A stretch of 63,961 nucleotides of DNA, filler included, from Collodictyon triciliatum (taxonomy: Eukaryota), in assembly GCA_043381765.1 (NCBI GenBank). It is 6 parts of 6 records of this genome, joined end to end, with 100 filler letters (N's around TTAATTAATTAA, not from the genome) between each part and the next. Parts side by side here need not be neighbours in the genome. Positions count along the whole stretch, not along the records: positions 43,145 to 57,417 come from JBHJMP010001846.1; 5 more parts are not named here. One strand, 5' to 3'. Positions within the stretch are counted from its first letter, which is position 1, and the number at the start of each line of letters is the position of its first letter. The notes under the pieces were generated by a model. That model was given only the letters and a program-made list of their open reading frames with translations. It searched no databases and was not told where the DNA came from. A program made the position numbers and the translations under genes. Positions 1 to 63,961 of this stretch are shown here, piece after piece.

Positions 1-175
1 TTTTTTCTCTCTCTTTTTTTCTCTCTCTTTTTTTCTCTCTCTTTTTTTCTCTCTCTTTTTTTCTCTCTCTTTTTTTCTCTCTCTTTTTTTCTCTCTCTTT
101 TTTCTCTCTCTTTTTTCTCTCTCTTTTTTCTCTCTCTTTCTTCTCTCTCTTTTTTTTCTCTCTCTTTTTTCTCTC
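1..175. repeat. Pyrimidine-rich tandem repeat, unit approximately TTTTTTTCTCTCTC
   Basis: Directly visible at the window start. Confidence 0.9.
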
Positions 176-346
176 GCTCGATCCGAAGCGAACGGCAGCC
201 CGACGTGGCCTTATAGGTTGATTTGCTTGTGTGAGGCTGTTGCGCCGTGCCAGGAAAACTTCGTGGAAAAGCAGAATGCGCTTCTAAACGCGTTTTCTTG
301 CAGGATATAGTACGGTACCAACAATCGTCGAATATACATTTATGGT

Positions 347-2231
347 ATGAATAGTTGCGTCTCCTTCACCAACCAGAACAATCGAGGCCGCGATCACAGC
401 CATGCGCCGACGCTTCCATCAGGCCGTGATGTCAAACCACTCGCTGCCGTATTCCCATTGACTTCCGCGTCACACCCTTCGAGACAGACAAGCAGCCCAC
501 CGCAATCCCATCCTGTAGACGCGGCTGTAAGAATGCGCCTCTTCAACTGGACGCTGAGCCTGCCGTCCCTTTCGCAGCTCGGTTTGCCAGAGATTTCAGA
601 CAGCCCTTCAGCCTCAAGAACGCCCCGCCACTCGGCCCGAGGCAATGCGGCAGGCGCCTCACAGGAGCCCAAATCCAGTGAGCCTCAGCACAATCCCAAG
701 GCAGCCGAGAAGACTGAGCGGCCGCGTTTCTACACATCCACGGCACCGTCCCGCAACGCAGAGGATAAGCGCGGGGGCGCCAGTGAGTCAGGAGTCAGGA
801 GCCATCGCGCCCAGACGGACCGCGAAGGAAAAAGTCCCATCACAGACATCACTGTTGATTTTGGCATTGATCCCCGGATCAGTGTTGCACCAGCAGCAAA
901 GTCTGAGCCGCCACCTCAGTCTTCGTGCGCCCCGAAATCTTACGCGAACAGGTTTATTTTTTTTTTCACATCTTTGATTACTTCTTTGATTGTGTTTAAT
1001 TAGCTTCCCATGTTCTAGTTTTTTTTTCTTCGTTTTTGTGAGGTGCAAATAGGAGTATTCAGCGAAATAAAGGTGCTTGTATTGTGCAGGGTGCAGATAT
1101 TTGAGAACGCCATCGACCAGCCTGTTGTGGATTTGGATAGGTTGCGCGAACTTTCGACATCAGGTTTGTGTTTTAAATATCGCATATTTTCGTTTCTGTA
1201 GATGAAGAAGCGATTAGGTATGTAGCTGATGACGCTGTACTGTATTTTTAATAGGTATTCCAGATAAGCCAAGCTCATTGCGAGCGACATATTGGAAGGT
1301 TTTTACATGAGTGTATCAACAAATGGTGTTCGATGATGCATTTAAGAATATATATTTCCTTTTAAAAATAGTTATAATTATATTAATGTCGCAGAATTCA
1401 CCAACGCTTCATAATCAAATTTTCATCAAGATATATCTCTAACTCGATGTGCATTCCAGATATTGCTAGGATATTTGCCTTTGGACTCTTCTTCGTGGAA
1501 AGAAACTTATGAACTCAACCGACAACTTTACAAACAATTTGCAAAAGATTTTATCCTTGACCCATCCATCTTGCATCATAATCAAAATCAGGATGCAGAA
1601 TTTACGGTGAGTCTATGAATCCCCAAAGTTTGTCTGTATATTCACGAGGGGCTGTTGTCTGCCGTTTGTATAGAGGAAGCAGTAGCCTCGCTACAAACAT
1701 CCCACATACTTATCCTCGATATTTTTTTTTAAAAAAAAAAAAAAAACAAATCTATCAGGATGATGATGCGAATCCCTCAATTTTGGCAACGAAAGTTAAC
1801 TCCAGCAGTCATGTAAGAGGACATATATTTAAGAGATATAAACAAAATGAAAAGAATACAGAGAGTAATGGTTAATCGATCGATTCATATGAACTCAGCC
1901 CCTGAGCACAGACCTGGGAAGTGACTGGTGCCGATACTTTGCCGATCGGAAAATTTTGAATGAAATTGACAAAGGTAGCCATTTTGAAGAGAGAGAAAAA
2001 ATGCGACCTTCAAATGAGCATTATTTCATTCGGTATTTACCACCATACTTTGATGATAGATGCTCGACGAACACTCCGCCAATTCCACTTCTTCAACCAA
2101 CTTATGTCTCAAACTGGACAAGTCAAGTGATTTTTTTTTTTTTTTGTTCACGAATTATATCTCAACTATTGTATTTGCGACTGTATCTTCGCAGTTAACT
2201 TGGTGCCCACTCAATACCTCCAGCTCCTAGC

Positions 2232-2272
<41 letters not shown>

Positions 2273-3733
2273 CCAAAAAAAAAAATTAAAAAAAAAAACA
2301 AAAAACAAAAAAAAAAACTCAAANNNNNNNNNNNNNNNNNNNNNNNNNNNNNNNNNNNNNNNNNNNNNNNNNNNNNNNNNNNNNNNNNNNNNNNNNNNNN
2401 NNNNNNNNNNNNNNNNNNNNNNNNNNNNNNNNNNNNNNNNNNNNNNNNNNNNNNNNNNNNNNNNNNNNNNNNNNNNNNNNNNNNNNNNNNNNNNNNNNNN
2501 NNNNNNNNNNNNNNNNNNNNNNNNNNNNNNNNNNNNNNNNNNNNNNNNNNNNNNNNNNNNNNNNNNNNNNNNNNNNNNNNNNNNNNNNNNNNNNNNNNNN
2601 NNNNNNNNNTTTTTCTTCTTTTTTTCTTCTTTTTTTCTTTTTTTTTTCTTTTTCTTTTTTCTTTTTTCTTTTTTCTTTTTTCTTTTTTCTTTTTTCTTTT
2701 TTAATCATAAATAAATGACTCGATTAGTAGAGAAAATTAAGCTCATGCGGCAATAGGAATGAACGAAATTCTTGCCCCCATTTTATATATCATGTGCATG
2801 GATGTTCCAATCGAATCACTGGAGGATGCTGAAGCAGATGCATTTTTTTGTTTCACAAACATGATGGGAGAGGTTTGTCTTTGGGTTAAAACGAGTGTGC
2901 CAATCTACAACACCTGATGGCATATTTAATTTTGTGCATGAAAAGGCAAATTGCAAATATATAAATCTAAAATAAAGAGGAAGGAGAATGTGAATGCATG
3001 AACATGATTGCACTTAGTTAAGGGACAACTTTCTACGGGAGCTGGATACATCGTCGGTCGGTATCGGATCAAGAATGGACTTTTTGAGGGAGTTGCTCCA
3101 CGACAAGGACCCTGAAGTTGCAGAATATTTGGTCAGTATATGAATTCTGTACATCACAAAACTTGTATGCATTCAGGTTAAGCTTCAAATTGCATCGTCT
3201 ACTGACTTGTGCATAAACTCAATAGGATAGTTTAAATATGCTTCCACAATATTATTCGCTCCGCTGGATAACTCTCCTGTTGTCCCAGGACTTTCAGCTA
3301 CCTGAGATAATTCGCCTATGGGACTCCCTCCTTGCTGATTCAAAGCGCTTTGAGTTTTTGGTTTATGTCTGTTGTGCTATGGTCATGTAAGGAAATCAAG
3401 TCTCGAATACAAGAATGATCAATATATCGCTCGAACCTTTCAGAATATCCCGTAGATTGTCTGTATGCACGATAAATAAGTGAATAAGGAAATAACTAAC
3501 TTAGACTTGTTCGCTCTGACATCATCGGCTCGGACTTTGCCTCCATTTTGACCATGCTCCAGGTGGGATTAATATATCTATTCTCGCTCAACCTGTGCAT
3601 ACTCTGCCCATACCTCTCGAGGTCCAATTTTTTTTCTTATGTCACGGTTCCTTTCTAAAATAAACAGACGTACCCGTTGTCGGATATGAATCTCATCATC
3701 AGAAAAGCAAAAGAACTCTACGACCAGAAGTGA
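347..3733 (+). CDS. TBC1D13: TBC-domain Rab GTPase-activating protein, TBC1D13-like (multi-exon, internal N gap)
   Basis: GT-AG exons spliced by eye give VVDLDRLRELSTSGIPDKPSSLRATYWKILLGYLP, PLSTDLGSDWCRYFADRKILNEIDKDARRT (IxxDxxR arginine finger), GMNEILAPILY..EADAFFCFTNMMGELRDNF and PQYYSLRWITLLLSQDFQLPEIIRLWDSLLAD. Stop TGA at 3731-3733. The start codon is uncertain because the N-terminus is low-complexity. Confidence 0.82.
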
Positions 3734-4793
3734 ACCCCGGAACGACTTAACGGGGTCCTTGTTTCCATCTTTTGAATAAAAAAAATCATCTAATTACAAA
3801 TATATTTAGAAGGAAAGCGTCAAGTGGCTGTGAGAACGGGCGGGGGAAGGATATCGCACTCTCCAGTGACTGGTGTTGTGTGCGAGGCATCCTTGCCCAT
3901 TAAGCCTATGACACCCTAAGCGTGTCCTTGGGCAAGTGGGTCGTTCATCACCGCAGCGCCCTCTGGTTCCGTCTTCTCCTTTGCGCAGGGCCGACCCAGA
4001 TGTGTGTGTTAGAGAGATTTAGTCCACAAGTTGCGACGGCGAACTCTGGTCAAAGTGTTTTAGGCTCTATTGGAAAGTTTTAATTGCAAGAAATTTGCTG
4101 TGGGCGAAGTCATTAGGATGACTTTTTTTTTACAAGCTATCCTGCCGTGGCTCCGCCGTGTTCTTCTCCCGAGCTCATTTATAACACTAGTCACAGAGAG
4201 GCTGCAACACGGACGTGCTACCACCAAAGACAGGCATTGAGATACACTCGGCTTGAATTTTGTACATTGTGACTTCATGGGAAAATAAAGAGCGGTGTCA
4301 CTGAGGAATTTATTGCGTAGTGAGTTTAAACACACTTTTGGGTTAGTTGTCAAACGACCTTCAAAAATCCAGATATGGTATGATTCACTCCCTTGAATCT
4401 GGCAAAACAAAAAAAAGGGAGCTGAAAACGCAGTCATAATCACGCCAATATGAAAGAGTCTGCAATATAAAAATCAATCGGTGGCCGCCCAGCCTGCTGC
4501 ACACGAATCCGGTACTTCAAGCACCGCCACAAACAACTCGCTCAAACCGCAATAAAACTGCCTTGAATAAAGGGCCTTCGCTCTGCTTTTCGGTCGACAT
4601 GCTGCGGCGTCTTTTGCGTCCTGCTGCGCCCCATAGCCTGCTTGCGCGCCTCTCGTCTCCTCTCTCCACAGACGCACTTGCCAGAGGTAGAGGCCCTTCA
4701 TGTGGGTGAATACATCATAGAGAGGAGCAGATTGTCCTCATCATCGTACATTCTGTTCTGTCGTCCTTTTTGTGTGTGATTTTACAAACAATT

Positions 4794-4895
4794 AAACAAA
4801 CAAACAAACAAACAAACAAACAAACAAACAAACAAACAAACAAACAAACAAACAAACAAACAAACAAACAAACAAACAAACAAACAAACAAACAA
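4794..4895. repeat. (AAAC)n microsatellite
   Basis: Directly visible. Confidence 0.95.
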
Positions 4896-4949
4896 GGAAA
4901 TGAGAAAATAAATGAACAAAGAAAATTATAAACCCCAACATTCACGAAA

Positions 4950-6294
4950 ATGCTAGAGGCCAAGCCAACTGCTGTAAGTCGTCTGTTCTTTTCTTTACCA
5001 ACAAATATCTTCCACCTTAAAACTACCCTTCTATAAGTACTATGTGACAATATTATCACAATCTTAAGTTTCCTCCCAAGCCCTATGGTTGAAAAGAAGC
5101 GCGAATGGCGCATGAATAATTATTCAAGTCCAATATTTTTAGCAGCAATCGTCTGACCCAGATGCAGTGCAAATAGGCAGCACAGAGAAGAAAGGGCCGG
5201 TGGCTTCGTTCGATGATTTTGAAAGATGTAATATTCAGGTTTGCGTACGCCAAAGCGATAGTCGCGGATATGGTGGAATAATCAAACTAGCAAGATTGTA
5301 GCCTGTATGAGATTATATTTTTTTACTGCAATCTAATATTCAATTTTTAGAACTATGTTTGGCTCAGTATCGGCTTGTTTTACGCAACCACACAGGTATC
5401 CAAGGTTCTTGCTGTTTCGAAACACCCTGAGGCAGACAGTCTCTACATTTGTACTATACAGTCGTCTGCGACAGGCACTTTGTGCTTGGTAACTGGGCTT
5501 GTTCCGTATGTGTACAATTCCCTCTTCCTCAATGTGTCCAGAATTAGATTTAAAAATGCTAGGAAGGTGCCTGTGTGCGCTCCTCGTAGTCAGATAAATA
5601 AATAAATAAATAAAAATTATCTGCAAAACAGATACTATTCAGAGCGAGAGCTTCAAGATAGGCTAATCGTTACCATGTATTTTCGACATATGAGAGCAAA
5701 CATATAAATATAAGTGTATATAAGTTTTTTTTATCTTTTCTGTTAATACGCTATTTTTCCCTCTTTATTTCTTTTTCTTTTTTCCTTTTTCTTTTTTTAC
5801 TAACAACCAGAATGAATTTGAAACCAACAAAGCTTCGGGGTGTGCAAAGCCAAGTCTGATTTCATATGCACCTGTAATTCAGTGTAGAGTGCTGATCATT
5901 TTTGCTTTCATTTCAGGCTATGCTTCTGGCAGCGACGAATAGTGCAAACAAAAGGGCAGTTTTGCTTGATGTTCCCAGCGGAAGTGATGTTGGCGACCGA
6001 GTCATCCTCAAGGTTTTGAAATATTCGTACTGTTTATCGATGCGGTTACAATCCTGTGATTCATCAACCAATATCTCAGCAACCCCACTGGAAGTTTGTG
6101 TAGCCGTACCACGAATATTTAGTTACCATGGGCACATAGGATACACCATTGAAATCTGAGGCGGTGAAGCAAGTCAATGGTAAGCTCTGGGACAGAGTGG
6201 CCTTGTCTCTCACAGTTACAGGTAAATGCAGCAATTAAGTACTTCAATTTCAATTCACGCCGGAAACTTACCCTGTTCTACTGGAGATGTACAC
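4950..6294 (+). CDS. tRNA-binding OB-fold protein (EMAP II/Arc1p/Trbp111-like); 3' end lost in N gap
   Basis: Spliced translation: MLEAKPTA-QSSDPD..VASFDDFERCNIQ-VSKVLAVSKHPEADSLYIC..LVTGLVPYYSERELQDRLIVTI-MNLKPTKLRGVQSQ-AMLLAATN..LLDVPSGSDVGDRV. The HPxADxLY, NLKPxKLRGxxSxxMLL and PxGxxxGDRV motifs are diagnostic of the family. Confidence 0.8.
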
Positions 6295-7267
6295 NNNNNN
6301 NNNNNNNNNNNNNNNNNNNNNNNNNNNNNNNNNNNNNNNNNNNNNNNNNNNNNNNNNNNNNNNNNNNNNNNNNNNNNNNNNNNNNNNNNNNNNNNNNNNN
6401 NNNNNNNNNNNNNNNNNNNNNNNNNNNNNNNNNNNNNNNNNNNNNNNNNNNNNNNNNNNNNNNNNNNNNNNNNNNNNNNNNNNNNNNNNNNNNNNNNNNN
6501 NNNNNNNNNNNNNNNNNNNNNNNNNNNNNNNNNNNNNNNNNNNNNNNNNNNNNNNNNNNNNNNNNNNNNNNNNNNNNNNNNNNNNNNNNNNNNNNNNNNN
6601 NNNNNNNNNNNNNNNNNNNNNNNNNNNNNNNNNNNNNNNNNNNNNNNNNNNNNNNNNNNNNNNNNNNNNNNNNNNNNNNNNNNNNNNNNNNNNNNNNNNN
6701 NNNNNNNNNNNNNNNNNNNNNNNNNNNNNNNNNNNNNNNNNNNNNNNNNNNNNNNNNNNNNNNNNNNNNNNNNNCTGAGTTTGCTTTAGCTGCAGTGAGC
6801 TTGATGAAAACAGCCACCCCAGGATGGTCTCCTCGCCGACCCGAGGCCACGACATCATTCGCGAAGGTGGGAATTCACGTGTGTGACCTGGAAACCCAAA
6901 GTCTCAGCGTGGCGAGGCGGTTGATCGAAACTGTTCACACCTGCTTGTGCTGGTTTTAAATGATTGAAACCAAAGCATCAGGTCAACTCACAAAGCAAAA
7001 CTCGTACCACCACAAACTAGATCGATACTTCACCACGCAGATTGAGTCGCTCCTATCACCTTTGGCCAAAGAATACCATGAAAAAGAGACTGGATCAATT
7101 TATCCCTTCTCTCGAACGCACCAAGATAAAGAACCTGGTTTGGCATTAACTCTTTCTTTTCTTTTCTTATATTTGTTCCTCTGTATCATGAAGCTAGCAT
7201 GCTTATTAATCTGAACCTTCCTTGCAAGGACTCTATTTTGTATACATAAGTGAAAAAGAAAGTAAAC

Positions 7268-8902
7268 ATGGTGTGTAAAATCAGCTTGATGGCTTTTTTT
7301 TCCAAACTCAACCGATACATTTGCATATTTTGTAAAAAGGCACGCAGCCGGATGTTGGTGCTTTCCTGCTTTGCATCCGGGCTGATAAGACTCTTTGTTT
7401 CTCCTGCTGTGGCTAGTTTGCCGTCTGAGGTGAGGCCAGGATTTCCGAAACAAAACAATATAATTTGTTATGTGAAGGTGTATATTCACCTTTATCTAGA
7501 TTTCTTTACCAAACGCTCGGACAATAAGAAAAAAAACATTCATTGTAACCTAACAAAGGGGCTATCCTCCCATTTCATCATTTGCACCTCGGCTTGTCTG
7601 GTCTCGGTATTCATCCCAATGGTTTACCGTACTTCACGCGCTTCGCTCTCTACTTTGTCTATTATCTTGTGTATGGTACTTTTCTTGATTCCTCTCATCG
7701 ATGTATATTACTTGGAGCATTCATCAGCAGGTATTACCCTATCGTGACTCTAATTTCCAACAGAAATGTCTTTAATATACGCAAATAAAATATCATGGAA
7801 CAATATTCACAGCTTAAGTAATTGATTACATTCATCCAGCTATCTTGAGTCTTCATGCAGGGATTCCGCTGATATCATTTTTTGTCATCGGCGTAACATT
7901 TGGGACTCTCTATACTCTGCTTATTATTGCATCGTCTTTTGTAGTAGCATATGCCTTCGAACAAAGAGATTTCCTTTCCAAACATTCGACACACGAACTG
8001 GCAGTGGGTTCCTGTTACTATTGTTAATGTCATTCTATGTTTGTAATCGTTATTTGTCCTATGCAATTATGCGGGTATTTCATAGTTTGCAAACTTTGTA
8101 AAGACCGAATAAGCCAAACCGGTGATTTGTAGGTTTTCGAAACCCTCTCGCTGACTTCGACTATTTTGATAGTATCAGTACTATCCTATTTCTATCAGAA
8201 GACGATTACACCTCCAAATGATAAGGTACAGAATCCAAAAAAAAAAAAAAATTCATATCATACAGCTGCCGAATCACTGCTTTTCTGGGCATTTGAAATC
8301 GCATTTCTTATCACCCTTGTTTTTAGGTTATGACATTTTTTCATCCGCCCCACCAAAGCAATATTTTGTCGAGGACAATCTCTCATAACACAGCGCTCTC
8401 TGTCGTCTCTTCGTACGACCCGGTGGAGATGCTTGTAGCTGAGAGAGGAGAGGATTGGGTGTATGAAGAAACTGAAGATGCCTACGTAAGCCCTGCTTTA
8501 ACACATGAAATGAATCTCATTGTACAATAATGAACATTCAAAATAACCTTTAAATAGCAAACAAAACAAAACAAAATCATATTGCTGGTCATGTCAGTTT
8601 GCAGTGCACTGGACTCTACAGGCATTACAACATCAAGGCTTGGTGCTTGCATGGATTCCTGACATGTTTATCACCACAACGAATTTTAGGTTGCCTTTCT
8701 TGGAGATAACCATAGTTTGCGCTATGCTCGTCTTTTGGGAACCGAGGGCGACGAAATCTTTCTGGCGTGGTTGGAACAGGAAGGAACAACCCCGCTCTAT
8801 CGCTTGGAGGGGACGACAAGCCTGGAGCCAATCCACAAGATACTGTGTCTAGTTCACATTCGCCCGTACAAGGATGACCTCTACATCTTGTTACGCGCAT
8901 GA
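7268..8902 (+). CDS. Hypothetical multi-pass membrane protein (multi-exon)
   Basis: Successive exons encode hydrophobic segments (HFIICTSACLVSVFIPMVY, LSTLSIILCMVLFLIPLI, GIPLISFFVIGVTFGTLYTLLIIASSFVVAY, LSLTSTILIVSVLSYFY), then a soluble C-terminus. No family recognised; start and exon joins are uncertain. Confidence 0.4.
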
Positions 8903-9230
8903 CAGGCTGCTAGCGTCTGCAGTGCCCATCCATTTTTCTCCCCTGTATACCCCAATTCTAGTTTTAACAATAAAACATCATGCCGCTATCTTCGATGCAT
9001 CGCGGCACTTTTTGGGGCACGATTCCGCGGAGCCAGGCAACCCCCAAAGACATGGGGCTGATTGGGTAACTCATTTCGAGCCCGCCTCTTCACGGCTGAC
9101 CGGCTGTGAATGTTGTCAATAATTCAGTAACTTTTAGGATGGAGGTGAAAAAGTATCCCCGTCCGGTTGGGAGCAGCCGACAGACTCTTGCGTGTCGATC
9201 TGGAGAAGCGCGATGTTGGAGAAAAGATAT

Positions 9231-9237
9231 AAAAAAA
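9231..9237 (-). terminator. RNA polymerase III T7 terminator of tRNA-Arg
   Basis: Run of 7 T on the - strand about 12 nt 3' of the tRNA discriminator base. Confidence 0.65.
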
Positions 9238-9248
9238 TTTAGGAAGCC

Positions 9249-9322
9249 CACCCCTGACGGGACTCGAACCCGCAATCGCCGGATTAGAAGTCCGACGCCT
9301 TATCCAATTAGGCCACAAGGGC
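9249..9322 (-). tRNA. tRNA-Arg (anticodon TCT), intronless
   Basis: The reverse complement folds as a cloverleaf: acceptor GCCCTTG/CAGGGGT, D arm GCCT..AGGC, anticodon arm TCGGA-CTTCTAA-TCCGG, T arm GCGGG-TTCGAGT-CCCGT. A and B boxes are present. Confidence 0.96.
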
Positions 9323-9493
9323 TTTTACTTGCTGCGTGGGGAAAGGGTTAGGGAATATAAATACCAATATTTCCCTTTTTGTTTTTTTTGCAATCCAATC
9401 CTTTTGTGACTCAGTGCGCAGCAGGCGCGAGGAAGTTTGGGCGGAGTACGCAGGGCACCTAACGAGCAGACAAGAAGCTGCGCAGGTGCCGGG

Positions 9494-9973
9494 ATGCGCA
9501 CCACCGCACAGTGCGCCGCGCTGCAGTTTGGCGGGGAGAGTGCGCGGGAGGGCGGGGCATACCGTGGGCCCGAGCGTGGGCTGGCGCCGCCGTCGACGAT
9601 CAAGGCTGTGCTGGAGCCGCAGGCCGGGGCAGACCGCAGCCGCTTCCGCACCACGCAGCAGGGCCGCACCGCACAGTTTGTGCCGCACCCGCAGAGCGCC
9701 CGCGTGATGGACGCGCCAGTCCGCCCCGGCCTCCACAAGAACTCGTCCTCCCTCTTTGCCCACCTGCTGGCAACGCCCGCCCCCGACGCCCCGCCACCCC
9801 CGCTGCGCCTCGAACCGCCCCCGACCTTCTACCGCTCCCTGCGCCACTACCGCCCCGCCCCGCCCCGTCCTCTGCCCGCCGCTGCGTCCAAGTCCCCCAA
9901 GCTGCCCAAGTCTCCCAAGTCGCCGACCCACGCCTGGGGGGAGCGCAGCGGCGGTGGTCCGAAGCTCCGCTGA
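9494..9973 (+). CDS. Hypothetical GC-rich, Pro/Arg-rich protein
   Basis: GC-rich open frame with many C/G-ending codons, ending in SKSPKLPKSPKSP. No family recognised; start uncertain. Confidence 0.4.
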   Translation: MRTTAQCAALQFGGESAREGGAYRGPERGLAPPSTIKAVLEPQAGADRSRFRTTQQGRTAQFVPHPQSARVMDAPVRPGLHKNSSSLFAHLLATPAPDAPPPPLRLEPPPTFYRSLRHYRPAPPRPLPAAASKSPKLPKSPKSPTHAWGERSGGGPKLR

Positions 9974-10242
9974 CGGCGCAGGGTCGCTCGGGCTGGCCCT
10001 GGATGCGGCACCGCATGTTCTTTCGCCCTCGGGTCGGTTGGTCTGGTTCCGCCCGCTTCGCATCCCTCGTCAGCCCCCGTGATGAATCCCATAAACCCCG
10101 TGAATCCCCTGCCTGGCCTGTCGTCAGACGGCAGAGACTCGCAAGCCAGGGCAAGGCAAGGATACAGAGACCAAACGGCGTTTATGTGTGCGCTTGCATT
10201 AGCTGGTGCCCCCTGGCCGAAGGGAGGACATCGGCGGGTCGG

Positions 10243-13200
10243 CTATTCGTGCGGCTCTCGCTGCTCGCCCCATTCCCCATCCTGGTCGACGCGCAGTCCA
10301 AGAGCCCACCGTCTCGGCGGCAGGTCTCCTTTGTGTGCATCGTACCACCGTGATGCCGATAGCGCGCTGAACAGGCTCAGGTGAAAGACCAAGGAGATGA
10401 CGTCGGGTTGCCTGTCGGCTGTTCGAATCCCAACCATGACCGCAACTCCTGTGCAGAGCCAAACATTTTCATATCGTGCAGTGACTCTCTTATTCGATTC
10501 TTTGTTTCTTTGTTTCTTTGTTTCTTTGTTTCTTTGTTTCTTTGTTTCTTTGTTTCTTTGTTTCTTTGTTTCTTTGTTTCTTTGTTTCTTTGTTTCTTTG
10601 TTTCTTTGTTTCTTTGTTCAAACCAGCGTTGTGCAAATTGGGCCGGGGGTGGAAAGGTTTTGCGAATAAGGCAAACCTCGGTGTCGAATACCATCAAGAA
10701 CACAGGCCTTTCTATAGACAGAGTCAGCAAAGAAGAGTTCCGGGTCTTGTAAGAAAAAGATTCCAAACTCTTTGTCTGGGAGGCTATCGAATCTGAACTC
10801 TCCAATCTGCGGACATGACGACAATGTAAGGGGGATATGTGAGAGGCCGTATAGTACAAATGGTTGTGGGTCCAATAGATTCAAGCAACAAGTGCTAGAA
10901 CCGGCACGCCATCTTATTTAAATCTTACCAGTTCTACTAGCTTTCCATCCTTCCAGGCCATCAGATATTCTCCCTTGCGTGTGTACGTCCTCATCTTGAT
11001 ATCCTGGTTCAGTCCACGATTCATCGATAGAATGTCTTCTAAAGCCTGCTCTGCCTCGTGGAAGTCGCTACCCGATTCCTGTGCATTAATCTTACATATT
11101 CAAAAAAATTCGAAGCGCGATTATCTTGTTTAAATTAGTGTGGCTCGCACTCTTCTTCCTTAGGTCGACATACCTCGAAGGGAACCGCTAGTGCAAACCG
11201 AATTTTGTTAATGAGCTCTGGATTCATCCGCATCATCTACAAAATGAATCTTTGTTAAAAAAAAGAAAAAAGAAAGAAACTCGCAATGGTCTTGATCGAA
11301 AGATGAAGCGGTATTAAGTAGCATCGCCTCGATGTTTTCACCTAAAAGAAAAAGAAAAGTAGGAACCTTCAAAAATGTTGGCTTCGATACCAAATCTCCA
11401 CCAGAGAAAGCACGTTCCAATTTCGAAAGTATTTGACAAAGCTCATCTTCTCTGTTATATGTTCAACAGTTAAGATATTTCTGTTGAATTGTTTGCATGT
11501 TCTCATTCGCCGGCTCTAAAATTCCCTTCGTAAGGAAAGTTTAAGAAAATCATGGTACAACAACAAACAGCGATTGGGGAGAAAAAAATCAATCAGAGGG
11601 ATGTACTTACTCGCAGAGGCACATCAATATTCGAAAGGCATCAGAGTTACTCAAGTATTCTTTGTGATTCAAGTCCATCATGTCGAAGCAAATGTCACTG
11701 AGCTCAATTAGCGACCCATGCAAGACTTTCCCCTGCGTTTAAAATTTCATGAGGACGTAGATATTCATTACACTGAATTATTGATTAGAGTGAATCTGTC
11801 AACGCAGGGGTTAAGACGTACCAGAAAAGCACAAAACTGTTCGATAGTGACTTTCAAGTTTTCGGACCCAACCATTTTGTCATACTCTTTAGATTCTGGC
11901 TTCTCGTAGAGAACACTGGGGAGACCGCCAATTCCATGGCTTCCTGCTTTGTTAGTCACGTTTGCTGAATCTATTATCTCTTCCAGTAGGTGATTTCTAT
12001 CCTTTGGGGACTTTGCTAAATTTTCTTCAACGTCCTGATTTTTTTTTGTTTCCTTCAGTATTGCTCGATTCACTGAAGCTTTGTGTACATAGTTTAAAAT
12101 TGATAAATTATAATCTCGTATCACTTTCATACTTACGAGTCGTGAAAGTAGGTAGAACATTGTCTTTGAAAAGTAGATGTCATCGACAAGATAGATTTCC
12201 TCTACGTATTGAGTAAATGATTCGTAGCTCAGATGTGACACAAATTCCTACGTTCCAACGGCCTCATGAGAATAGAATCACAAATAGCAAGCTTAACAGT
12301 GGAATCAGAACGAAGATGAAGAAGAAAAAGGGACAGTCTCTAATATATTCCAAAGAGAGAATGATGCAAAAATTAACTGAGTAGGGGAGAAGTAACTCAC
12401 TTTATCATTCGAGTTACTAGTCCCTGATGTTTTTTCTTTGTTTTCGTGATTCCCAAAATTGCGGAAATGATGAATAACTTTGACTGCTTCCTCAAAGTTA
12501 CCTGAATATGGGTAAAATTGTTCGGTAAGGTGCGGGCTATGGGGTGGTCTGTTCGATGTTAAGATTATAATGTGCATATGTGACAACAAACATTTGGATA
12601 GGCAGCAGAGGTAGTCGGCTTTTTCTCGAATGTGCTTGGGGTGTGCTTTCTTGGATGCTTCGGTCTCCTGATAGCAATCATTTTTAGTGATTATTATACT
12701 GAGGGAGAAGTATTTGATGGTGATTGGCTCTGGTGAGGAAACAAATTACTTATTAGCGCGCACAATCTATGTTAACAACATTTACATACATATATTCAGC
12801 GATCCAAAAACCAACCGTATCTTCACTTTCATTCCCATTGTTACTTTCCCAGTGGTGATTGCTTTTGGTTTTTTTATTTTTCTATTTGATTCCGATCATA
12901 CATGAATTAATTTGGTCATAGCTGGAAAACAAAGTTAGAGGAGCCTCCCATTGGAAGGAATGAAAAATAAAAGAAAAAATAATCCGTCCAGGTTCGATGT
13001 GATAGCGTGAACTTTTGGTTTTCTTTTTTATCATCAAATGAATTTCAGGTACGCAACTCTACGTTGTCTAAGATATTAAAATGTACCTTTGGTGACTTTT
13101 TCTGTCTGTTATATTTTGTGGGAGATTTTCTCGGAAGAGATAACTTTTGCGACGGAGAGCCCGCCCGACTGGGAGATTGGGAAAGCTTCCTGGAATATGA

Positions 13201-13977
13201 AGAATACGATGAAGCAGATGCCGGTCTTCGATTGGAAAATGGGCTTGGGCTTCTTCTTATAGACCGGCCCTGCTCTTCGTTGAGTAGATATGCTTTTGTC
13301 TTGCCAGACTTTGGCCGAATGCTTGCGGCAGAGTGCAGCGGGGTGTTGAGCGTCTTTGTCTCGAAGAGAACCTGCAGTGGTGTAGCTGTTCCGGTCGCTT
13401 TAGGGGGCGACTGCGGCTTTACTTTGGATTCTGTCTTTGGGGTCGGCTTCGTTTTTGGCTTCGGCTTGGATTTGAAGGCAGCTGAATGGTCAGGGTTGCT
13501 GGACTGAATATGGTACTCTCCACTCGCCGATGAAGGCCGAGCAGAAGGTGTGCGGGTGTCCTCCTGGAGGCTGGCGTGGGGAGAAGGAGACGGGCCGGCG
13601 TTTGTGCGCAGATGCAGAGATGGGACGTAGTTGGCCTCGGATGCCATGGGCCAGGCGTTTGGGACCGGTCGATCCCTGGCGATTCGCTGGATGAGCTCTG
13701 GTGTCATCTGCGGCAAGATGGAGGAGACCGGCACAGAAAGCCCCGAGGCAGAGGGCGCTTTGGGCTGGAGAGTCGGGTGCGCTGTCTGGCTCAGGCTCTT
13801 TGCAGTCGGCACGCTCTCAGCAGAAAGGTCCACCGAGACAGTAGCATTTGTCCTGTGCTGGATCGGAGTCAGAACCCTGCGGGCGGCAGATGAGGGCCGG
13901 AAAATCCCGTGAGCACTGCCGGGCCGTTGGACAGCTGCAGCGCTGTTTGGCCGCGTAGCGCTGCCTGTCTCCTGCAT
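10243..13977 (-). CDS. Hypothetical multi-exon protein with a long Ser/Pro/Lys-rich N-terminus
   Basis: A 310-aa first exon, then in-phase GT-AG exons (..MMRMNPELINKIRFALAVPFE-ESGSDFHEAEQALEDILSMN..DGKLVEL-IGEFRFDSLPDKEFGIFFLQDPE..-GVAVMVGIRTADRQ..EPHE*). No family recognised. Confidence 0.55.
10501..10618. repeat. (TTTGTTTC)n intronic tandem repeat
   Basis: Directly visible; lies in the last intron of the - strand gene. Confidence 0.95.
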
Positions 13978-14287
13978 TCTTCTGCTGTCTGGTTCACAGT
14001 TCTGTTGCGCAGCAGACTCTTTCTTTCTGTGGCAGGTTGTTGGAATGAGCCTGCTGGCTTGGTGTGGCGAGTGGTGTTGGCAGCTGGCGGCTTACAGGGC
14101 GGAATTCTGCTTCTCGCCTTCCACAAATGATAAAGTTTGTTTTTGTTTTTGTTTTTTGTTTTTTGTTTTTTTGGTGTTTTTGGTGTTTTTTGTTTTTTGT
14201 TTTTTGTTTTTTGTTTTTTGTTTTTTGTTTTTTGTTTTTTGTTTTTTGTTTTTTGTTTTTTGTTTTTTGTTTTTTTTTTTTTTTTTT

Positions 14288-14387
14288 NNNNNNNNNNNNN
14301 NNNNNNNNNNNNNNNNNNNNNNNNNNNNNNNTTAATTAATTAANNNNNNNNNNNNNNNNNNNNNNNNNNNNNNNNNNNNNNNNNNNN
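14288..14387. other. Artificial scaffold-joining spacer (44 N + TTAATTAATTAA + 44 N)
   Basis: Six-frame-stop linker, identical at five positions in the window. Confidence 0.97.
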
Positions 14388-14993
14388 TTTTTTTTTCTTT
14401 TTTTTTTTTTTTTTTTCTTTTTTCTTTTTTCTTTTTTCTTTTTTCTTTTTTCTTTTTTCTTTTTCTTTTTTTCTTATCTTCGAGCCAAATAGCTTCATTG
14501 AAGTTGAGCCGTTTCGATGTCCATAGAAGAGTTTTTTTTTTCTTCGTCAAGCTGCATACGAGCCAGAAAATATTGCGATAGGCACAAGGAGATAGATATG
14601 TATGCCACCCGACGCTTTGTTTGGTTACATGCGGGTCTGTAATTGTATTTTGTGTGATGTTGTCATGCTGCTGCGAAATTATGGTGTTTGGATACATAAG
14701 GAAAATGAGTGATTTGTTGCTTACTCACAACATGAAGGGTGTAATCGCGAGTAGAATGACGCAACAAACGGTTGCCCACTACACAAGCAAGTTATTGCCG
14801 GAGAACGGGAATAGTTTGCATAATGGGTCACTCTTCTACATATCAATCTTGCAGGCAGTACCCTTCGCACTGAAAAGAAAAAACTCCTATGTTTATGCCA
14901 CCCTCAACTGAGCCACGTCTCAGAATGGAATAGATGGTTTTATTGGGGGTAGATTTAAGATGTTTTGTTTTTCAGTCTATCCCTTGTTACGTT

Positions 14994-15664
14994 CTAGGAG
15001 CGCTCCATTACCATTTCAACTCTGTATAGTTTGGCTAGCAGATATGTGGCATCACTGGCTAGCTTCTCCTCTGTAAAGGTTATAGGCAACTCGAGGAACT
15101 TCTCACGGTGGGCTGATAAACTCTTCAGTATGATGCGAATTGTGTAATGATTGATTTCATCCCCATCACTGTAGTACACCTTGTGTCCGCGGTGAATACT
15201 TTGGACATCCTGTGCTGGTATGGTTACTGGTGGTTTTTTCCTCCATGTGACGATAATCTAAAACCGGTATCAGAGTAAAGATTCTGGATTAGAGTCTGAA
15301 ATGATTAAAAGCAAGAAATTTTGTATTTCATAATATAGAGCGACGTAGGAACGGAACCTGTGATGGGTTGAATTGATAATCAGCTGTTGTCATTATTCTC
15401 CTGTAAACTCGAATGGGCCCTATGAATGACATCACAATTGCTATTATGACCGCAGGAAGGGCATACGACAGAGTCTTTGCTCCTACTGTCGCACATACAG
15501 TAATCAACAATGCATCCAGAATCACGACAGCTATGATTGTCCTTTTCAGATTGTTCCCGGTCCTATTAAACGAAAAGGGGTTAGGATAAATTCTGCATTA
15601 TTTAGAAGGACCTAATACCCGTTAAACCGCCTATTTCCCTAAAAAGAAAGAAAGAAAGAAAGAG

Positions 15665-15763
<99 letters not shown>

Positions 15764-16294
15764 GTTGTGTGTACTTGCATCCGACTTTATCTTTTGCTAT
15801 TTATATGTGCCTACAATGACTCACATTTTACAATATCCTGAGTCGTTTGAGAAGAAAAAATTGCTGTTGATGAACGCATAATCCACCATCGTAGCTTCTT
15901 GGGAGCCATTTCCCAATGGCACCATTTGAATGGCATGTCCTCCAGACTGTGGGACATAAGGCTGCTGCACAAAAGGCTGCTGAGCATAAGGCTGGTTGAC
16001 ATAAGGTTGCTGAGCATAAGGCTGTGGAATGTAAGGCTGGTTTCCTTGGGCTGGGTTGCTTTGTGTCTGGAGAAGAGATAGTTCACCCATCAGTCGATTG
16101 CGAGTTTCAAAGTCTCCGTTGAAAAGAGGCGGGGCAATGTCAACCAAGCTAAGCAGGACGAGCCGTGGTCCTGTCACATAATTGCGCTGAAAGTCCATTA
16201 CAACAGACTCGCTGAATCCCTTGTCTCGCAACCACTGAGCCACATGGTCGCCTGTCCAGTATTGCAGCGGAATGGAACCATAGCTCGTATTCAT
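14994..16294 (-). CDS. SAM-domain protein with QPY repeats and two transmembrane helices
   Basis: N-terminal WTGDHVAQWLRDKGFSESVVMDFQRNYVTGPRLVLLSLVDI..RNRLMGELSLL matches the SAM pattern. It is followed by (QQPY) repeats, hydrophobic TIIAVVILDALLITVCATV and YALPAVIIAIVMSFIGPI, and a C-terminal exon ending MERS*. Confidence 0.65.
15645..15762. repeat. (AAAG)n intronic microsatellite
   Basis: Directly visible. Confidence 0.95.
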
Positions 16295-17473
16295 TTCGTC
16301 GGTTTTTTTGTTTCCTTTCTACGCTGACGTCTCTGGTAGTTTAGGGAAGGGGGTTCATTATACACCTTCTGCTCATGATTCATCATTTACTTTATTATTG
16401 TATTCCGGTTCAGAGAAATTCACATGACTATCGAAAAGCCGAGTTAGGGACGCATGTACGACCAAGTGTTTCTGCCGTGGTTTAATGTTGTGTAACCGGA
16501 CAAGGAAAATCATGGCTTGGTGTTTTGCGGTAGAAAGTCCCACAAGCACAAAGAGTGATAATGCCCCAAAGAATAAACCATAGCATGAATCAATTATGGT
16601 GTAGATTGTCCGAAATAGGCAGTACTGTATAGTATCCTTCCATATGCGGTTGTTCATCCCGTTCCGTTTCAATATTCCAATTCAAGAATGAGTGTGTCCC
16701 CGCTGTTTGTTCTGAAAGTGGGGAATGAAGCTTCTCCTGCAGCACATCATGATATTGCTAACATATACATAGTTTACTGCATATTTGCGATTTTTCATAT
16801 TTAATCATATCCATGTGCAGCTTTATATGATTTTTCAATTGCAAATTCACTCTTTTTATCCAACAAATAAGAAAAAGAATATATATTCCATATTAATCCA
16901 AAATCCAGGAAAGAAAGGCTTGTGGCTGCCTCAATTCCCTTGTGTGTATTTTTGATCTTCTGAATCAATTCTCGACTACACTAATGGAAGAGATCGGACA
17001 ATCTTTTTTGTTTCGGAGCAACTCGCCAGAAGGATTCCAAGGTCAGAGCAGGCGGGGGTCGACTTTTGCTGCTGCCTTTGCTCCGGACACGTTTGCAGAA
17101 GTCTTTGAAAGAGCAACTATAAACGCGTCACTTTTGTATTCGTCTGTAAACGGCCGTGCTGTGGCATATTGTCAGGTGAAGGGTGATGGTTGTGCAGTGC
17201 TTGTAAGGAAACATTGCAACAACAGAAAAAGAAAAAAAAAGAGAGGAAGTATTGATGAATAATTAAGTTGGTAGAGAATTCCGTTTTTTTTTTTCGGCCA
17301 ACACTCTGTAATGCAGTCCCCATGTCTGTCGTGAAAAATGCTTTCAGTTGCTCGCGTGTCGATCTATGCGAAGCACATGAACTTCTTTCTTACTCTTTAC
17401 ACAGTAACAAAAACTAACTTGCAAACAAAACTTGCCTTCTTACGAGAAGAGATACTTGGATTGCACCGTCGAC

Positions 17474-20400
17474 ATGGTAACCTGAAGCATCATTTCCCAC
17501 GTTTTCTCTCTCTGCCTTGTATTTTGTATTTTATATTTTGTATTTTGTTTGTTTGTTTGTTTGTTTGTTTGTTTGTTTGTTTGTTTGTTTGTTTGTTTGT
17601 TTGTTTGTTTGTTTGTTTGTTTGTTTGTTTGTTTGTTTGTTTGTTTGGTTCACCTTTTTATTTTTATTTTCTTTTCCCTTTCTTTTCAAAGTTTGCCTCG
17701 TAATCGGCTGCTTCTTTTCATGCACACCGATCAACTGCGAAGCAACCTTGATCCGGATCGTTCACCCTTGCAACCTCGCACTCTAAAAAGAAGTATTTGT
17801 ATTTATATGATCCTTACCTTCAAAGGCCGAAGCTGCTACCTCACCTGCCCCAAAGTCCAAAAAGGCCGACGCTCTCCCCACACCCGAATATGTCGAACAT
17901 CGCCTTCGCCTTTGGGAAGAGTTTAAAGGGCGTCGCCAATCTGAAGCCCGTAACTATTCTTTTATCTTTCGCTCTGTCCTGCACAAAATATTCTGTCACA
18001 CTCCTTCTCTTGCTCTCATTTCCCCACTGTATATATACATATATCTATTTCGAAGCTTTTTCTCATTAATCGCTGCAACCTTCACAGAGCTCGAGTCAAA
18101 GCCGATCAAAATCACTCTGGACGAAGGCCGCGTTGTTGACGGGGAATCATGGAAAACACGTCCGTTTGATCTCGCAAAGGGAATCTCTGAAGAAGTCTCA
18201 AAGAACGCTGTGATCGCCAAGGTTACTACGCTCTCATGTTATATCTACGTTGTCGCCCTGCTCCTCTGATTTTAAAACCGGATATACAAGAGAAAAAAAA
18301 AGCAGAAAAGAAAGAATGAAAACGATTAAACTTGTTGTTTCTCATGAGACCCACACCAAATACCTTCCTCAATAACACATCGGGCAGGTCAACGGTGTGA
18401 AATGGGACCTTTTCCGTCCTTTGGAGGCTGATTGCAAGGTCGAGTTTGTCTTCTTCGAGTCTGACGAAGGCAAAGAGGTCTTTTGGCATTCCAGCTCTCA
18501 CATCCTTGGACAAGCCCTTGAAGTCTTGTACGGCGCGCATCTATGCAAAGGCCCGCCGGTGGAGGATGGGTTCTACTACGATGTTGTTGCTGACAAGGCC
18601 ATTTCTCAGGACTGCTACGAGGCCATTGAAAAGGCTGCAAACAAGATTGTTAAGGACTCACAAGCCTTTGAGCGTCTGGAAATGACAAAGGAGGAGGCAT
18701 TGGAAATGTTCAAGGTTTGGGTTATTCTACTTCGTATAGTTCCTGTACACAGTTGCTGAATCTTTCTAGGTTAGTTCCAGGAATTTGTTCTATGCCAAGC
18801 TTGAGAGCTACACATTGACGGTAGTTGAATAGGCCAATTTTTTCATATTGTTGTATTTGCTTCAACACAGCACAACCACTTCAAAGTTGAGATTATCTCA
18901 AAGAAGGTCCCCAATGGCGAGCGATGCACGGCTTATCGCTGTGGTCCTCTGATTGATTTGTGCCGCGGACCACATTTGCCCAGCACTGCTCGCGTGAAGG
19001 CATTCGGAGTCACCAAAAACTCCAGCGCATATTGGGAAGGCGATTCATCGAAAGAATCCCTCCAGCGTATTTACGGTGTCTCGTTCCCGTCAAAAGAGCA
19101 ATACAAAGAATACAAAGAGCTGGTTGCAGAGGCTGCCAAGCGCGACCATCGCGTTGTTGGAAAGGTTTCAGTTTTTTTTTTTCAAGTGTATGCATATGTT
19201 CTTTCCCACCTTATCTAAACTATCACGCTTAAGTGCATTACCAGTGACAAGCTCTGTTAGATGAAGACTGATCAGGTCTTTTCAGAACAGTTAGTTTGAA
19301 CGCCTCTGACAGAGCATACGTTCCATAGCACCAAGAACTCTTCTTCTTCCACACGCTCAGCCCTGGAAGCTGCTTCTTTTTGCCCCACGGAGCTCGCATC
19401 TACAACAAGCTTGTTGAATTTATCCGCGTAAGAAGCTGTCTTATCGACATAGAACACGAAAGTAAAAATTACAGTGTGCAATAATCAATCCATGTCATGA
19501 CTTTGCCAGACACACCTGAATGTATCCTTTCATGCCTTAGAAAGAGTATTGGAGGCGTGGATTCACGGAAGTTGTTACCCCAAATATATATAACATCGAT
19601 TTGTGGAAGACCTCTGGGCACTGGCAAAACTACCAGGTTGGTCTGCTTTCTTATGCGGATGACAAATCCTTTACATGTATATTCATTTCGTAAAATCTCT
19701 CACAAACTTAGAGTATAACGAATCGACTTTTATCTCATCCACTAGGAGCACATGTTTCACTTTGAGGTGGAGAAGCAAACATTTGCCTTGAAGCCCATGA
19801 ATTGCCCAGGTGAGAGTAGTTCACAATCTTATCATCGATTATTTTTTTTAAAAATAGAAATAAACCCATTTTATTCATCAGATTATGTAAGTGTATAAAA
19901 TTTACGAGCTTCGCTCTTTATCAGGCCATTGCCTCATGTTCGACCACCGACCCCGCTCGTACCGTGAACTTCCTATCCGCATGGCTGACTTTGGAGTTCT
20001 TCACCGCAATGAGTACAGCGGCGCTCTGACTGGCCTCACTCGCGTGCGCCGCTTCCAACAGGACGATGCTCACATTTTCTGTGCTCCTCACCAGGTAAAC
20101 TTTACATTTTGGCCAACTTTCTGTTCTGTCAAAACTATTCCAGCCTTATATATTTTAGGGAAACCTTCTAATTTTTTTAAAATAAAAATAAAAATGGAAT
20201 TCCACGTGACAGATCACTGAGGAAATTCAAAACTGCCTTGCCTTTCTCAACTCTGTCTACGGAATCTTTGGATTCACATTCGAGCTGCATCTATCTACCA
20301 GACCCGAAAAGTACCTTGGGGAATTGGACCAATGGGACAAAGCTGAAAAGGTACTGCGATGTAAAAGAAATTGTACTCCATTTGTCAAGAACAATAAATA

Positions 20401-21465
20401 AACAAGACATACACCCACACTGACCCATTCGTTCATTCGTTCATATTCTATCTATATATTTAGAAAATAATCATGGCCATATCTTTGATAAGTTATTTCT
20501 CCTCAGGCCTTGGCAGATGCTCTGAACGCCTTCGGCCAAAAGTGGATCATCAATCCTGGAGATGGGGCGTTCTACGGTCCAAAAATCGACATCAAAATCT
20601 TTGATGCTCTCAAGAGACGACACCAGTGCGCCACCATCCAACTGGACTTCCAGCTTCCAATCCGCTTCAACCTCACCGTGAGTCGAACTTCTTACCCTCG
20701 CTCACCCACGCCCAGGAAAAGAACCAAATGCCACCAACACACCCTAACCCAGACATTATGCCATCAAAATATATCCGCACCAAATGCATGTGACCTTCTC
20801 GCCTTTCTCACACTCACTCATCTACCAGTACGTTCCAAGTGACGAAGAAAAAACCACGGAGGAGAAAATCTATCGCCCAGTCATTATCCATCGTGCCATC
20901 CTCGGTTCTGTTGAGCGCATGATTGCCATTCTCACAGAGCACACGGGCGGCAAATGGTACTCCTCCACGAATACGGCACACATAATCTTTTGCGTTTACT
21001 CTCCTCCTCCAAAGAAAAATTAAAATTGGTGGGTTTCTTACATTTTGTGCATTACAACACCCATGAATCGTGATGCGAAGGCCCTTCTGGATTTCTCCTC
21101 GCCAGTGCATCGTCGTTTCTGTCGCAGACACGCATAACGAATACGCGCGCAGGGTTTGTTTCTACCCAATTAGCATCGAAAACAAAAGACGGCGCTAGTA
21201 TTAACATGGGCATTTCGGTGCGCAGGTTGAGAAGATGATTCATGACGCCGGGTATTTTGTGGACTCTGACTTGAGCGACCGCACCATCTCCAAGAAGGTT
21301 CGCGAGGCACAAGTTGCGCAGTACAACTACATTCTGGTCGTTGGACAGGAGGAAATCACATCCGAGACAGTCAACATCCGCACGCGCGATAACGTCGTCC
21401 ACGGCAAGGTCGAGCTGAGCAAGCTGATTCACGAGCTCGATGCCCTCCGAGACTCTTTCAAGTAA
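17474..21465 (+). CDS. TARS1: Cytosolic-type threonyl-tRNA synthetase (multi-exon)
   Basis: [18 protein letters not shown] domain [11 protein letters not shown]; editing motifs [10 protein letters not shown] and [74 protein letters not shown]; anticodon-binding domain [13 protein letters not shown]. Stop at 21463-21465. Confidence 0.97.
17543..17647. repeat. (TTTG)n microsatellite in TARS intron 1
   Basis: Directly visible. Confidence 0.95.
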
Positions 21466-22187
21466 AGTGGTTGCACAAGCACATGTGCCCACGGACTCTT
21501 CGTTTCCCTCCTTATAAACGACCCTCCCGCGTGGGTTGAAAAAGGACTCTGGCGCTGTTGCCGTGTGCATGTTTGTTTGCTCTCTTTGTTTATGACATTT
21601 TCTGCGTATTCTGCATCTCGAGTCGTGTTGTGGACAACTGGGTGCTAAGGTGCCTGTCCCGCATTACAAGTTAGACCATTTCAAATGATTGCAATATGTA
21701 TCGCGATAAATTTTTATAGCCTGCTTTTGTTTTCACAAACTAGACAGACAAAATGTTTTGAAATTAATTTATTTTCCATATATGTATATTCGACAACGAT
21801 TTGGCGCCGATACCGAAATTTTCTGAAAAGCTTATTGCTGAGCTTGATAAGTGTGGGAGTTTTCGTTCGCAACCACACTTCCTCTTTCCCTGCTGCAACG
21901 TCCGTGAAGGTGAGGCACTATACAATGTTTTAATTCATCAAATAGACGAGGCTGCAAGCTGCGCCCAAGCGCGGTTTGGTGGCCTCTGATATATTCATAT
22001 GTAACGCCCCACGAAGCGATTTTGGCTGGTTTGCTTGGCTGCGAGACAGCCATGCGAGCCTCACACTTCTTTCACCAGCCCTTGCCGGCGCACACCGAAT
22101 ACCACCTTCAACTTGAAGTGCCCCACTAATATACCTTTTCAACTTTTGGTCCAGCATCAGTCCCAGCGACACTAACAGACAGACAAC

Positions 22188-23646
22188 ATGGGTAAGTCAC
22201 CATGCACATATAGTAATAGGTAATCACCGAGGTTGTCTGTGGGAGGTGTGAGGGTGGTGACTATGTTGGACGGACTAGATCGCTATTAGCCTCAGGTTGT
22301 GAAGAGATGCGTTGAAAAAAACACACCAGATCAAACTCCCGATATCAGAGTATCGTGCCTATCGAGGCAGCTCAGAATCAAAAAATTTCCATAATTATGA
22401 CTCGATCCTGGCAACCGCTTCAGAATATGATCAGGCGCACCTGTCTGTACGACAAAGCAAGCTACGAAACCAGATTGCCAGATCAAACTGCAAACCTGCC
22501 CGATCAGCCCAAGCGCCCCACCCATTTCACAGCCACCACCCCCCAGCTCTACAGACAACTCAGGCGATGTGACGGAAACAACCCCTTCCTGCTCCCCCAC
22601 TAAGTCGATCTCATCACACAGGTGCCTACAAATACCTTGAAGAACTCTGGAAGAAGAAACAGAGCGATGTCCTTCGCTTCCTCCTCCGCGTCCGTGCCTG
22701 GGAATACCGGTTAGCCTCCCCTTCCCGACAACCCACCCGAAGAAAAGAGAAACAGGAACACAAACACACATAATCATCCCCACCCCAAAAAACCTGTGGC
22801 CCTGACCAACCTCTTCACCACGCAACACAGCCAACTCCCCGTCATCCACCGCGCCTCGCGCCCCTCCCGCCCGGACAAAGCTCGCCGCCTGGGCTACAAG
22901 GCCAAGCAGGGCTACGTCATCTTCCGCGTCCGCGTTCGCCGTGGTAACCGCAAGCGCACCTACCCCAAGGGTATTGCCTACGGTAAGCCCAAGGGTGCCG
23001 GTATCAACCAGCTGAAGTTCCAGCGCAGCCTTCGCAGTGTTGCCGAGGAGCGTGTTGGCCGCCGCTGCGGAAACCTCCGTGTCCTCAACTCGTACTGGAT
23101 CAACGAGGTTTCTTACTCCCAACGATCGAGCAACACATCCTACCCCACCACACATTTAAACAACCAACGACACAATTACCTGCTCCCTTCCTTCGCTGTT
23201 CTGCCGCGTGTCTAGACAATTAGGACGAACACTCACAACCGCCTATCCAACAGGACGCCACCTACAAATACTTCGAAGTCATTCTGGTCGACCCCAGCCA
23301 CAAGGCCATCCGCCGCGATCCCCGCATCAACTGGATTGCCAAGTCCGTCATGAAGGTAAACTTCTCTCCGTTGCGTCCTATCACCATGAAAGCCCCACAC
23401 CCCGCATTTCGCTTTTCCTTTTGCTTCATTGGCTTCCCTAAGAACACATCCACCCTGGATCCTCGTCCTCTTCCTCACTCGTTCGCTCAAACAACATCAC
23501 AGCACCGTGAACTCCGCGGCCTCACCTCTGCTGGACGCGAGAATCGCGGACTCCACGGAAAGGGACACCGCTTCAACAAGGCCCGCCCATCCCGCCGCGC
23601 CACCTGGAAGCGCAACAACGTCCTTTCTCTCCGCCGCTACCGATAA
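22188..23646 (+). CDS. RPL15: 60S ribosomal protein L15 (eL15), 5 coding exons
   Basis: [84 protein letters not shown]..[11 protein letters not shown]..LSLRRYR*. Confidence 0.98.
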
Positions 23647-23858
23647 ACCCCCTCTCACTGTGTCGAATCAAACAACAGCAGTCGACTGAGACAAGCGGAG
23701 CAGATTCATCTTTGGAGTTCATTCCAGAGTGAGGCGTCTTTCAGAGGCCGTCTGTTATTGCCCACTCAGCCGCGTCTGCCGCTTCCTCCCTCACCCGCCC
23801 CTGACTCAGCGTGAAGCGGCCCGTGTGGCTTGTACGTCTGCGCTGCCTGCTGCTGCTG

Positions 23859-24794
23859 CTACCGCTTCTGCTTTGGCCGCCACATCTGCTGCTCGGGCTG
23901 CACGCGGACGGGGACCTGAAACACAATCTCCCGCACGGCTGGATCGATCGGCTTTGCGGTCGGAGGCGTTGCGGGTTTCCTTACCGGAGCGCGAACGGCC
24001 ACGGTGAACTCGACCGTCCGGATCTGCGACTGCGAAGCTGCTGGGTTCTTTGGCGCGGCTTTGGCAGACTCTGCCTCTGCTTCTATTGCCGGGTTTGCGG
24101 GCTCTGTTCTGCCGGGCTCGTCTTGCTGGGCCGACCTTGCCGGTTCTGAGTTGCCCGGGGCTGCTTTGCTTCCGTCTAGCTTTTCGAGCAGGCGCTGGCA
24201 GTTGAGCCTGCGTTCTTGTTCCTCACGGGCGTTGCGCAGGCGGATTTCCTGGGCCTTTCTTGCGGCAAACTCGGACATGATTGCCGGTTGGTTGCGGAGC
24301 AGATCGGGATTGTGTCCGTTGTGTACGTCCTGCTGGCGTTCGGGTTGCTGAGGGCGGTGATGATGCGGTTTGTCGCTCGCTGTGTTTCTGTGTCGTTGGT
24401 GGACAGAGTCATCCTTTGCTCGGCCTTCGGCATGGAATGGGCGCTGCGGTCGAGGCCCGGAGTGGTGAGGCGATCGGCCCCAGGCTGGTCTGGACTCTGT
24501 TCGTTGTTTTTTTTTTTTTTTTTTTGTTTTGTTGTTGAGTAAGCAGAGTATTACGATTGTGATTGTGATTGTGATTATGATTTTGGATTTTATCATCTCG
24601 TTTGCATTGGAAGGGGGTTGGCTTGTGGGTTGCCTTGGCGACTGTCGTCAAAGTTGTAGGGTCTTTGGTGGCTGCGATGCGAGTTGGTTGATGGTCTGGA
24701 AGCTGGGCGCGAAGTGCTTTGTGTGCTTGGGTAGGGCGAGTGCGGCTCCTGGGTTTCGTGGTGATCGATGTCGGCCCACAGTTGTGCTGTTTTG

Positions 24795-24836
<42 letters not shown>

Positions 24837-24975
24837 GTTATATTTTATTTTATTTTGTTTTGTTTTGAGAAGAGTGGGGTTTCCATTTGAAAGAACAAAA
24901 CACTGGTCGTGTCATACTTTTCTCGGGCTTTGTTGTGTTTGCTTGTGCTCGGGTGTTGGTTTCCTCGTGGCTCAT
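23859..24975 (-). CDS. Hypothetical low-complexity protein (3 exons)
   Basis: MSHEETNTRAQ..KPEK-TQLWADIDHHE..FDDSRQ-ESRPAWGR..IMSEFAARKAQEIRLRNAREEQERR..RPKQKR*. Phases are consistent if intron 2 is GC-AG. Confidence 0.5.
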
Positions 24976-25516
24976 TTTGACAGTCGCGGCTCCTACTGCT
25001 TTCTTTTTCCCTTTTTCCCTTTTTCCCTTTGTTTCTTTTTTCTTATTTCTAGACCGGAACAAATCGTTGGTCAGTCTTGTCGCTAGTGTCTGTTCAAATA
25101 AGAAATCGTGTCGGTTCTTTCTTTTCATGCACGGAAGCTTCGGGCAGTCACTGATCTCTTCGCAGCGCAGATTATTTTCCTTGCTCTCCAACCCAACATG
25201 AAGTGTGAAGTTTCGAATTGGTGATCGAAGTGCGAAATCCAGATTTGGGCAGATTTGCAAACGCGGAATCAATACGCTGAATAGATACACAGAATTCAGA
25301 GTATTTGCCTCGTCCGTCGCTCTACTAGCGAAGCAAAGACACCTTCTATCAAGATGTTGCAGTGCGCAGACTCTACATGATGCAAGATTCTGTATTTACA
25401 AGCGCAAATATGCAGCAATCCATAAGCTCTGTGGCAGCATATTGAATTTATTTCAGGGTGGGAAGACTAGATTCTAGATTGAAGGAAAGGCCAAAAGACC
25501 ATGAACAGTCGCAATC

Positions 25517-28205
25517 CTAAGAATTAGCGGGTCGAAAAGGCACAGGCGGAGTAGAAAGCGGCCGAGCTCTTGTTCCAGCTGCGCTGCTCGGTCTCACTGG
25601 CGATATCTTTGGGTTGGTAAGAGGTAGTTGTGGGATTCGGCTGCTTATCTGCGCCTGTGTGGTTGGCGTGGACTGGAGTAATCCCTACGAATCCAAGTGG
25701 ATGTCAGTTGCCCTGATTGACGGATTGAAAGCCGAAGGTAAATTCACCAAATACACTTTACACACACCTGGTCGGTTTCCATCGCACCGTTTAATTCTCT
25801 TCCCTGAAAGACAAAAAGAAAACTTTACAAGATGCAAGGCGATGGTAAAAGATGTAAGAATATATGGAGGAAAGAAACTTAGTTTCATGCGCGATTTCTT
25901 TGGGTAAATTAGCCCTACCCTATACAGTTTGCCATCAGCACCAATGATACTAAATTGCTTCGCTGATATGGATGATTCAAAAATTGCAGTGATATTTCTA
26001 CAGCATTTTGATATAGAAAATTAAACACTGAGCACTATACAAACGAATTGGCAGAGATAGCGAAGCCAAAAGACAAGAGATGAATTAAAGGATAGTCATC
26101 ATCACCATTCTGGTCGCATTATATTAACCAATATGTATGCTAGAATGTTGATACATGAAAGAGTAGATTTTATCCTCATACATATTTGGCGGGTCTGTTT
26201 CTGCTTTACAAATGTGTGTATCTTTGCCATATGATAACCTATCACAGGAGAGACATCGGTAATGCACGCGGCTCACCGACCCAACGTTCGTCTCGTCGAT
26301 GACCAAAGTCGAGACAGCCTCTTTCAGTTGCATGACTGTTACCTGGAAGAAATATGAGATATACAACTGAATAAAGCGCACAAAATAGTCTTGGATATTT
26401 TATGGGTGATGATATCTCCTATACTTGACTTTGTGGATGAATCGAATGAAAAACCTTGTCAGCCTTCTCATCCAGCCTTTCATTAATTTGAGCGATGTCC
26501 AAATTATGTGTTCTCTTCTCCAACTCGCGGACCGTCTATGAGTACGTTTTTTTTTTTTAATGGCATCAACATAACGTGCCTAAGATTGACCAAAGCGACG
26601 TGATTGTTCATGTTGTGTAGTGAAGCCAGCCTCTAGTGCGATATATAAGTTCAAACACAATGTGCAGCGTACTTTCGCCAATACATGCAGTTTTGCCTCC
26701 GTTGCAAAATTAGACAAAGCAGATGTGAGCTTGATTAGCATTTCCTGGGTAATTTTTTTTTGGAAACTTTGCGTTGACATTATATATGGTATTGTCATCA
26801 CCAAAACATCGTAAGAGCGTTTAATTACAAGGAAGCGTGACAATGGATAATATTTACATTCCAAAACACTTTTCACGAATTATCTAATAATTTCCAACCT
26901 ATCTGTATGATTACCTGGATATGAGCGTATTCCTCCTTCAAAGTTCTAACATGAACATCCACACCGTCGACTTTCCCCTCAAGAAATCCAACAACGCTCG
27001 CATCTACTTTTGCTCTATCTATAGCACCTATGGATGCATTCATTTCCTGCTTCCAAATATCGAGCTCACCACAAACATTTTGGACATCATCTTTTGTCGC
27101 AAGCAGCTGCATCTCGCATTCCAATCTCTGCAACTCGGCCATATCTACTTTCCTTGCCGCCTCCTGCGACAGAAGCTCGATCTTTTGGTCGAGCGACCCA
27201 AGACGGCGACCGATTTCATCGTGCGTTTCGGCCATTTGCCGCCTCAGCTGGTCCCTCACGTCAAACTCCTTTGCCAGGCGTTGCTGGTCGACTTTTTTCT
27301 CCAGCTCCCTTTCAATCCTGATGATCCGCTCAAGCATCTGCCCTTCCTTGGACTTTTCTTGTCTGTCCTGGATGCTTGTCACGGTTTCTAGCGCTTTCTT
27401 CTGCTCGTCAAGCACAAGCTGCATCATTTTGTTTGTCCCGTCCAGGGCAGATTGCACGGTGCGCAGACCGCGTTCTTGTATGGACGCATTGGTCTGTGCA
27501 GCACTCAGAGCAGACTCTATTGCATCGAGCCGCTTCCCCAAGGCATTTTCTGCGCTCTGACTCAGCTTCAAGTGTGTCCTCAGCTCCTCCATTTCCATCT
27601 TTCTTTGGGTAAGCAACGTCTCCTGCATGCTCAAGCGCCCAGTCAGATGCGCAATCGTGGATTCTAGCGTATCGACGCGCTACGGTAGTTACATGGTGGA
27701 GGGATGCTTGTGATGAATGTGACGCGATTATGTGGCATTTTCTTTGCTTGATATGCGAGTTCCACGGTGTCGGGTACCTTGAGGCTCTCAGCGTGTTGAG
27801 CGAGGAGTGCATCTTGGGATTGGATTATGGAAAGGAGTGTGCTAAGAGCAGTCTCTAAGGGTGTCAAAAGAACCAGCTGAGTGGATAGAGTCATTAGTTA
27901 GTTGTTGGGGGGTTTTTTTTTTTTTTTGAGGTATATACTCTTTTTTTTTTTTTTTTTTTAAGTATCCGTATAGAAAGTTTTTCTTCTTTTTTGTAAGGCG
28001 ATGTACTGACGCCGGGGAGGAGGCGCTGGATCTGCTGGAAGTCTTCAAAGTGGCTTTTTCGGGGCTCGGCAAAGTCTGCTTCCATGGCGGCTTCTGTCTG
28101 TTCGGCTGCGTTTCTTGCGGGTGTTGATCTTGGCCGAGGCTCGAATGCGGGGGTTTGTGGGATCTCTGCTTGGGCTTTATCTGCAACCGTCTCCGAAAGT
28201 GGCAT
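25517..28205 (-). CDS. Coiled-coil protein with a DUF4795-like (C16orf96/QRICH2-type) C-terminus
   Basis: Long heptad coiled coil with KVD/KAD-type repeats, followed by HYRCLSCDR and FSIIGADGKLYR. I recall these motifs from that family; not verified by search. Confidence 0.6.
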
Positions 28206-28668
28206 GTTTCGATTGATATGCTATTGGAGCAGATTTTTTTTTTATTCTATTCTTATAATTTTAGCTGTTGAGCCCGTCTCAACAATCTTTCATTCAACCA
28301 TCAGGCAGGTAGTTCCAAAGGAGGCGGTGATGTGTGGGAGATAGAAAAAGAAAAACAGGGATAAAGATAAAAGAAAAAAGGGAAAAGAGATGTCCTTGAG
28401 GCTTGATAAGAAACGCATGGATTTCTTTTGGGGACGCGTGATAGTGTCCCGCGAGTATGAGAAAAAAAAAAGGACGGGTGATATTGATTGGATGGAGGAG
28501 GAGGAATACTGCTTTGATGGCGCAAGGTGTCGAAAAGGATGGTGAAAAGAGAAGTGAGGTTCGTTTGATAAGCACTAGGTCGAGTGCAAAGAGGACTTCT
28601 CTGCATGGTTGACTCACCTCCTTCCAGACCGTATTAGGGTCTTTTCAGTAGGGGTTGTCGAAGGGATT

Positions 28669-28768
28669 NNNNNNNNNNNNNNNNNNNNNNNNNNNNNNNN
28701 NNNNNNNNNNNNTTAATTAATTAANNNNNNNNNNNNNNNNNNNNNNNNNNNNNNNNNNNNNNNNNNNN
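28669..28768. other. Artificial scaffold-joining spacer
   Basis: 44 N + TTAATTAATTAA + 44 N. Confidence 0.97.
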
Positions 28769-29008
28769 AAAAAGAAAAGAAAAAAGAAAAGAAAAAAGAA
28801 AAGAAAAAAGAAAAGAAAAAAGAAAAGAAAAAAGAAAAGAAAAAGAAAAGAAAAAAGAAAAGAAAAAGAAAAGAAAAAAAGAAAAGAAAAAAGAAAAGAA
28901 AAAAAGAAAAAAGAAAAAAGAAAAAAAGAAAAAAGAAAAAAGAAAAAAAGAAAAAAAAGAAAAAAAGAAAAAAAGAAAAAAAGAAAAAAAAAGAAAGGAG
29001 AAAGGTAC

Positions 29009-29859
29009 TTGTGTTTTGATGAGGCTAAGTGGGGGCAGATGAGTGACAATAAGATCGTAAAGCAATCTTCCCTTCGGGTGAAATGACCCGGCGTATACAG
29101 ATGAATGCACAGGAATCTTTCTGATTTCATTGCTGATAATTCCATGTAAAAGAGTTTCAGCAGTGGGACCTAGAAATAAAATCCGATAGAAACAATTAGG
29201 AGATGAATCAACAAGGTACATATCGGGCACATGTCGATGTTTATATGTCCTTTTAAAAAATAAATAAATAAAGGTAGTGCTAGTCCTTTTCCTTGTTGGA
29301 GAATAATCCTGGATTTGTGGGTCATACATATTTTTTCCGAATCCATAACATGTTTGGTTGGTTGAGTTAATCATGAGAGTCGCTTACCGCGGACGTGAAT
29401 CAAGCCCCGTGTCGACAACTCAGTCATCGCCCAGGTAGATGAAGCCCTTGCTAGATTTCTGATATAGAAAAAAAATAGGATATGTGTTTATATGATTCGA
29501 TGTAAATGAATGATAACTTTGCTTTATGCAACCCTTTTCATTTGCTGATATCTTGATTTACATAATAGATGCAAACCAGTATACATTCAGAAATCAAATG
29601 TATTCTGAAATGCAGTAAAAAGATAAAAAAAAAGATAAAAAAAACATGGATATCGAATCCTAATACTGACACTATCGTGGTATTGAAAATATAGACAAGA
29701 ATAAAAATAAAGGTATCTATATTTAAAGAATATAAAAAGTATATTAACTGCCTCATTGCGGGAAAAGAGTCATACAAAACCATATATTATTAGGTTGGTT
29801 ATGGAGCAATACCTTCGGGGGTTGATAGCGCGTATAATATACTTGAGCGCAGAAGACAT
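29009..29859 (-). CDS. IBA57: Mitochondrial Fe-S assembly factor IBA57/CAF17 (GcvT/YgfZ family), 5' part only
   Basis: Spliced MSSALKYIIRAINPRRNLARASS (mitochondrial presequence-like), then TELSTRGLIHVRGPTAETLLHGIISNEI..VYAGSFHPKGRLLYDLIV. Truncated at the scaffold end. Confidence 0.75.
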
Positions 29860-30752
29860 TTTAGATTCCGTCAGATTTTGTCTTGTTGGCCTGCCATTTG
29901 CGAGTTAATTATTGGTTGTTCGTGCCTCTTGCATTCCTTGCAAGAAACCACGGTATTTAGATCGGCACTCGAGAAGATGTGAGCTCCAACACGGTAGCTT
30001 TACTGGCTCCAATAGAAAAAAAAAAAAGAGGAAGGAAAAGAAAAGAAAAAAGAAAAAAGAAAAAAGAAAAAAGAAAAAAGAAAAAAGAAAACAGAAAAAA
30101 GAAAACAGAAAAAAGAAAACAGAAAAGAAGAAAAATAACGACAAAGCACGAATAGTTTTGAGCCAGGTGCTCAGCGTTCTTGCGTACTGATGAGCCTTTC
30201 GCATCCGGCCCACGGGCATGAGTCCGCACGCAAGGACGATTCACAANNNNNNNNNNNNNNNNNNNNNNNNNNNNNNNNNNNNNNNNNNNNNNNNNNNNNN
30301 NNNNNNNNNNNNNNNNNNNNNNNNNNNNNNNNNNNNNNNNNNNNNNNNNNNNNNNNNNNNNNNNNNNNNNNNNNNNNNNNNNNNNNNNNNNNNNNNNNNN
30401 NNNNNNNNNNNNNNNNNNNNNNNNNNNNNNNNNNNNNNNNNNNNNNNNNNNNNNNNNNNNNNNNNNNNNNNNNNNNNNNNNNNNNNNNNNNNNNNNNNNN
30501 NNNNNNNNNNNNNNNNNNNNNNNNNNNNNNNNNNNNNNNNNNNNNNNNNNNNNNNNNNNNNNNNNNNNNNNNNNNNNNNNNNNNNNNNNNNNNNNNNNNN
30601 NNNNNNNNNNNNNNNNNNNNNNNNNNNNNNNNNNNNNNNNNNNNNNNNNNNNNNNNNNNNNNNNNNNNNNNNNNNNNNNNNNNNNNNNNNNNNNNNNNNN
30701 NNNNNNNNNNNNNNNNNNNNNNNNNNNNNNNNNNNNNNNNNNNNNNNAATAA

Positions 30753-30785
<33 letters not shown>

Positions 30786-30997
30786 GGAAGAAAAAAGAGA
30801 AAATAAAAGCTAAAAACAAAAAAAAGGAATATAAAAGATATAAAGAGAAAAAAAAAGCTAAAACAAAAAAATATGAAAGAGAAAAAGAAAAATAAGGGTA
30901 AAGAACAATAGAAAAAGAAAGAAAACAGAGCAATAAGACTTATGAAGGAAGAAGAAGCCTCGGTGCAAACTGGGCACACAGGTCAAAGCGCCGACAT

Positions 30998-31510
30998 TTA
31001 TTTTTGTTCCTGCTTGGAGCGATCCCACGGGGTTTTCGGGTGTGCGTTCATCAAAGCCGTCCACTCTTCACGACTGAACCTGAACATGAATATGCAAAGT
31101 CTTTTAGTACAAGCGCAATTGCGAAAGAACATACAAGAAGTTGTGTTGTTTCGGCAAGATCCTTACTGAGGAGCATTCTCTTGTGCCTTGCGAATAGCCT
31201 CCTCCATCTTGAGCATGTTTTGCACTTTGATCTCTTCATCATGTTTCATCGCCCAGACAGAAAACGCAAAAGCAGTTCCGTGCAGAATCAGCATGGAAAC
31301 AATGCTGCGGTTCTGCTTCGCTAGTCTGAGTTCCTGGCGCGAAGACGACATTGCTAGCGAGTTCTTGTGAGCTGCTCGAGAGAGTCTACGCCGAGAAGCT
31401 TGTCTGCCGTAGTTATGGATTGTCTGGGATGTGTGTTTCATCATTACCTTACGCGAAGCACGACTTCTAGTTAGCTTGCAAGGAACACACACGCCGCCAT
31501 CTACAGACAT
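30998..31510 (-). CDS. Small single-pass membrane protein, possibly mitochondrial
   Basis: Arg/Ser-rich N-terminus, one hydrophobic segment (SIVSMLILHGTAFAFSVWAM), a charged tail, and an in-phase last exon HREEWTALMNAHPKTPWDRSKQEQK*. Start uncertain. Confidence 0.4.
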
Positions 31511-31802
31511 AAAAGGAATAGATGATCAAATCTGGAAAGTTGAGCTTCTCGCTCGTTGCCCTTTCGGCGCGTATATCCGCTTCTGTTTTAACCAATTCCC
31601 CCGTTGCTTGTCTAAACACTTGTGCTAGATTGACAACACCGTCATAATAGATGCTGATGTCCCATGAGATTTGATTATTTTTTTTTCCTCTCAGAATTAT
31701 TGTTAATTTTTTTTTATTTTGTTCGGGAAAGACCAACCCAGTGTGTTTTAATCTGATTCTATCGGGATTTCATGGACTAGTGCATTAGTGCGGTAAGAGT
31801 AG

Positions 31803-32967
31803 TCATGAAAGCAAAGTGTCTGTCTCCCCATCTCTAGCGTGCTCCACCGCATAGCGATCTGCTTGAGTTGGCCTTAGCGTGCCTGGTGTAAACATAGATT
31901 TTGTGTTGCCTGGGTGAGCGGGGCCGAACGATGAACCCCAACGAGAGTCCTGGCTAGATACTGATATCCGCTGGTGTCGTGTGTTGGCTTCTGAGTCGTA
32001 TTGGATTTGTTTCTGGAGCAGAGAGACCTTTCGGCGCGCAGCATCAGACTTTTCGATCTCTGGGAAAACCAAAGCAGACCCACAAACCCCACAGTAGAAG
32101 CCATGAGTGCTTTGTTTGGAGCACCAAACACAATATATAGGCCAGAGACTGTCCGTGGTAGAACTTTGCGGATAAACCTGGTCTTTGCTTTTTGCTCTAT
32201 TCCTGTGAGAAAAACCTCTCGTTTTCTGATAGAGATTTCTTAATTTGTATGAAACGAATATATGAATGAAAAAAACAACTAATGATGGGAAAATGAGAAT
32301 CATGACACCAAAACAGTCGTTGATGATATCAGAGTATAGTGTGTCTATTCGCACATCAAATGAAGAGTCGGATGAGAAGAGAATAGCCCCAGCAGGCATT
32401 TCGCTGGTGCCAAGAAAAAGTTCTAGGATGGTATCATTTGCTTGAATGTAAATCGGGAATGATATTTCACGCTCGTCGAGCAAATCTGTATTATTTTATT
32501 TTTGGTTTTGATTAGATTAGTAATTTCTTTTTTTTTCCTCTAAACATAAATAAATGGAATATCTTGTGTTTGGCGCAAGCTGAAATGGAGAATAAAATAC
32601 TGCTGTTTGCCAAAGACATACGATAAGAATTTGGGCTTTAATGCAAAGCATACTTCGATGCAGAGAGAATGATATACGATGAGAGACATGTAAGATATGT
32701 AAGTTACTAAAGGATACGTCTAGGAAACAATACCTTTTTCGGTAGAATTTAGGCTGCTTGGTAGTTTTGGCTCGGCATTGCAGTTGAATTCTTGTCTGTT
32801 TGTGAAAATGGCGACGTATATTATTGCAACTAAAAAAAATGAAGGGATTGTTGGTTGTTATGTTAAGAATGGACATGTCTTTGCTTCAAAATATATAGCT
32901 TTATGTGGTTGGGTATGAAAGAATAAGAGCGGTACATACTGCGGAATATAGTTCTAAAGAAAGCCAT
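31803..32967 (-). CDS. Hypothetical type I-like membrane protein with a cytosolic zinc ribbon
   Basis: Signal-like MAFFRTIFRIAIIYVAIF, a TM segment FGVMILIFPSLVVFFIHIFVSY, then CVWC-x8-CGVCG. Confidence 0.5.
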
Positions 32968-34174
32968 CGAGTTCCCTCCAAACTTTCCTTTGGGGGCGCC
33001 TAATTTGTCTGTGTGTCGGGTATTTACTGTAGTTTGTTGTTACAATTATAATCATTTTATTTGTGTCTTTGTGTGTTTCTTCTTGCGTGCACAGGCATTG
33101 CCTCATCGAATCATGTTTGTAGGAGGAAATGGTTACACATGAACGTTTTTTTTTTTGTTCCAGACAGTTCTCTTCCTTTACATGATTTATGTAACTATCC
33201 CATATGCAAACTCATGGAAATGCACAAGCGGCACTGCGCTCTGGCCTCTCGTAGCGCAGGACGATCCCACACTTCAACTCAAGATGACACGAATCCAGTA
33301 AAGCATTGCATAGTCCTCCAAGAATATATATAAAAAAAAAACGCAGCTTTTTTTATTTGGGTTCCTCTTCCTATTACCACTTATATTGTTTTTTTCCACA
33401 TATTTTTTTCTTTTTTTTGGGGCTGCTTCAGTTTTCCTTCATACGCATTTAGCATTCCTGCCAATCTGCGCCTTCGTTTTCATTTTGTGTTGGGAATCAC
33501 CGGCGCCCAATCAGGAAATATTAATTACCAAATCTGGAAAAGTTACCATCTTATTTTGCTCAATGATATTCCACTTAAAGAATACAAAGTTGGAAATTAA
33601 AGTATTTTACATATAATTGAACTCATTGAAATATAATTATCCATAATTATATAATATATAATTTTAAATATGATATTTATATAATATTTCAGTTTTACTT
33701 TCACGTGTGGCGGTAAGAAACCTGCTGTTTGCAGCCGATGATATAGCATAAACATCGCTTTTATCCTTTCCTTGTTGATCGGCGTTCACAGGTTCGGATG
33801 CTGTGAGGATAAACGCGTCGCGTGGCACTCGCAGGAAACCACACGTATTCTGACGGGTGACAAGCAGTTGATCACGCGCCTTCGTTGCATTCTTTGCTGC
33901 CTTTGCCTGGAGCCCGATCAGACAAAAGAAGAAAAAAGAAGTTAGAAAAGAGAAGAAAGCAAAGAGAAAAAAAGAAAAAGAGAAAAAGAGAAAAAGAGAA
34001 AAAGAGAAAAAGAGAAAAAGAGAAAAAGAGAAAAAGAGAAAAAGAGAAAAAGAGAAAAAGAGAAAAAAGAAAGGAAGAAAAAAAGAAAGGGCAATTATAA
34101 TTAGACTTGTTGAGAGTGTGTGGCATGCAGCCTTTTCATCGTCTCTTCTATTTATTTCGAAAGGAAGCAGTCCA

Positions 34175-37100
34175 ATGCTAAGCGAGATTTCGTCGTCGAG
34201 ACCACCGTCCGCCATGCCTGGACACGAATTCCTAAAGTCTGGGATATGGGAGACTTTTGCTCTGAAGTCATGGAGCGAGGAATTCCGCCAAGAGATTGAC
34301 AGGCCACCGCTTCTGTCGTTAAGGTTTCTCTGTCTCCTATGTTTTGTATTTATCTTTCATTTATTGTTCCCTCTCTTTATTTTGTTTTTTTTCTTTGTCA
34401 CTTTTTCTTCTTCATTATTCCCCTCAACCGGCTGTCTATTAAACACGCCAATGATACCAATATGTGAACATATGAGTGAAGCATTATATCTAATACTCGA
34501 TTATGTTATGGACAGATTCCACTCGGAAATGCTTGAAATTGAATATCAAAAGCATATAAGCTATTTATTTCGGTCTCGTTTTCAAAGAGTCTTGTTTCTG
34601 ATTTGCGTTGTCACTGTCGGATTTTCCTTATATTTTTACTTTATAGGGTATGCCTTTTCAATCCATTTTGTGCAAAAAAAAAAACCTTTCTTTGTAATCG
34701 ACCTCAAGAAGAATAATTTTTTTTTTTTTTAGCTATTTCCCAGTTTTTTTTTTTGTAAACTCTTTTTGTCGCGAAAAACCAAATATCGACCGGGAATCAC
34801 AGGGACCAGCTTATTTCTATCATGACTACGCCCTTCCTCATTCTCTGGATTGGCCTGATATTTATCCTTTTCAAATGGAATGACCACATGTGAGTAATTT
34901 TCCTCCTCAAGGTGATCGTATTTGATTTTCTGCTAGTTGTATTCCAGACTTTATATATAAGATAATCAGAGAAAAGTGTGCGCTTTTGTTTGCGCGCAAT
35001 TATTATTTGAAGAAAATCGTTGATTCGAGTAAACTTCCATCTCGTCATAAATTCTGTACTTTTTCAACGCTAGTGTCTACGAAAGATCTTGGATGCTTTC
35101 ATATACTGTTCTTTCGTTTTTAATCATGGCTATTCGCATTAACGCTAGAATGATAAATCCCTCTACCATTTCTGTTATAGTTATCGCGGTAATTTATTGG
35201 ATTGAAATTATGAGATATACGTTTACCAGAAGTANNNNNNNNNNNNNNNNNNNNNNNNNNNNNNNNNNNNNNNNNNNNNNNNNNNNNNNNNNNNNNNNNN
35301 NNNNNNNNNNNNNNNNNNNNNNNNNNNNNNNNNNNNNNNNNNNNNNNNNNNNNNNNNNNNNNNNNNNNNNNNNNNNNNNNNNNNNNNNNNNNNNNNNNNN
35401 NNNNNNNNNNNNNNNNNNNNNNNNNNNNNNNNNNNNNNNNNNNNNNNNNNNNNNNNNNNNNNNNNNNNNNNNNNNNNNNNNNNNNNNNNNNNNNNNNNNN
35501 NNNNNNNNNNNNNNNNNNNNNNNNNNNNNNNNNNNNNNNNNNNNNNNNNNNNNNNNNNNNNNNNNNNNNNNNNNNNNNNNNNNNNNNNNNNNNNNNNNNN
35601 NNNNNNNNNNNNNNNNNNNNNNNNNNNNNNNNNNNNNNNNNNNNNNNNNNNNNNNNNNNNNNNNNNNNNNNNNNNNNNNNNNNNNNNNNNNNNNNNNNNN
35701 NNNNNNNNNNNNNNNNNNNNNNNNNNNNNNNNNNNNNNNNNNNNNNNNNNNNNNNNNNNNNNNNNNNNNNNNNNNNNNNNNNNNNNNNNNNNNNNNNNNN
35801 NNNNNNNNNNNNNNNNNNNNNNNNNNNNNNNNNNNNNNNNNNNNNNNNNNNNNNNNNNNNNNNNNNNNNNNNNNNNNNNNNNNNNNNNNNNNNNTTATCA
35901 TTTTCTTGAAGTAATTACTCCTTCTCTCATTGCAATAATCTACTATTAAATAATACCATATTTATTTTCATTCATTCTATTTTTCTTTCTACTCTACTGG
36001 ATCTTGATTTGATTTTCTCTCATTTTTTTTTTTACCTCTATGATATCGATGGGCAAATGCCTTAGTTCTGTCGCCTTGGATATGATAGAAATGGATGAAA
36101 ATGACCCTAAGGTTTACCAATCCGTACATACCACCTTGATGGTAATCAACTTGAAAGGCTTTCACAAATTTGTCTCTTCTGCATCTACCAAAGACTCCCT
36201 TCGGTTAATTGGCCGGTTTATGAGGTTTCAAATCATGCATTGGCACTGAGCAATATAATTTAATGTTCCGCTTTAACTTAAAATATTCCTCTGCATTATC
36301 TCCTTTTCGTATCTTTATTCTTGTATTCGTATTCTGAAATGTGTAAATTAAAAAAATCATTTCATAAAATTATAGTAACATTATATCTATTTTTGTTGAT
36401 AAACCCATCATTTATAAATAATCAATCTAGTTTCATCGATGACACAATCTCGAGGTCCCTTTTTTTTTCGTTACAGCGAAAGATAGTCTTTTCTTTCGTT
36501 ATGTTATAAATTGTATGGGTCACAAAAAAGTGAAAATAACATAGAAACAATATTTGAAAAATGAAAAATTTTATAAATTGGGTCATATTTTCTTACAAAT
36601 AAAAGATATCAACTGGAAAAGGTTAAGACATTTGGTTCGCGCTACTTTGTAATTTTTCTTAAGCTGTAGACATGCATATAAAATTTCCCATATATACATA
36701 TAAATATAGATATACATATACACATATACATAAACAATAATAGAAAATATGAATGGAACCAGACTGACAATTCTGAATAAATGTAGATTGTAGATGGCTT
36801 ATTCAACCAAACCCACGAATATTCTTCCAACATTATTGATGCAGCATTGGAATTGATAAATACCTGGCCAGCTCATTCCGAACTCAACGCTTCCGGGGTT
36901 TCTAATTCACTTTTATATATATATTTCTAATTAGTTTACAGAGTATTCACATGTTTTTGCTAGTTTAGATATCCGAATTTAAACTCTGATTTTTTCTCTC
37001 CTTGTATGCCTGCCGTCTTTAATAGCTTCAGATATCGATCGCCATAGAATACGGCCACGCCCTCGGGTCTGTTATAGACTTTTCAAAGAGGAATTTTGAT

Positions 37101-40100
37101 GTTCTCGGAGACGGTAATACTACGCTCGAAATCGAAACAATTTGATTATTTACTTGTCCTTGACTTGAAACAGCCGATAAACTCCTCATTTATACATGGG
37201 CTTAATTAGATTCATCCTGTTTTTAATTAAAAAAATAACCAAACAAAAGATAAGGTCAATAGATGTCTTATAATATAAGCCTGAAATACATTTTAATATT
37301 CATATGCATCAGTATATCTGTAAGGGAATCTATGAAGATAAACATGCAACTGTCATAAAAAAAAACGCAATGCAGATATTGTTTTAAACATATGTAGCTT
37401 TTCTATTCTCTACAAGACATTCATGTTGAAAAATTCGATGTTTAGGAACAAATTTTGTCTGGGAGGCTGTTGTATCTACTGATCCTGGGAGAATAAGAAT
37501 AGGGCCAACTCTTTTTTCATTAATAAAAGTTTGATTCCAATGTTTATGTATATTGATTCAACTTGTATATATATATTTAAAAAATACAATATTAGACTCT
37601 GACTACCTCTAGTACTGATTTGGCATAAATTATTTGTCTTTCAATAGTCAAACTACGAGGTTTTGAAAACAGAGCAAGGTATATTTTTGGTTGGTTCCAG
37701 ACGACTTTCAGATGCGGGATTAGGACTGAGTGTCAAGGTTCCAGACGATCTGACATACTCGACGTCATCTCTCTCGCCGGCACGTTCACGTATTAACACG
37801 TTCCAGCATATGTTAAATCGCTATTTTTTGTCGTCGGGACAAATGGAACTCGACCCTCAAGACAATCGGTCTTACTTGGAGGAGGTTTACGATGATGACC
37901 TGAGAGAAGAGCGGAAGGAAGCAAAGAAAGATCCAGAGTACATCCTAGGCTGCATGTCTCGCAACAAGTTTTTCACTTCCATGTATATGATTTTAATCAT
38001 CGCTTAAAATATTGTGATGTTTATTTAGTTGACTATTTGACACAATATTTAATTTAATCATGCAATAAAAATAACAAACAAAAGGAAATGTATAAAAAAA
38101 AATAGTCTAGTGACTGGATGATTTAATTAATGGATACAAGAGAAAGATAAAATCTTATTGATTAATTTATTGCACATATATGTATGTATTTAACTTATCA
38201 TATCAAACAGGTTTCATTCCTTAGCTGTTTTATTCTCCTCAATTATATGGGGTGCTCTTGAGGCAGATATGCTTGTTCATATCCCATCATTAAGGGACAA
38301 TGTTGATAACATCTTGTTTGCAAGATTTATGATTCTCATTCCGTTTCAAGTTACTGCAGCCATAGTGGTCTATTTGTCTATGAACAGTTTTCGAACCGAA
38401 AGATTCAAGAAGCACGCGCTTATGTTCATCAAGTTGAGCCTATTGGCTTATGTATCATATCTAATCGGAAAATCATTTTACATCCTCAACAAAGACACCA
38501 GTGGTTGGGAAGGGAAGTTTTCTGTCCACATGTCATTGCATGAGTTCATCATATGGATAGTTTACCTGACAACTTGCCCGCAGAGCGAGCTTTTCGAGGC
38601 AAAGATATATTTTGTAGTCCTTTTTACTATGAATACCATCTTTGTAACCGTTTATGGGGATGCTCTCGGGTATTTTTTTTTTTATTTGTTCTCAAGTTTC
38701 GTAATTTCTTTGTTTTTGTGATAATTCTATTGTGGTATTAAAATTTTAATATAATTATCTATTCCAAAATAAATAAAAGTTGTGTTCGCTTGTCAAACTT
38801 TTGCATACCAGATACTTTCGGACCGATGAAAAAGTTGTCGGTGTTGTGGTTTATCCAGGCTTCCTTGCATTCATGTGCCTGTATGGTTGTTATTCAAGAG
38901 AATTGATCACCACAAAAGAATTTGTGGTTCGAAATCGAGAAAAAGAGGTTCCTGAATTTTTTCTGACCTGTCATTAACATATTGTTAGAATCCATATCTC
39001 TAACTTCCTGGCATTCACTCACTACGACTATTGAGCACCGTCTCAAAACGATTGTCTGTATAGCAAGAGGCACAAGTTACCAAGCAAACTGAAAAAATCC
39101 AAAGGATTCTCACGTCATTTTTGCCGCGGGACATTATTGATCAGTTGCAGACAAACACATTTTCGAACATTGGCTCATTCCCTTCTTCCTCTGTGATGGT
39201 TGTTAAATTTGAAGTCAAGTTTCAAGAAACTAGAAGACCATCTATCATCGGAAACAGCCTGATTACATTTCAAACAAGTATATATATATATATATATATA
39301 TAAAATCGACCAAATTATCATGATTCTGAACCATTTTAACTTAAATTTAATATTTTCTAAGTTGGATTATTATTATTATTATTTTTTAAAAAAAACCAAC
39401 TCAACCACAGAGGTTATGAGAGTAATAGAGAAGATTTGTGACGGCCATGAAGTTCAAATATGTAAAGCAGCTGGAAACCAAGTCATGGTATAAATTAGTC
39501 TTAAATCGACTTGAGACTGATTCTCGCAAAATACAAAGGGAAAGAAAGGAGAAAAAAAAGAAGAGGAAAGAAGCAACAAAGATGCAAACACACAGCCAGG
39601 ATATCAATATATATAATATGGCTCATACGATTTATTATATTTATATAATCACATCATGAAATTCAACGCTTCATTAGATCGCGAGCATTAATCGATTGGC
39701 ATTTCGGCGTCGAAGTGAGAGAATATGTCAAGCTGCAGTTGATGTAACTAACATTCTATCGATTTCTGTTCCCAGCTCATGAGTAATATGATTTTTTTTA
39801 TGTTGGGGTACACTTTAATATGAACTATGTAATAAATATATTAATATTTTGATATTGTTTGTGCTCTATAAATAATTTATAATTTAATGGATTTTTACAT
39901 GTTAACCAAAAATATATATAAAAAACCATCGAAATAACGCCTGTATTGGGAGAAATAATGTAACCTACCTATTGGAATTATACCGGCGACTAGATAATGG
40001 GCGACATTGGTTCGCGAGACTTTGATGCAACAAGGCTGTCGATAAGAATTGGTATCGCACGTGGTACTATCATGGGTGGAATTATTGGTAATCTATACGA

Positions 40101-40969
40101 AATTCTCGTATTAGCAACACAATATCTTGTTGTCCAGTCTATGATTTCAATTAAAAAAACAGTATGTAACACTGAAAGGGAGCACTGATTTTCAAGACTG
40201 TAACAATAACCAAACTAGAGGCAATTAATCGCGCAAAAATCAGATTAAACTGTCTTTTGTTTTAATTCGTTCAATCAAATCGACATTAAGAATTAATTAC
40301 TTTTAACTCTGTCTTTACTAGGTGTTGACCGTGTTGTTTTTGATTTTTGGGGACCAGCAGGTATATAATTTTGTAAACAAAACGAAACAAGGCAAAGTGT
40401 TATGAATTTTGTTTTGATTCTACTCAACTGTACCTCCATCAATTAATACCTCGTTTCACATCTTACGAGTATATTTTTTTTTTAAAAAAAACGAGAATGA
40501 CTTTGACTACCTCATTATTTTACGCCTTAAAGCGATTACCTTTGAGTCTATTATCACCAGCTCCTGTGTGAACTTTTCAGATTTTTTTTCTTAATGATAC
40601 CATTCCAGTTGTTTTATTATTAATAATTGTGTAGTGGAAGAGGCGGACATGTATGCGTCGTGCTGCCCTCCGCAGGCTATTCGTGTTTCAGAAGAAATCT
40701 CTCATTGCGTCCAGCACGTGCCCAGTCTTTCGATAGAAACAATTACAACCAATGAAATACAATACTATGTATCCTCAGTGACGAACGTCTGGGCAAACTT
40801 TATCAAGCACGCAAACTGGGCCTCTCATTCACCCGGGATTTCTCTTGATTTGATGATGCAACAAGAACAACAAGAACAACAACAAGAACAACAACAAGAA
40901 CAACAACAAGAACAACAACAAGAACAACAACAAGAACAACAACAAGAACAACAACAAGAACATGAATAA
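34175..40969 (+). CDS. Membrane class III nucleotidyl cyclase-like protein (TM-C1-TM-C2), catalytically degenerate, with a (QQQE)n tail; internal N gap
   Basis: C1: TLMVINLKGFHKF, LEKVKTFGSRYF, LQISIAIEYGHALGSVIDFSKRNFDVLGD, DPGRI. A second TM block, then SKRILTSFLPRDIIDQL. C2: LSIRIGIARGTIMGGIIGVDRVVFDFWGPAVEEA, PQAIRVSEE. Confidence 0.72.
40859..40960 (+). repeat. Coding 12-bp repeat (CAACAACAAGAA)n giving a QQQE tail
   Basis: Directly visible, in frame just before the stop at 40967-40969. Confidence 0.85.
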
Positions 40970-41845
40970 TAACACTAACTTTCAACCGCTATGGACTTTT
41001 TAGATGAAAGAATAATAATAAAAAAAAACTAGTGCCGTAAAGTTGTATCTCTGCCCTTTTACTTATTCAATTAAACAAGATTGTGGCATTTGCATGTAAA
41101 ACTCTAACAAGTCACATCCTTCAACATTTTTAAAATCTTGCAAGAAATAGCTTCATGTTGGTATTTCGTACAAAGTCGGCGTGTTCATGATTACTATTAT
41201 TTTACCATATTTGTTGATTTCTAGACATGGGGGAATTGTTTGTTTAGTTTAAGGGACTCATATTCACTCATCTGCATCGTTGAAGCGACCAATGATGCAA
41301 TTTTTTCGGTTTCTTTTAAAGAGTTTATTGAGAGAAAACAAAGCCGAGGAAACCGCCTTCGCCTCTAGGACAAAAAAGAGCTGTGGACAAGACAGTGAAA
41401 ACCCGGATTATGTGGTTGGAGTTTTTGTGTTTTGGGTGGAAGGAAAGAAAAAGAAAAAAGAAAATAGAAAGCGACCAACAATGCGATAAAATTTTTGTGT
41501 ATGTCATTGCTGTTCGGACTTGAAATGCGCCTTTGAATTATAGGGTGGGATACTTTTGGTTTGAAATAAATGAAAAGGACACATTATTTAAACCATTCCA
41601 ATATCCAAGAGGTGACATCGCCTGTTTCTAGGAGCTATATCATATGTGTTAAATTGATTGCAAGAGGCGCATACTTGCGTACTTTCGTGATTACACTACG
41701 CACTAAATAATAGGAATAATGATAAAATAATACGGAATGATATTAGCAGAATTCATGTGTAGAATCCAATCAGTGTCATCACCCAACATATCTAATCACG
41801 AATATGAAGCTGGGAAGAAAAAGACCTGCGAATTGAATGCAGACG

Positions 41846-42010
41846 CTATGCTCTTATCCATGAAGTTACTCCATTCTCTGTCTTTACTTGGAACTTAGAC
41901 CCCGTTTCTACTATTTCCTGGCAAACAAACGACATCAATCAGTGCCATAAATAGAGGTAATTCAGAAAACAAAACAAAACAAAACAAAACAAAACAAAAC
42001 AAAACAAAAC

Positions 42011-42041
<31 letters not shown>

Positions 42042-42743
42042 ACAAAAAATCTCATGCGGTTCATAGTCTCAAAAACACTGCCGAATTACTATTCTATTTT
42101 TCACACAAGACGATAAAATGTGGTGTCAAACCTTCTTGTCGGACCAGGCCAACACCTTCTGAGAAATGTCGTTTGGTGGCGTCCAGGTTTTGAAGTCAGC
42201 ATTAGGCATTGCAGCTCTGTTACTTGGAGTGTCCAATGTCTCCTGTAGACCTCATGTAAGATATTTTTATTTTCATTTTTTATACCAATGATGAAGGGCA
42301 TTTACGCAATCTACAAACCGGCATTATAGCAACAGCTCTTGTATCCTTTGGAAATGTCGTATCAGACGCAACAGAGAGCAGAAGATGGTGGATGGCCGCC
42401 TTGGTCATCCCGTACGCAACCATACTGGGCGTTGGGTCTAAGGCTGCAGATGCTCCAGTCAACAAAAACAAACCACCTGGCTAATGAAAAAGACAAAGCT
42501 ATATGAGGCGTCGGATCAACTATCAATCAAACTGGGGACATGGAAAATTGTTTGTGTGTGGGACATTTTCTTCATGAAATTCTGAATTTGATACGATTAC
42601 CTTGAGGAATTTGGCTGCAATATGAGCTGCGAGAATGGCAGGTTTCACATTGGCATCGTAAAGAGTTTGCAGGGAGTCGAAAGCATCTGCATCTCCAACA
42701 GAAACGCCTTTCCAACTACCAGCAACACACAGCACAGCATCGA
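41846..42743 (-). CDS. QDPR: Dihydropteridine reductase (SDR family); 5' end missing
   Basis: VDAVLCVAGSW, GGLFLLTGASAALDPTPSMVAYGMTKAAIHHL (YxxxK), [28 protein letters not shown]. Stop at 41846-41848. Confidence 0.92.
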
Positions 42744-42916
42744 CTGATAGAGTTAAATATCAATTGATAGGTTTTTTTTTTAACCGAATGTTGCCACTGA
42801 ATGCACATGTAGTGGTAATAAAAAAAAATAGGCATTCATAAACAGCTAATGACGAGTAGTCCCATGACGTTGGTTTTATATGATTTTTTCTCAAAAAAAG
42901 TTCATTTGTAATATTG

Positions 42917-42918
<2 letters not shown>

Positions 42919-43015
<97 letters not shown>

Positions 43016-43044
43016 TAATAATAATAATAATAATGATAATAATA
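42919..43044. repeat. (AAT)n microsatellite at scaffold end
   Basis: Directly visible. Confidence 0.95.
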
Positions 43045-43144
43045 NNNNNNNNNNNNNNNNNNNNNNNNNNNNNNNNNNNNNNNNNNNNTTAATTAATTAA
43101 NNNNNNNNNNNNNNNNNNNNNNNNNNNNNNNNNNNNNNNNNNNN
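43045..43144. other. Artificial scaffold-joining spacer
   Basis: 44 N + TTAATTAATTAA + 44 N. Confidence 0.97.
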
Positions 43145-43146
43145 CA

Positions 43147-44090
43147 CAACTCCTTCGTGAGGAGCTGGAGCCGTTCAGACCGTCCCACGTAGATATAAAA
43201 AAGGACAAAGGCTTCTTCACAGACATAGCCGTAGTGAAGCTTCTTTGCCACAAGAACCAGCTCCCTGCAAAGTTTACATTCATGACAAAAAAGTGTCCAA
43301 AGCGCATCCTCAAATAGCTTCCACCAGCCGCGAACAACGAATGACAAGTAAAGCTCCACAAAAGAATACAACCTGCCAAGCAGACAAGCAGCAACGGGGT
43401 CAAGGAAGCCAAGGCCAGGCGACAACATCAGAGTCCGCATGACTCACAGCAGATACGCGCATACAGCGACAGCGACGATGACATGGAAGGAAATCTCGGT
43501 TCCTCTTCAGAATCCTCGCCCTCGAGCCCTTCATCGCCAACGCCGGACAAGCCCGCACATCGCAAGACCCAAGAGCAGCGCATCTCCAAACCCCGAATGA
43601 AATCCCCCTTAAACTATCCATTCAGACTGACGTGAATATGGTTAACATAGGAGGCATCAAGGCAGTCATTGTTACTTATCCGAAAGGATACTCCCAAGCG
43701 AAGGCAACACAAGAACCAGCGCCCACCAAAGATAGTCCGTTTCCCCTGCCCCAGCCCGTCGCACAGAGAACCAAGGAGCAAGAACAAACAGCACGAGTCT
43801 AATCCAAGCTTGGAACTTCACACACCAAAGACATTCCAAGCAAGCAGGAGCGTATGTTTCTAAAAACCACAAGCGCGCATCCATACCCCGGTAAAGCAAA
43901 GACCACTGCCGGCTACGCATGGTTCCAAAACCAGGGGACGGTCAAGCGCCACTTCCGATAATACCAGACAAACAACGATGTATCGCTTTTTGTCAGAATC
44001 TCCCGGCAAGAAACGCAAGGAAAGTGACCCGTTGTCCCTCAAAAGACTCATCCTGTGGAATGAAATAGGATGTAAACCTTGTCCGAGATA
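43147..44090 (+). pseudogene. Possible decayed, intronless coding fragment (weak resemblance to a non-LTR retrotransposon ORF1)
   Basis: QLLREELEPFRPSHVDIKKDKGFFTDIAVVKLLCHKNQLPAKFTF, then S/P/K-rich sequence broken by stops, ending LKRLILWNEIG. Pattern resemblance only. Confidence 0.22.
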
Positions 44091-44708
44091 GACAGTTGAA
44101 AGGACTCGTTGGAATCGATTTTAGAAGCAACTGCCATGTGCGTACTTTCATCGACCCGACAACTTTATCCGCTCTTCTGTCAGTCTCGAATACAACCAGA
44201 AATCGCGTTGGAGCTGATTCACCTCGGGTAGAATGGTCTGCGTGTGAGAACACTTTCTCTCCTTTCTATTTTTTTTTTCTTTTTACCCAAAACACAAAAA
44301 CTCCAACCACACAATCCGGGGGTTTCATTTGCCTCACCCACAGCTAATTATTGTCTTAGAGGCGAGGGCAGTCTCCTCGGCTTTGCTCTTTTCCACAAAT
44401 TTTATTTGCCTATCTTACAAATGTTTGCCTCCCCTTGGTGGACTACAACCACCATAACTGGCCGCATCGTTTTTTTCCGGTGCACTAAAATGGAAGCAAA
44501 CCCTATCGGAACTGAAAAGTAAAATAAGAGGAAAAAATTATCAACTTGCAATTAGCAACAGATTTAGGCGCGATATTGCTATTGTTTCATACCTCTGACT
44601 TGCAAAAAGGCTGGATGCAATCAAAAAATGTAAGATTTATGGTGATGATACAATCTCTAATTTTGCAACGATTCTTCTTTTCATTCCCTCAATCTTCCAC
44701 ATTCTAAT

Positions 44709-47700
44709 TTATTTTCTCTGAAATGATGTGCTCCAGTCTATGACAATCGGAGCCTTTGCAGAGGATTTGGCGAGGTTGGGCTCGTCAATTGCTGTTCGGG
44801 AGATTTGCATGTACCTCGTCCACGCTTGTGGATTGTCTTCGTCCTGTCATCAGATAGTGAACAGGTCATTCAGTAGCAGCAAAGAATTGAATGACCATGA
44901 ATTCAATGAGGGTAGTTCATTTCTTGTGCATATTGTTTCCTTATGACCCATTTCAATCCCAAAAAACAAGGATGAGACATTTAATCTCACTACAAACAAA
45001 TACATTGGGTAAGGATATTACAAAGTCGTCCTCAACTTCGCTCAAGGATGTCAGAGAGTCGTCGCTATCTACTGGGTGATTACCCAACGCGGTTCCATCG
45101 CTGTCCTCAGAAGCCTCCACCCCGCTGGATGCATCAGAATTTTCCTCCTCTGACAGCAGGTCTCGATCAGTATTCAATTGGGCATGTAGTGCTTCCTTTG
45201 CGATATTTTTTGCCTTGGCCCCTCGCTTTTTCTGCAGTGGTGTTTTTTTGAGCTCAAAACAAGAGTATAGCAAATTTTACGAGGAGGCATAAAACCCAGA
45301 TAGATTTGGAAACGTTTTTCTTCATACAATGGCTCACATTAAAAGCGAAACAAAGTGAAAAAAAAGTGAAAAAAGAAAGAGAGAAAGAAAGACCTTCGTG
45401 ATAGAACGAATAGCCACCAAGGTAGGTCTAAGTGATAAAGGAACACATGAATCACTGGATAGTATTTTAAATCTAATTGCATTGGCCATCAAAGCTAAAT
45501 GGATTTTTTTTTAATATTTAAAAAACGAAACACACATTTTTCTTTTCTTTGCTTTTTTGCACGATGGAGCCGACGTTCTCATTTCCTGTATTTCATCAGT
45601 TTCTATACGAAAAGTAAAACACCAAAATAAATTTTGATTATCTGCATTTTATTTACATATTCTCTGATTTTGATGAAATTACAATATGTACCGCGAGCAT
45701 AATAGAAAATAAAATAAAATCAGGAAATGTAGGTATACACAGATGACATGTACTATTATACCTCTTTGTATTTCTTCGTTGGAATCAAAAAGGTGATAAG
45801 CTTCTTGGACATATTCCATGTAATTTGTGAGTTTGCCGTGGCTGACGATAAGGGGGTTCAAAAGTACCCTTAAAATATCGTGTTGTGCTCTAATACAACA
45901 AGCCAATCGAGTAAATATACGACATAAAGAACAATACATAATAGCCATCAAAATGGTATTTACGCAAGATTGGGACCCTTCATGGATTCGATGAGCGATG
46001 ATACGACCGATAAGGCTTCATTTGAAATATGTAGAAACCCGCATACAACGCTGACATCTAGATGCACCACGAGAGACATAAAATGCAAGTGTAAAAGCTG
46101 ATATTAATAGAGAGTAGACCATGACCAGAGAAGCCTGAAGCAATGGGTAATGATAAATCATTTTCCAATTTTAAGGTCTGGCTGAGTTCTATCATGCATT
46201 CGTTTTTTTAGAGATATTCTAGCATATATGAAAACGACTACTAGACTAGGACGGTTTTGTACCTTTTGTAGAATCAGGATGAGACACAACCCTAAATATG
46301 TCCTTTAAGGTTGTGTAAAGATATTGAAGAATGATGACCGACCCGTGAGCAAGATTTCGGCAAACTCTGCGAACGAAGGACTCGTCGGTTATGATATTAT
46401 CCAACTGCCTTCCTTGGGAATGCGCAGTCCTTTGCTGTCTGGTTTTTTCACGGTGCTCTATACTTGAACTTTCTTTTGATGTGGGTTTCTGTCTCGGTGA
46501 TATCAGCCTCTGGAATACTCCGAAAAGTTTTTCATAGAGTTCGAATAAATATTTGTGCTCTTTGTAAGGATTGCTTTTGTCAAGGTCAGTGATTGTTTCC
46601 ATCCATGCGATAATCAAGCATCTTGTAAATTCATGAAAGAATGACTCAAACGTTTCATAATTCAGGAGATAAAACTGGTGGTGTTCCTGGTAACAGAGGA
46701 AATAAAGTATAGTGGTTCAGATTCTCTGGTCCAAGGTCATCCTCTGAAATACATGCAATCGGGATGTATGAAATACATCTATCAACCATTATCGTTCATA
46801 TGACATCCGCGATGGGAAAAAAATCCAACAAATATTATATCTTGAAATTAAATGAATAAATATACATCTGCTGATGAATCCAAAAGCTCTGCTAAAATAT
46901 CGATGATTTGATCAAGGGCCTGAAATGTTATTAAATTTTTAATTTTTCAAATTATAGTATTAGAGGATGTAAGAAAAAACCAAAACGAAAAAAAAAAAAA
47001 AAAAAGGCAAATCGACCCAAACGCCGTGTTTTGGGAATTTTATGCGTTTCGTTTTCGTTTTTGTTATTGTTATTTATTTATATGTGTTTCGTTTTCGTTT
47101 TCGTTTTGATTTTTGTTTTGTTAAAAAAAAAAAAAAGGTAACCTTTAGAAGGCTGGAGCGGCTGGAGTTCACAAAAAGGATTGTTAAAAGATAGGAGCAG
47201 CACTTGGACAAAGGTGTATCCTAGGTAAAAATAAAAATAAAAATTAGTATAATTATTATGTCCATCACGAATTAAGACTAGAAAGGAATTAGAATGATGG
47301 CCAATTGCACTGAAAAGGCTGTTCATTTCATACATTAATTTTTCGATTAATCATATAGAAATGCATACGACTTTCCATTTGTGCACAACATATTTCCTTG
47401 CTCGGTAAAGATCTTAACCAATTTTTTAAAAAGGAAAGACAAGAAAAGGTCAGGTCAATAGCTATACAAAGAGATTTCTTCCAAATAGCAGTTGTTTTTT
47501 TTTATCTAAAAAAACAAAACAACAACAACTACATCATTTACCCTGGTGCAAATTTCCATGGAACCAGCTGGCATCAGAGAAGTTGACTTGAGGCAGAAGC
47601 TAGTATGATGTGAATTAATCGGCCAATATGACATATGATTTACGTTTGATGGTGAACTTGTATCAAGTTACTAAATGCTTATACAAGCATTACAAAAGTT

Positions 47701-50700
47701 GGCATATTACGTGGAAATTATTAGCTGAGTAGGGGATGACAAAAAGGGTCTTCAATAATGACCAAAGAACACGCGAAACCTATTTTTCATTTTACAAATT
47801 TGTTGAAAAATTTACATGAGTGGATTGGGTTATTGTAAAACAAAAATTATTTTAGCTGCAAGAAAGCATCCACACAAATAAAAGATAAGGTATTTTGGAA
47901 TTGCAAACTATGGACCTCTTCGTGGTGTCTTGGCTCCTGTGCTATCAGGTGCATGATGCCCAAAGACATGCACGCTCCTGCTAAATCCTCACTAGACCGC
48001 ACTTGTTTTTCAAAAAAATCCAAACACTTGTCGATGGGATTACCCGTATCCTGATCGGTAAAGTGTTGTTATACATGAAACAAAATAAAAAATAAAAAAA
48101 TTCTCCCAAATCAAGAAAACCAATAAAAAAAAATTAAAATATAATTCAGATGTAAATCGAATAGATTTGAGAGAGAGGAAATAGAGACATAATATCTGAT
48201 TTCATACTAAAAGAAAGAGTCCTTGGCACAACTTGGCCACTGTAAGCAATCCATCCGAACCGTTCGTCCTGGAAATACCTGAGCTAATCCTTTTTTTCAC
48301 ACACATATTGAACGCCATCGTTAAAATGCCGAGAATGCTCCTATCAGTATCAAGACTCCATAAGTATCCCTCCTTTTTTTTTCAGGTTTGGAATGTGGAA
48401 TGAGGAAATGGCCCGTTGTGTAGACATCATGTTTTTCCTTTATATTTTTCATTCTTTCATAATTGCATACCATTTGATAGCAAAGCTGGCATTCAAGCGG
48501 TCGGTAATAACGATTCTTTCATCGTCCTAGATTAAAGAACTTTAGGCCAAGCGTCAACAGAGAGCAAACTATAAAACCCATACTGATTTTATTCCGATAG
48601 TGGACCTCATTTCAATGCTGGCTTTGTGATGAAACTCGAGAAAACGCATCAAGGCTCCACACAAGCTCACCTTTTTTTTTTAAAAAAAAAAATACGCATT
48701 ATTCGATGTGAAAATAGTTTATCAATAACCACAAATGACTTAGGCCGAACCCAGCCGAAAAAAAAAAACGCTTTTTAAGCTGCAAATATTTTAGCCCTAA
48801 TTTTGGGCGGAGAAGATGAATGATTTCATGCGATGTAGAATTTAAGATAAAATAGATGCAACAATGACCATATCGCTTTCTTGCTGTTGACTAGGTTTCT
48901 CACGAATGATTTTTTCAATACTAAACAATTGCGAACTAGAGCAGAAATCCGTCATATTTTTGAGTATTATAAAAACATCCTTAATTAAAAAAACCTTAAC
49001 CAGGTGAAATCACTTGATATCAAGATAAAAAGAAAACCTTTGTAGACCAATCACACTCAATGAGTGGTACTGCTGAATGACGCTTATAAATGGGCGAACG
49101 TAGAATGCAGGATGGTTATAGTTTAATGACCCACCAAAATCCCTACAATCAATATATATATATGATTTTTAATCATAAAGAAATATTCTACTGTGTGCTA
49201 TTACATATGAAAGTTTGATGATTATCCGAATAACATAGAAATGTGAAAGGGAAATCAGTGATTAAATTATGACATAGGCCTCGCTTTATCTCTGAATCAA
49301 ATGTTAAACATCAATGCAGACATATACAAATATATGTATATAACTGGTACATGGACGAGGTTGGTACATCTACGATTAAGTGGATGTTTTGGATTATCCA
49401 GGTGTAGAGCCCCATTAAAACTTTGTTTATAATAGAGCCAAATACCAATAGATTTATAGTTTTTGGGAAGGCTGCGATAAATTTCTATACAGATAATATC
49501 AAAATAAATTATTAATTACCAAGTCATTCGAATTCAGTTCGTCATCTATTTTACCTCAATGGCGTAGAGTGAAAATGCAGCATAGATGAAGGAATTCTCT
49601 TTGCATGTTTCAAACGAGCTAAATGTATATGAATATGATTCCCCTTTTCAATAGCTAAAATCGAATGTCTAAAAAAAAAAAGACAAGAAAAAGAACCTTG
49701 TCGATGTTTCTCCTCCTCTGGACACTTGTATTGCACTGGTGTACAAACAAAAAGTCACATAGTACCTGAGCAGCACTCCTGAGTTTTATTTTTGGAGGTA
49801 AGATATGATGCAATAAAAAAAAAAGGATAAAATTGCATTGACACAAAGATCAAACGTTACATTTTGAACACACTTCTGGTTTACAAGAAGAGTTTTACTT
49901 TATTTTATTTTTAAAATTGAATGCATGTCACCTGATAAGTAATCTATAGACTCCCTCAATTCTGTTTTTTCGAAATTCCTTAGCGATTCAACCATCGCTT
50001 CAATGTGATTCTGAATAAAGCCCAAATCCTCAAGTAAGCCACTGTAGCTTTCCTTTCCTTGCCTCTTGGTAGGCTTTACGTTCTCTGAAGGAAAACTCAA
50101 TGATAATCCACAAAACCATTCATGAAAGTCTGATGGCTGTCAGGGAAGAGGATTAAATCACTAAATTGAATATCAATTATGAATTCCAACAAGGAACAGA
50201 AAATCATGACATTATGATAAAAATAAAGGAATTTATTTTCAACTTAGATAAGACATGCTATTACGCTTAATTGTCTGGACTTTATTGCAAGGAGGCAACT
50301 GTATGAAATATAAAGTGATTATTGGCAATTTAATCAATCCTATGATAAACCGAGTCGATAAAAATGAAAAAACTCTTTCTTTGTTGTTTTGGACTTGTTC
50401 TCACCAAATTAAATAAAGAGAAAGAAAGTAGACGCTTTTTAGAATTTTTTTTAATACTTTATGTTTTTGTAAATGGATTCCAGTTCGTTTTCAGACTGGA
50501 GTATGTAAATAATGTTTATTTTAGCTGTTTCCTTCATGAAGAAGACAGCAGATCTAGGTAAAAAATAAATAAATAAATTGGATCATTGAAAAAAAAAACA
50601 GAAATTATAAAAATACACGATTAAATATACCGAACAGTAGACTACGATACATACATTTTTGGAGTGGATCTGTCCGCGGGGAAAAGCGTGTGGACTTTTT

Positions 50701-53700
50701 GCTCCCTATTCAATTGCATTATAAAAATACAAAGTGTAATGGATTGAAATGATGCCTTTATTCCATACTAATTGAACTACTGGCATTTATTTATTAGAAT
50801 AATAAAAGAAAACTTACTCAAATATTTCCTCATCTATTTTCTTTGAGTAAGCCAGCTTATGGCTCAAATACACTTCAATGACATTCTTTAGAATCCCATC
50901 CATATTATCCTTCAGATTATCAATAGAATAATTTCCAAGCCATTTTTTAAAAAAAATATATCAGTGGATATGGTAAAGAATGCAACTATATTCTATGTTT
51001 ACATCAATGAACGGTTAAAATTATTCAGAATATCTACTTCACTGAGAACTTCGATGTTATATTCTACTAAGTCAAGAATAATATTGTTCACGTATGGATC
51101 TGATATCTGAGCTGAGAGAAAAGAATATTGAGGTTATCATCCGTTTTATCTCGATCGTCGAAAGGAGCGAGCGTGAGTAATGGACTTTTTGAAAAACTCA
51201 CGCATTTGACATATGGCGTTGACAATAATATGTGCTTCATCATCTGAAACCACGCTTTGGTGGAGAAGATGGCAGGCAGAGATGATTCCTATCATTTTAT
51301 ATGATAATAACATTTATTTAACTCATATAGTGAATGGTTCAACGCAATTAAAAAAATGAAACCTGAACGCAACGAATCCATTTGGGATGAGAATAACTTT
51401 TTTTGAATATAAATCATAAAGGAATGTTGAAGATTGCTCTCCGGCCTAGTAAAGCAACACACTGCAGTATAACCAGCAAGAATTATGAAGGGTGATGAGA
51501 AAACTGAAGACACGATGAATAATTTTGGTCCAATTTCTTCATATTATATGCCTCATATTTTCCTACCCGAAAATACATGAAAAAGTCTGTGAAGGAGAGA
51601 AATCTGCAAACCATCTACATAATGTAATGTTTCTTCTAGTATATGCCTATGAAAAAAAAGGTTTGACACGATTTCATTTTTATTTGTCTATCAAATGGCG
51701 TGATAAGAAATTGCACGAGGGAGATGAATATCTATTTTTTGGAAACGAATAACGATGAATTGGTAACGCTTACACGCAATCAGCAAGCTGCTCAGTATGG
51801 GACTTGCATATTCTCAAAAGACACATGGATGCGGAAACTGCACTGCATACAAACTTTCGACACTGATCTACTTCTTTTGTTGTCCAAGCACGCTCCAGGT
51901 TTCTTTGATGATTTTCAGAACATGAACATATGCATCAGGCATACAAACTTGGATGAATTCTTTTGTGTGTTTTTAAAAGGGCATGAAGCTAACCTTTCTT
52001 CACTTGACGGACAGTTCGTTATATGAGACAACAATGTTGACAAAATCTTTTTTAAAAAAAAAAAGAACAATAATTTAATAATAATACTGAATTGGCACCG
52101 TAACTAAAAGAACAAACTATATCTAGGGTGTGCATCTATTGAAGAAGAAATCGAGAGAGAGAAAAAAACAACCATATGTCTTGTCTCTGGATAATAGACG
52201 AATATGACATCCATCATGATGACAGGGAGATCTGAGTTCCCTTTCGAAAGAGATATTCGATCCAGAAATTGGCTAGCAAACTGAACGCAAGTGTCATTTC
52301 GGAACTCGGATTCAAGATATAACTGTGTTCCTAGTCTTTGTGTTTGTTGAAATTTTGAATTCGGCAATGGGATAGCGCAAATGTAATTGATATGAAACTT
52401 GACATTTTCAACATAGCTTTGCCTGACCACCAACATCACTGTTGCAAAAGTTAGAATTCAAGTATTGAAATAAATGTACGTACTGGATGGCTTTATGATT
52501 TAGTAAATCGTACTGAAGAGCTCTTACCAACACCTGCGTTACTAATTTCCTTTCTATTTTTTTTATAAAAAAAAAACATATAGAAAATTGTGAGATTATA
52601 CTACTGATTGGTCCGCAAAATATCTATTTTGAATGAACAGCCATATTAAATGTACATATCTTTGTTTCGTATGCATGTACCTCTTGTCCTTGAATACAGG
52701 ACCATCACAACTGCAAAGTCCATAGGGATCCAACCAGAATACCTGAGAAAAAATGGTGTAATATTAGTGAGAAATGGTAAAATGTAAAAAAAAAAAAAAA
52801 ATTATCAAGTGTACAAGAACTATTAGTATTAGCAATTAATATGCTTGGTTACGTACCTTTGAAGACTTTGGTAAAAGGATTGAACTAATGCGCCCAAGGA
52901 GATGGGGAAAAAATTGATAAATAAACAGGCATGTGTATCAATGCGGTAGGTAATCGTAAATTCTCTATATCAGTTTTTACCTGCTGAATTGTTTGACCGA
53001 AATGATGAACAAATGACTTCAAAAATCAGTGGATTTGAATCCTAGTATGACAGAAATTGTAACTCAAGTAAGAGAGTTTAGTATTTGAAAATATAACTAT
53101 ACCAAATTCGCTTTTTCAATATGCCTCCGAATAAAGTCGATTGTGTTTGGATTAGCCTCTATACAAGAAATAATGGTAAAAAAAAATTAATCAAAAGGCG
53201 ACGTTTAAAATATCCAACCAACATCATGGTTTGATTAAATTTCAAATAATATTAACTGCTTCTCAGTGTTTTCAGAAGGCACGATACTAGAGCTGGTAAA
53301 TCTGATTCGTTAACCACATCAATCGATCCCTGGGTAAGAAGAAGCAAGAAAAAGAAGAGAAAAAGAGGCACACGAACGAAATTTTTAACCAATAGATAGT
53401 GTAAAATATAGTCATCTTTGGAATGAAATTCCATAATTATCAAGATTAAGAACAAATGAGCAATTTAATTTTTCGAAACAATTAACTCCCGAATACCTGG
53501 ATCAAACTCATCACACGGTTCTTGGAAAAAAATTAGAAAAAATCAGAAAAAAAATCGAGTATGATTGAGTTAAAATGAAACACGTTTTACAACTAACAGG
53601 GTTATTCGCCCTTCAATTTGTAAACATTTCGGTCGAAATATATATCTTTGGTACACTCCAGTTGGACTCATTTAAAAGAGATGAATAAGAACCTCTAGTC

Positions 53701-56700
53701 GGGTGGGGAGTGAAAGTTCAGACAGGCACCCAACGACAGGGACAATGAGACTACGGTCTCTCTCGATGATTCCCTCGAGTATTCTGTGGGCTTTGGTTAT
53801 CTACGAGCCAGTTAGGCTGAGAGTAAAGAAGGGGAGACATGTACTCATGGATTGGAGTTAGAAATAAAACCGATATAAGGACATTAGTAATTATAATACC
53901 TCATTCTCTGGTGATATTTGCATAAAGAATGGAACATGGGGGATGAACACATCAGGCCGGCTAGAACATTCGAGGAGTTCCAAGAACTATGCACACAAGG
54001 GTGTTTCATGTAAAGAGTCAGTGAAGGATAGACTTGTGTGGCGCATACAGCAAACAAAGTATGGCCTCTTTCTTACTGTTTGGGATATCCGGGGGTGATA
54101 TGCGAAATGGACGCAAAGCAGCCTCACAAGCGTGTTTACTTCATCCATATCGGAGTCGATCTCTGACTGAAGTCGAACAAGTATTGCACATGCCACGTCC
54201 ACCTGAGCCATGAGGACAGGAAAAGACACCAGGATATAGCAAGGGCGTTTTCAGATTAAGAAAGGAAAAGGAAAAGGAAAAGGAAAAGGAAAAGGAAAAG
54301 TAAAAGTAAAAAAAAAAAGAAGATCAGACAAGACAGAAGACAAAAGACAAAAGGAAATGAAAAGTACATGCGTCTCTGCGCTCTCGAGTAGCGGCACACA
54401 CAACTCTGCAACCACGCCGAAGCCTTCCGTCAGAATCCAGTCTGTGGAGACGCTCATTCCTTCACTGCCTGAGCAACAGAGAAAGGTTCAAGTCTGCTGT
54501 GCATACCTCGTGCCGTCTTGACATGGCACAGCAGCCTCCAGGAAACTCATTTAAAAATCGGTTATGTTTTATTCATGTTTTATTTACTAGAGGCAGTATA
54601 CCACGGAAAGATTGGTAAGCCTGGTTCGCTAGTACCCAAGGTCTCACCACATTTTTCAAAAAAGATTGCGTAGTGGTGAACGCTGCCAGGAAAGACCCGA
54701 CAGCCTGTTTTTTAGAGGAAGGTGTATGCATATTTTGAAGGATTAAAAGAACTTTGTTGAGTATATTCTTAGCGCTGTTTAAGTCCCTTGTCAAGAATGC
54801 ACTTTGTTTGCTTTCTGAGCGATTGCATTCTTTACATATGAGACATCTATACACACTTTTTTGAATTTCCTTTCGGTTTCACATATTCCAGTTCTTTTTC
54901 GCAGTTACAGCACATCTTGGAGGTTCTAAATTTATTTACACTCACTGATATCAAAACGTTTGAATAGTATTTTTCGTAATCCTCTTCTGATTGTTGGCTT
55001 AAAATGTTTCATCGGAGATTTTCTGCTCCAGTCTCCATACACCAGTACAACATCCTTGCCAAATGTCTTTTCGATTCGGACCATAAACAACTGTTCACTT
55101 TTTGTATTAAGATACTGTCTTCATCTCATCTTTCGAAAAGTGATTTGTTCGTAAAATCTGGAAAATTCTATCTGGTATATTGATTTCATGGATACATATT
55201 TTCGGAATTGTTCATAATCGGCCGTGCATGAATTATGTTTACTCAGTCCTGTCTCTATATCGATTAAAGATACTCTTGATGTATCAAACTGCTGATTTTC
55301 TTCTTAAGTCCTGAGACCAAAAGAAACAGCACTCTGTAAATCTGTTTTCATCTATATCCCTGAATTATTGTACTTTTTTCTTTTTTTTCTCGCACAAGTA
55401 TTTTGTGATTTTTAAGAGATTTGTTATCGTGTCTTCTTTGGTGTGCCGTGTAAAGTAATTTCTTACCTGTCTCATCCACCATGTAAACAAAATTACACTT
55501 GCATGAGTCCACTACAACTATTTTTTTTTCGCTAATAAAGATAACTGCTCTTCGGAGAGTTCATGTATAAAGAAACATATTTGGGGTTTTTTGATTTATT
55601 TGTAATTTGAATTTGAAATACCTTTCTTTTCAAACAATAATGACACCGCCAAGCCGTCCGTTTGTATCATGTATTTAAAATTGTAGTCTCTTCGATGAAA
55701 GACCCTCTTCTTCATTTCAAAGAACTTATACCATAGTTTCTCTTTGCATCCTGATATGTTCTTCAGTAATGATATTTTCCAGACAATACTAATAGATCTA
55801 TCAAACATGCAGTATCTAGAGTAAAATGACATGGTATATTGTTAGTTCTTATAGGAATTCGTTGAAACTTTTGGTTCCAATGTGCTCAAAAATGGGATTC
55901 ATGTAAATCAGACATGGTGCGCACTTCTTTGGATTGACTTTGATATCATAATCGATACCATTTACAATATCGCTGGGAATGATATGATGCAAATGCGTTG
56001 TAGCCCATCCTTTATATTGTTCCAGTATTTCGAGATTATTGAAGATGACCTTTTTTTAACTTTCGTATCTCTGCCTTTTTAATAGCTTCCGTAATATTCC
56101 CATCTATAGGAACTGTTTGATTTATAAAGCGCAGTAACCTCTTTACAAAATGCTCCCTAATGTTATTATGATAAGCTGTTAACATTTACTTCGCCAAGTA
56201 CTGTAATACATGAGACAGCCTAACCAACGGAAAGCGATCTTCTCGGGACAAAAGGAATCGAAAATCATTGAGATAAAAAGTCATCATGTCTTTACTCATA
56301 TCTGGTTTTTTAATCATGCGGATCTATCTTGTGAAACTATTCCGACTGTCTTTAAAGTGAACAAAAAAAAAAACTTTCATTTCATCGATTGTTGGGAGTT
56401 GTGATTTCAATATGTGACATCTTGCAAACAGATGAATGCCGGTAATCAAATTATGACACAATAAAACCGTATCGTTGATTTTGCCATAATCATCCGCATT
56501 CTTTACAATCGACTTTAGAGATGTTTTCAGATTTCGATAGTCTGGGTTTACAGACTTTAGATTCTCAGACTCAAGACGTTTTCTTTTCTTCATCTGAAAA
56601 TCTTTGTTTTACTTTTTCCTTTAGAAAACTACCGAGTTTTGAATTTTTATAAAACTTTAGTCAATCAGTCAATTTAATAAATAATTTTAAAAATAACTGC

Positions 56701-56889
56701 ATAAAATAAATTATGTAAAACTAGGCATCTACCGAGACTCTCAAAATGTGCGCGTTGTTGCAAACAGACACACAAAGTTTTTTTTATAAGTGATTTGAAA
56801 CAAAACGCTGAGAGCTGATTCGGCGAGTTCGTAAGGACAGCGGTATTGCCATTGCGACTGAAAGTCAACATATCGGCCCCAAACAACAT
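44709..56889 (-). CDS. FANCD2: Divergent Fanconi anemia group D2 protein homolog (many exons; first inferred intron interrupted by a mobile element)
   Basis: Colinear blocks resemble FANCD2 as I recall it: LTFSRNGNTAVLTNSPNQLSAFLEAAV, NTLVRLLCVHFAYHPRI, IIERDRSLIVPVVGCLSELSL, SIDVVNESDLPALVSCLLKT, IPMDFAVVMVLYS and QHSFMIYIQKKLFSS..GIISA (cf. HLVIRKQLSS..GIIGA). Acidic C-terminus; stop at 44709-44711. Further upstream exons are possible. Confidence 0.66.
54567..54704 (-). ncRNA. Candidate Fanzor omegaRNA (three-stem scaffold plus a flank-derived guide of about 20 nt)
   Basis: On the - strand, just after the Fanzor C-terminus: stem 1 GCTGTCGGG/CCTGGCAGC (54682-54704), stem 2 TCACCAC/GTGGTGA (54644-54679), stem 3 CTAG..AGGC..TACCA/TGGTA..GCCT-CTAG (54587-54632). 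The position matches TnpB/Fanzor omegaRNAs. Confidence 0.55.
54587..56793 (-). mobile_element. Non-autonomous Helitron-like element carrying Fanzor1 (2207 bp)
   Basis: 5' end A|TCACTTATAAAAAAAACTTTGTGTGTCTGTTTG. 3' subterminal hairpin TACCA..TGGTA, 8 nt, then CTAG|T. No TIRs and no Rep/Hel domain. Excision restores a 54-nt GT..AG intron and the host reading frame. Confidence 0.62.
54705..56593 (-). pseudogene. Fanzor1 (eukaryotic TnpB-like RNA-guided endonuclease), disrupted by frameshifts and stops; original stop position uncertain
   Basis: Ordered motifs: NLS MKKRKR, YRNLKTSLKSI, LQYLAK*MLTAYHNNIREHF, FQRIPIRTNNIPCHFTLDT, FKYMIQTDGLAVSLLF, RuvC-I IVVVDSCK, YTAHQRR, FRKMR*RQYLNTKSE, FGKDVVLVYGDWS, PTIRRGLRK, VN(K)FRTSKMCCNC, CKEC, RuvC-III TRDLNSAKNI. 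Confidence 0.92.
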
Positions 56890-57312
56890 GATTACTGCCG
56901 CGAGTTTTGACAGTATGCTTTTTGAAATGCATGTTTGGTGGCAGGTTTACAGAGTGGGTTCTGTCTGGGTCAAAGCAAGGGCTTGTTTGCAATTTTTGAA
57001 TTTTTAAGCGATAATATTACATAAATGAAAATAAAATATAAATTGATTACAGGAATAGAACGAGATTATTGGGTATTTTTTTAACCTTACTATATACTAA
57101 TAATACTACTATATTATTCAAGTTGTTTCTTGGATTCATCAAATTTCCTGCTTTTGTCAATCAAGATTTAATTCGATGGTTGTCTGTGCAATAAATTGTT
57201 ATCTGCAGGTACACTTTCGTTGTATGAAAAGTTTGTGCCTTGAAAGGGGTAAAGCCAAGTTCGTCACAACCTTTGTAATTAAGTTTATCAATTTACAGGC
57301 TGAATGAGACCG

Positions 57313-57417
57313 AAGAGAAAGGAAAGAGAAAGGAAAGAGAAAGGAAAGAGAAAGGAAAGAGAAAGGAAAGAGAAAGGAAAGAGAAAGGAAAGAGAAAGGA
57401 AAGAGAAAGGAAAGAGA
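57313..57417. repeat. 11-bp tandem repeat (GAAAGGAAAGA)n at scaffold end
   Basis: Directly visible. Confidence 0.9.
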
Positions 57418-57517
57418 NNNNNNNNNNNNNNNNNNNNNNNNNNNNNNNNNNNNNNNNNNNNTTAATTAATTAANNNNNNNNNNNNNNNNNNNNNNNNNNN
57501 NNNNNNNNNNNNNNNNN
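57418..57517. other. Artificial scaffold-joining spacer
   Basis: 44 N + TTAATTAATTAA + 44 N. Confidence 0.97.
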
Positions 57518-57584
57518 TGCTGGCTTTTCTTGTAGGACTGCTGGGCCTGAGGTGTGTGAAACACAATGAACAAAGCGTTTGTTT

Positions 57585-58052
57585 CGTCTTGTTTTTTGTC
57601 TTGTTTTTTGTCTTGTTTTTTGTCTTGTTTTTTGTCTTGTTTTTTGTCTTGTTTTTTGTCTTGTTTTTTGTCTTGTTTTTTGTCTTGTTTTTTGTCTTGT
57701 TTTTTTTTCTTGTTTTGTTTGTTTTGTTTTTGTTTTTGTTTTTGTTTTTGTTTTTTTTTTTTGTTTTGTTTGTTTTTGTTTTTGTTTTTTGTTTTTTGTT
57801 TTTTGTTCTTTCGTTTTGTTTTTGTTTTTGTTTCTTTGTTTTTGCTTTTGCTTTTGTTTTATCGCTTTTTGTTTGTTTGTTTTTTTTGTCTTGGTTTTTC
57901 TGTTTGTTTTGTTTGTTTTTTTGTTTTAGTTTGGTATGTTGTTTTTGTTTGTTTTTTTGTCTTGGGTTTGTCTTTTGTTTTTGTTTTTGTTTTTTGTTTT
58001 TGTTTTTGTTTTTTGGTTTTGTTTTTTTGTTTTTGTTTTTTTGGTTTTTTTT

Positions 58053-58145
<93 letters not shown>

Positions 58146-58165
58146 TTTTTTTTTTGTTTTTTTTT
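57585..58165. repeat. (GTCTTGTTTTTT)n followed by a T/G low-complexity tract and poly-T
   Basis: Directly visible; the long F/K-rich ORFs here come from this tract. Confidence 0.9.
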
Positions 58166-58872
58166 GGTACATCAGATCAGAAAGTACAGCGATGTGGTTC
58201 ATCTTGCGTTTGTTTCAAGCATAAAAATGAATCTGGTGAAGGTTCTAAAGGGTGAATTCAACCACTCGCCTTGAAAAAAAATACGCAAGGAGCGTTTTTG
58301 GAATTAAAGACCACAACTTGGCGTCGGAAGAACCGGCGCCAAAAAACCGGTGCGAAGGTCTTTGCAAAGCAGGCACAAGCATCTTTTTTGGGAGCAGCTG
58401 AGTCAATCGGTACATTCTCAACAAGAGCCCTGACCTACATATATCCAGCTCATCGGTTCTGAGCAGGGCAAGATTCGTTCTCAGCACGAGAGGAAGTGCT
58501 TTAAATAAGTGAGCGTAACGCAGCACTCTTGGCCCTCTTACCAGCGCCTCTTCTGTTGCAGAATCCAGACTCTTCTGCTTTTGTCGCTGAACAATTAAGC
58601 TTTGGCGTCGTGGTGGCCGATCGCGTGCACACAAAAGCGCGAAAAACAGTGGAGCATTTCGGAAAATAAGATAAATAGCCCTATATTGGCTACAAATGTG
58701 AGATAATCCCACATATTATTGCAGATTGTATATGGCAATATCTGTATATGTTATATTCTGACTCACAATATTCTTTTCAACGTTCTGATTGGAAAATCTT
58801 CTGGTCGCTGTGACTGATAATTTCGCTCGAAGTTGACCCACATCGCCTCACACATCCTTACTAATGCTCACA

Positions 58873-59185
58873 AGAATACGCCTTCGCACACACCGGAAGA
58901 TTGGAAAGGAGTCTTGGGATTTAATGGCTTTTTTGGTAATCTGCCCAGATACTCTAGTTCACCTCCTCTCAGCACTTCTACTTCTCGCTGACATAGTGGC
59001 GCTTGGTTTACGGCAGAAGTCGTTCGACTTGGCGGGTGGCAATTACTTTCAGTTTATTACCAGGTCAGTCCATTTCCTAAAGCAAATCACACGCCCGCAA
59101 TCGGTGACCATTTAGTGTTTCTTTTCTTCTTTTTTTTTTTTTAGGGGATATAGATGATGACACAATCAAATGGCATTTGGAAAGG
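58873..59185 (+). CDS. Internal exons of a hypothetical gene
   Basis: In-phase GT-AG exons give IRLRTHRKIGKESWDLMAFL-WRLVYGRSRSTWRVAITFSLLP-GDIDDDTIKWHLER. Gene ends and identity are unresolved. Confidence 0.3.
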
Positions 59186-60108
59186 GTGGATTGTTGATAG
59201 TTAGAGAACAAACGATTCAAATTAAGAGTTGAATATAAACCTCGACGCTGGCAGTAGAATGTTATGTTATCTGAATCTTGGGTTGTTTTTTTTCGACCTT
59301 GAAGAGAGAACATGTAGATTTGGGACCTCAAACTTTTTCAATATTGCTGGATTCTCACTGATTAGTCGACGCCTCCATTCGACACCAACGATCACTGACC
59401 GAAGACTAAAGGCTGTATTGGCCCAGTGGATTCATTTTTTTCATTTTCCAGTTGGACCGGTGCGAAAGTCTAGCATACAGACATCCATTTTGCTGCTGTG
59501 CTTCAAGAAGTCCAGTTTTCTAAAGCGGAAAAAACCTGTTTGCCATCAGCTAGCTTCTTTAGAGCAATTCTCTGTTGGTCATCACTTTCTGGGTCAGGAA
59601 CTGAACATCGGGGGCGTGATTTTGTAAATTCCTCGAGTGACTGGCCCTGCAGGACGGGGCCATTTTTACTACATATTTTTTTTGGTTAACTTCAAGACTC
59701 CTGCTTGACAATTCGTTATGCAATGTGCGATTTGCATATGAGAATGCTAATCCCTTTTGAATCCAAACGAAGACGGAAAACAATAATTGTAATGTTTTCA
59801 ATACCAATCATATTTAATTAGCGTCATTCAGTCGGATTGTAAAGAAACGTGCGACACATGAGTGTCTTGTTTCATAAGTAGCACTCAAATTGGCCCTGTC
59901 CATCGTAGTTGACGTTTTGCAGCCTCGATCAAACCAGGGATGACAAAAGCAGCATAAGTTTCTTGACAACAATAGGGTCGGTGCAGGAACCGTAAGACAG
60001 GTTTGGTCGAACCAAGTACAAAAAACAAAAACCGAAGAAAAAAATTAGCCCTTTATCTCGTATTAGAAGCACACATACAGATACCACTCGAAAAGAGAAA
60101 TATGGGTG

Positions 60109-61157
<1,049 letters not shown>

Positions 61158-61257
61158 NNNNNNNNNNNNNNNNNNNNNNNNNNNNNNNNNNNNNNNNNNN
61201 NTTAATTAATTAANNNNNNNNNNNNNNNNNNNNNNNNNNNNNNNNNNNNNNNNNNNN
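61158..61257. other. Artificial scaffold-joining spacer
   Basis: 44 N + TTAATTAATTAA + 44 N. Confidence 0.97.
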
Positions 61258-61289
61258 TGTCTTTTTATATTTTATTGTGTTTTTTTGGC

Positions 61290-61320
<31 letters not shown>

Positions 61321-61496
61321 GTTCGTGTGATAAGCACCACACTCAAGCTCCTATTTTCACACCCGCTTCATGTCTCTGTTGTCTGATTTAAAAAGAAAAG
61401 AAAAGGTTGCGGCAGACACATGGTGCATTAACGAAGCAGATATCTTATGCAGAGGAAGTTTCCTCAGAGCAATTTCAGCATATAACTAAAGAGAAT

Positions 61497-61853
61497 ATGT
61501 CAGTATTCCGTAGTTTCAATAGTCAGGAATTGGCTGCGTGGCTCCACGGAGCAAATCTACACAATTTGGCCCGAAAGGTGAAGGTGTTTTCCTCCTCTTT
61601 TTTTCTTCTCTTCTCCCCATTTCAGACTAATCATACCCCAAATCGGCCATACACCACCTTTTTTTTTTCATGTACAAACCTTACAAAAACAACAACATAA
61701 ACACAGACTGGGACGGACTGCGTCACAGGAGCGGATATTTTGGACTCATCCCACACCCAAATCACCGATTTCTATGCCGAGTTTCCATCAGAGTCCGCCC
61801 ATCTCTTGGCTATGCTTTCGGCCCTTGACCCAAAAAGCCGCACCGATATATAA
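61497..61853 (+). CDS. Very small SAM-like domain protein (2 exons)
   Basis: MSVFRSFNSQELAAWLHGANLHNLARKVK-TGTDCVTGADILDSSHTQITDFY..HLLAMLSALDPKSRTDI*. The xxWLxxxxL..VTGxDIL pattern is typical of SAM. Confidence 0.5.
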
Positions 61854-62081
61854 GGCATGTCTACTCATGAAATCTGCATCCAGAAAAGGGCAAGACTATC
61901 GAAACAGGATAAAGATACGCACACGGATACCTAATCTGGATTCCCAATGATCTGTTCCCAATAAAGCTTAGTGATAGCCTCCGCAACCCAAGATCACACG
62001 ATCTAAGAGAGGAGCCCGAGTGGAAGCCGATGAGTATGTCCAGGCAGCTAAGAAAGATGATGTCACGCAGAGACACGAGAA

Positions 62082-62978
62082 ATGGGACTCCTGAAGAAGC
62101 CTGCTGAAGAAAGCGCCTACAACCAGAAGTGGGAAATCCCGATCCTGACCGCCTGTTGCCATCGTCCCGGCACATGTATGTCTGAGTCTCTTCTGCCTGC
62201 CTTTCTCTTTATTTTCTCTGCCGTTCTCTTTTTTTTCTGGAGCTCGCCTCTCTCCCGCGTTCTTTCTCAGGGAGAGTACTTCTACTTCTTTCTCGACTTG
62301 ATGCTGTTGCACGGCCTTCTCCATAGGCAAGCTTCTGTGCAGTCTCGAGTGCCAACAATCTATCGCGTTTCCCTGATATGTTTTATTCTTCACACCTAAT
62401 TATTTTTTTTTTTTTTTTTTTTTTGCTTCTCTTTTAAAAACTAATTTCTTCTGGCGCGTCGCGAGAAAGTCTGCTATGCCCTCATGTGCTCATGCCTCCT
62501 GATCAAGGATCAACGCTTTGCCCTGATCGGCGGCCCGGCAAACTATGTGTGCTGCAACTCAGCCTTTGGCTGCTGCTCGACATGCTGGAATCCATGCACA
62601 GATGTATGCCCGACTTTCTGTGCCATCTGCGAAGGCCTGTGCTGTCCTTACGTGGGCACGCTAGTCAACCGTGGTCTCATCCGCAACAAGCATCACATGG
62701 AGGTAGAAATGAACATGCAGAACTTGGCCGCGTGTCCTCCTCTTCTCACGAAAAGCATCCAACCCTCCTAGTTCACCGACTGTGAAGAATGCCTGCTGAC
62801 CACGATCTGCGTCTGCCAATGGGTGTGTTGCATCCTCTCCATCCTGAACAACGGACGCAATCCTGCAGATGACATTGTCGATTGCATGATGTGCTGCCTC
62901 ATCGGCTGCTTTGGTGCGCAGCAGGAGGTCGAGATGGAGAAGCGTGGGGACTACGGAAAGCCCCAAGTCATGCAGTGA
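62082..62978 (+). CDS. PLAC8/cornifelin-family Cys-rich protein (3 exons)
   Basis: WEIPILTACCHRPGTFCYALMCSC, YVCCNSAF, CPTFCAICEGLCCP..NRGLIRNKHHME, CMMCCLIGCFGAQQEVEM (terminal QxxxE motif). Confidence 0.78.
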
Positions 62979-63875
62979 GCTCCTCGACAACATCTCAAGC
63001 GCGCAGACAGCGGCGCTGAAATCCATGGATAAAACGTCCGAGAGGAAAAGCCCTCAACAGGACATGTATGCATGTGTGGTGAAAGAAAGGAAAGGATCAC
63101 GCTGAGGAGCTCTGATGGAATATTCTGTGTCGCTTTCAGGTATCCATCAAATATAGGGGTTAAGACAGTTTTTGTGATGGCAGAGCGAAGTGAAAAGGAA
63201 AAAAAAAGAATGAAAAGATGAAAAGGAAAGAAAGGTAACAATATTTGGAGCGTTTGTTGGTGCCATCGATGCTCATTGATAAGAAACGTTTACGCAGCCA
63301 TTTCTCACTCAACTTTTTGCTCCAGCTCGTATTCTGAGAGGACATGTGAATGGTTGATATTTAACCATACTTTCATACTTTGCAATACAACTCTAGCTTT
63401 ACCTATGACACGTAGAGGTTGGCGGCTGCAAGACCATTTTATTCTATTCTATAATTTTTTTTTACTTGTTTATTTACTTTATTAATGCTATTCAACGAGA
63501 TGCTCCTACTTCTGCCGACCAAGATAGACACCTGAAAATGGGATCATCTTGCACCGCGTCGGGAGATAAGTTTTCTGTTAGCGCATCATCTTCGGAAGCG
63601 ATTGTATGCGACGGAACAAAGCTGAACGAATGGAATGGTTGGCATTTACAGAGCCCCGCCACGAAACTATGATTATCCCGAAAATACTCAACCTCAGACG
63701 AGCTGCTGTGAATTAAAAGCGTTCGGCTGCAGAAAGCGATGTTGAGAATATATGAAAAGGGTTGATTGAGCCGCGGTTTTTTTACGTGTGAGTGAGTGTG
63801 CGTTTTATTCTGTTGGGCTCGGCACCCAGTTGGTCGTGGCATATGCATGCAGTCTATTAATGCTGTTGCCCTCTA

Positions 63876-63907
<32 letters not shown>

Positions 63908-63961
63908 CCCGCTTTTTTTTTTTTTTTCCTGGTTTTTTTTTTTTTTTTCCTTTTGGGAACA

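What the first reader, a model, noticed from the sequence alone, without database searches (positions are those of the whole stretch)
54567..54704. Candidate omegaRNA whose last stem doubles as the Helitron terminator hairpin
Seen: three consecutive GC-richer stems follow RuvC-III in otherwise AT-rich DNA, and they include G-U pairs that work on the - strand. The third stem contains the TACCA/TGGTA hairpin and closes exactly on the terminal CTAG. The stems are intact although the ORF is badly decayed. Inference: one sequence serves both as the rolling-circle termination signal and as the guide-RNA scaffold. It is in sense orientation within a host intron, so it could still be produced from FANCD2 pre-mRNA.
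Basis: partly seen in the sequence, partly recalled or inferred. Interest (0 to 1): 0.8.

Follow-up and report, generated by a model that had tools for sequence, protein, structure and literature searches.

The report
Decayed Fanzor gene's folded 3' tail
The folded stretch sits at the tail of a dead copy of a Fanzor RNA-guided nuclease gene, where such genes keep their guide RNA, but nothing shows that it is also a Helitron transposon end.

Summary
The stems exist. On the - strand, 54567-54704 folds into three stems (-40.3 kcal/mol, z -3.27) and the + strand folds less well (z -1.45). They follow the RuvC-III motif of a badly decayed Fanzor1 gene.

No second copy could be obtained, so conservation and the element's end are untested.

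The nearest relatives with DNA are 160 loci, mostly from giant-virus-like contigs, 41-50% identical in protein. They carry a covarying RNA module that overlaps the ORF end. It ends in a ~24-nt terminal inverted repeat flanked by TA, and one locus has a DDE_3 transposase. These are Tc1/mariner-type elements, not Helitrons.

A covariance model and HMMs built from these relatives do not detect the window's tail.

The strongest fold (54521-54658, z -4.29) pairs the "terminal" CTAG with sequence beyond it.

As single-stranded DNA the supposed terminator is unremarkable (z -0.07). CTRR+T sites with such a hairpin upstream occur 57 times in the window.

FANCD2 could not be confirmed.

Verdict: plausibly an eroded omegaRNA/right-end region of a dead Fanzor1 element. 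The Helitron dual-use idea is unsupported. Low interest.

The parts
54640..56593 (-). Decayed Fanzor1 (TnpB-like) pseudogene. The ATG is at 56593-56591. The 3' limit near 54640 is inferred from the tail length of relatives.
   Evidence: Piece 54932-55303 hits solved Fanzor1 of Parasitella (E 1.3e-4) and Spizellomyces (E 0.069). The N-terminal frame hits Guillardia Fanzor1 (E 2e-4). Exhaustive phmmer found 929 relatives at E<=1e-3, the best 55% identical. Frame changes and in-frame stops are seen.
54765..54788 (-). RuvC-III motif (RDLNSAKN), preceded by TSKMCCNC ... CLICKEC zinc-finger motifs
   Evidence: Translation. The HMM of relatives' last 100 residues aligns tail residues 5-62 at 43.7 bits, E 1.2e-15.
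54682..54704 (-). Stem 1 (9 bp, 2 G-U). It lies inside the ancestral coding tail.
   Evidence: fold. One search shows protein homology reaching 54693.
54643..54680 (-). Stem 2 (8 bp, 1 G-U). It sits where relatives have their covarying hairpin H2, but homology is not demonstrated.
   Evidence: fold. Searches show H2 in relatives. The tests were negative.
54585..54634 (-).
   Evidence: This stem is replaced by another pairing once sequence beyond 54567 is included.
54522..54605 (-). Long imperfect hairpin with many G-U pairs. The 5' arm is about 54605-54582 and the 3' arm about 54546-54522. It crosses the CTAG.
   Evidence: z -4.29, 0 of 200 shuffles. The + strand gives z -1.29, 24 of 200. It was the best of 190 scanned windows.
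54546..54556 (-). An 11-nt match to the right-end motif of relatives, lying just before the 3' arm of the long hairpin. It is not significant.
   Evidence: RE-only HMM: -0.9 bits, E 0.53 in 361 nt, and better chance hits exist elsewhere in the window.
54491..54537 (.). GC-rich inverted repeat (12 nt arms, 92% complementary) that competes for the 3' arm of the long hairpin
   Evidence: pair I21
57310..57417 (.). CT-rich microsatellite and then an assembly linker. The element's 5' side cannot be followed past here.

Best explanation
The stems are the 3' tail of a dead Fanzor1 (eukaryotic TnpB-like) gene: its last codons plus the non-coding stretch after them. In this protein family that region encodes the omegaRNA scaffold, which overlaps the ORF end and runs to the transposon's right end. 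The stems are therefore most likely the eroded remnant of that scaffold and right end.

Shown:
- The gene is a decayed Fanzor1.
- The tail folds better on the - strand.
- Intact relatives have a covarying RNA module at this position, and it ends in a TA-flanked terminal inverted repeat.

Inferred:
- The window's stems descend from such a module.
- The element runs past the CTAG, perhaps to about 54522.
- With no intact nuclease in cis, the RNA has no present function.
For: - Fanzor1 identity.
- Strand-specific fold: z -3.27 against -1.45, and z -4.29 against -1.29 for 54521-54658. The latter was the best of 190 scanned windows.
- Structure in relatives: on 52 aligned sequences, 91.1% of cells pair against 84.0% in shuffles (0 of 500 reach it). 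The covariation score is 0.218 against 0.103 (0 of 500), and slid controls reach at most 0.111.
- Ends of relatives: a TIR partner was found in 14 of 15 loci examined, 11 of them perfect over 24 nt. Of these 14, 13 are flanked by TA on both sides.
- Protein homology reaches into stem 1.
- By the tail length of relatives, about 46 residues from the RD motif to the stop, the ancestral stop falls near 54640, between S2 and S3. This mirrors relatives, whose H1 and H2 lie in the ORF tail and whose H3 holds the stop codon.
Against: - No statistical link between the window's tail and the relatives' RNA. nhmmer gave no hit. CM R1 gave no - strand hit at 54520-54710 with E<=10, whether over 3.8 kb or over 281 nt. 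The right-end HMM gave E 0.53. The 24-residue tail HMM gave no hit.
- No TIR partner for the candidate right end was found in the window.
- Fold significance depends on the frame chosen: z -0.78 for 251 nt and z -1.60 for 365 nt.
- No other copy, no RNA data and no intact nuclease are available.
Confidence: 0.5

Rival explanations
1. The stems are chance or composition-driven structure. A locally GC-richer patch between an AT-rich pseudogene and a GC-rich downstream segment (possibly a host exon) folds well by accident, and the stems have no history as an RNA element.
For: z depends on the frame chosen (-0.78, -1.60, -2.68). All homology tests against the relatives' RNA were negative. A competing GC-rich inverted repeat lies just downstream.
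Against: 54521-54658(-) has z -4.29 with 0 of 200 shuffles as good, and it is the top window of 190. The asymmetry between strands comes from G-U pairs. The position matches where the family keeps its RNA.
Confidence: 0.3
2. One reading: the element is a Helitron ending at CTAG (54587). Its subterminal TACCA/TGGTA hairpin is the rolling-circle terminator and at the same time the last stem of the omegaRNA.
For: CTAG followed by T, with a 5-bp hairpin 8 nt upstream, is present. Fanzor1 genes in non-autonomous Helitron2 elements with a conserved 3' RNA are known from Chlamydomonas (PMC3627910 and PMC10530073, passages read).
Against: As ssDNA, 54580-54650 folds at chance level (z -0.07, 88 of 200) and the MFE does not contain that hairpin. 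57 of 383 CTRR+T sites in the window have a WC hairpin of 5 bp or more upstream, and this one has 5 bp with 2 G/C. No family reached E<=0.1 in the 10 stop-to-stop ORFs of 90-156 aa picked from 56.7-63.9 kb or E<=0.01 in two read-through frames of 43.2-57.4 kb; ORFs in the parts of the window I listed are short (the latter cut). The nearest relatives with defined ends are TA-flanked TIR elements, one with DDE_3. The strongest RNA fold pairs the CTAG with downstream sequence.
Confidence: 0.05
3. The element is a Tc1/mariner-type element like its relatives. Its right end lies beyond the CTAG, near 54522, and the long hairpin corresponds to the relatives' terminal helix, whose 3' arm is the inverted repeat.
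For: The order of parts is the same as in relatives: 5' arm, spacer, the short A/T-rich motif, then the 3' arm at the end. The 11-nt motif match lies directly before the 3' arm.
Against: The motif match is not significant. The CM gives no hit. No inverted partner exists anywhere in the window. No TA lies at the proposed end. ORF 56744-57016(-), which I suspected of being a transposase remnant, has no Pfam hit.
Confidence: 0.2

Closest known systems
Fanzor1 omegaRNA of Spu-1 elements (SpuFz1), Saito et al. 2023, PMC10432273 (passages read)
   Same: The RNA is encoded at the 3' end of the Fanzor ORF, next to or including the right inverted repeat. Protein-less 'ghost' copies keep it. The window's stems sit in the equivalent place.
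   Different: In Spu-1, expression, protein binding and guide function were shown. Here there is a single decayed copy with no conservation data, no RNA data and no defined end.
Tc1/mariner-type Fanzor1 elements of giant viruses and protists (Bao & Jurka 2013, PMC3627910, passages read; loci L001-L160 here)
   Same: These are the closest proteins with known context (41-50% identity). Their RNA module overlaps the ORF tail as proposed here.
   Different: They have perfect ~24-nt TIRs and TA flanks, and L008 has a DDE_3 transposase. None of these was found in the window, and their RNA model does not match it.
CRe-1/2/3 = CrFNuc-1 loci: Fanzor1 in non-autonomous Helitron2 elements of Chlamydomonas (PMC3627910; PMC10530073, passages read)
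   Same: It has a Fanzor1 inside a Helitron, with a conserved, expressed RNA from the 3' UTR/3' end of the element that forms an RNP.
   Different: Helitron identity there rests on end homology to verified Helitrons and on many copies. Here nothing beyond a CTAG and a weak hairpin points to a Helitron. Their supplementary figures (S6) could not be seen, so I cannot say whether the hairpin/scaffold overlap was already drawn there.
IS200/IS605 TnpB omegaRNA and right end (recalled background; PMC10690162 seen only as a search listing)
   Same: It shows the general principle that the transposon's right end and the guide-RNA scaffold are the same DNA.
   Different: It is prokaryotic, with an HUH Y1 transposase. 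No comparison of sequence or structure was made here.

Membership tests
Fanzor1 (eukaryotic TnpB-like nuclease) | Sequence similarity to characterised Fanzor1 proteins across the RuvC region | tested here: met
   Solved Fanzor1 chains were hit at E 1.3e-4 (Parasitella), 0.069 and 0.0062 (Spizellomyces) and 2e-4 (Guillardia). 929 relatives were found at E<=1e-3.
Fanzor1 (eukaryotic TnpB-like nuclease) | The motif D ... [TS][TS]xx-C4 zinc finger ... RD (Bao & Jurka 2013, read) | tested here: met
   VVVDS..., TSKMCCNC ... CLICKEC ... RDLNSA are visible in the translations and align to relatives. Pfam Cas12f1-like_TNB is only weak (E 0.036).
Fanzor1 (eukaryotic TnpB-like nuclease) | Intact open reading frame | tested here: not met
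   Homologous pieces lie in frames 1, 0, 2, 0, 1, 0, 2, with in-frame stops.
Fanzor/TnpB omegaRNA | Encoded at or overlapping the 3' end of the nuclease ORF, on the same strand | tested here: met
   The stems lie at 54585-54704(-). ORF homology reaches 54693.
Fanzor/TnpB omegaRNA | Scaffold ends at the transposon's right end, with the guide just outside | tested here: inconclusive
   The right end is not defined. The candidates, 54587 and about 54522, have no support from copies. There is no TIR partner and the motif match is not significant.
Fanzor/TnpB omegaRNA | Structure conserved with covariation among copies | not testable with these tools
   There is no second copy in the window, no genome is held, and the read-laying tool was lost. 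Only relatives' modules could be tested.
Fanzor/TnpB omegaRNA | Recognisable by a model of the relatives' omegaRNA | tested here: not met
   CM R1 and the HMMs give no hit on the window's tail. The relatives are only 41-50% identical in protein, so this test is weak.
Fanzor/TnpB omegaRNA | Expressed and bound by the nuclease | not testable with these tools
   No RNA data could be laid.
Helitron (canonical) | Rep/helicase gene, or ends homologous to verified Helitrons | tested here: not met
   No family reached E<=0.1 among the 10 chosen ORFs from 56.7-63.9 kb, or E<=0.01 in two read-through frames of 43.2-57.4 kb. Only part of the window was scanned. No Helitron reference ends were available for comparison.
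Helitron (canonical) | 3' CTRR with a stable subterminal hairpin, inserted before T | tested here: inconclusive
   CTAG followed by T is present, with a 5-bp hairpin (2 G/C). The ssDNA fold has z -0.07. 57 of 383 such sites in the window carry a hairpin at least as long.
Helitron (canonical) | 5' TC end after a host A, with no target duplication | not testable with these tools
   The 5' side runs into a microsatellite and an assembly gap at 57310-57517.
Tc1/mariner-type Fanzor1 element | Terminal inverted repeats flanked by TA; DDE transposase in autonomous members | tested here: not met
   Relatives meet this. In the window no inverted partner was found and no transposase domain.

The most novel reading that the evidence does not exclude
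In this eukaryotic lineage a Fanzor1 of the giant-virus/mariner clade was captured by a Helitron-like rolling-circle element. The element's 3' terminator hairpin became the last helix of the guide-RNA scaffold, so one hairpin would be read both by the HUH transposase as DNA and by the nuclease as RNA. This would parallel IS200/IS605 in eukaryotes.
Probability: 0.05. Interest if true: 0.6.

Novelty: new member of a known kind. Interest (0 to 1): 0.15.

Why it matters
[quoted passage not shown] As it stands, this is one more fossil Fanzor1 copy. Its modest value is that it marks a eukaryote-resident lineage related to the giant-virus mariner-type Fanzor1 elements, whose RNA module and ends are well defined in the loci fetched here.

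Tried and rejected
- **Second copy in the window:** self-BLAST found none, and a repeat search gave only microsatellites.
- **Whole genome:** none is held.
- **Sequencing runs:** only small shares (0.16 or less) were listed, and no RNA holder. There is therefore no read evidence of any kind.
- **Rfam:** only a chance-level hit, E 0.81.
- **Word-based homologue searches:**
  - The 123-aa piece found nothing.
  - The tail ORF found 7 short fragments. The closest, P0156, is 90% identical over 30% of the query and ends before the stems.
- **Viral scan with the tail ORF:** 21 pattern matches, none confirmed.
- **Homology of the tail to the relatives' RNA or right end:** all negative. This includes my own eye-alignment of stem 2 to the relatives' H2 and of an 11-nt motif to their right end, so I keep these only as unproven parallels.
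- **Transposase remnant at 56744-57016(-):** a suspected Tc1-like fragment has no Pfam hit.
- **Inverted repeats between the two sides of the gene:** nothing convincing.
- **FANCD2 or any host-gene identity:**
  - No Pfam hit (only 2 of the 3 - strand frames were scanned).
  - No PDB hit in 3 frames.
  - No homologue for ORF 46249-46716.
- **Earlier notes of this scan:** none for this genome or sequence.
- **Fold scan:** the first attempt timed out and was rerun smaller.
Full report
**What is at the site**

The window is a draft eukaryotic scaffold with N44-linker-N44 joins. The contig holding the finding runs from 43145 to 57417.

A Fanzor1 (eukaryotic TnpB-like) gene lies on the - strand from 56593 down to about 54640.
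- The piece 54932-55303 matches solved Fanzor1 proteins: Parasitella E 1.3e-4, Spizellomyces E 0.069.
- The N-terminal frame matches Guillardia Fanzor1, E 2e-4.
- An exhaustive phmmer search found 929 relatives at E<=1e-3, 130 at E<=1e-10 and 1 at E<=1e-30. The best is 55% identical.
- The zinc-finger and RD motifs of the family are readable and align to relatives.

The gene is dead. Its homologous pieces lie in frames 1, 0, 2, 0, 1, 0, 2 and carry in-frame stops. One apparent intron turned out to be an in-frame stop plus a frameshift in an A-run, because the read-through frame continues to match relatives.

**The observation**

- 54567-54704(-) has MFE -40.3 kcal/mol, z -3.27, with 1 of 200 shuffles as good.
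- The + strand has z -1.45.
- The G-U pairs and the locally higher GC (0.492 against 0.34 upstream) are as described.

The signal depends on the frame chosen.
- A 251-nt context gives z -0.78.
The window 54521-54658(-) ranks first.
- With 200 shuffles that window has z -4.29, 0 of 200 as good. Its + strand has z -1.29.
- Its fold is a long, G-U-rich hairpin. The CTAG region (5' arm about 54605-54582) pairs with 54546-54522.
- The same hairpin appears in 226-nt and 365-nt folds (z -2.68 and -1.60).

**Where the gene ends**

An HMM of the last 100 residues of relatives aligns the window's tail ORF from residue 5 to 62 (43.7 bits, E 1.2e-15; the envelope reaches residue 81). Residue 62 is at 54693-54695, inside stem 1.

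Relatives have about 46 residues from the RD motif to the stop. That puts the ancestral stop near 54640. Stems 1 and 2 therefore lie in the old coding tail, not after the gene. This is inference from length, not a significant alignment.

**Relatives and their RNA**

No closer DNA could be obtained. Short ORF fragments 67-90% identical exist on contigs of 513-629 nt (P0009, P0036, P0102, P0156), which shows the family has other decayed copies somewhere. Their DNA could not be fetched, and P0156 ends before the stems.

*Loci with flanks*
- 406 of at least 598 pattern matches in metagenome contigs were confirmed, and the best 80 were kept (42-50% identity).
- 367 of 465 matches in viral contigs were confirmed, and the best 80 were kept (41-48%).
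- Many lie on large, low-GC contigs, and the viral collection's own names mark them as giant-virus bins.

*The shared 3' module*
- In 71 of the first 80 loci, the ORF had one of the usual C-terminal endings and at least 150 nt followed the stop. In the 60 of these that I printed and read, the last ~60 nt of the ORF and ~95 nt after it form a conserved module, after which the copies diverge.
- 75 of the 80 loci had the end motif. Of these, 73 were distinct and 56 were kept after a redundancy filter. I aligned 52 and dropped L040, L047, L058 and L068 as length outliers.

*Test of a hand-drawn structure (H1-H5, 31 pairs) on those 52 sequences*

| Measure | Observed | Shuffled | Shuffles reaching it |
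|---|---|---|---|
| Cells paired | 91.1% | 84.0% | 0 of 500 |
| Pairs changed on both sides | 16 | 8.8 | 0 of 500 |
| Covariation score | 0.218 | 0.103 | 0 of 500 |

- Slid controls reach a covariation score of at most 0.111.
- The apical hairpin H5 was poorly aligned (50-60% paired).
- These sequences are related to one another, so the shuffle control overstates significance. The slid control is the fairer one.

**What kind of element the relatives are**

I chose 15 long loci and searched upstream for the reverse complement of the last 24 nt of each.
- 14 had a partner: 11 perfect and 3 with 2-3 mismatches. The fifteenth locus starts inside the ORF.
- 13 of the 14 are flanked by TA on both sides, and one by TC.
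- The span between the ends varies from about 2.35 to 5.5 kb.

In L008 the element also holds a DDE_3 transposase with an HTH domain (E 1.3e-13, 51.4 bits, cut-off 28.6).

These are Tc1/mariner-type TIR elements, as Bao & Jurka described for viral Fanzor1 (PMC3627910). The 3' arm of the module's long-range helix lies in the right inverted repeat. Earlier notes of this scan on other genomes say the same of giant-virus Fanzor1 elements. I checked that claim independently here on different loci.

**Does the window's tail belong to that module?**

No test shows it.
- nhmmer with the module alignment gives no hit there.
- The covariance model R1 (145 positions, 31 pairs) gives no - strand hit at 54520-54710 at E<=10, over 3.8 kb or over 281 nt.
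- A right-end HMM scores the one visible 11-nt match (54546-54556) at -0.9 bits, E 0.53 in 361 nt, and finds better chance hits elsewhere.
- A 24-residue tail HMM does not pick the tail ORF out of 1254 ORFs.

What remains are parallels of layout only.
- A hairpin sits in the last codons (S2 against H2).
- A hairpin has a TAG in its 5' arm (S3 against H3).
- The short motif lies directly before a terminal 3' arm (long hairpin against H4).
- An apparent 12-nt in-frame extra segment would create S1.

At 41-50% protein identity a negative RNA model is weak evidence against common descent. It leaves the claim unproven all the same.

**The Helitron claim**
- CTAG followed by T, with a 5-bp hairpin 8 nt upstream, is present.
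- As single-stranded DNA, 54580-54650 folds at chance level (z -0.07, 88 of 200), and the MFE omits that hairpin.
- The window has 383 CTRR+T sites. Of these, 57 have a Watson-Crick hairpin of 5 bp or more in the 32 nt upstream, and 12 have one of 6 bp or more. Such a site within about 150 nt of an ORF end is expected roughly 7 times in 100 (my arithmetic).
- No Pfam family appears in the ORFs upstream or in two read-through frames of the contig.
- No 5' end can be sought, because the sequence runs into a microsatellite and a gap at 57310-57517.
- The nearest relatives with defined ends are not Helitrons.

Fanzor1 in Helitron2 elements, with an expressed RNA from the 3' end that forms an RNP, is already published for Chlamydomonas (PMC3627910; PMC10530073). 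The Fanzor-Helitron parallel with IS200/IS605 has been discussed (PMC10432273; PMC13565253). I found no passage stating that the hairpin and the scaffold coincide, but I read passages only, and supplements were closed.

**'Stems intact although the ORF is decayed'**

Without a second copy, 'intact' has no reference. My rough estimate is inference, not a computation. About ten disabling lesions in 1.9 kb suggest a few per cent divergence. That implies only one to three changes in the ~50 paired bases, some of which would give G-U pairs. The observed G-U pairs and the internal loops of S3 fit neutral decay, so no selection need be invoked.

**Host context**

FANCD2 was not confirmed.
- Pfam found nothing.
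- phmmer against solved structures found nothing in three - strand frames.
- A homologue search with ORF 46249-46716 found nothing.

A stretch at about 54375-54470(-) looks like an exon with a good acceptor, by eye only. If it is real, the element lies in the upstream intron in the same orientation and must end before about 54490. No RNA evidence could be obtained.

**Verdict**

This is most likely the eroded omegaRNA/right-end region of a fossil Fanzor1 element. Its true 3' limit is unknown, and the strongest fold runs past the CTAG. The Helitron dual-use reading is not excluded but has nothing in its favour beyond a common short motif. It is a new member of a known kind and of low interest.

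Noticed in passing
window 54522-54605 (- strand): A long G-U-rich hairpin is the most structured 138-nt stretch of 190 scanned (z -4.29 on the - strand, -1.29 on the + strand). It joins the Fanzor tail to the GC-rich segment downstream.
   Followed up: partly
L001-L160, e.g. L005:1184-6698, L041:4356-6698, L077:2201-6704: Giant-virus-type Fanzor1 elements are bounded by perfect ~24-nt TIRs and TA. The span between the ends is 2.35-5.5 kb, so the cargo beside the nuclease varies.
   Followed up: partly
L015:4436-4681(+), L005:4319-4666(-): Two kinds of small ORF sit just upstream of the Fanzor gene in the relatives' loci. One is an 81-aa lysine-rich coiled-coil-like protein (weak bZIP_1, E 0.0025). 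The other is a 115-aa C2H2 zinc-finger protein (zf-H2C2_5, E 1.9e-4). Both scores are below the Pfam cut-offs.
   Followed up: partly
window 54681-54692 (- strand): Compared by eye with relatives, the tail has about 12 extra in-frame bases whose sequence pairs with the bases just upstream to make stem 1. This could be a foldback-type insertion, but it is not supported statistically.
   Followed up: partly
P0009, P0036, P0102, P0156 (short contigs of 513-629 nt): ORF fragments 67-90% identical to the window's Fanzor pieces show that other decayed copies of this lineage exist in public assemblies. P0156 reads the same bases after RuvC-III in another frame.
   Followed up: partly
window 14288-14387, 28669-28768, 43045-43144, 57418-57517, 61158-61257: Five identical assembly joins consist of 44 N, a 12-base three-frame stop linker and 44 N. 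Sequence continuity across them is not established.
   Followed up: no
window 54250-54345 and 57310-57417: CT-rich microsatellites lie on both sides of the ~3-kb block that holds the Fanzor copy. Such arrays are common throughout the window, so this may be chance.
   Followed up: no
window about 54375-54470 (- strand): An exon-like stretch has a pyrimidine-rich acceptor and an open frame. It was judged by eye only and no database match was found.
   Followed up: partly

Follow-up and report, generated by a model that had tools for sequence, protein, structure and literature searches.

A decayed Fanzor1 gene in a probable high-copy DNA transposon family of Collodictyon triciliatum

Fanzor1 proteins, small eukaryotic nucleases that cut DNA under the guidance of RNA, are of interest for genome editing. 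The locus described here, from record JBHJMP010001846.1 of the Collodictyon triciliatum assembly GCA_043381765.1, raises the question of whether a fragmented minus-strand reading frame belongs to this group and, if so, what kind of mobile element brought it to its present position. An earlier note had described it as a Fanzor1 system borne on a Helitron and lying inside FANCD2. Coordinates refer to the window, by which is meant the whole stretch of DNA that was analysed (63,961 nucleotides, six parts of the genome joined end to end).

The Fanzor1 gene and its decay

P0005 (634 aa), the most closely related protein that is intact, aligns colinearly with the minus strand over residues 2-610, from 56587 to 54696 (tblastn), in six HSPs that are distributed across three frames and have a summed E of 1.2e-80. 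Similar comparison of 67 full-length relatives with the window yielded 311 HSPs, all of which fall within 54000-57500, with none elsewhere. These tblastn searches confirm the fragmented, nearly full-length Fanzor1 frame that it had claimed, and its nuclease call stands. The resulting Fanzor1 pseudogene (54696..56593, minus strand) runs from an ATG at 56593-56591 as far as the alignment with P0005 reaches, and contains seven frame changes.

The affinities of this gene are also apparent in comparisons with proteins of known structure. All three PDB sequences matched by P0005 are solved Fanzor1 nucleases, namely SpuFz1 of Spizellomyces (8gkh, E 9e-37, in a whole-length alignment of residues 14-607), PpFz1 of Parasitella (9cf0, 7e-34) and GtFz1 of Guillardia (9cer, 7e-16). 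P0005 and SpuFz1 share the RuvC Asp, the GDW of the RuvC-II region, the alternative Glu, the zinc finger and the RD motif, whereas the window copy is, relative to the solved nucleases, a pseudogene of low identity that lacks the alternative Glu. The frame piece P0002 has the Parasitella (9cf0, E 1.2e-4) and Spizellomyces (8gkh, E 0.065) proteins as the top two among its four PDB matches, and the N-terminal 191 aa, used as a query in an exhaustive HMMER search, gave 135 matches at E<=1e-3, the best full-length one being P0005. Other searches with single pieces were negative: a word-indexed homology search for longer proteins with P0002 returned 44 candidates, none at E<=1e-3; the C-terminal piece matched three PDB sequences at E 1.7-2.7, none of them a Fanzor; and Pfam comparison of eight frame pieces gave nothing above cut-off, the sole relevant hint being PF07282 (E 0.036) at the zinc finger.

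Bao and Jurka (2013; PMC3627910) define Fanzor1 proteins by an Asp followed by a [TS][TS]xx-C4 zinc finger and an RD. In the window frame, the RuvC-I Asp (P0005 D372) is kept at 55507..55509 and the RuvC-III RD motif, with its Asp (D581) at 54783..54785, is kept as well; both sites are on the minus strand and both are invariant in alignment A1 (22 sequences; a second alignment, A2, of 6 sequences, was used to find related loci). Between them, at 54825..54912 on the same strand, is the zinc finger (CCNC...C..C..C), present as TSKMCCNC ... RCLICKEC. Also kept are a basic MKKRKR at the N-terminus, QTDG and the GDWS of the RuvC-II region, and all of the protein features listed in the earlier note (MKKRKR, TDG, RuvC-I/II/III and the CCNC zinc finger) were found in the window frame.

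This copy is broken by seven frame changes, three in-frame stops and the replacement of the alternative catalytic Glu by Lys. As traced by tblastn and direct translation, the frame runs along the minus strand through 56593-56039, 56031-55879, 55867-55779 and 55778-55599 in its upstream part, and through 55536-55384, 55270-54953, 54948-54862 and 54860-54696 downstream. The stops revealed by translation, also on the minus strand, are a TAG at 56324..56326 (X95), a TAA at 56186..56188 (X141) and a TGA at 55121..55123 (X61). In every other copy covering the site of the TAA there is a sense codon, place 56188 being G instead of A in 16/16 contigs of run X1 and 10/10 of run X2; the TGA is likewise a sense codon in all other copies covering it, with C at place 55121 in 7/7 (X1) and 6/6 (X2) contigs, and corresponds to Trp in the relatives. 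Four of the seven frame-change sites (54950, 55596, 55774 and 55869) show one-base differences from the window copy in three to five contigs per run.

According to PMC10530073, the RuvC domain of Fanzor1 is rearranged, such that Gly or Pro occupies the canonical RuvC-II Glu position and a conserved alternative Glu, whose role is considered there, lies downstream. This Glu (P0005 E530) is invariant in 22/22 relatives of alignment A1, and the aligned codon in the window, at 54931..54933 on the minus strand, specifies Lys. Its absence probably reflects the decay of a family member rather than non-membership. With seven frame breaks, three stops and Lys in place of the RuvC Glu, the window copy is incapable of guided cutting, and the working RNA-guided nuclease system of the earlier note gives way to a pseudogene. 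The gene is nonetheless a Fanzor1, derived from TnpB and borne on a mobile repeat.

The repeat and its boundaries

Contigs that match the locus at >=80% likeness number 503 in run X1 and 454 in run X2, and across all bins of 54584-57280 the summed contig depth is 73-400 (X1) and 58-432 (X2); runs X3 and X4 cover small parts of the locus only. The contrast with the left flank comes from X1, in which depth rises from 0.4-4 on that flank (0-4 overall) to 142 in the bin starting at 54584; X2 cover begins at 54584. A left end near 54587, as placed in the earlier note, is plausible in view of the X1 rise, but its exact base is not fixed because the depth bins are 123 bases wide. The locus very probably represents a single decayed member of a DNA transposon family that is present in many copies and has Fanzor1 as its cargo.

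By contig depth, the repeated copy occupies at least 54587..57280 (minus strand), the left limit being approximate and the right limit being merely where the interval compared with the contigs stops. Upstream of the gene is a repeated non-coding region (56594..57280, minus strand) that belongs to the same repeat unit as the gene, as indicated by contigs that bridge the boundary or continue the region (56504-56923, 56657-56981, 56477-56836, 56486-56845 and 56593-56978). Within it, a stretch of 178 bp (56630..56807) is missing from some other copies, the corresponding joints being 56629>56808 in X1 and 56628>56807 in X2. Direct reading of the sequence farther upstream reveals a microsatellite followed by an N gap with linker (57306..57518, the assembly gap itself at 57419-57518), and it is here that the element may have lost its real upstream end. 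The region 56594..57280 has no coding similarity to the transposases or small ORFs of relatives, and no exact match to a motif taken from within the repeat (57203-57227) was found in a pattern scan of metagenome contigs. DNA of the source eukaryote also appears in lake and freshwater metagenomes.

The proposed setting inside FANCD2 found no support. In the region from 36 to 64 kb, 146 ORFs of >=55 aa were compared with Pfam and not one matches a FancD2 family; a set of ten ORFs likewise gave no Pfam signal, and three ORFs had no match among PDB sequences, although small or diverged exons could escape such searches.

At the opposite side of the repeat, the gene ends only a few tens of bases from the supported left junction, as in relatives. 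The gene 3′ end and terminal non-coding stretch (54587..54730, minus strand) are predicted to fold as RNA into a structure with two hairpins (-37.9 kcal/mol, z -1.89, with 8/200 shuffles as good), and it is here that, by analogy with the relatives, an omega RNA scaffold would be expected. In relatives, an RNA-like structure at the 3′ end has 11 predicted pairs, 8 of which show compensatory changes. The covariance model of this structure (R1) had 28 matches in the whole window at E 0.67-10, low-complexity-like in character and none of them within 54540-54800; run on that interval alone, it reached a best score of 2.6 bits. By eye, the window 3′ end has a relative-like GTCT...CACCAC/GTGGTG...AGACC layout, a likeness that is given no weight because the model does not score it. 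For Fanzor1 proteins in general, the protein bound to its guide RNA cuts guide-matching DNA beside a short target-adjacent motif (TAM). In an intact member of this family, the protein would accordingly be expected to associate with a guide RNA made from the element's 3′ end and to cleave guide-matched DNA adjoining such a motif.

The nature of the carrier

The nearest relatives of the gene are found on elements of a recognizable type. In 48 of 80 related metagenome loci the gene is surrounded by a strong inverted repeat, and 45 of those 48 (80 loci having been examined) have in common a (T)TTACACC terminus, with TA|CACC tips and a right end 45-148 bp beyond the matched part of the gene. At L004, L005 and L007 this motif is likewise seen at the right end, although the contigs stop short of where the left end would lie, and the element at L003 is associated with a 2-bp duplication (tc). 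Nine of the relatives' elements carry an opposite-strand ORF of 337-346 aa, and all three of these ORFs that were tested contain DDE_3 and HTH domains (E 1e-12 to 6e-16). A quick FastTree phylogeny, with a long-branch warning on the window and P0091, groups the window with L001, L003, L005, L007 and P0091 (SH-like 98). The left junction of the window copy reads TA|CTAG, with TA at 54585-54586, and would be compatible with a TA target site; TA is the target dinucleotide of the Tc1/mariner-type TIR elements that carry every nearest relative with visible ends.

Thus, the best inference is that the carrier would be a Tc1/mariner (IS630-like, DDE_3) TIR element inserted at TA, a judgement that is close to evenly poised. 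Because the upstream end may have been lost near the assembly gap, this placement is one that we infer for the window's family. The earlier note had reported neither a TIR nor a transposase, and that observation holds throughout the window: 54587-54615 has no inverted match within it (the upstream end may sit in the assembly gap), and 31 transposase or cargo ORFs of relatives gave no transposase remnant (best tblastn E 0.23). Since the window contains no transposase, past movement of this copy would have required a transposition enzyme provided in trans.

The closest published counterparts would be Tc/mariner elements with a Fanzor1 gene, namely PGv-1, from Phaeocystis globosa virus, and the Pythium elements PUl-1 and PUl-4, the last of which has Fanzor only, as described in PMC3627910. 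On that description, the nearest relatives of the window gene resemble these elements in having TIRs, TA-type ends, a DDE_3/IS630-like transposase or none, and methylase or nuclease cargo, and the window copy itself resembles them in the absence of a transposase and the TA at its supported junction. It differs in the sequence of its terminus and of its upstream region, neither of which is related to theirs, and in that it offers one TA junction and no TIR partner within the window.

A carrier from another superfamily known to capture Fanzor1 (hAT, CMC/EnSpm, Sola, IS4-like or MuDR) is possible but less probable than Tc1/mariner. In PMC10530073, Fanzor1 is linked to many superfamilies, most often hAT, and PMC3627910 indicates that Fanzor1 genes move between transposon superfamilies. 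The terminal letters of the window copy differ from the relatives' TTACACC tips, and its upstream region is unrelated to theirs: the upstream 700 bp have no detectable likeness to relatives, 279 small upstream ORFs of relatives had no significant match in the window, and nucleotide BLAST of 54400-57420 against the 80 related loci gave only short coding matches, at 66-78%. Protein identity of the relatives is only 30-50%, and at this distance, with superfamily switching in Fanzor1, the carrier type cannot be safely transferred by homology. Against another superfamily, the window protein belongs to a clade in which every member whose ends can be seen is a TIR element with TA|CACC tips, and there is TA at the left junction.

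A Helitron is an unlikely carrier, and strongly so for the specific element that the earlier note had drawn: a non-autonomous Helitron at 54587-56793 that has a 5′-TC end and a hairpin-CTAG-3′ end, sits between A and T and is moved in trans by RepHel. The letters are indeed present on the minus strand (CTAG|T at 54587, A|TC at 56793), the repeat depth begins in the bin starting at 54584, CTAG stands at a plausible boundary, and no TIR is seen within the window. The TC, however, is a chance trinucleotide (A|TC) inside the element: at least seven contigs of the two runs (X1 records 6 and 7; X2 records 10-14) cross 56793 unbroken, the repeat goes on to at least 57280, and 56793 falls within the 178-bp stretch described above. 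Nor is there a hairpin by the CTAG, the last 74 nt having a DNA fold of -6.1 kcal/mol (z -0.24) that 68/200 shuffles equal or better, and no inverted repeat was found within 54590-54650. In addition, the left junction reads equally well as TA|CTAG, and every nearest relative with visible ends has TIRs. Helitron2-borne Fanzor1 families are known from Chlamydomonas reinhardtii, namely CRe-1, 2, 3 and CrFNuc, and according to PMC3627910 and PMC10530073 these are also non-autonomous, multi-copy and Fanzor1-only. Compared by description, however, these elements end in Helitron2 fashion, their terminal inverted repeats being asymmetric and both ends forming hairpins, they insert after TTTT, and their genes contain introns, whereas the window gene is colinear with intronless relatives, its CTAG has no hairpin and its proposed 5′ end is internal.

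That the locus might instead be a piece of an integrated giant-virus fragment is scarcely credible. In its favour, relatives abound on giant-virus-like contigs (317 in IMG/VR; 27 of 79 loci on contigs named GVMAG, with L002 and L081 on one 254,533-bp contig), and Bao and Jurka (PMC3627910) proposed that HMa-1, from a Hydra contig, was viral in origin. Against it, each run has hundreds of contigs of the family that have diverged from one another (80-99% alike), which fits amplification within cellular genomes. Host genes split by introns, namely RPL15e and exons of threonyl-tRNA synthetase, are present in the window, the neighbourhood of the element showed no gene recognised as viral, and IMG/VR searches with P0002 and P0004 found no close relatives of the window's family.

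Implications for the family

The system class, its transposon association and its link with viruses are established in publications of 2013 and 2023. The locus is a new, decayed member of this known class, and the supplementary families of PMC3627910 may already include its family or host. Because the copy is dead and the class published, the value of the locus is that of a family to mine for intact members and not that of a new mechanism.

The family could tentatively be regarded as a recently active, host-amplified offshoot of a giant-virus mariner-Fanzor1 lineage, with hundreds of copies, some of them intact, in at least two freshwater eukaryotes. Recent activity and intact copies are suggested by the other copies, which have sense codons at two of the three stops, and by the one-base differences from the window copy that three to five contigs per run carry at four of the seven frame breaks. 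Overall, the locus adds a diverged and abundant Fanzor1 family whose nearest relatives reside on mariner-type elements of giant-virus-like contigs, and it bears on the spread of Fanzor1 between giant viruses and their hosts. Should the offshoot interpretation be true, the Fanzor1 of this family would be an uncharacterised one that uses a guide RNA and a TAM of its own, and the family would document a burst that came after transfer from virus to host.

Identity and decay of the Fanzor1 gene

On the minus strand from 56608 to 54573 lies a run of short stop-to-stop ORFs that are TnpB/Fanzor-like when translated, displaying a basic N-terminus (MKKRKR) and the motifs QTDG, VVVDSC, VYGDWS, TSKMCCNC, RCLICKEC and TRDLNSAKNI. 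Taken alone, none of the eight frame pieces reached the Pfam cut-off, the sole relevant hint being PF07282 (E 0.036), and the C-terminal piece had no relevant match among PDB sequences. For a 124-aa piece (P0002), the top two of four PDB matches are the Fanzor1 proteins of Parasitella (9cf0, E 1.2e-4) and Spizellomyces (8gkh, E 0.065). HMMER was run exhaustively over 1.84 billion representatives with the N-terminal 191 aa, stops entered as X, and gave 135 matches at E<=1e-3, of which 21 reach E<=1e-10. Identity exceeds 52% in just two of them, both fragments of 137-139 aa (P0003, 66%; P0004, 75%), and the top full-length match is a 634-aa protein, P0005 (E 5.8e-20). When 67 full-length matches were compared with the window by tblastn, all 311 resulting HSPs fell within 54000-57500, and P0005 can be followed colinearly through three frames from 56587 to 54696 over its residues 2-610 (summed E 1.2e-80). 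Because of this colinearity, and because P0005 matches only Fanzor1 among solved structures (8gkh, 9e-37, residues 14-607; 9cf0, 7e-34; 9cer, 7e-16), the Fanzor1 identity proposed in an earlier note is secure.

The window copy is a dead pseudogene, since its frame changes seven times, counted by coordinate (56593-56039, 56031-55879, 55867-55779, 55778-55599, 55536-55384, 55270-54953, 54948-54862 and 54860-54696), three in-frame stops interrupt it (TAG at 56326-56324, TAA at 56188-56186 and TGA at 55123-55121), and the residue corresponding to E530 of P0005 is Lys (54933-54931). D372, E530 and D581 are invariant across a 22-sequence alignment of relatives, and both aspartates are kept in the window copy. 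According to PMC10530073, E530 is the counterpart of the alternative RuvC Glu used by Fanzors instead of the canonical RuvC-II Glu.

Copies, ends and setting of the repeat

Among 11 public sequencing runs, sampled window words were found at 22% in X1, which is possibly the window's own source sample and provides no independent support, at 10% in X2, and at 8% or less in the remainder. Contigs from four runs (X1-X4) were aligned to 53600-57280 at 80% likeness, yielding 503 from X1 and 454 from X2, in likeness classes from <90% to >99%. Summed depth in X1 is 0.4-4 on the left flank and 73-400 per bin from the bin starting at 54584 through 57280, and in X2 it is 58-432 in every bin over that range; these sums, which are not copy numbers, show a repeat family common to two differently labelled organisms. 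Metagenome runs of two studies, on lake and freshwater samples, also contain identical pieces, with 151-nt contigs of X3 over 54348-54498 and 54518-54668, and a 226-nt contig of X4 over 54820-55045, matching the window exactly. Depth peaks over 56921-57166 (341-349 in X1, 397-432 in X2), a non-coding upstream part of the repeat where variable internal joints are numerous among the aligned contigs; short derivatives having this part alone may account for the peak.

The stop at 56188 is a sense codon in all other contigs (16/16 in X1, 10/10 in X2), as is that at 55121 (7/7 and 6/6), and one-base length differences, each in 3-5 contigs per run, occur at 54950, 55596, 55774 and 55869, four of the seven frame-change sites. 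Thus, the damage to the frame is largely private to the window copy. Better-preserved copies of the family probably exist, and the locus is one copy of a high-copy transposon with a real but dead Fanzor1 gene.

The earlier note had taken this transposon for a Helitron inside FANCD2, with a 5′ end at 56793 and a hairpin-CTAG|T 3′ end at 54587. The 5′ end is refuted by contigs spanning the site in X1 (56504-56923, 56657-56981) and X2 (56477-56836, 56486-56845, 56593-56978, 56778-57068, 56781-57096). Repeat cover runs on to 57280, the end of the aligned stretch, and 56793 falls within a 178-bp stretch (56630-56807) absent from some copies, with joints in both runs. The depth step makes a 3′ end near 54587 plausible, without fixing the exact base, and the supposed hairpin is absent: there is no inverted repeat within 60 nt, and the terminal 74 nt fold as DNA no better than shuffles (z -0.24). 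Since the plus-strand junction here reads TA|CTAG, the sequence can equally be read as the tip of an element lying next to its TA target site. A Helitron carrier is therefore not supported.

Past 57306 lie a microsatellite and then an N gap (57419-57518), within which a short linker with stops in all frames, TTAATTAATTAA, occupies 57463-57474; where this copy really ends upstream is therefore not recoverable from the window. Similar gaps lie near 14.3, 28.7, 43.1 and 60.5-61.2 kb, and translations beside several of them read as at this linker; the window is thus stitched from contigs, and whatever lies to the right of 57518 may not be a true neighbour of the element. The whole window is unusually rich in long microsatellites (units of 4-11 bp), which often sit beside assembly gaps (for instance 4784-4933, 10437-10680, 15625-15770, 17517-17695 and 57560-58160). 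The window consists of eukaryotic nuclear DNA and contains plus-strand host genes whose exons are separated by introns (Pfam matches at 18829-20839 and 22715-23643), among them threonyl-tRNA synthetase exons (tRNA_SAD, PF07973, E 1e-11; tRNA-synt_2b, PF00587, E 1e-5) and RPL15e in two exons (PF00827, E 9e-43 and 1e-24). A FANCD2 setting found no support among 146 ORFs, although short exons could escape such a search; ten ORFs around the element matched no family, and three near it matched no PDB sequence.

Carriers of the nearest relatives

Relatives were sought with a six-protein alignment (A2), which recovered 393 from metagenome contigs and 317 from IMG/VR. In each of the 80 metagenome loci kept, one tblastn segment covers most of the query, without sign of introns. 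Many of the loci are on large, AT-rich contigs (up to 276 kb, GC 0.19-0.36), and for 27 of 79 IMG/VR loci the contig bears the name GVMAG, which we take to denote giant-virus metagenome-assembled genomes.

Strong inverted-repeat pairs (E<=1e-5) flank Fanzor1 in 48 of the 80 metagenome loci; in 45 of these the shared terminus is (T)TTACACC... and the arms measure 26-57 bp, and the remaining three are unrelated distant repeats. The other loci have weak pairs only (13), no pair (16) or too short a flank (3). The TIR elements span 2.06-4.9 kb; the right TIR ends 45-148 bp past the gene's matched part, and the left TIR lies about 140 to 2900 bp upstream. A 2-bp duplication (tc) is seen at L003, and L004, L005 and L007 share the right-end motif on contigs that stop short of the left end. 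Two loci on contigs of higher GC (0.39), L068 and L070, are arranged differently: a 54-bp imperfect inverted repeat, unlike the TTACACC ends, flanks Fanzor1 at distances of about 1.5 kb on the upstream side and 1.8 kb on the downstream side.

Nine longer elements have an opposite-strand ORF of 337-346 aa at the left end, with DDE_3 and HTH domains in all three tested, and several others have truncated forms. On giant-virus-like contigs, cargo of TA|CACC TIR elements besides Fanzor1 includes N6/N4 and D12 DNA methylases, DUF559/DUF4379 zinc-finger nuclease-like proteins and a CoiA_N/DUF5710 protein (for example at L014:5894-7219, L017:4266-5327, L042:8694-9842, L038:8266-9522 and L008:5832-7481). 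In TIRs, transposase and cargo, these elements match the Fanzor1-bearing Tc/mariner elements that were reported in 2013 from giant viruses and protists (PMC3627910).

Placement of the window family and its putative guide RNA

In a 73-row FastTree, the window gene, entered as a read-through with X at breaks, clusters with L001, L003, L005, L007 and protein P0091 (SH-like 98), subject to a long-branch join warning for the window and P0091; its top identity is 41%, to L003. L001 and L003 are 3.3-kb TIR elements, the transposase ORF being full in L003 and truncated in L001, and L002, 88% identical to P0005, has a full transposase ORF on a 254-kb GVMAG contig. Transfer of this carrier type to the window is weakened because no mate for the left terminus was found across the window and no transposase remnant there (best E 0.23), as the earlier note had observed, because neither the relatives' small upstream ORFs nor, at the nucleotide level, anything outside the coding sequence resembles the window element, and because nothing closely related to the window's own family was recovered from IMG/VR. 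A Tc1/mariner-type carrier is still the best inference, from the relatives and the TA at one junction, with roughly even chances of being right.

A conserved 3′ structure in the relatives overlaps the gene end and right TIR, and RNAalifold gives it 11 pairs, eight of which show compensatory changes. Covariation is also seen in an optional hairpin (GTAGG/CCTAC, GTTGT/ACAAC, GGCGT/ACGCC), and the RNA-like scaffold is strongly conserved at L009:11764-11905 and 42 other loci (alignment A5). At L053, a 29-nt insert lies within the right TIR. A covariance model of this structure (R1) found no match in the 3′ end of the window element, although its final 144 nt fold into two solid hairpins (z -1.89; 8 of 200 shuffles fold as well), which are no more than suggestive of a guide RNA scaffold.

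The class of system is already known, and the window's Fanzor1 family appears to be new; its interest is modest and would grow if intact copies turn up.
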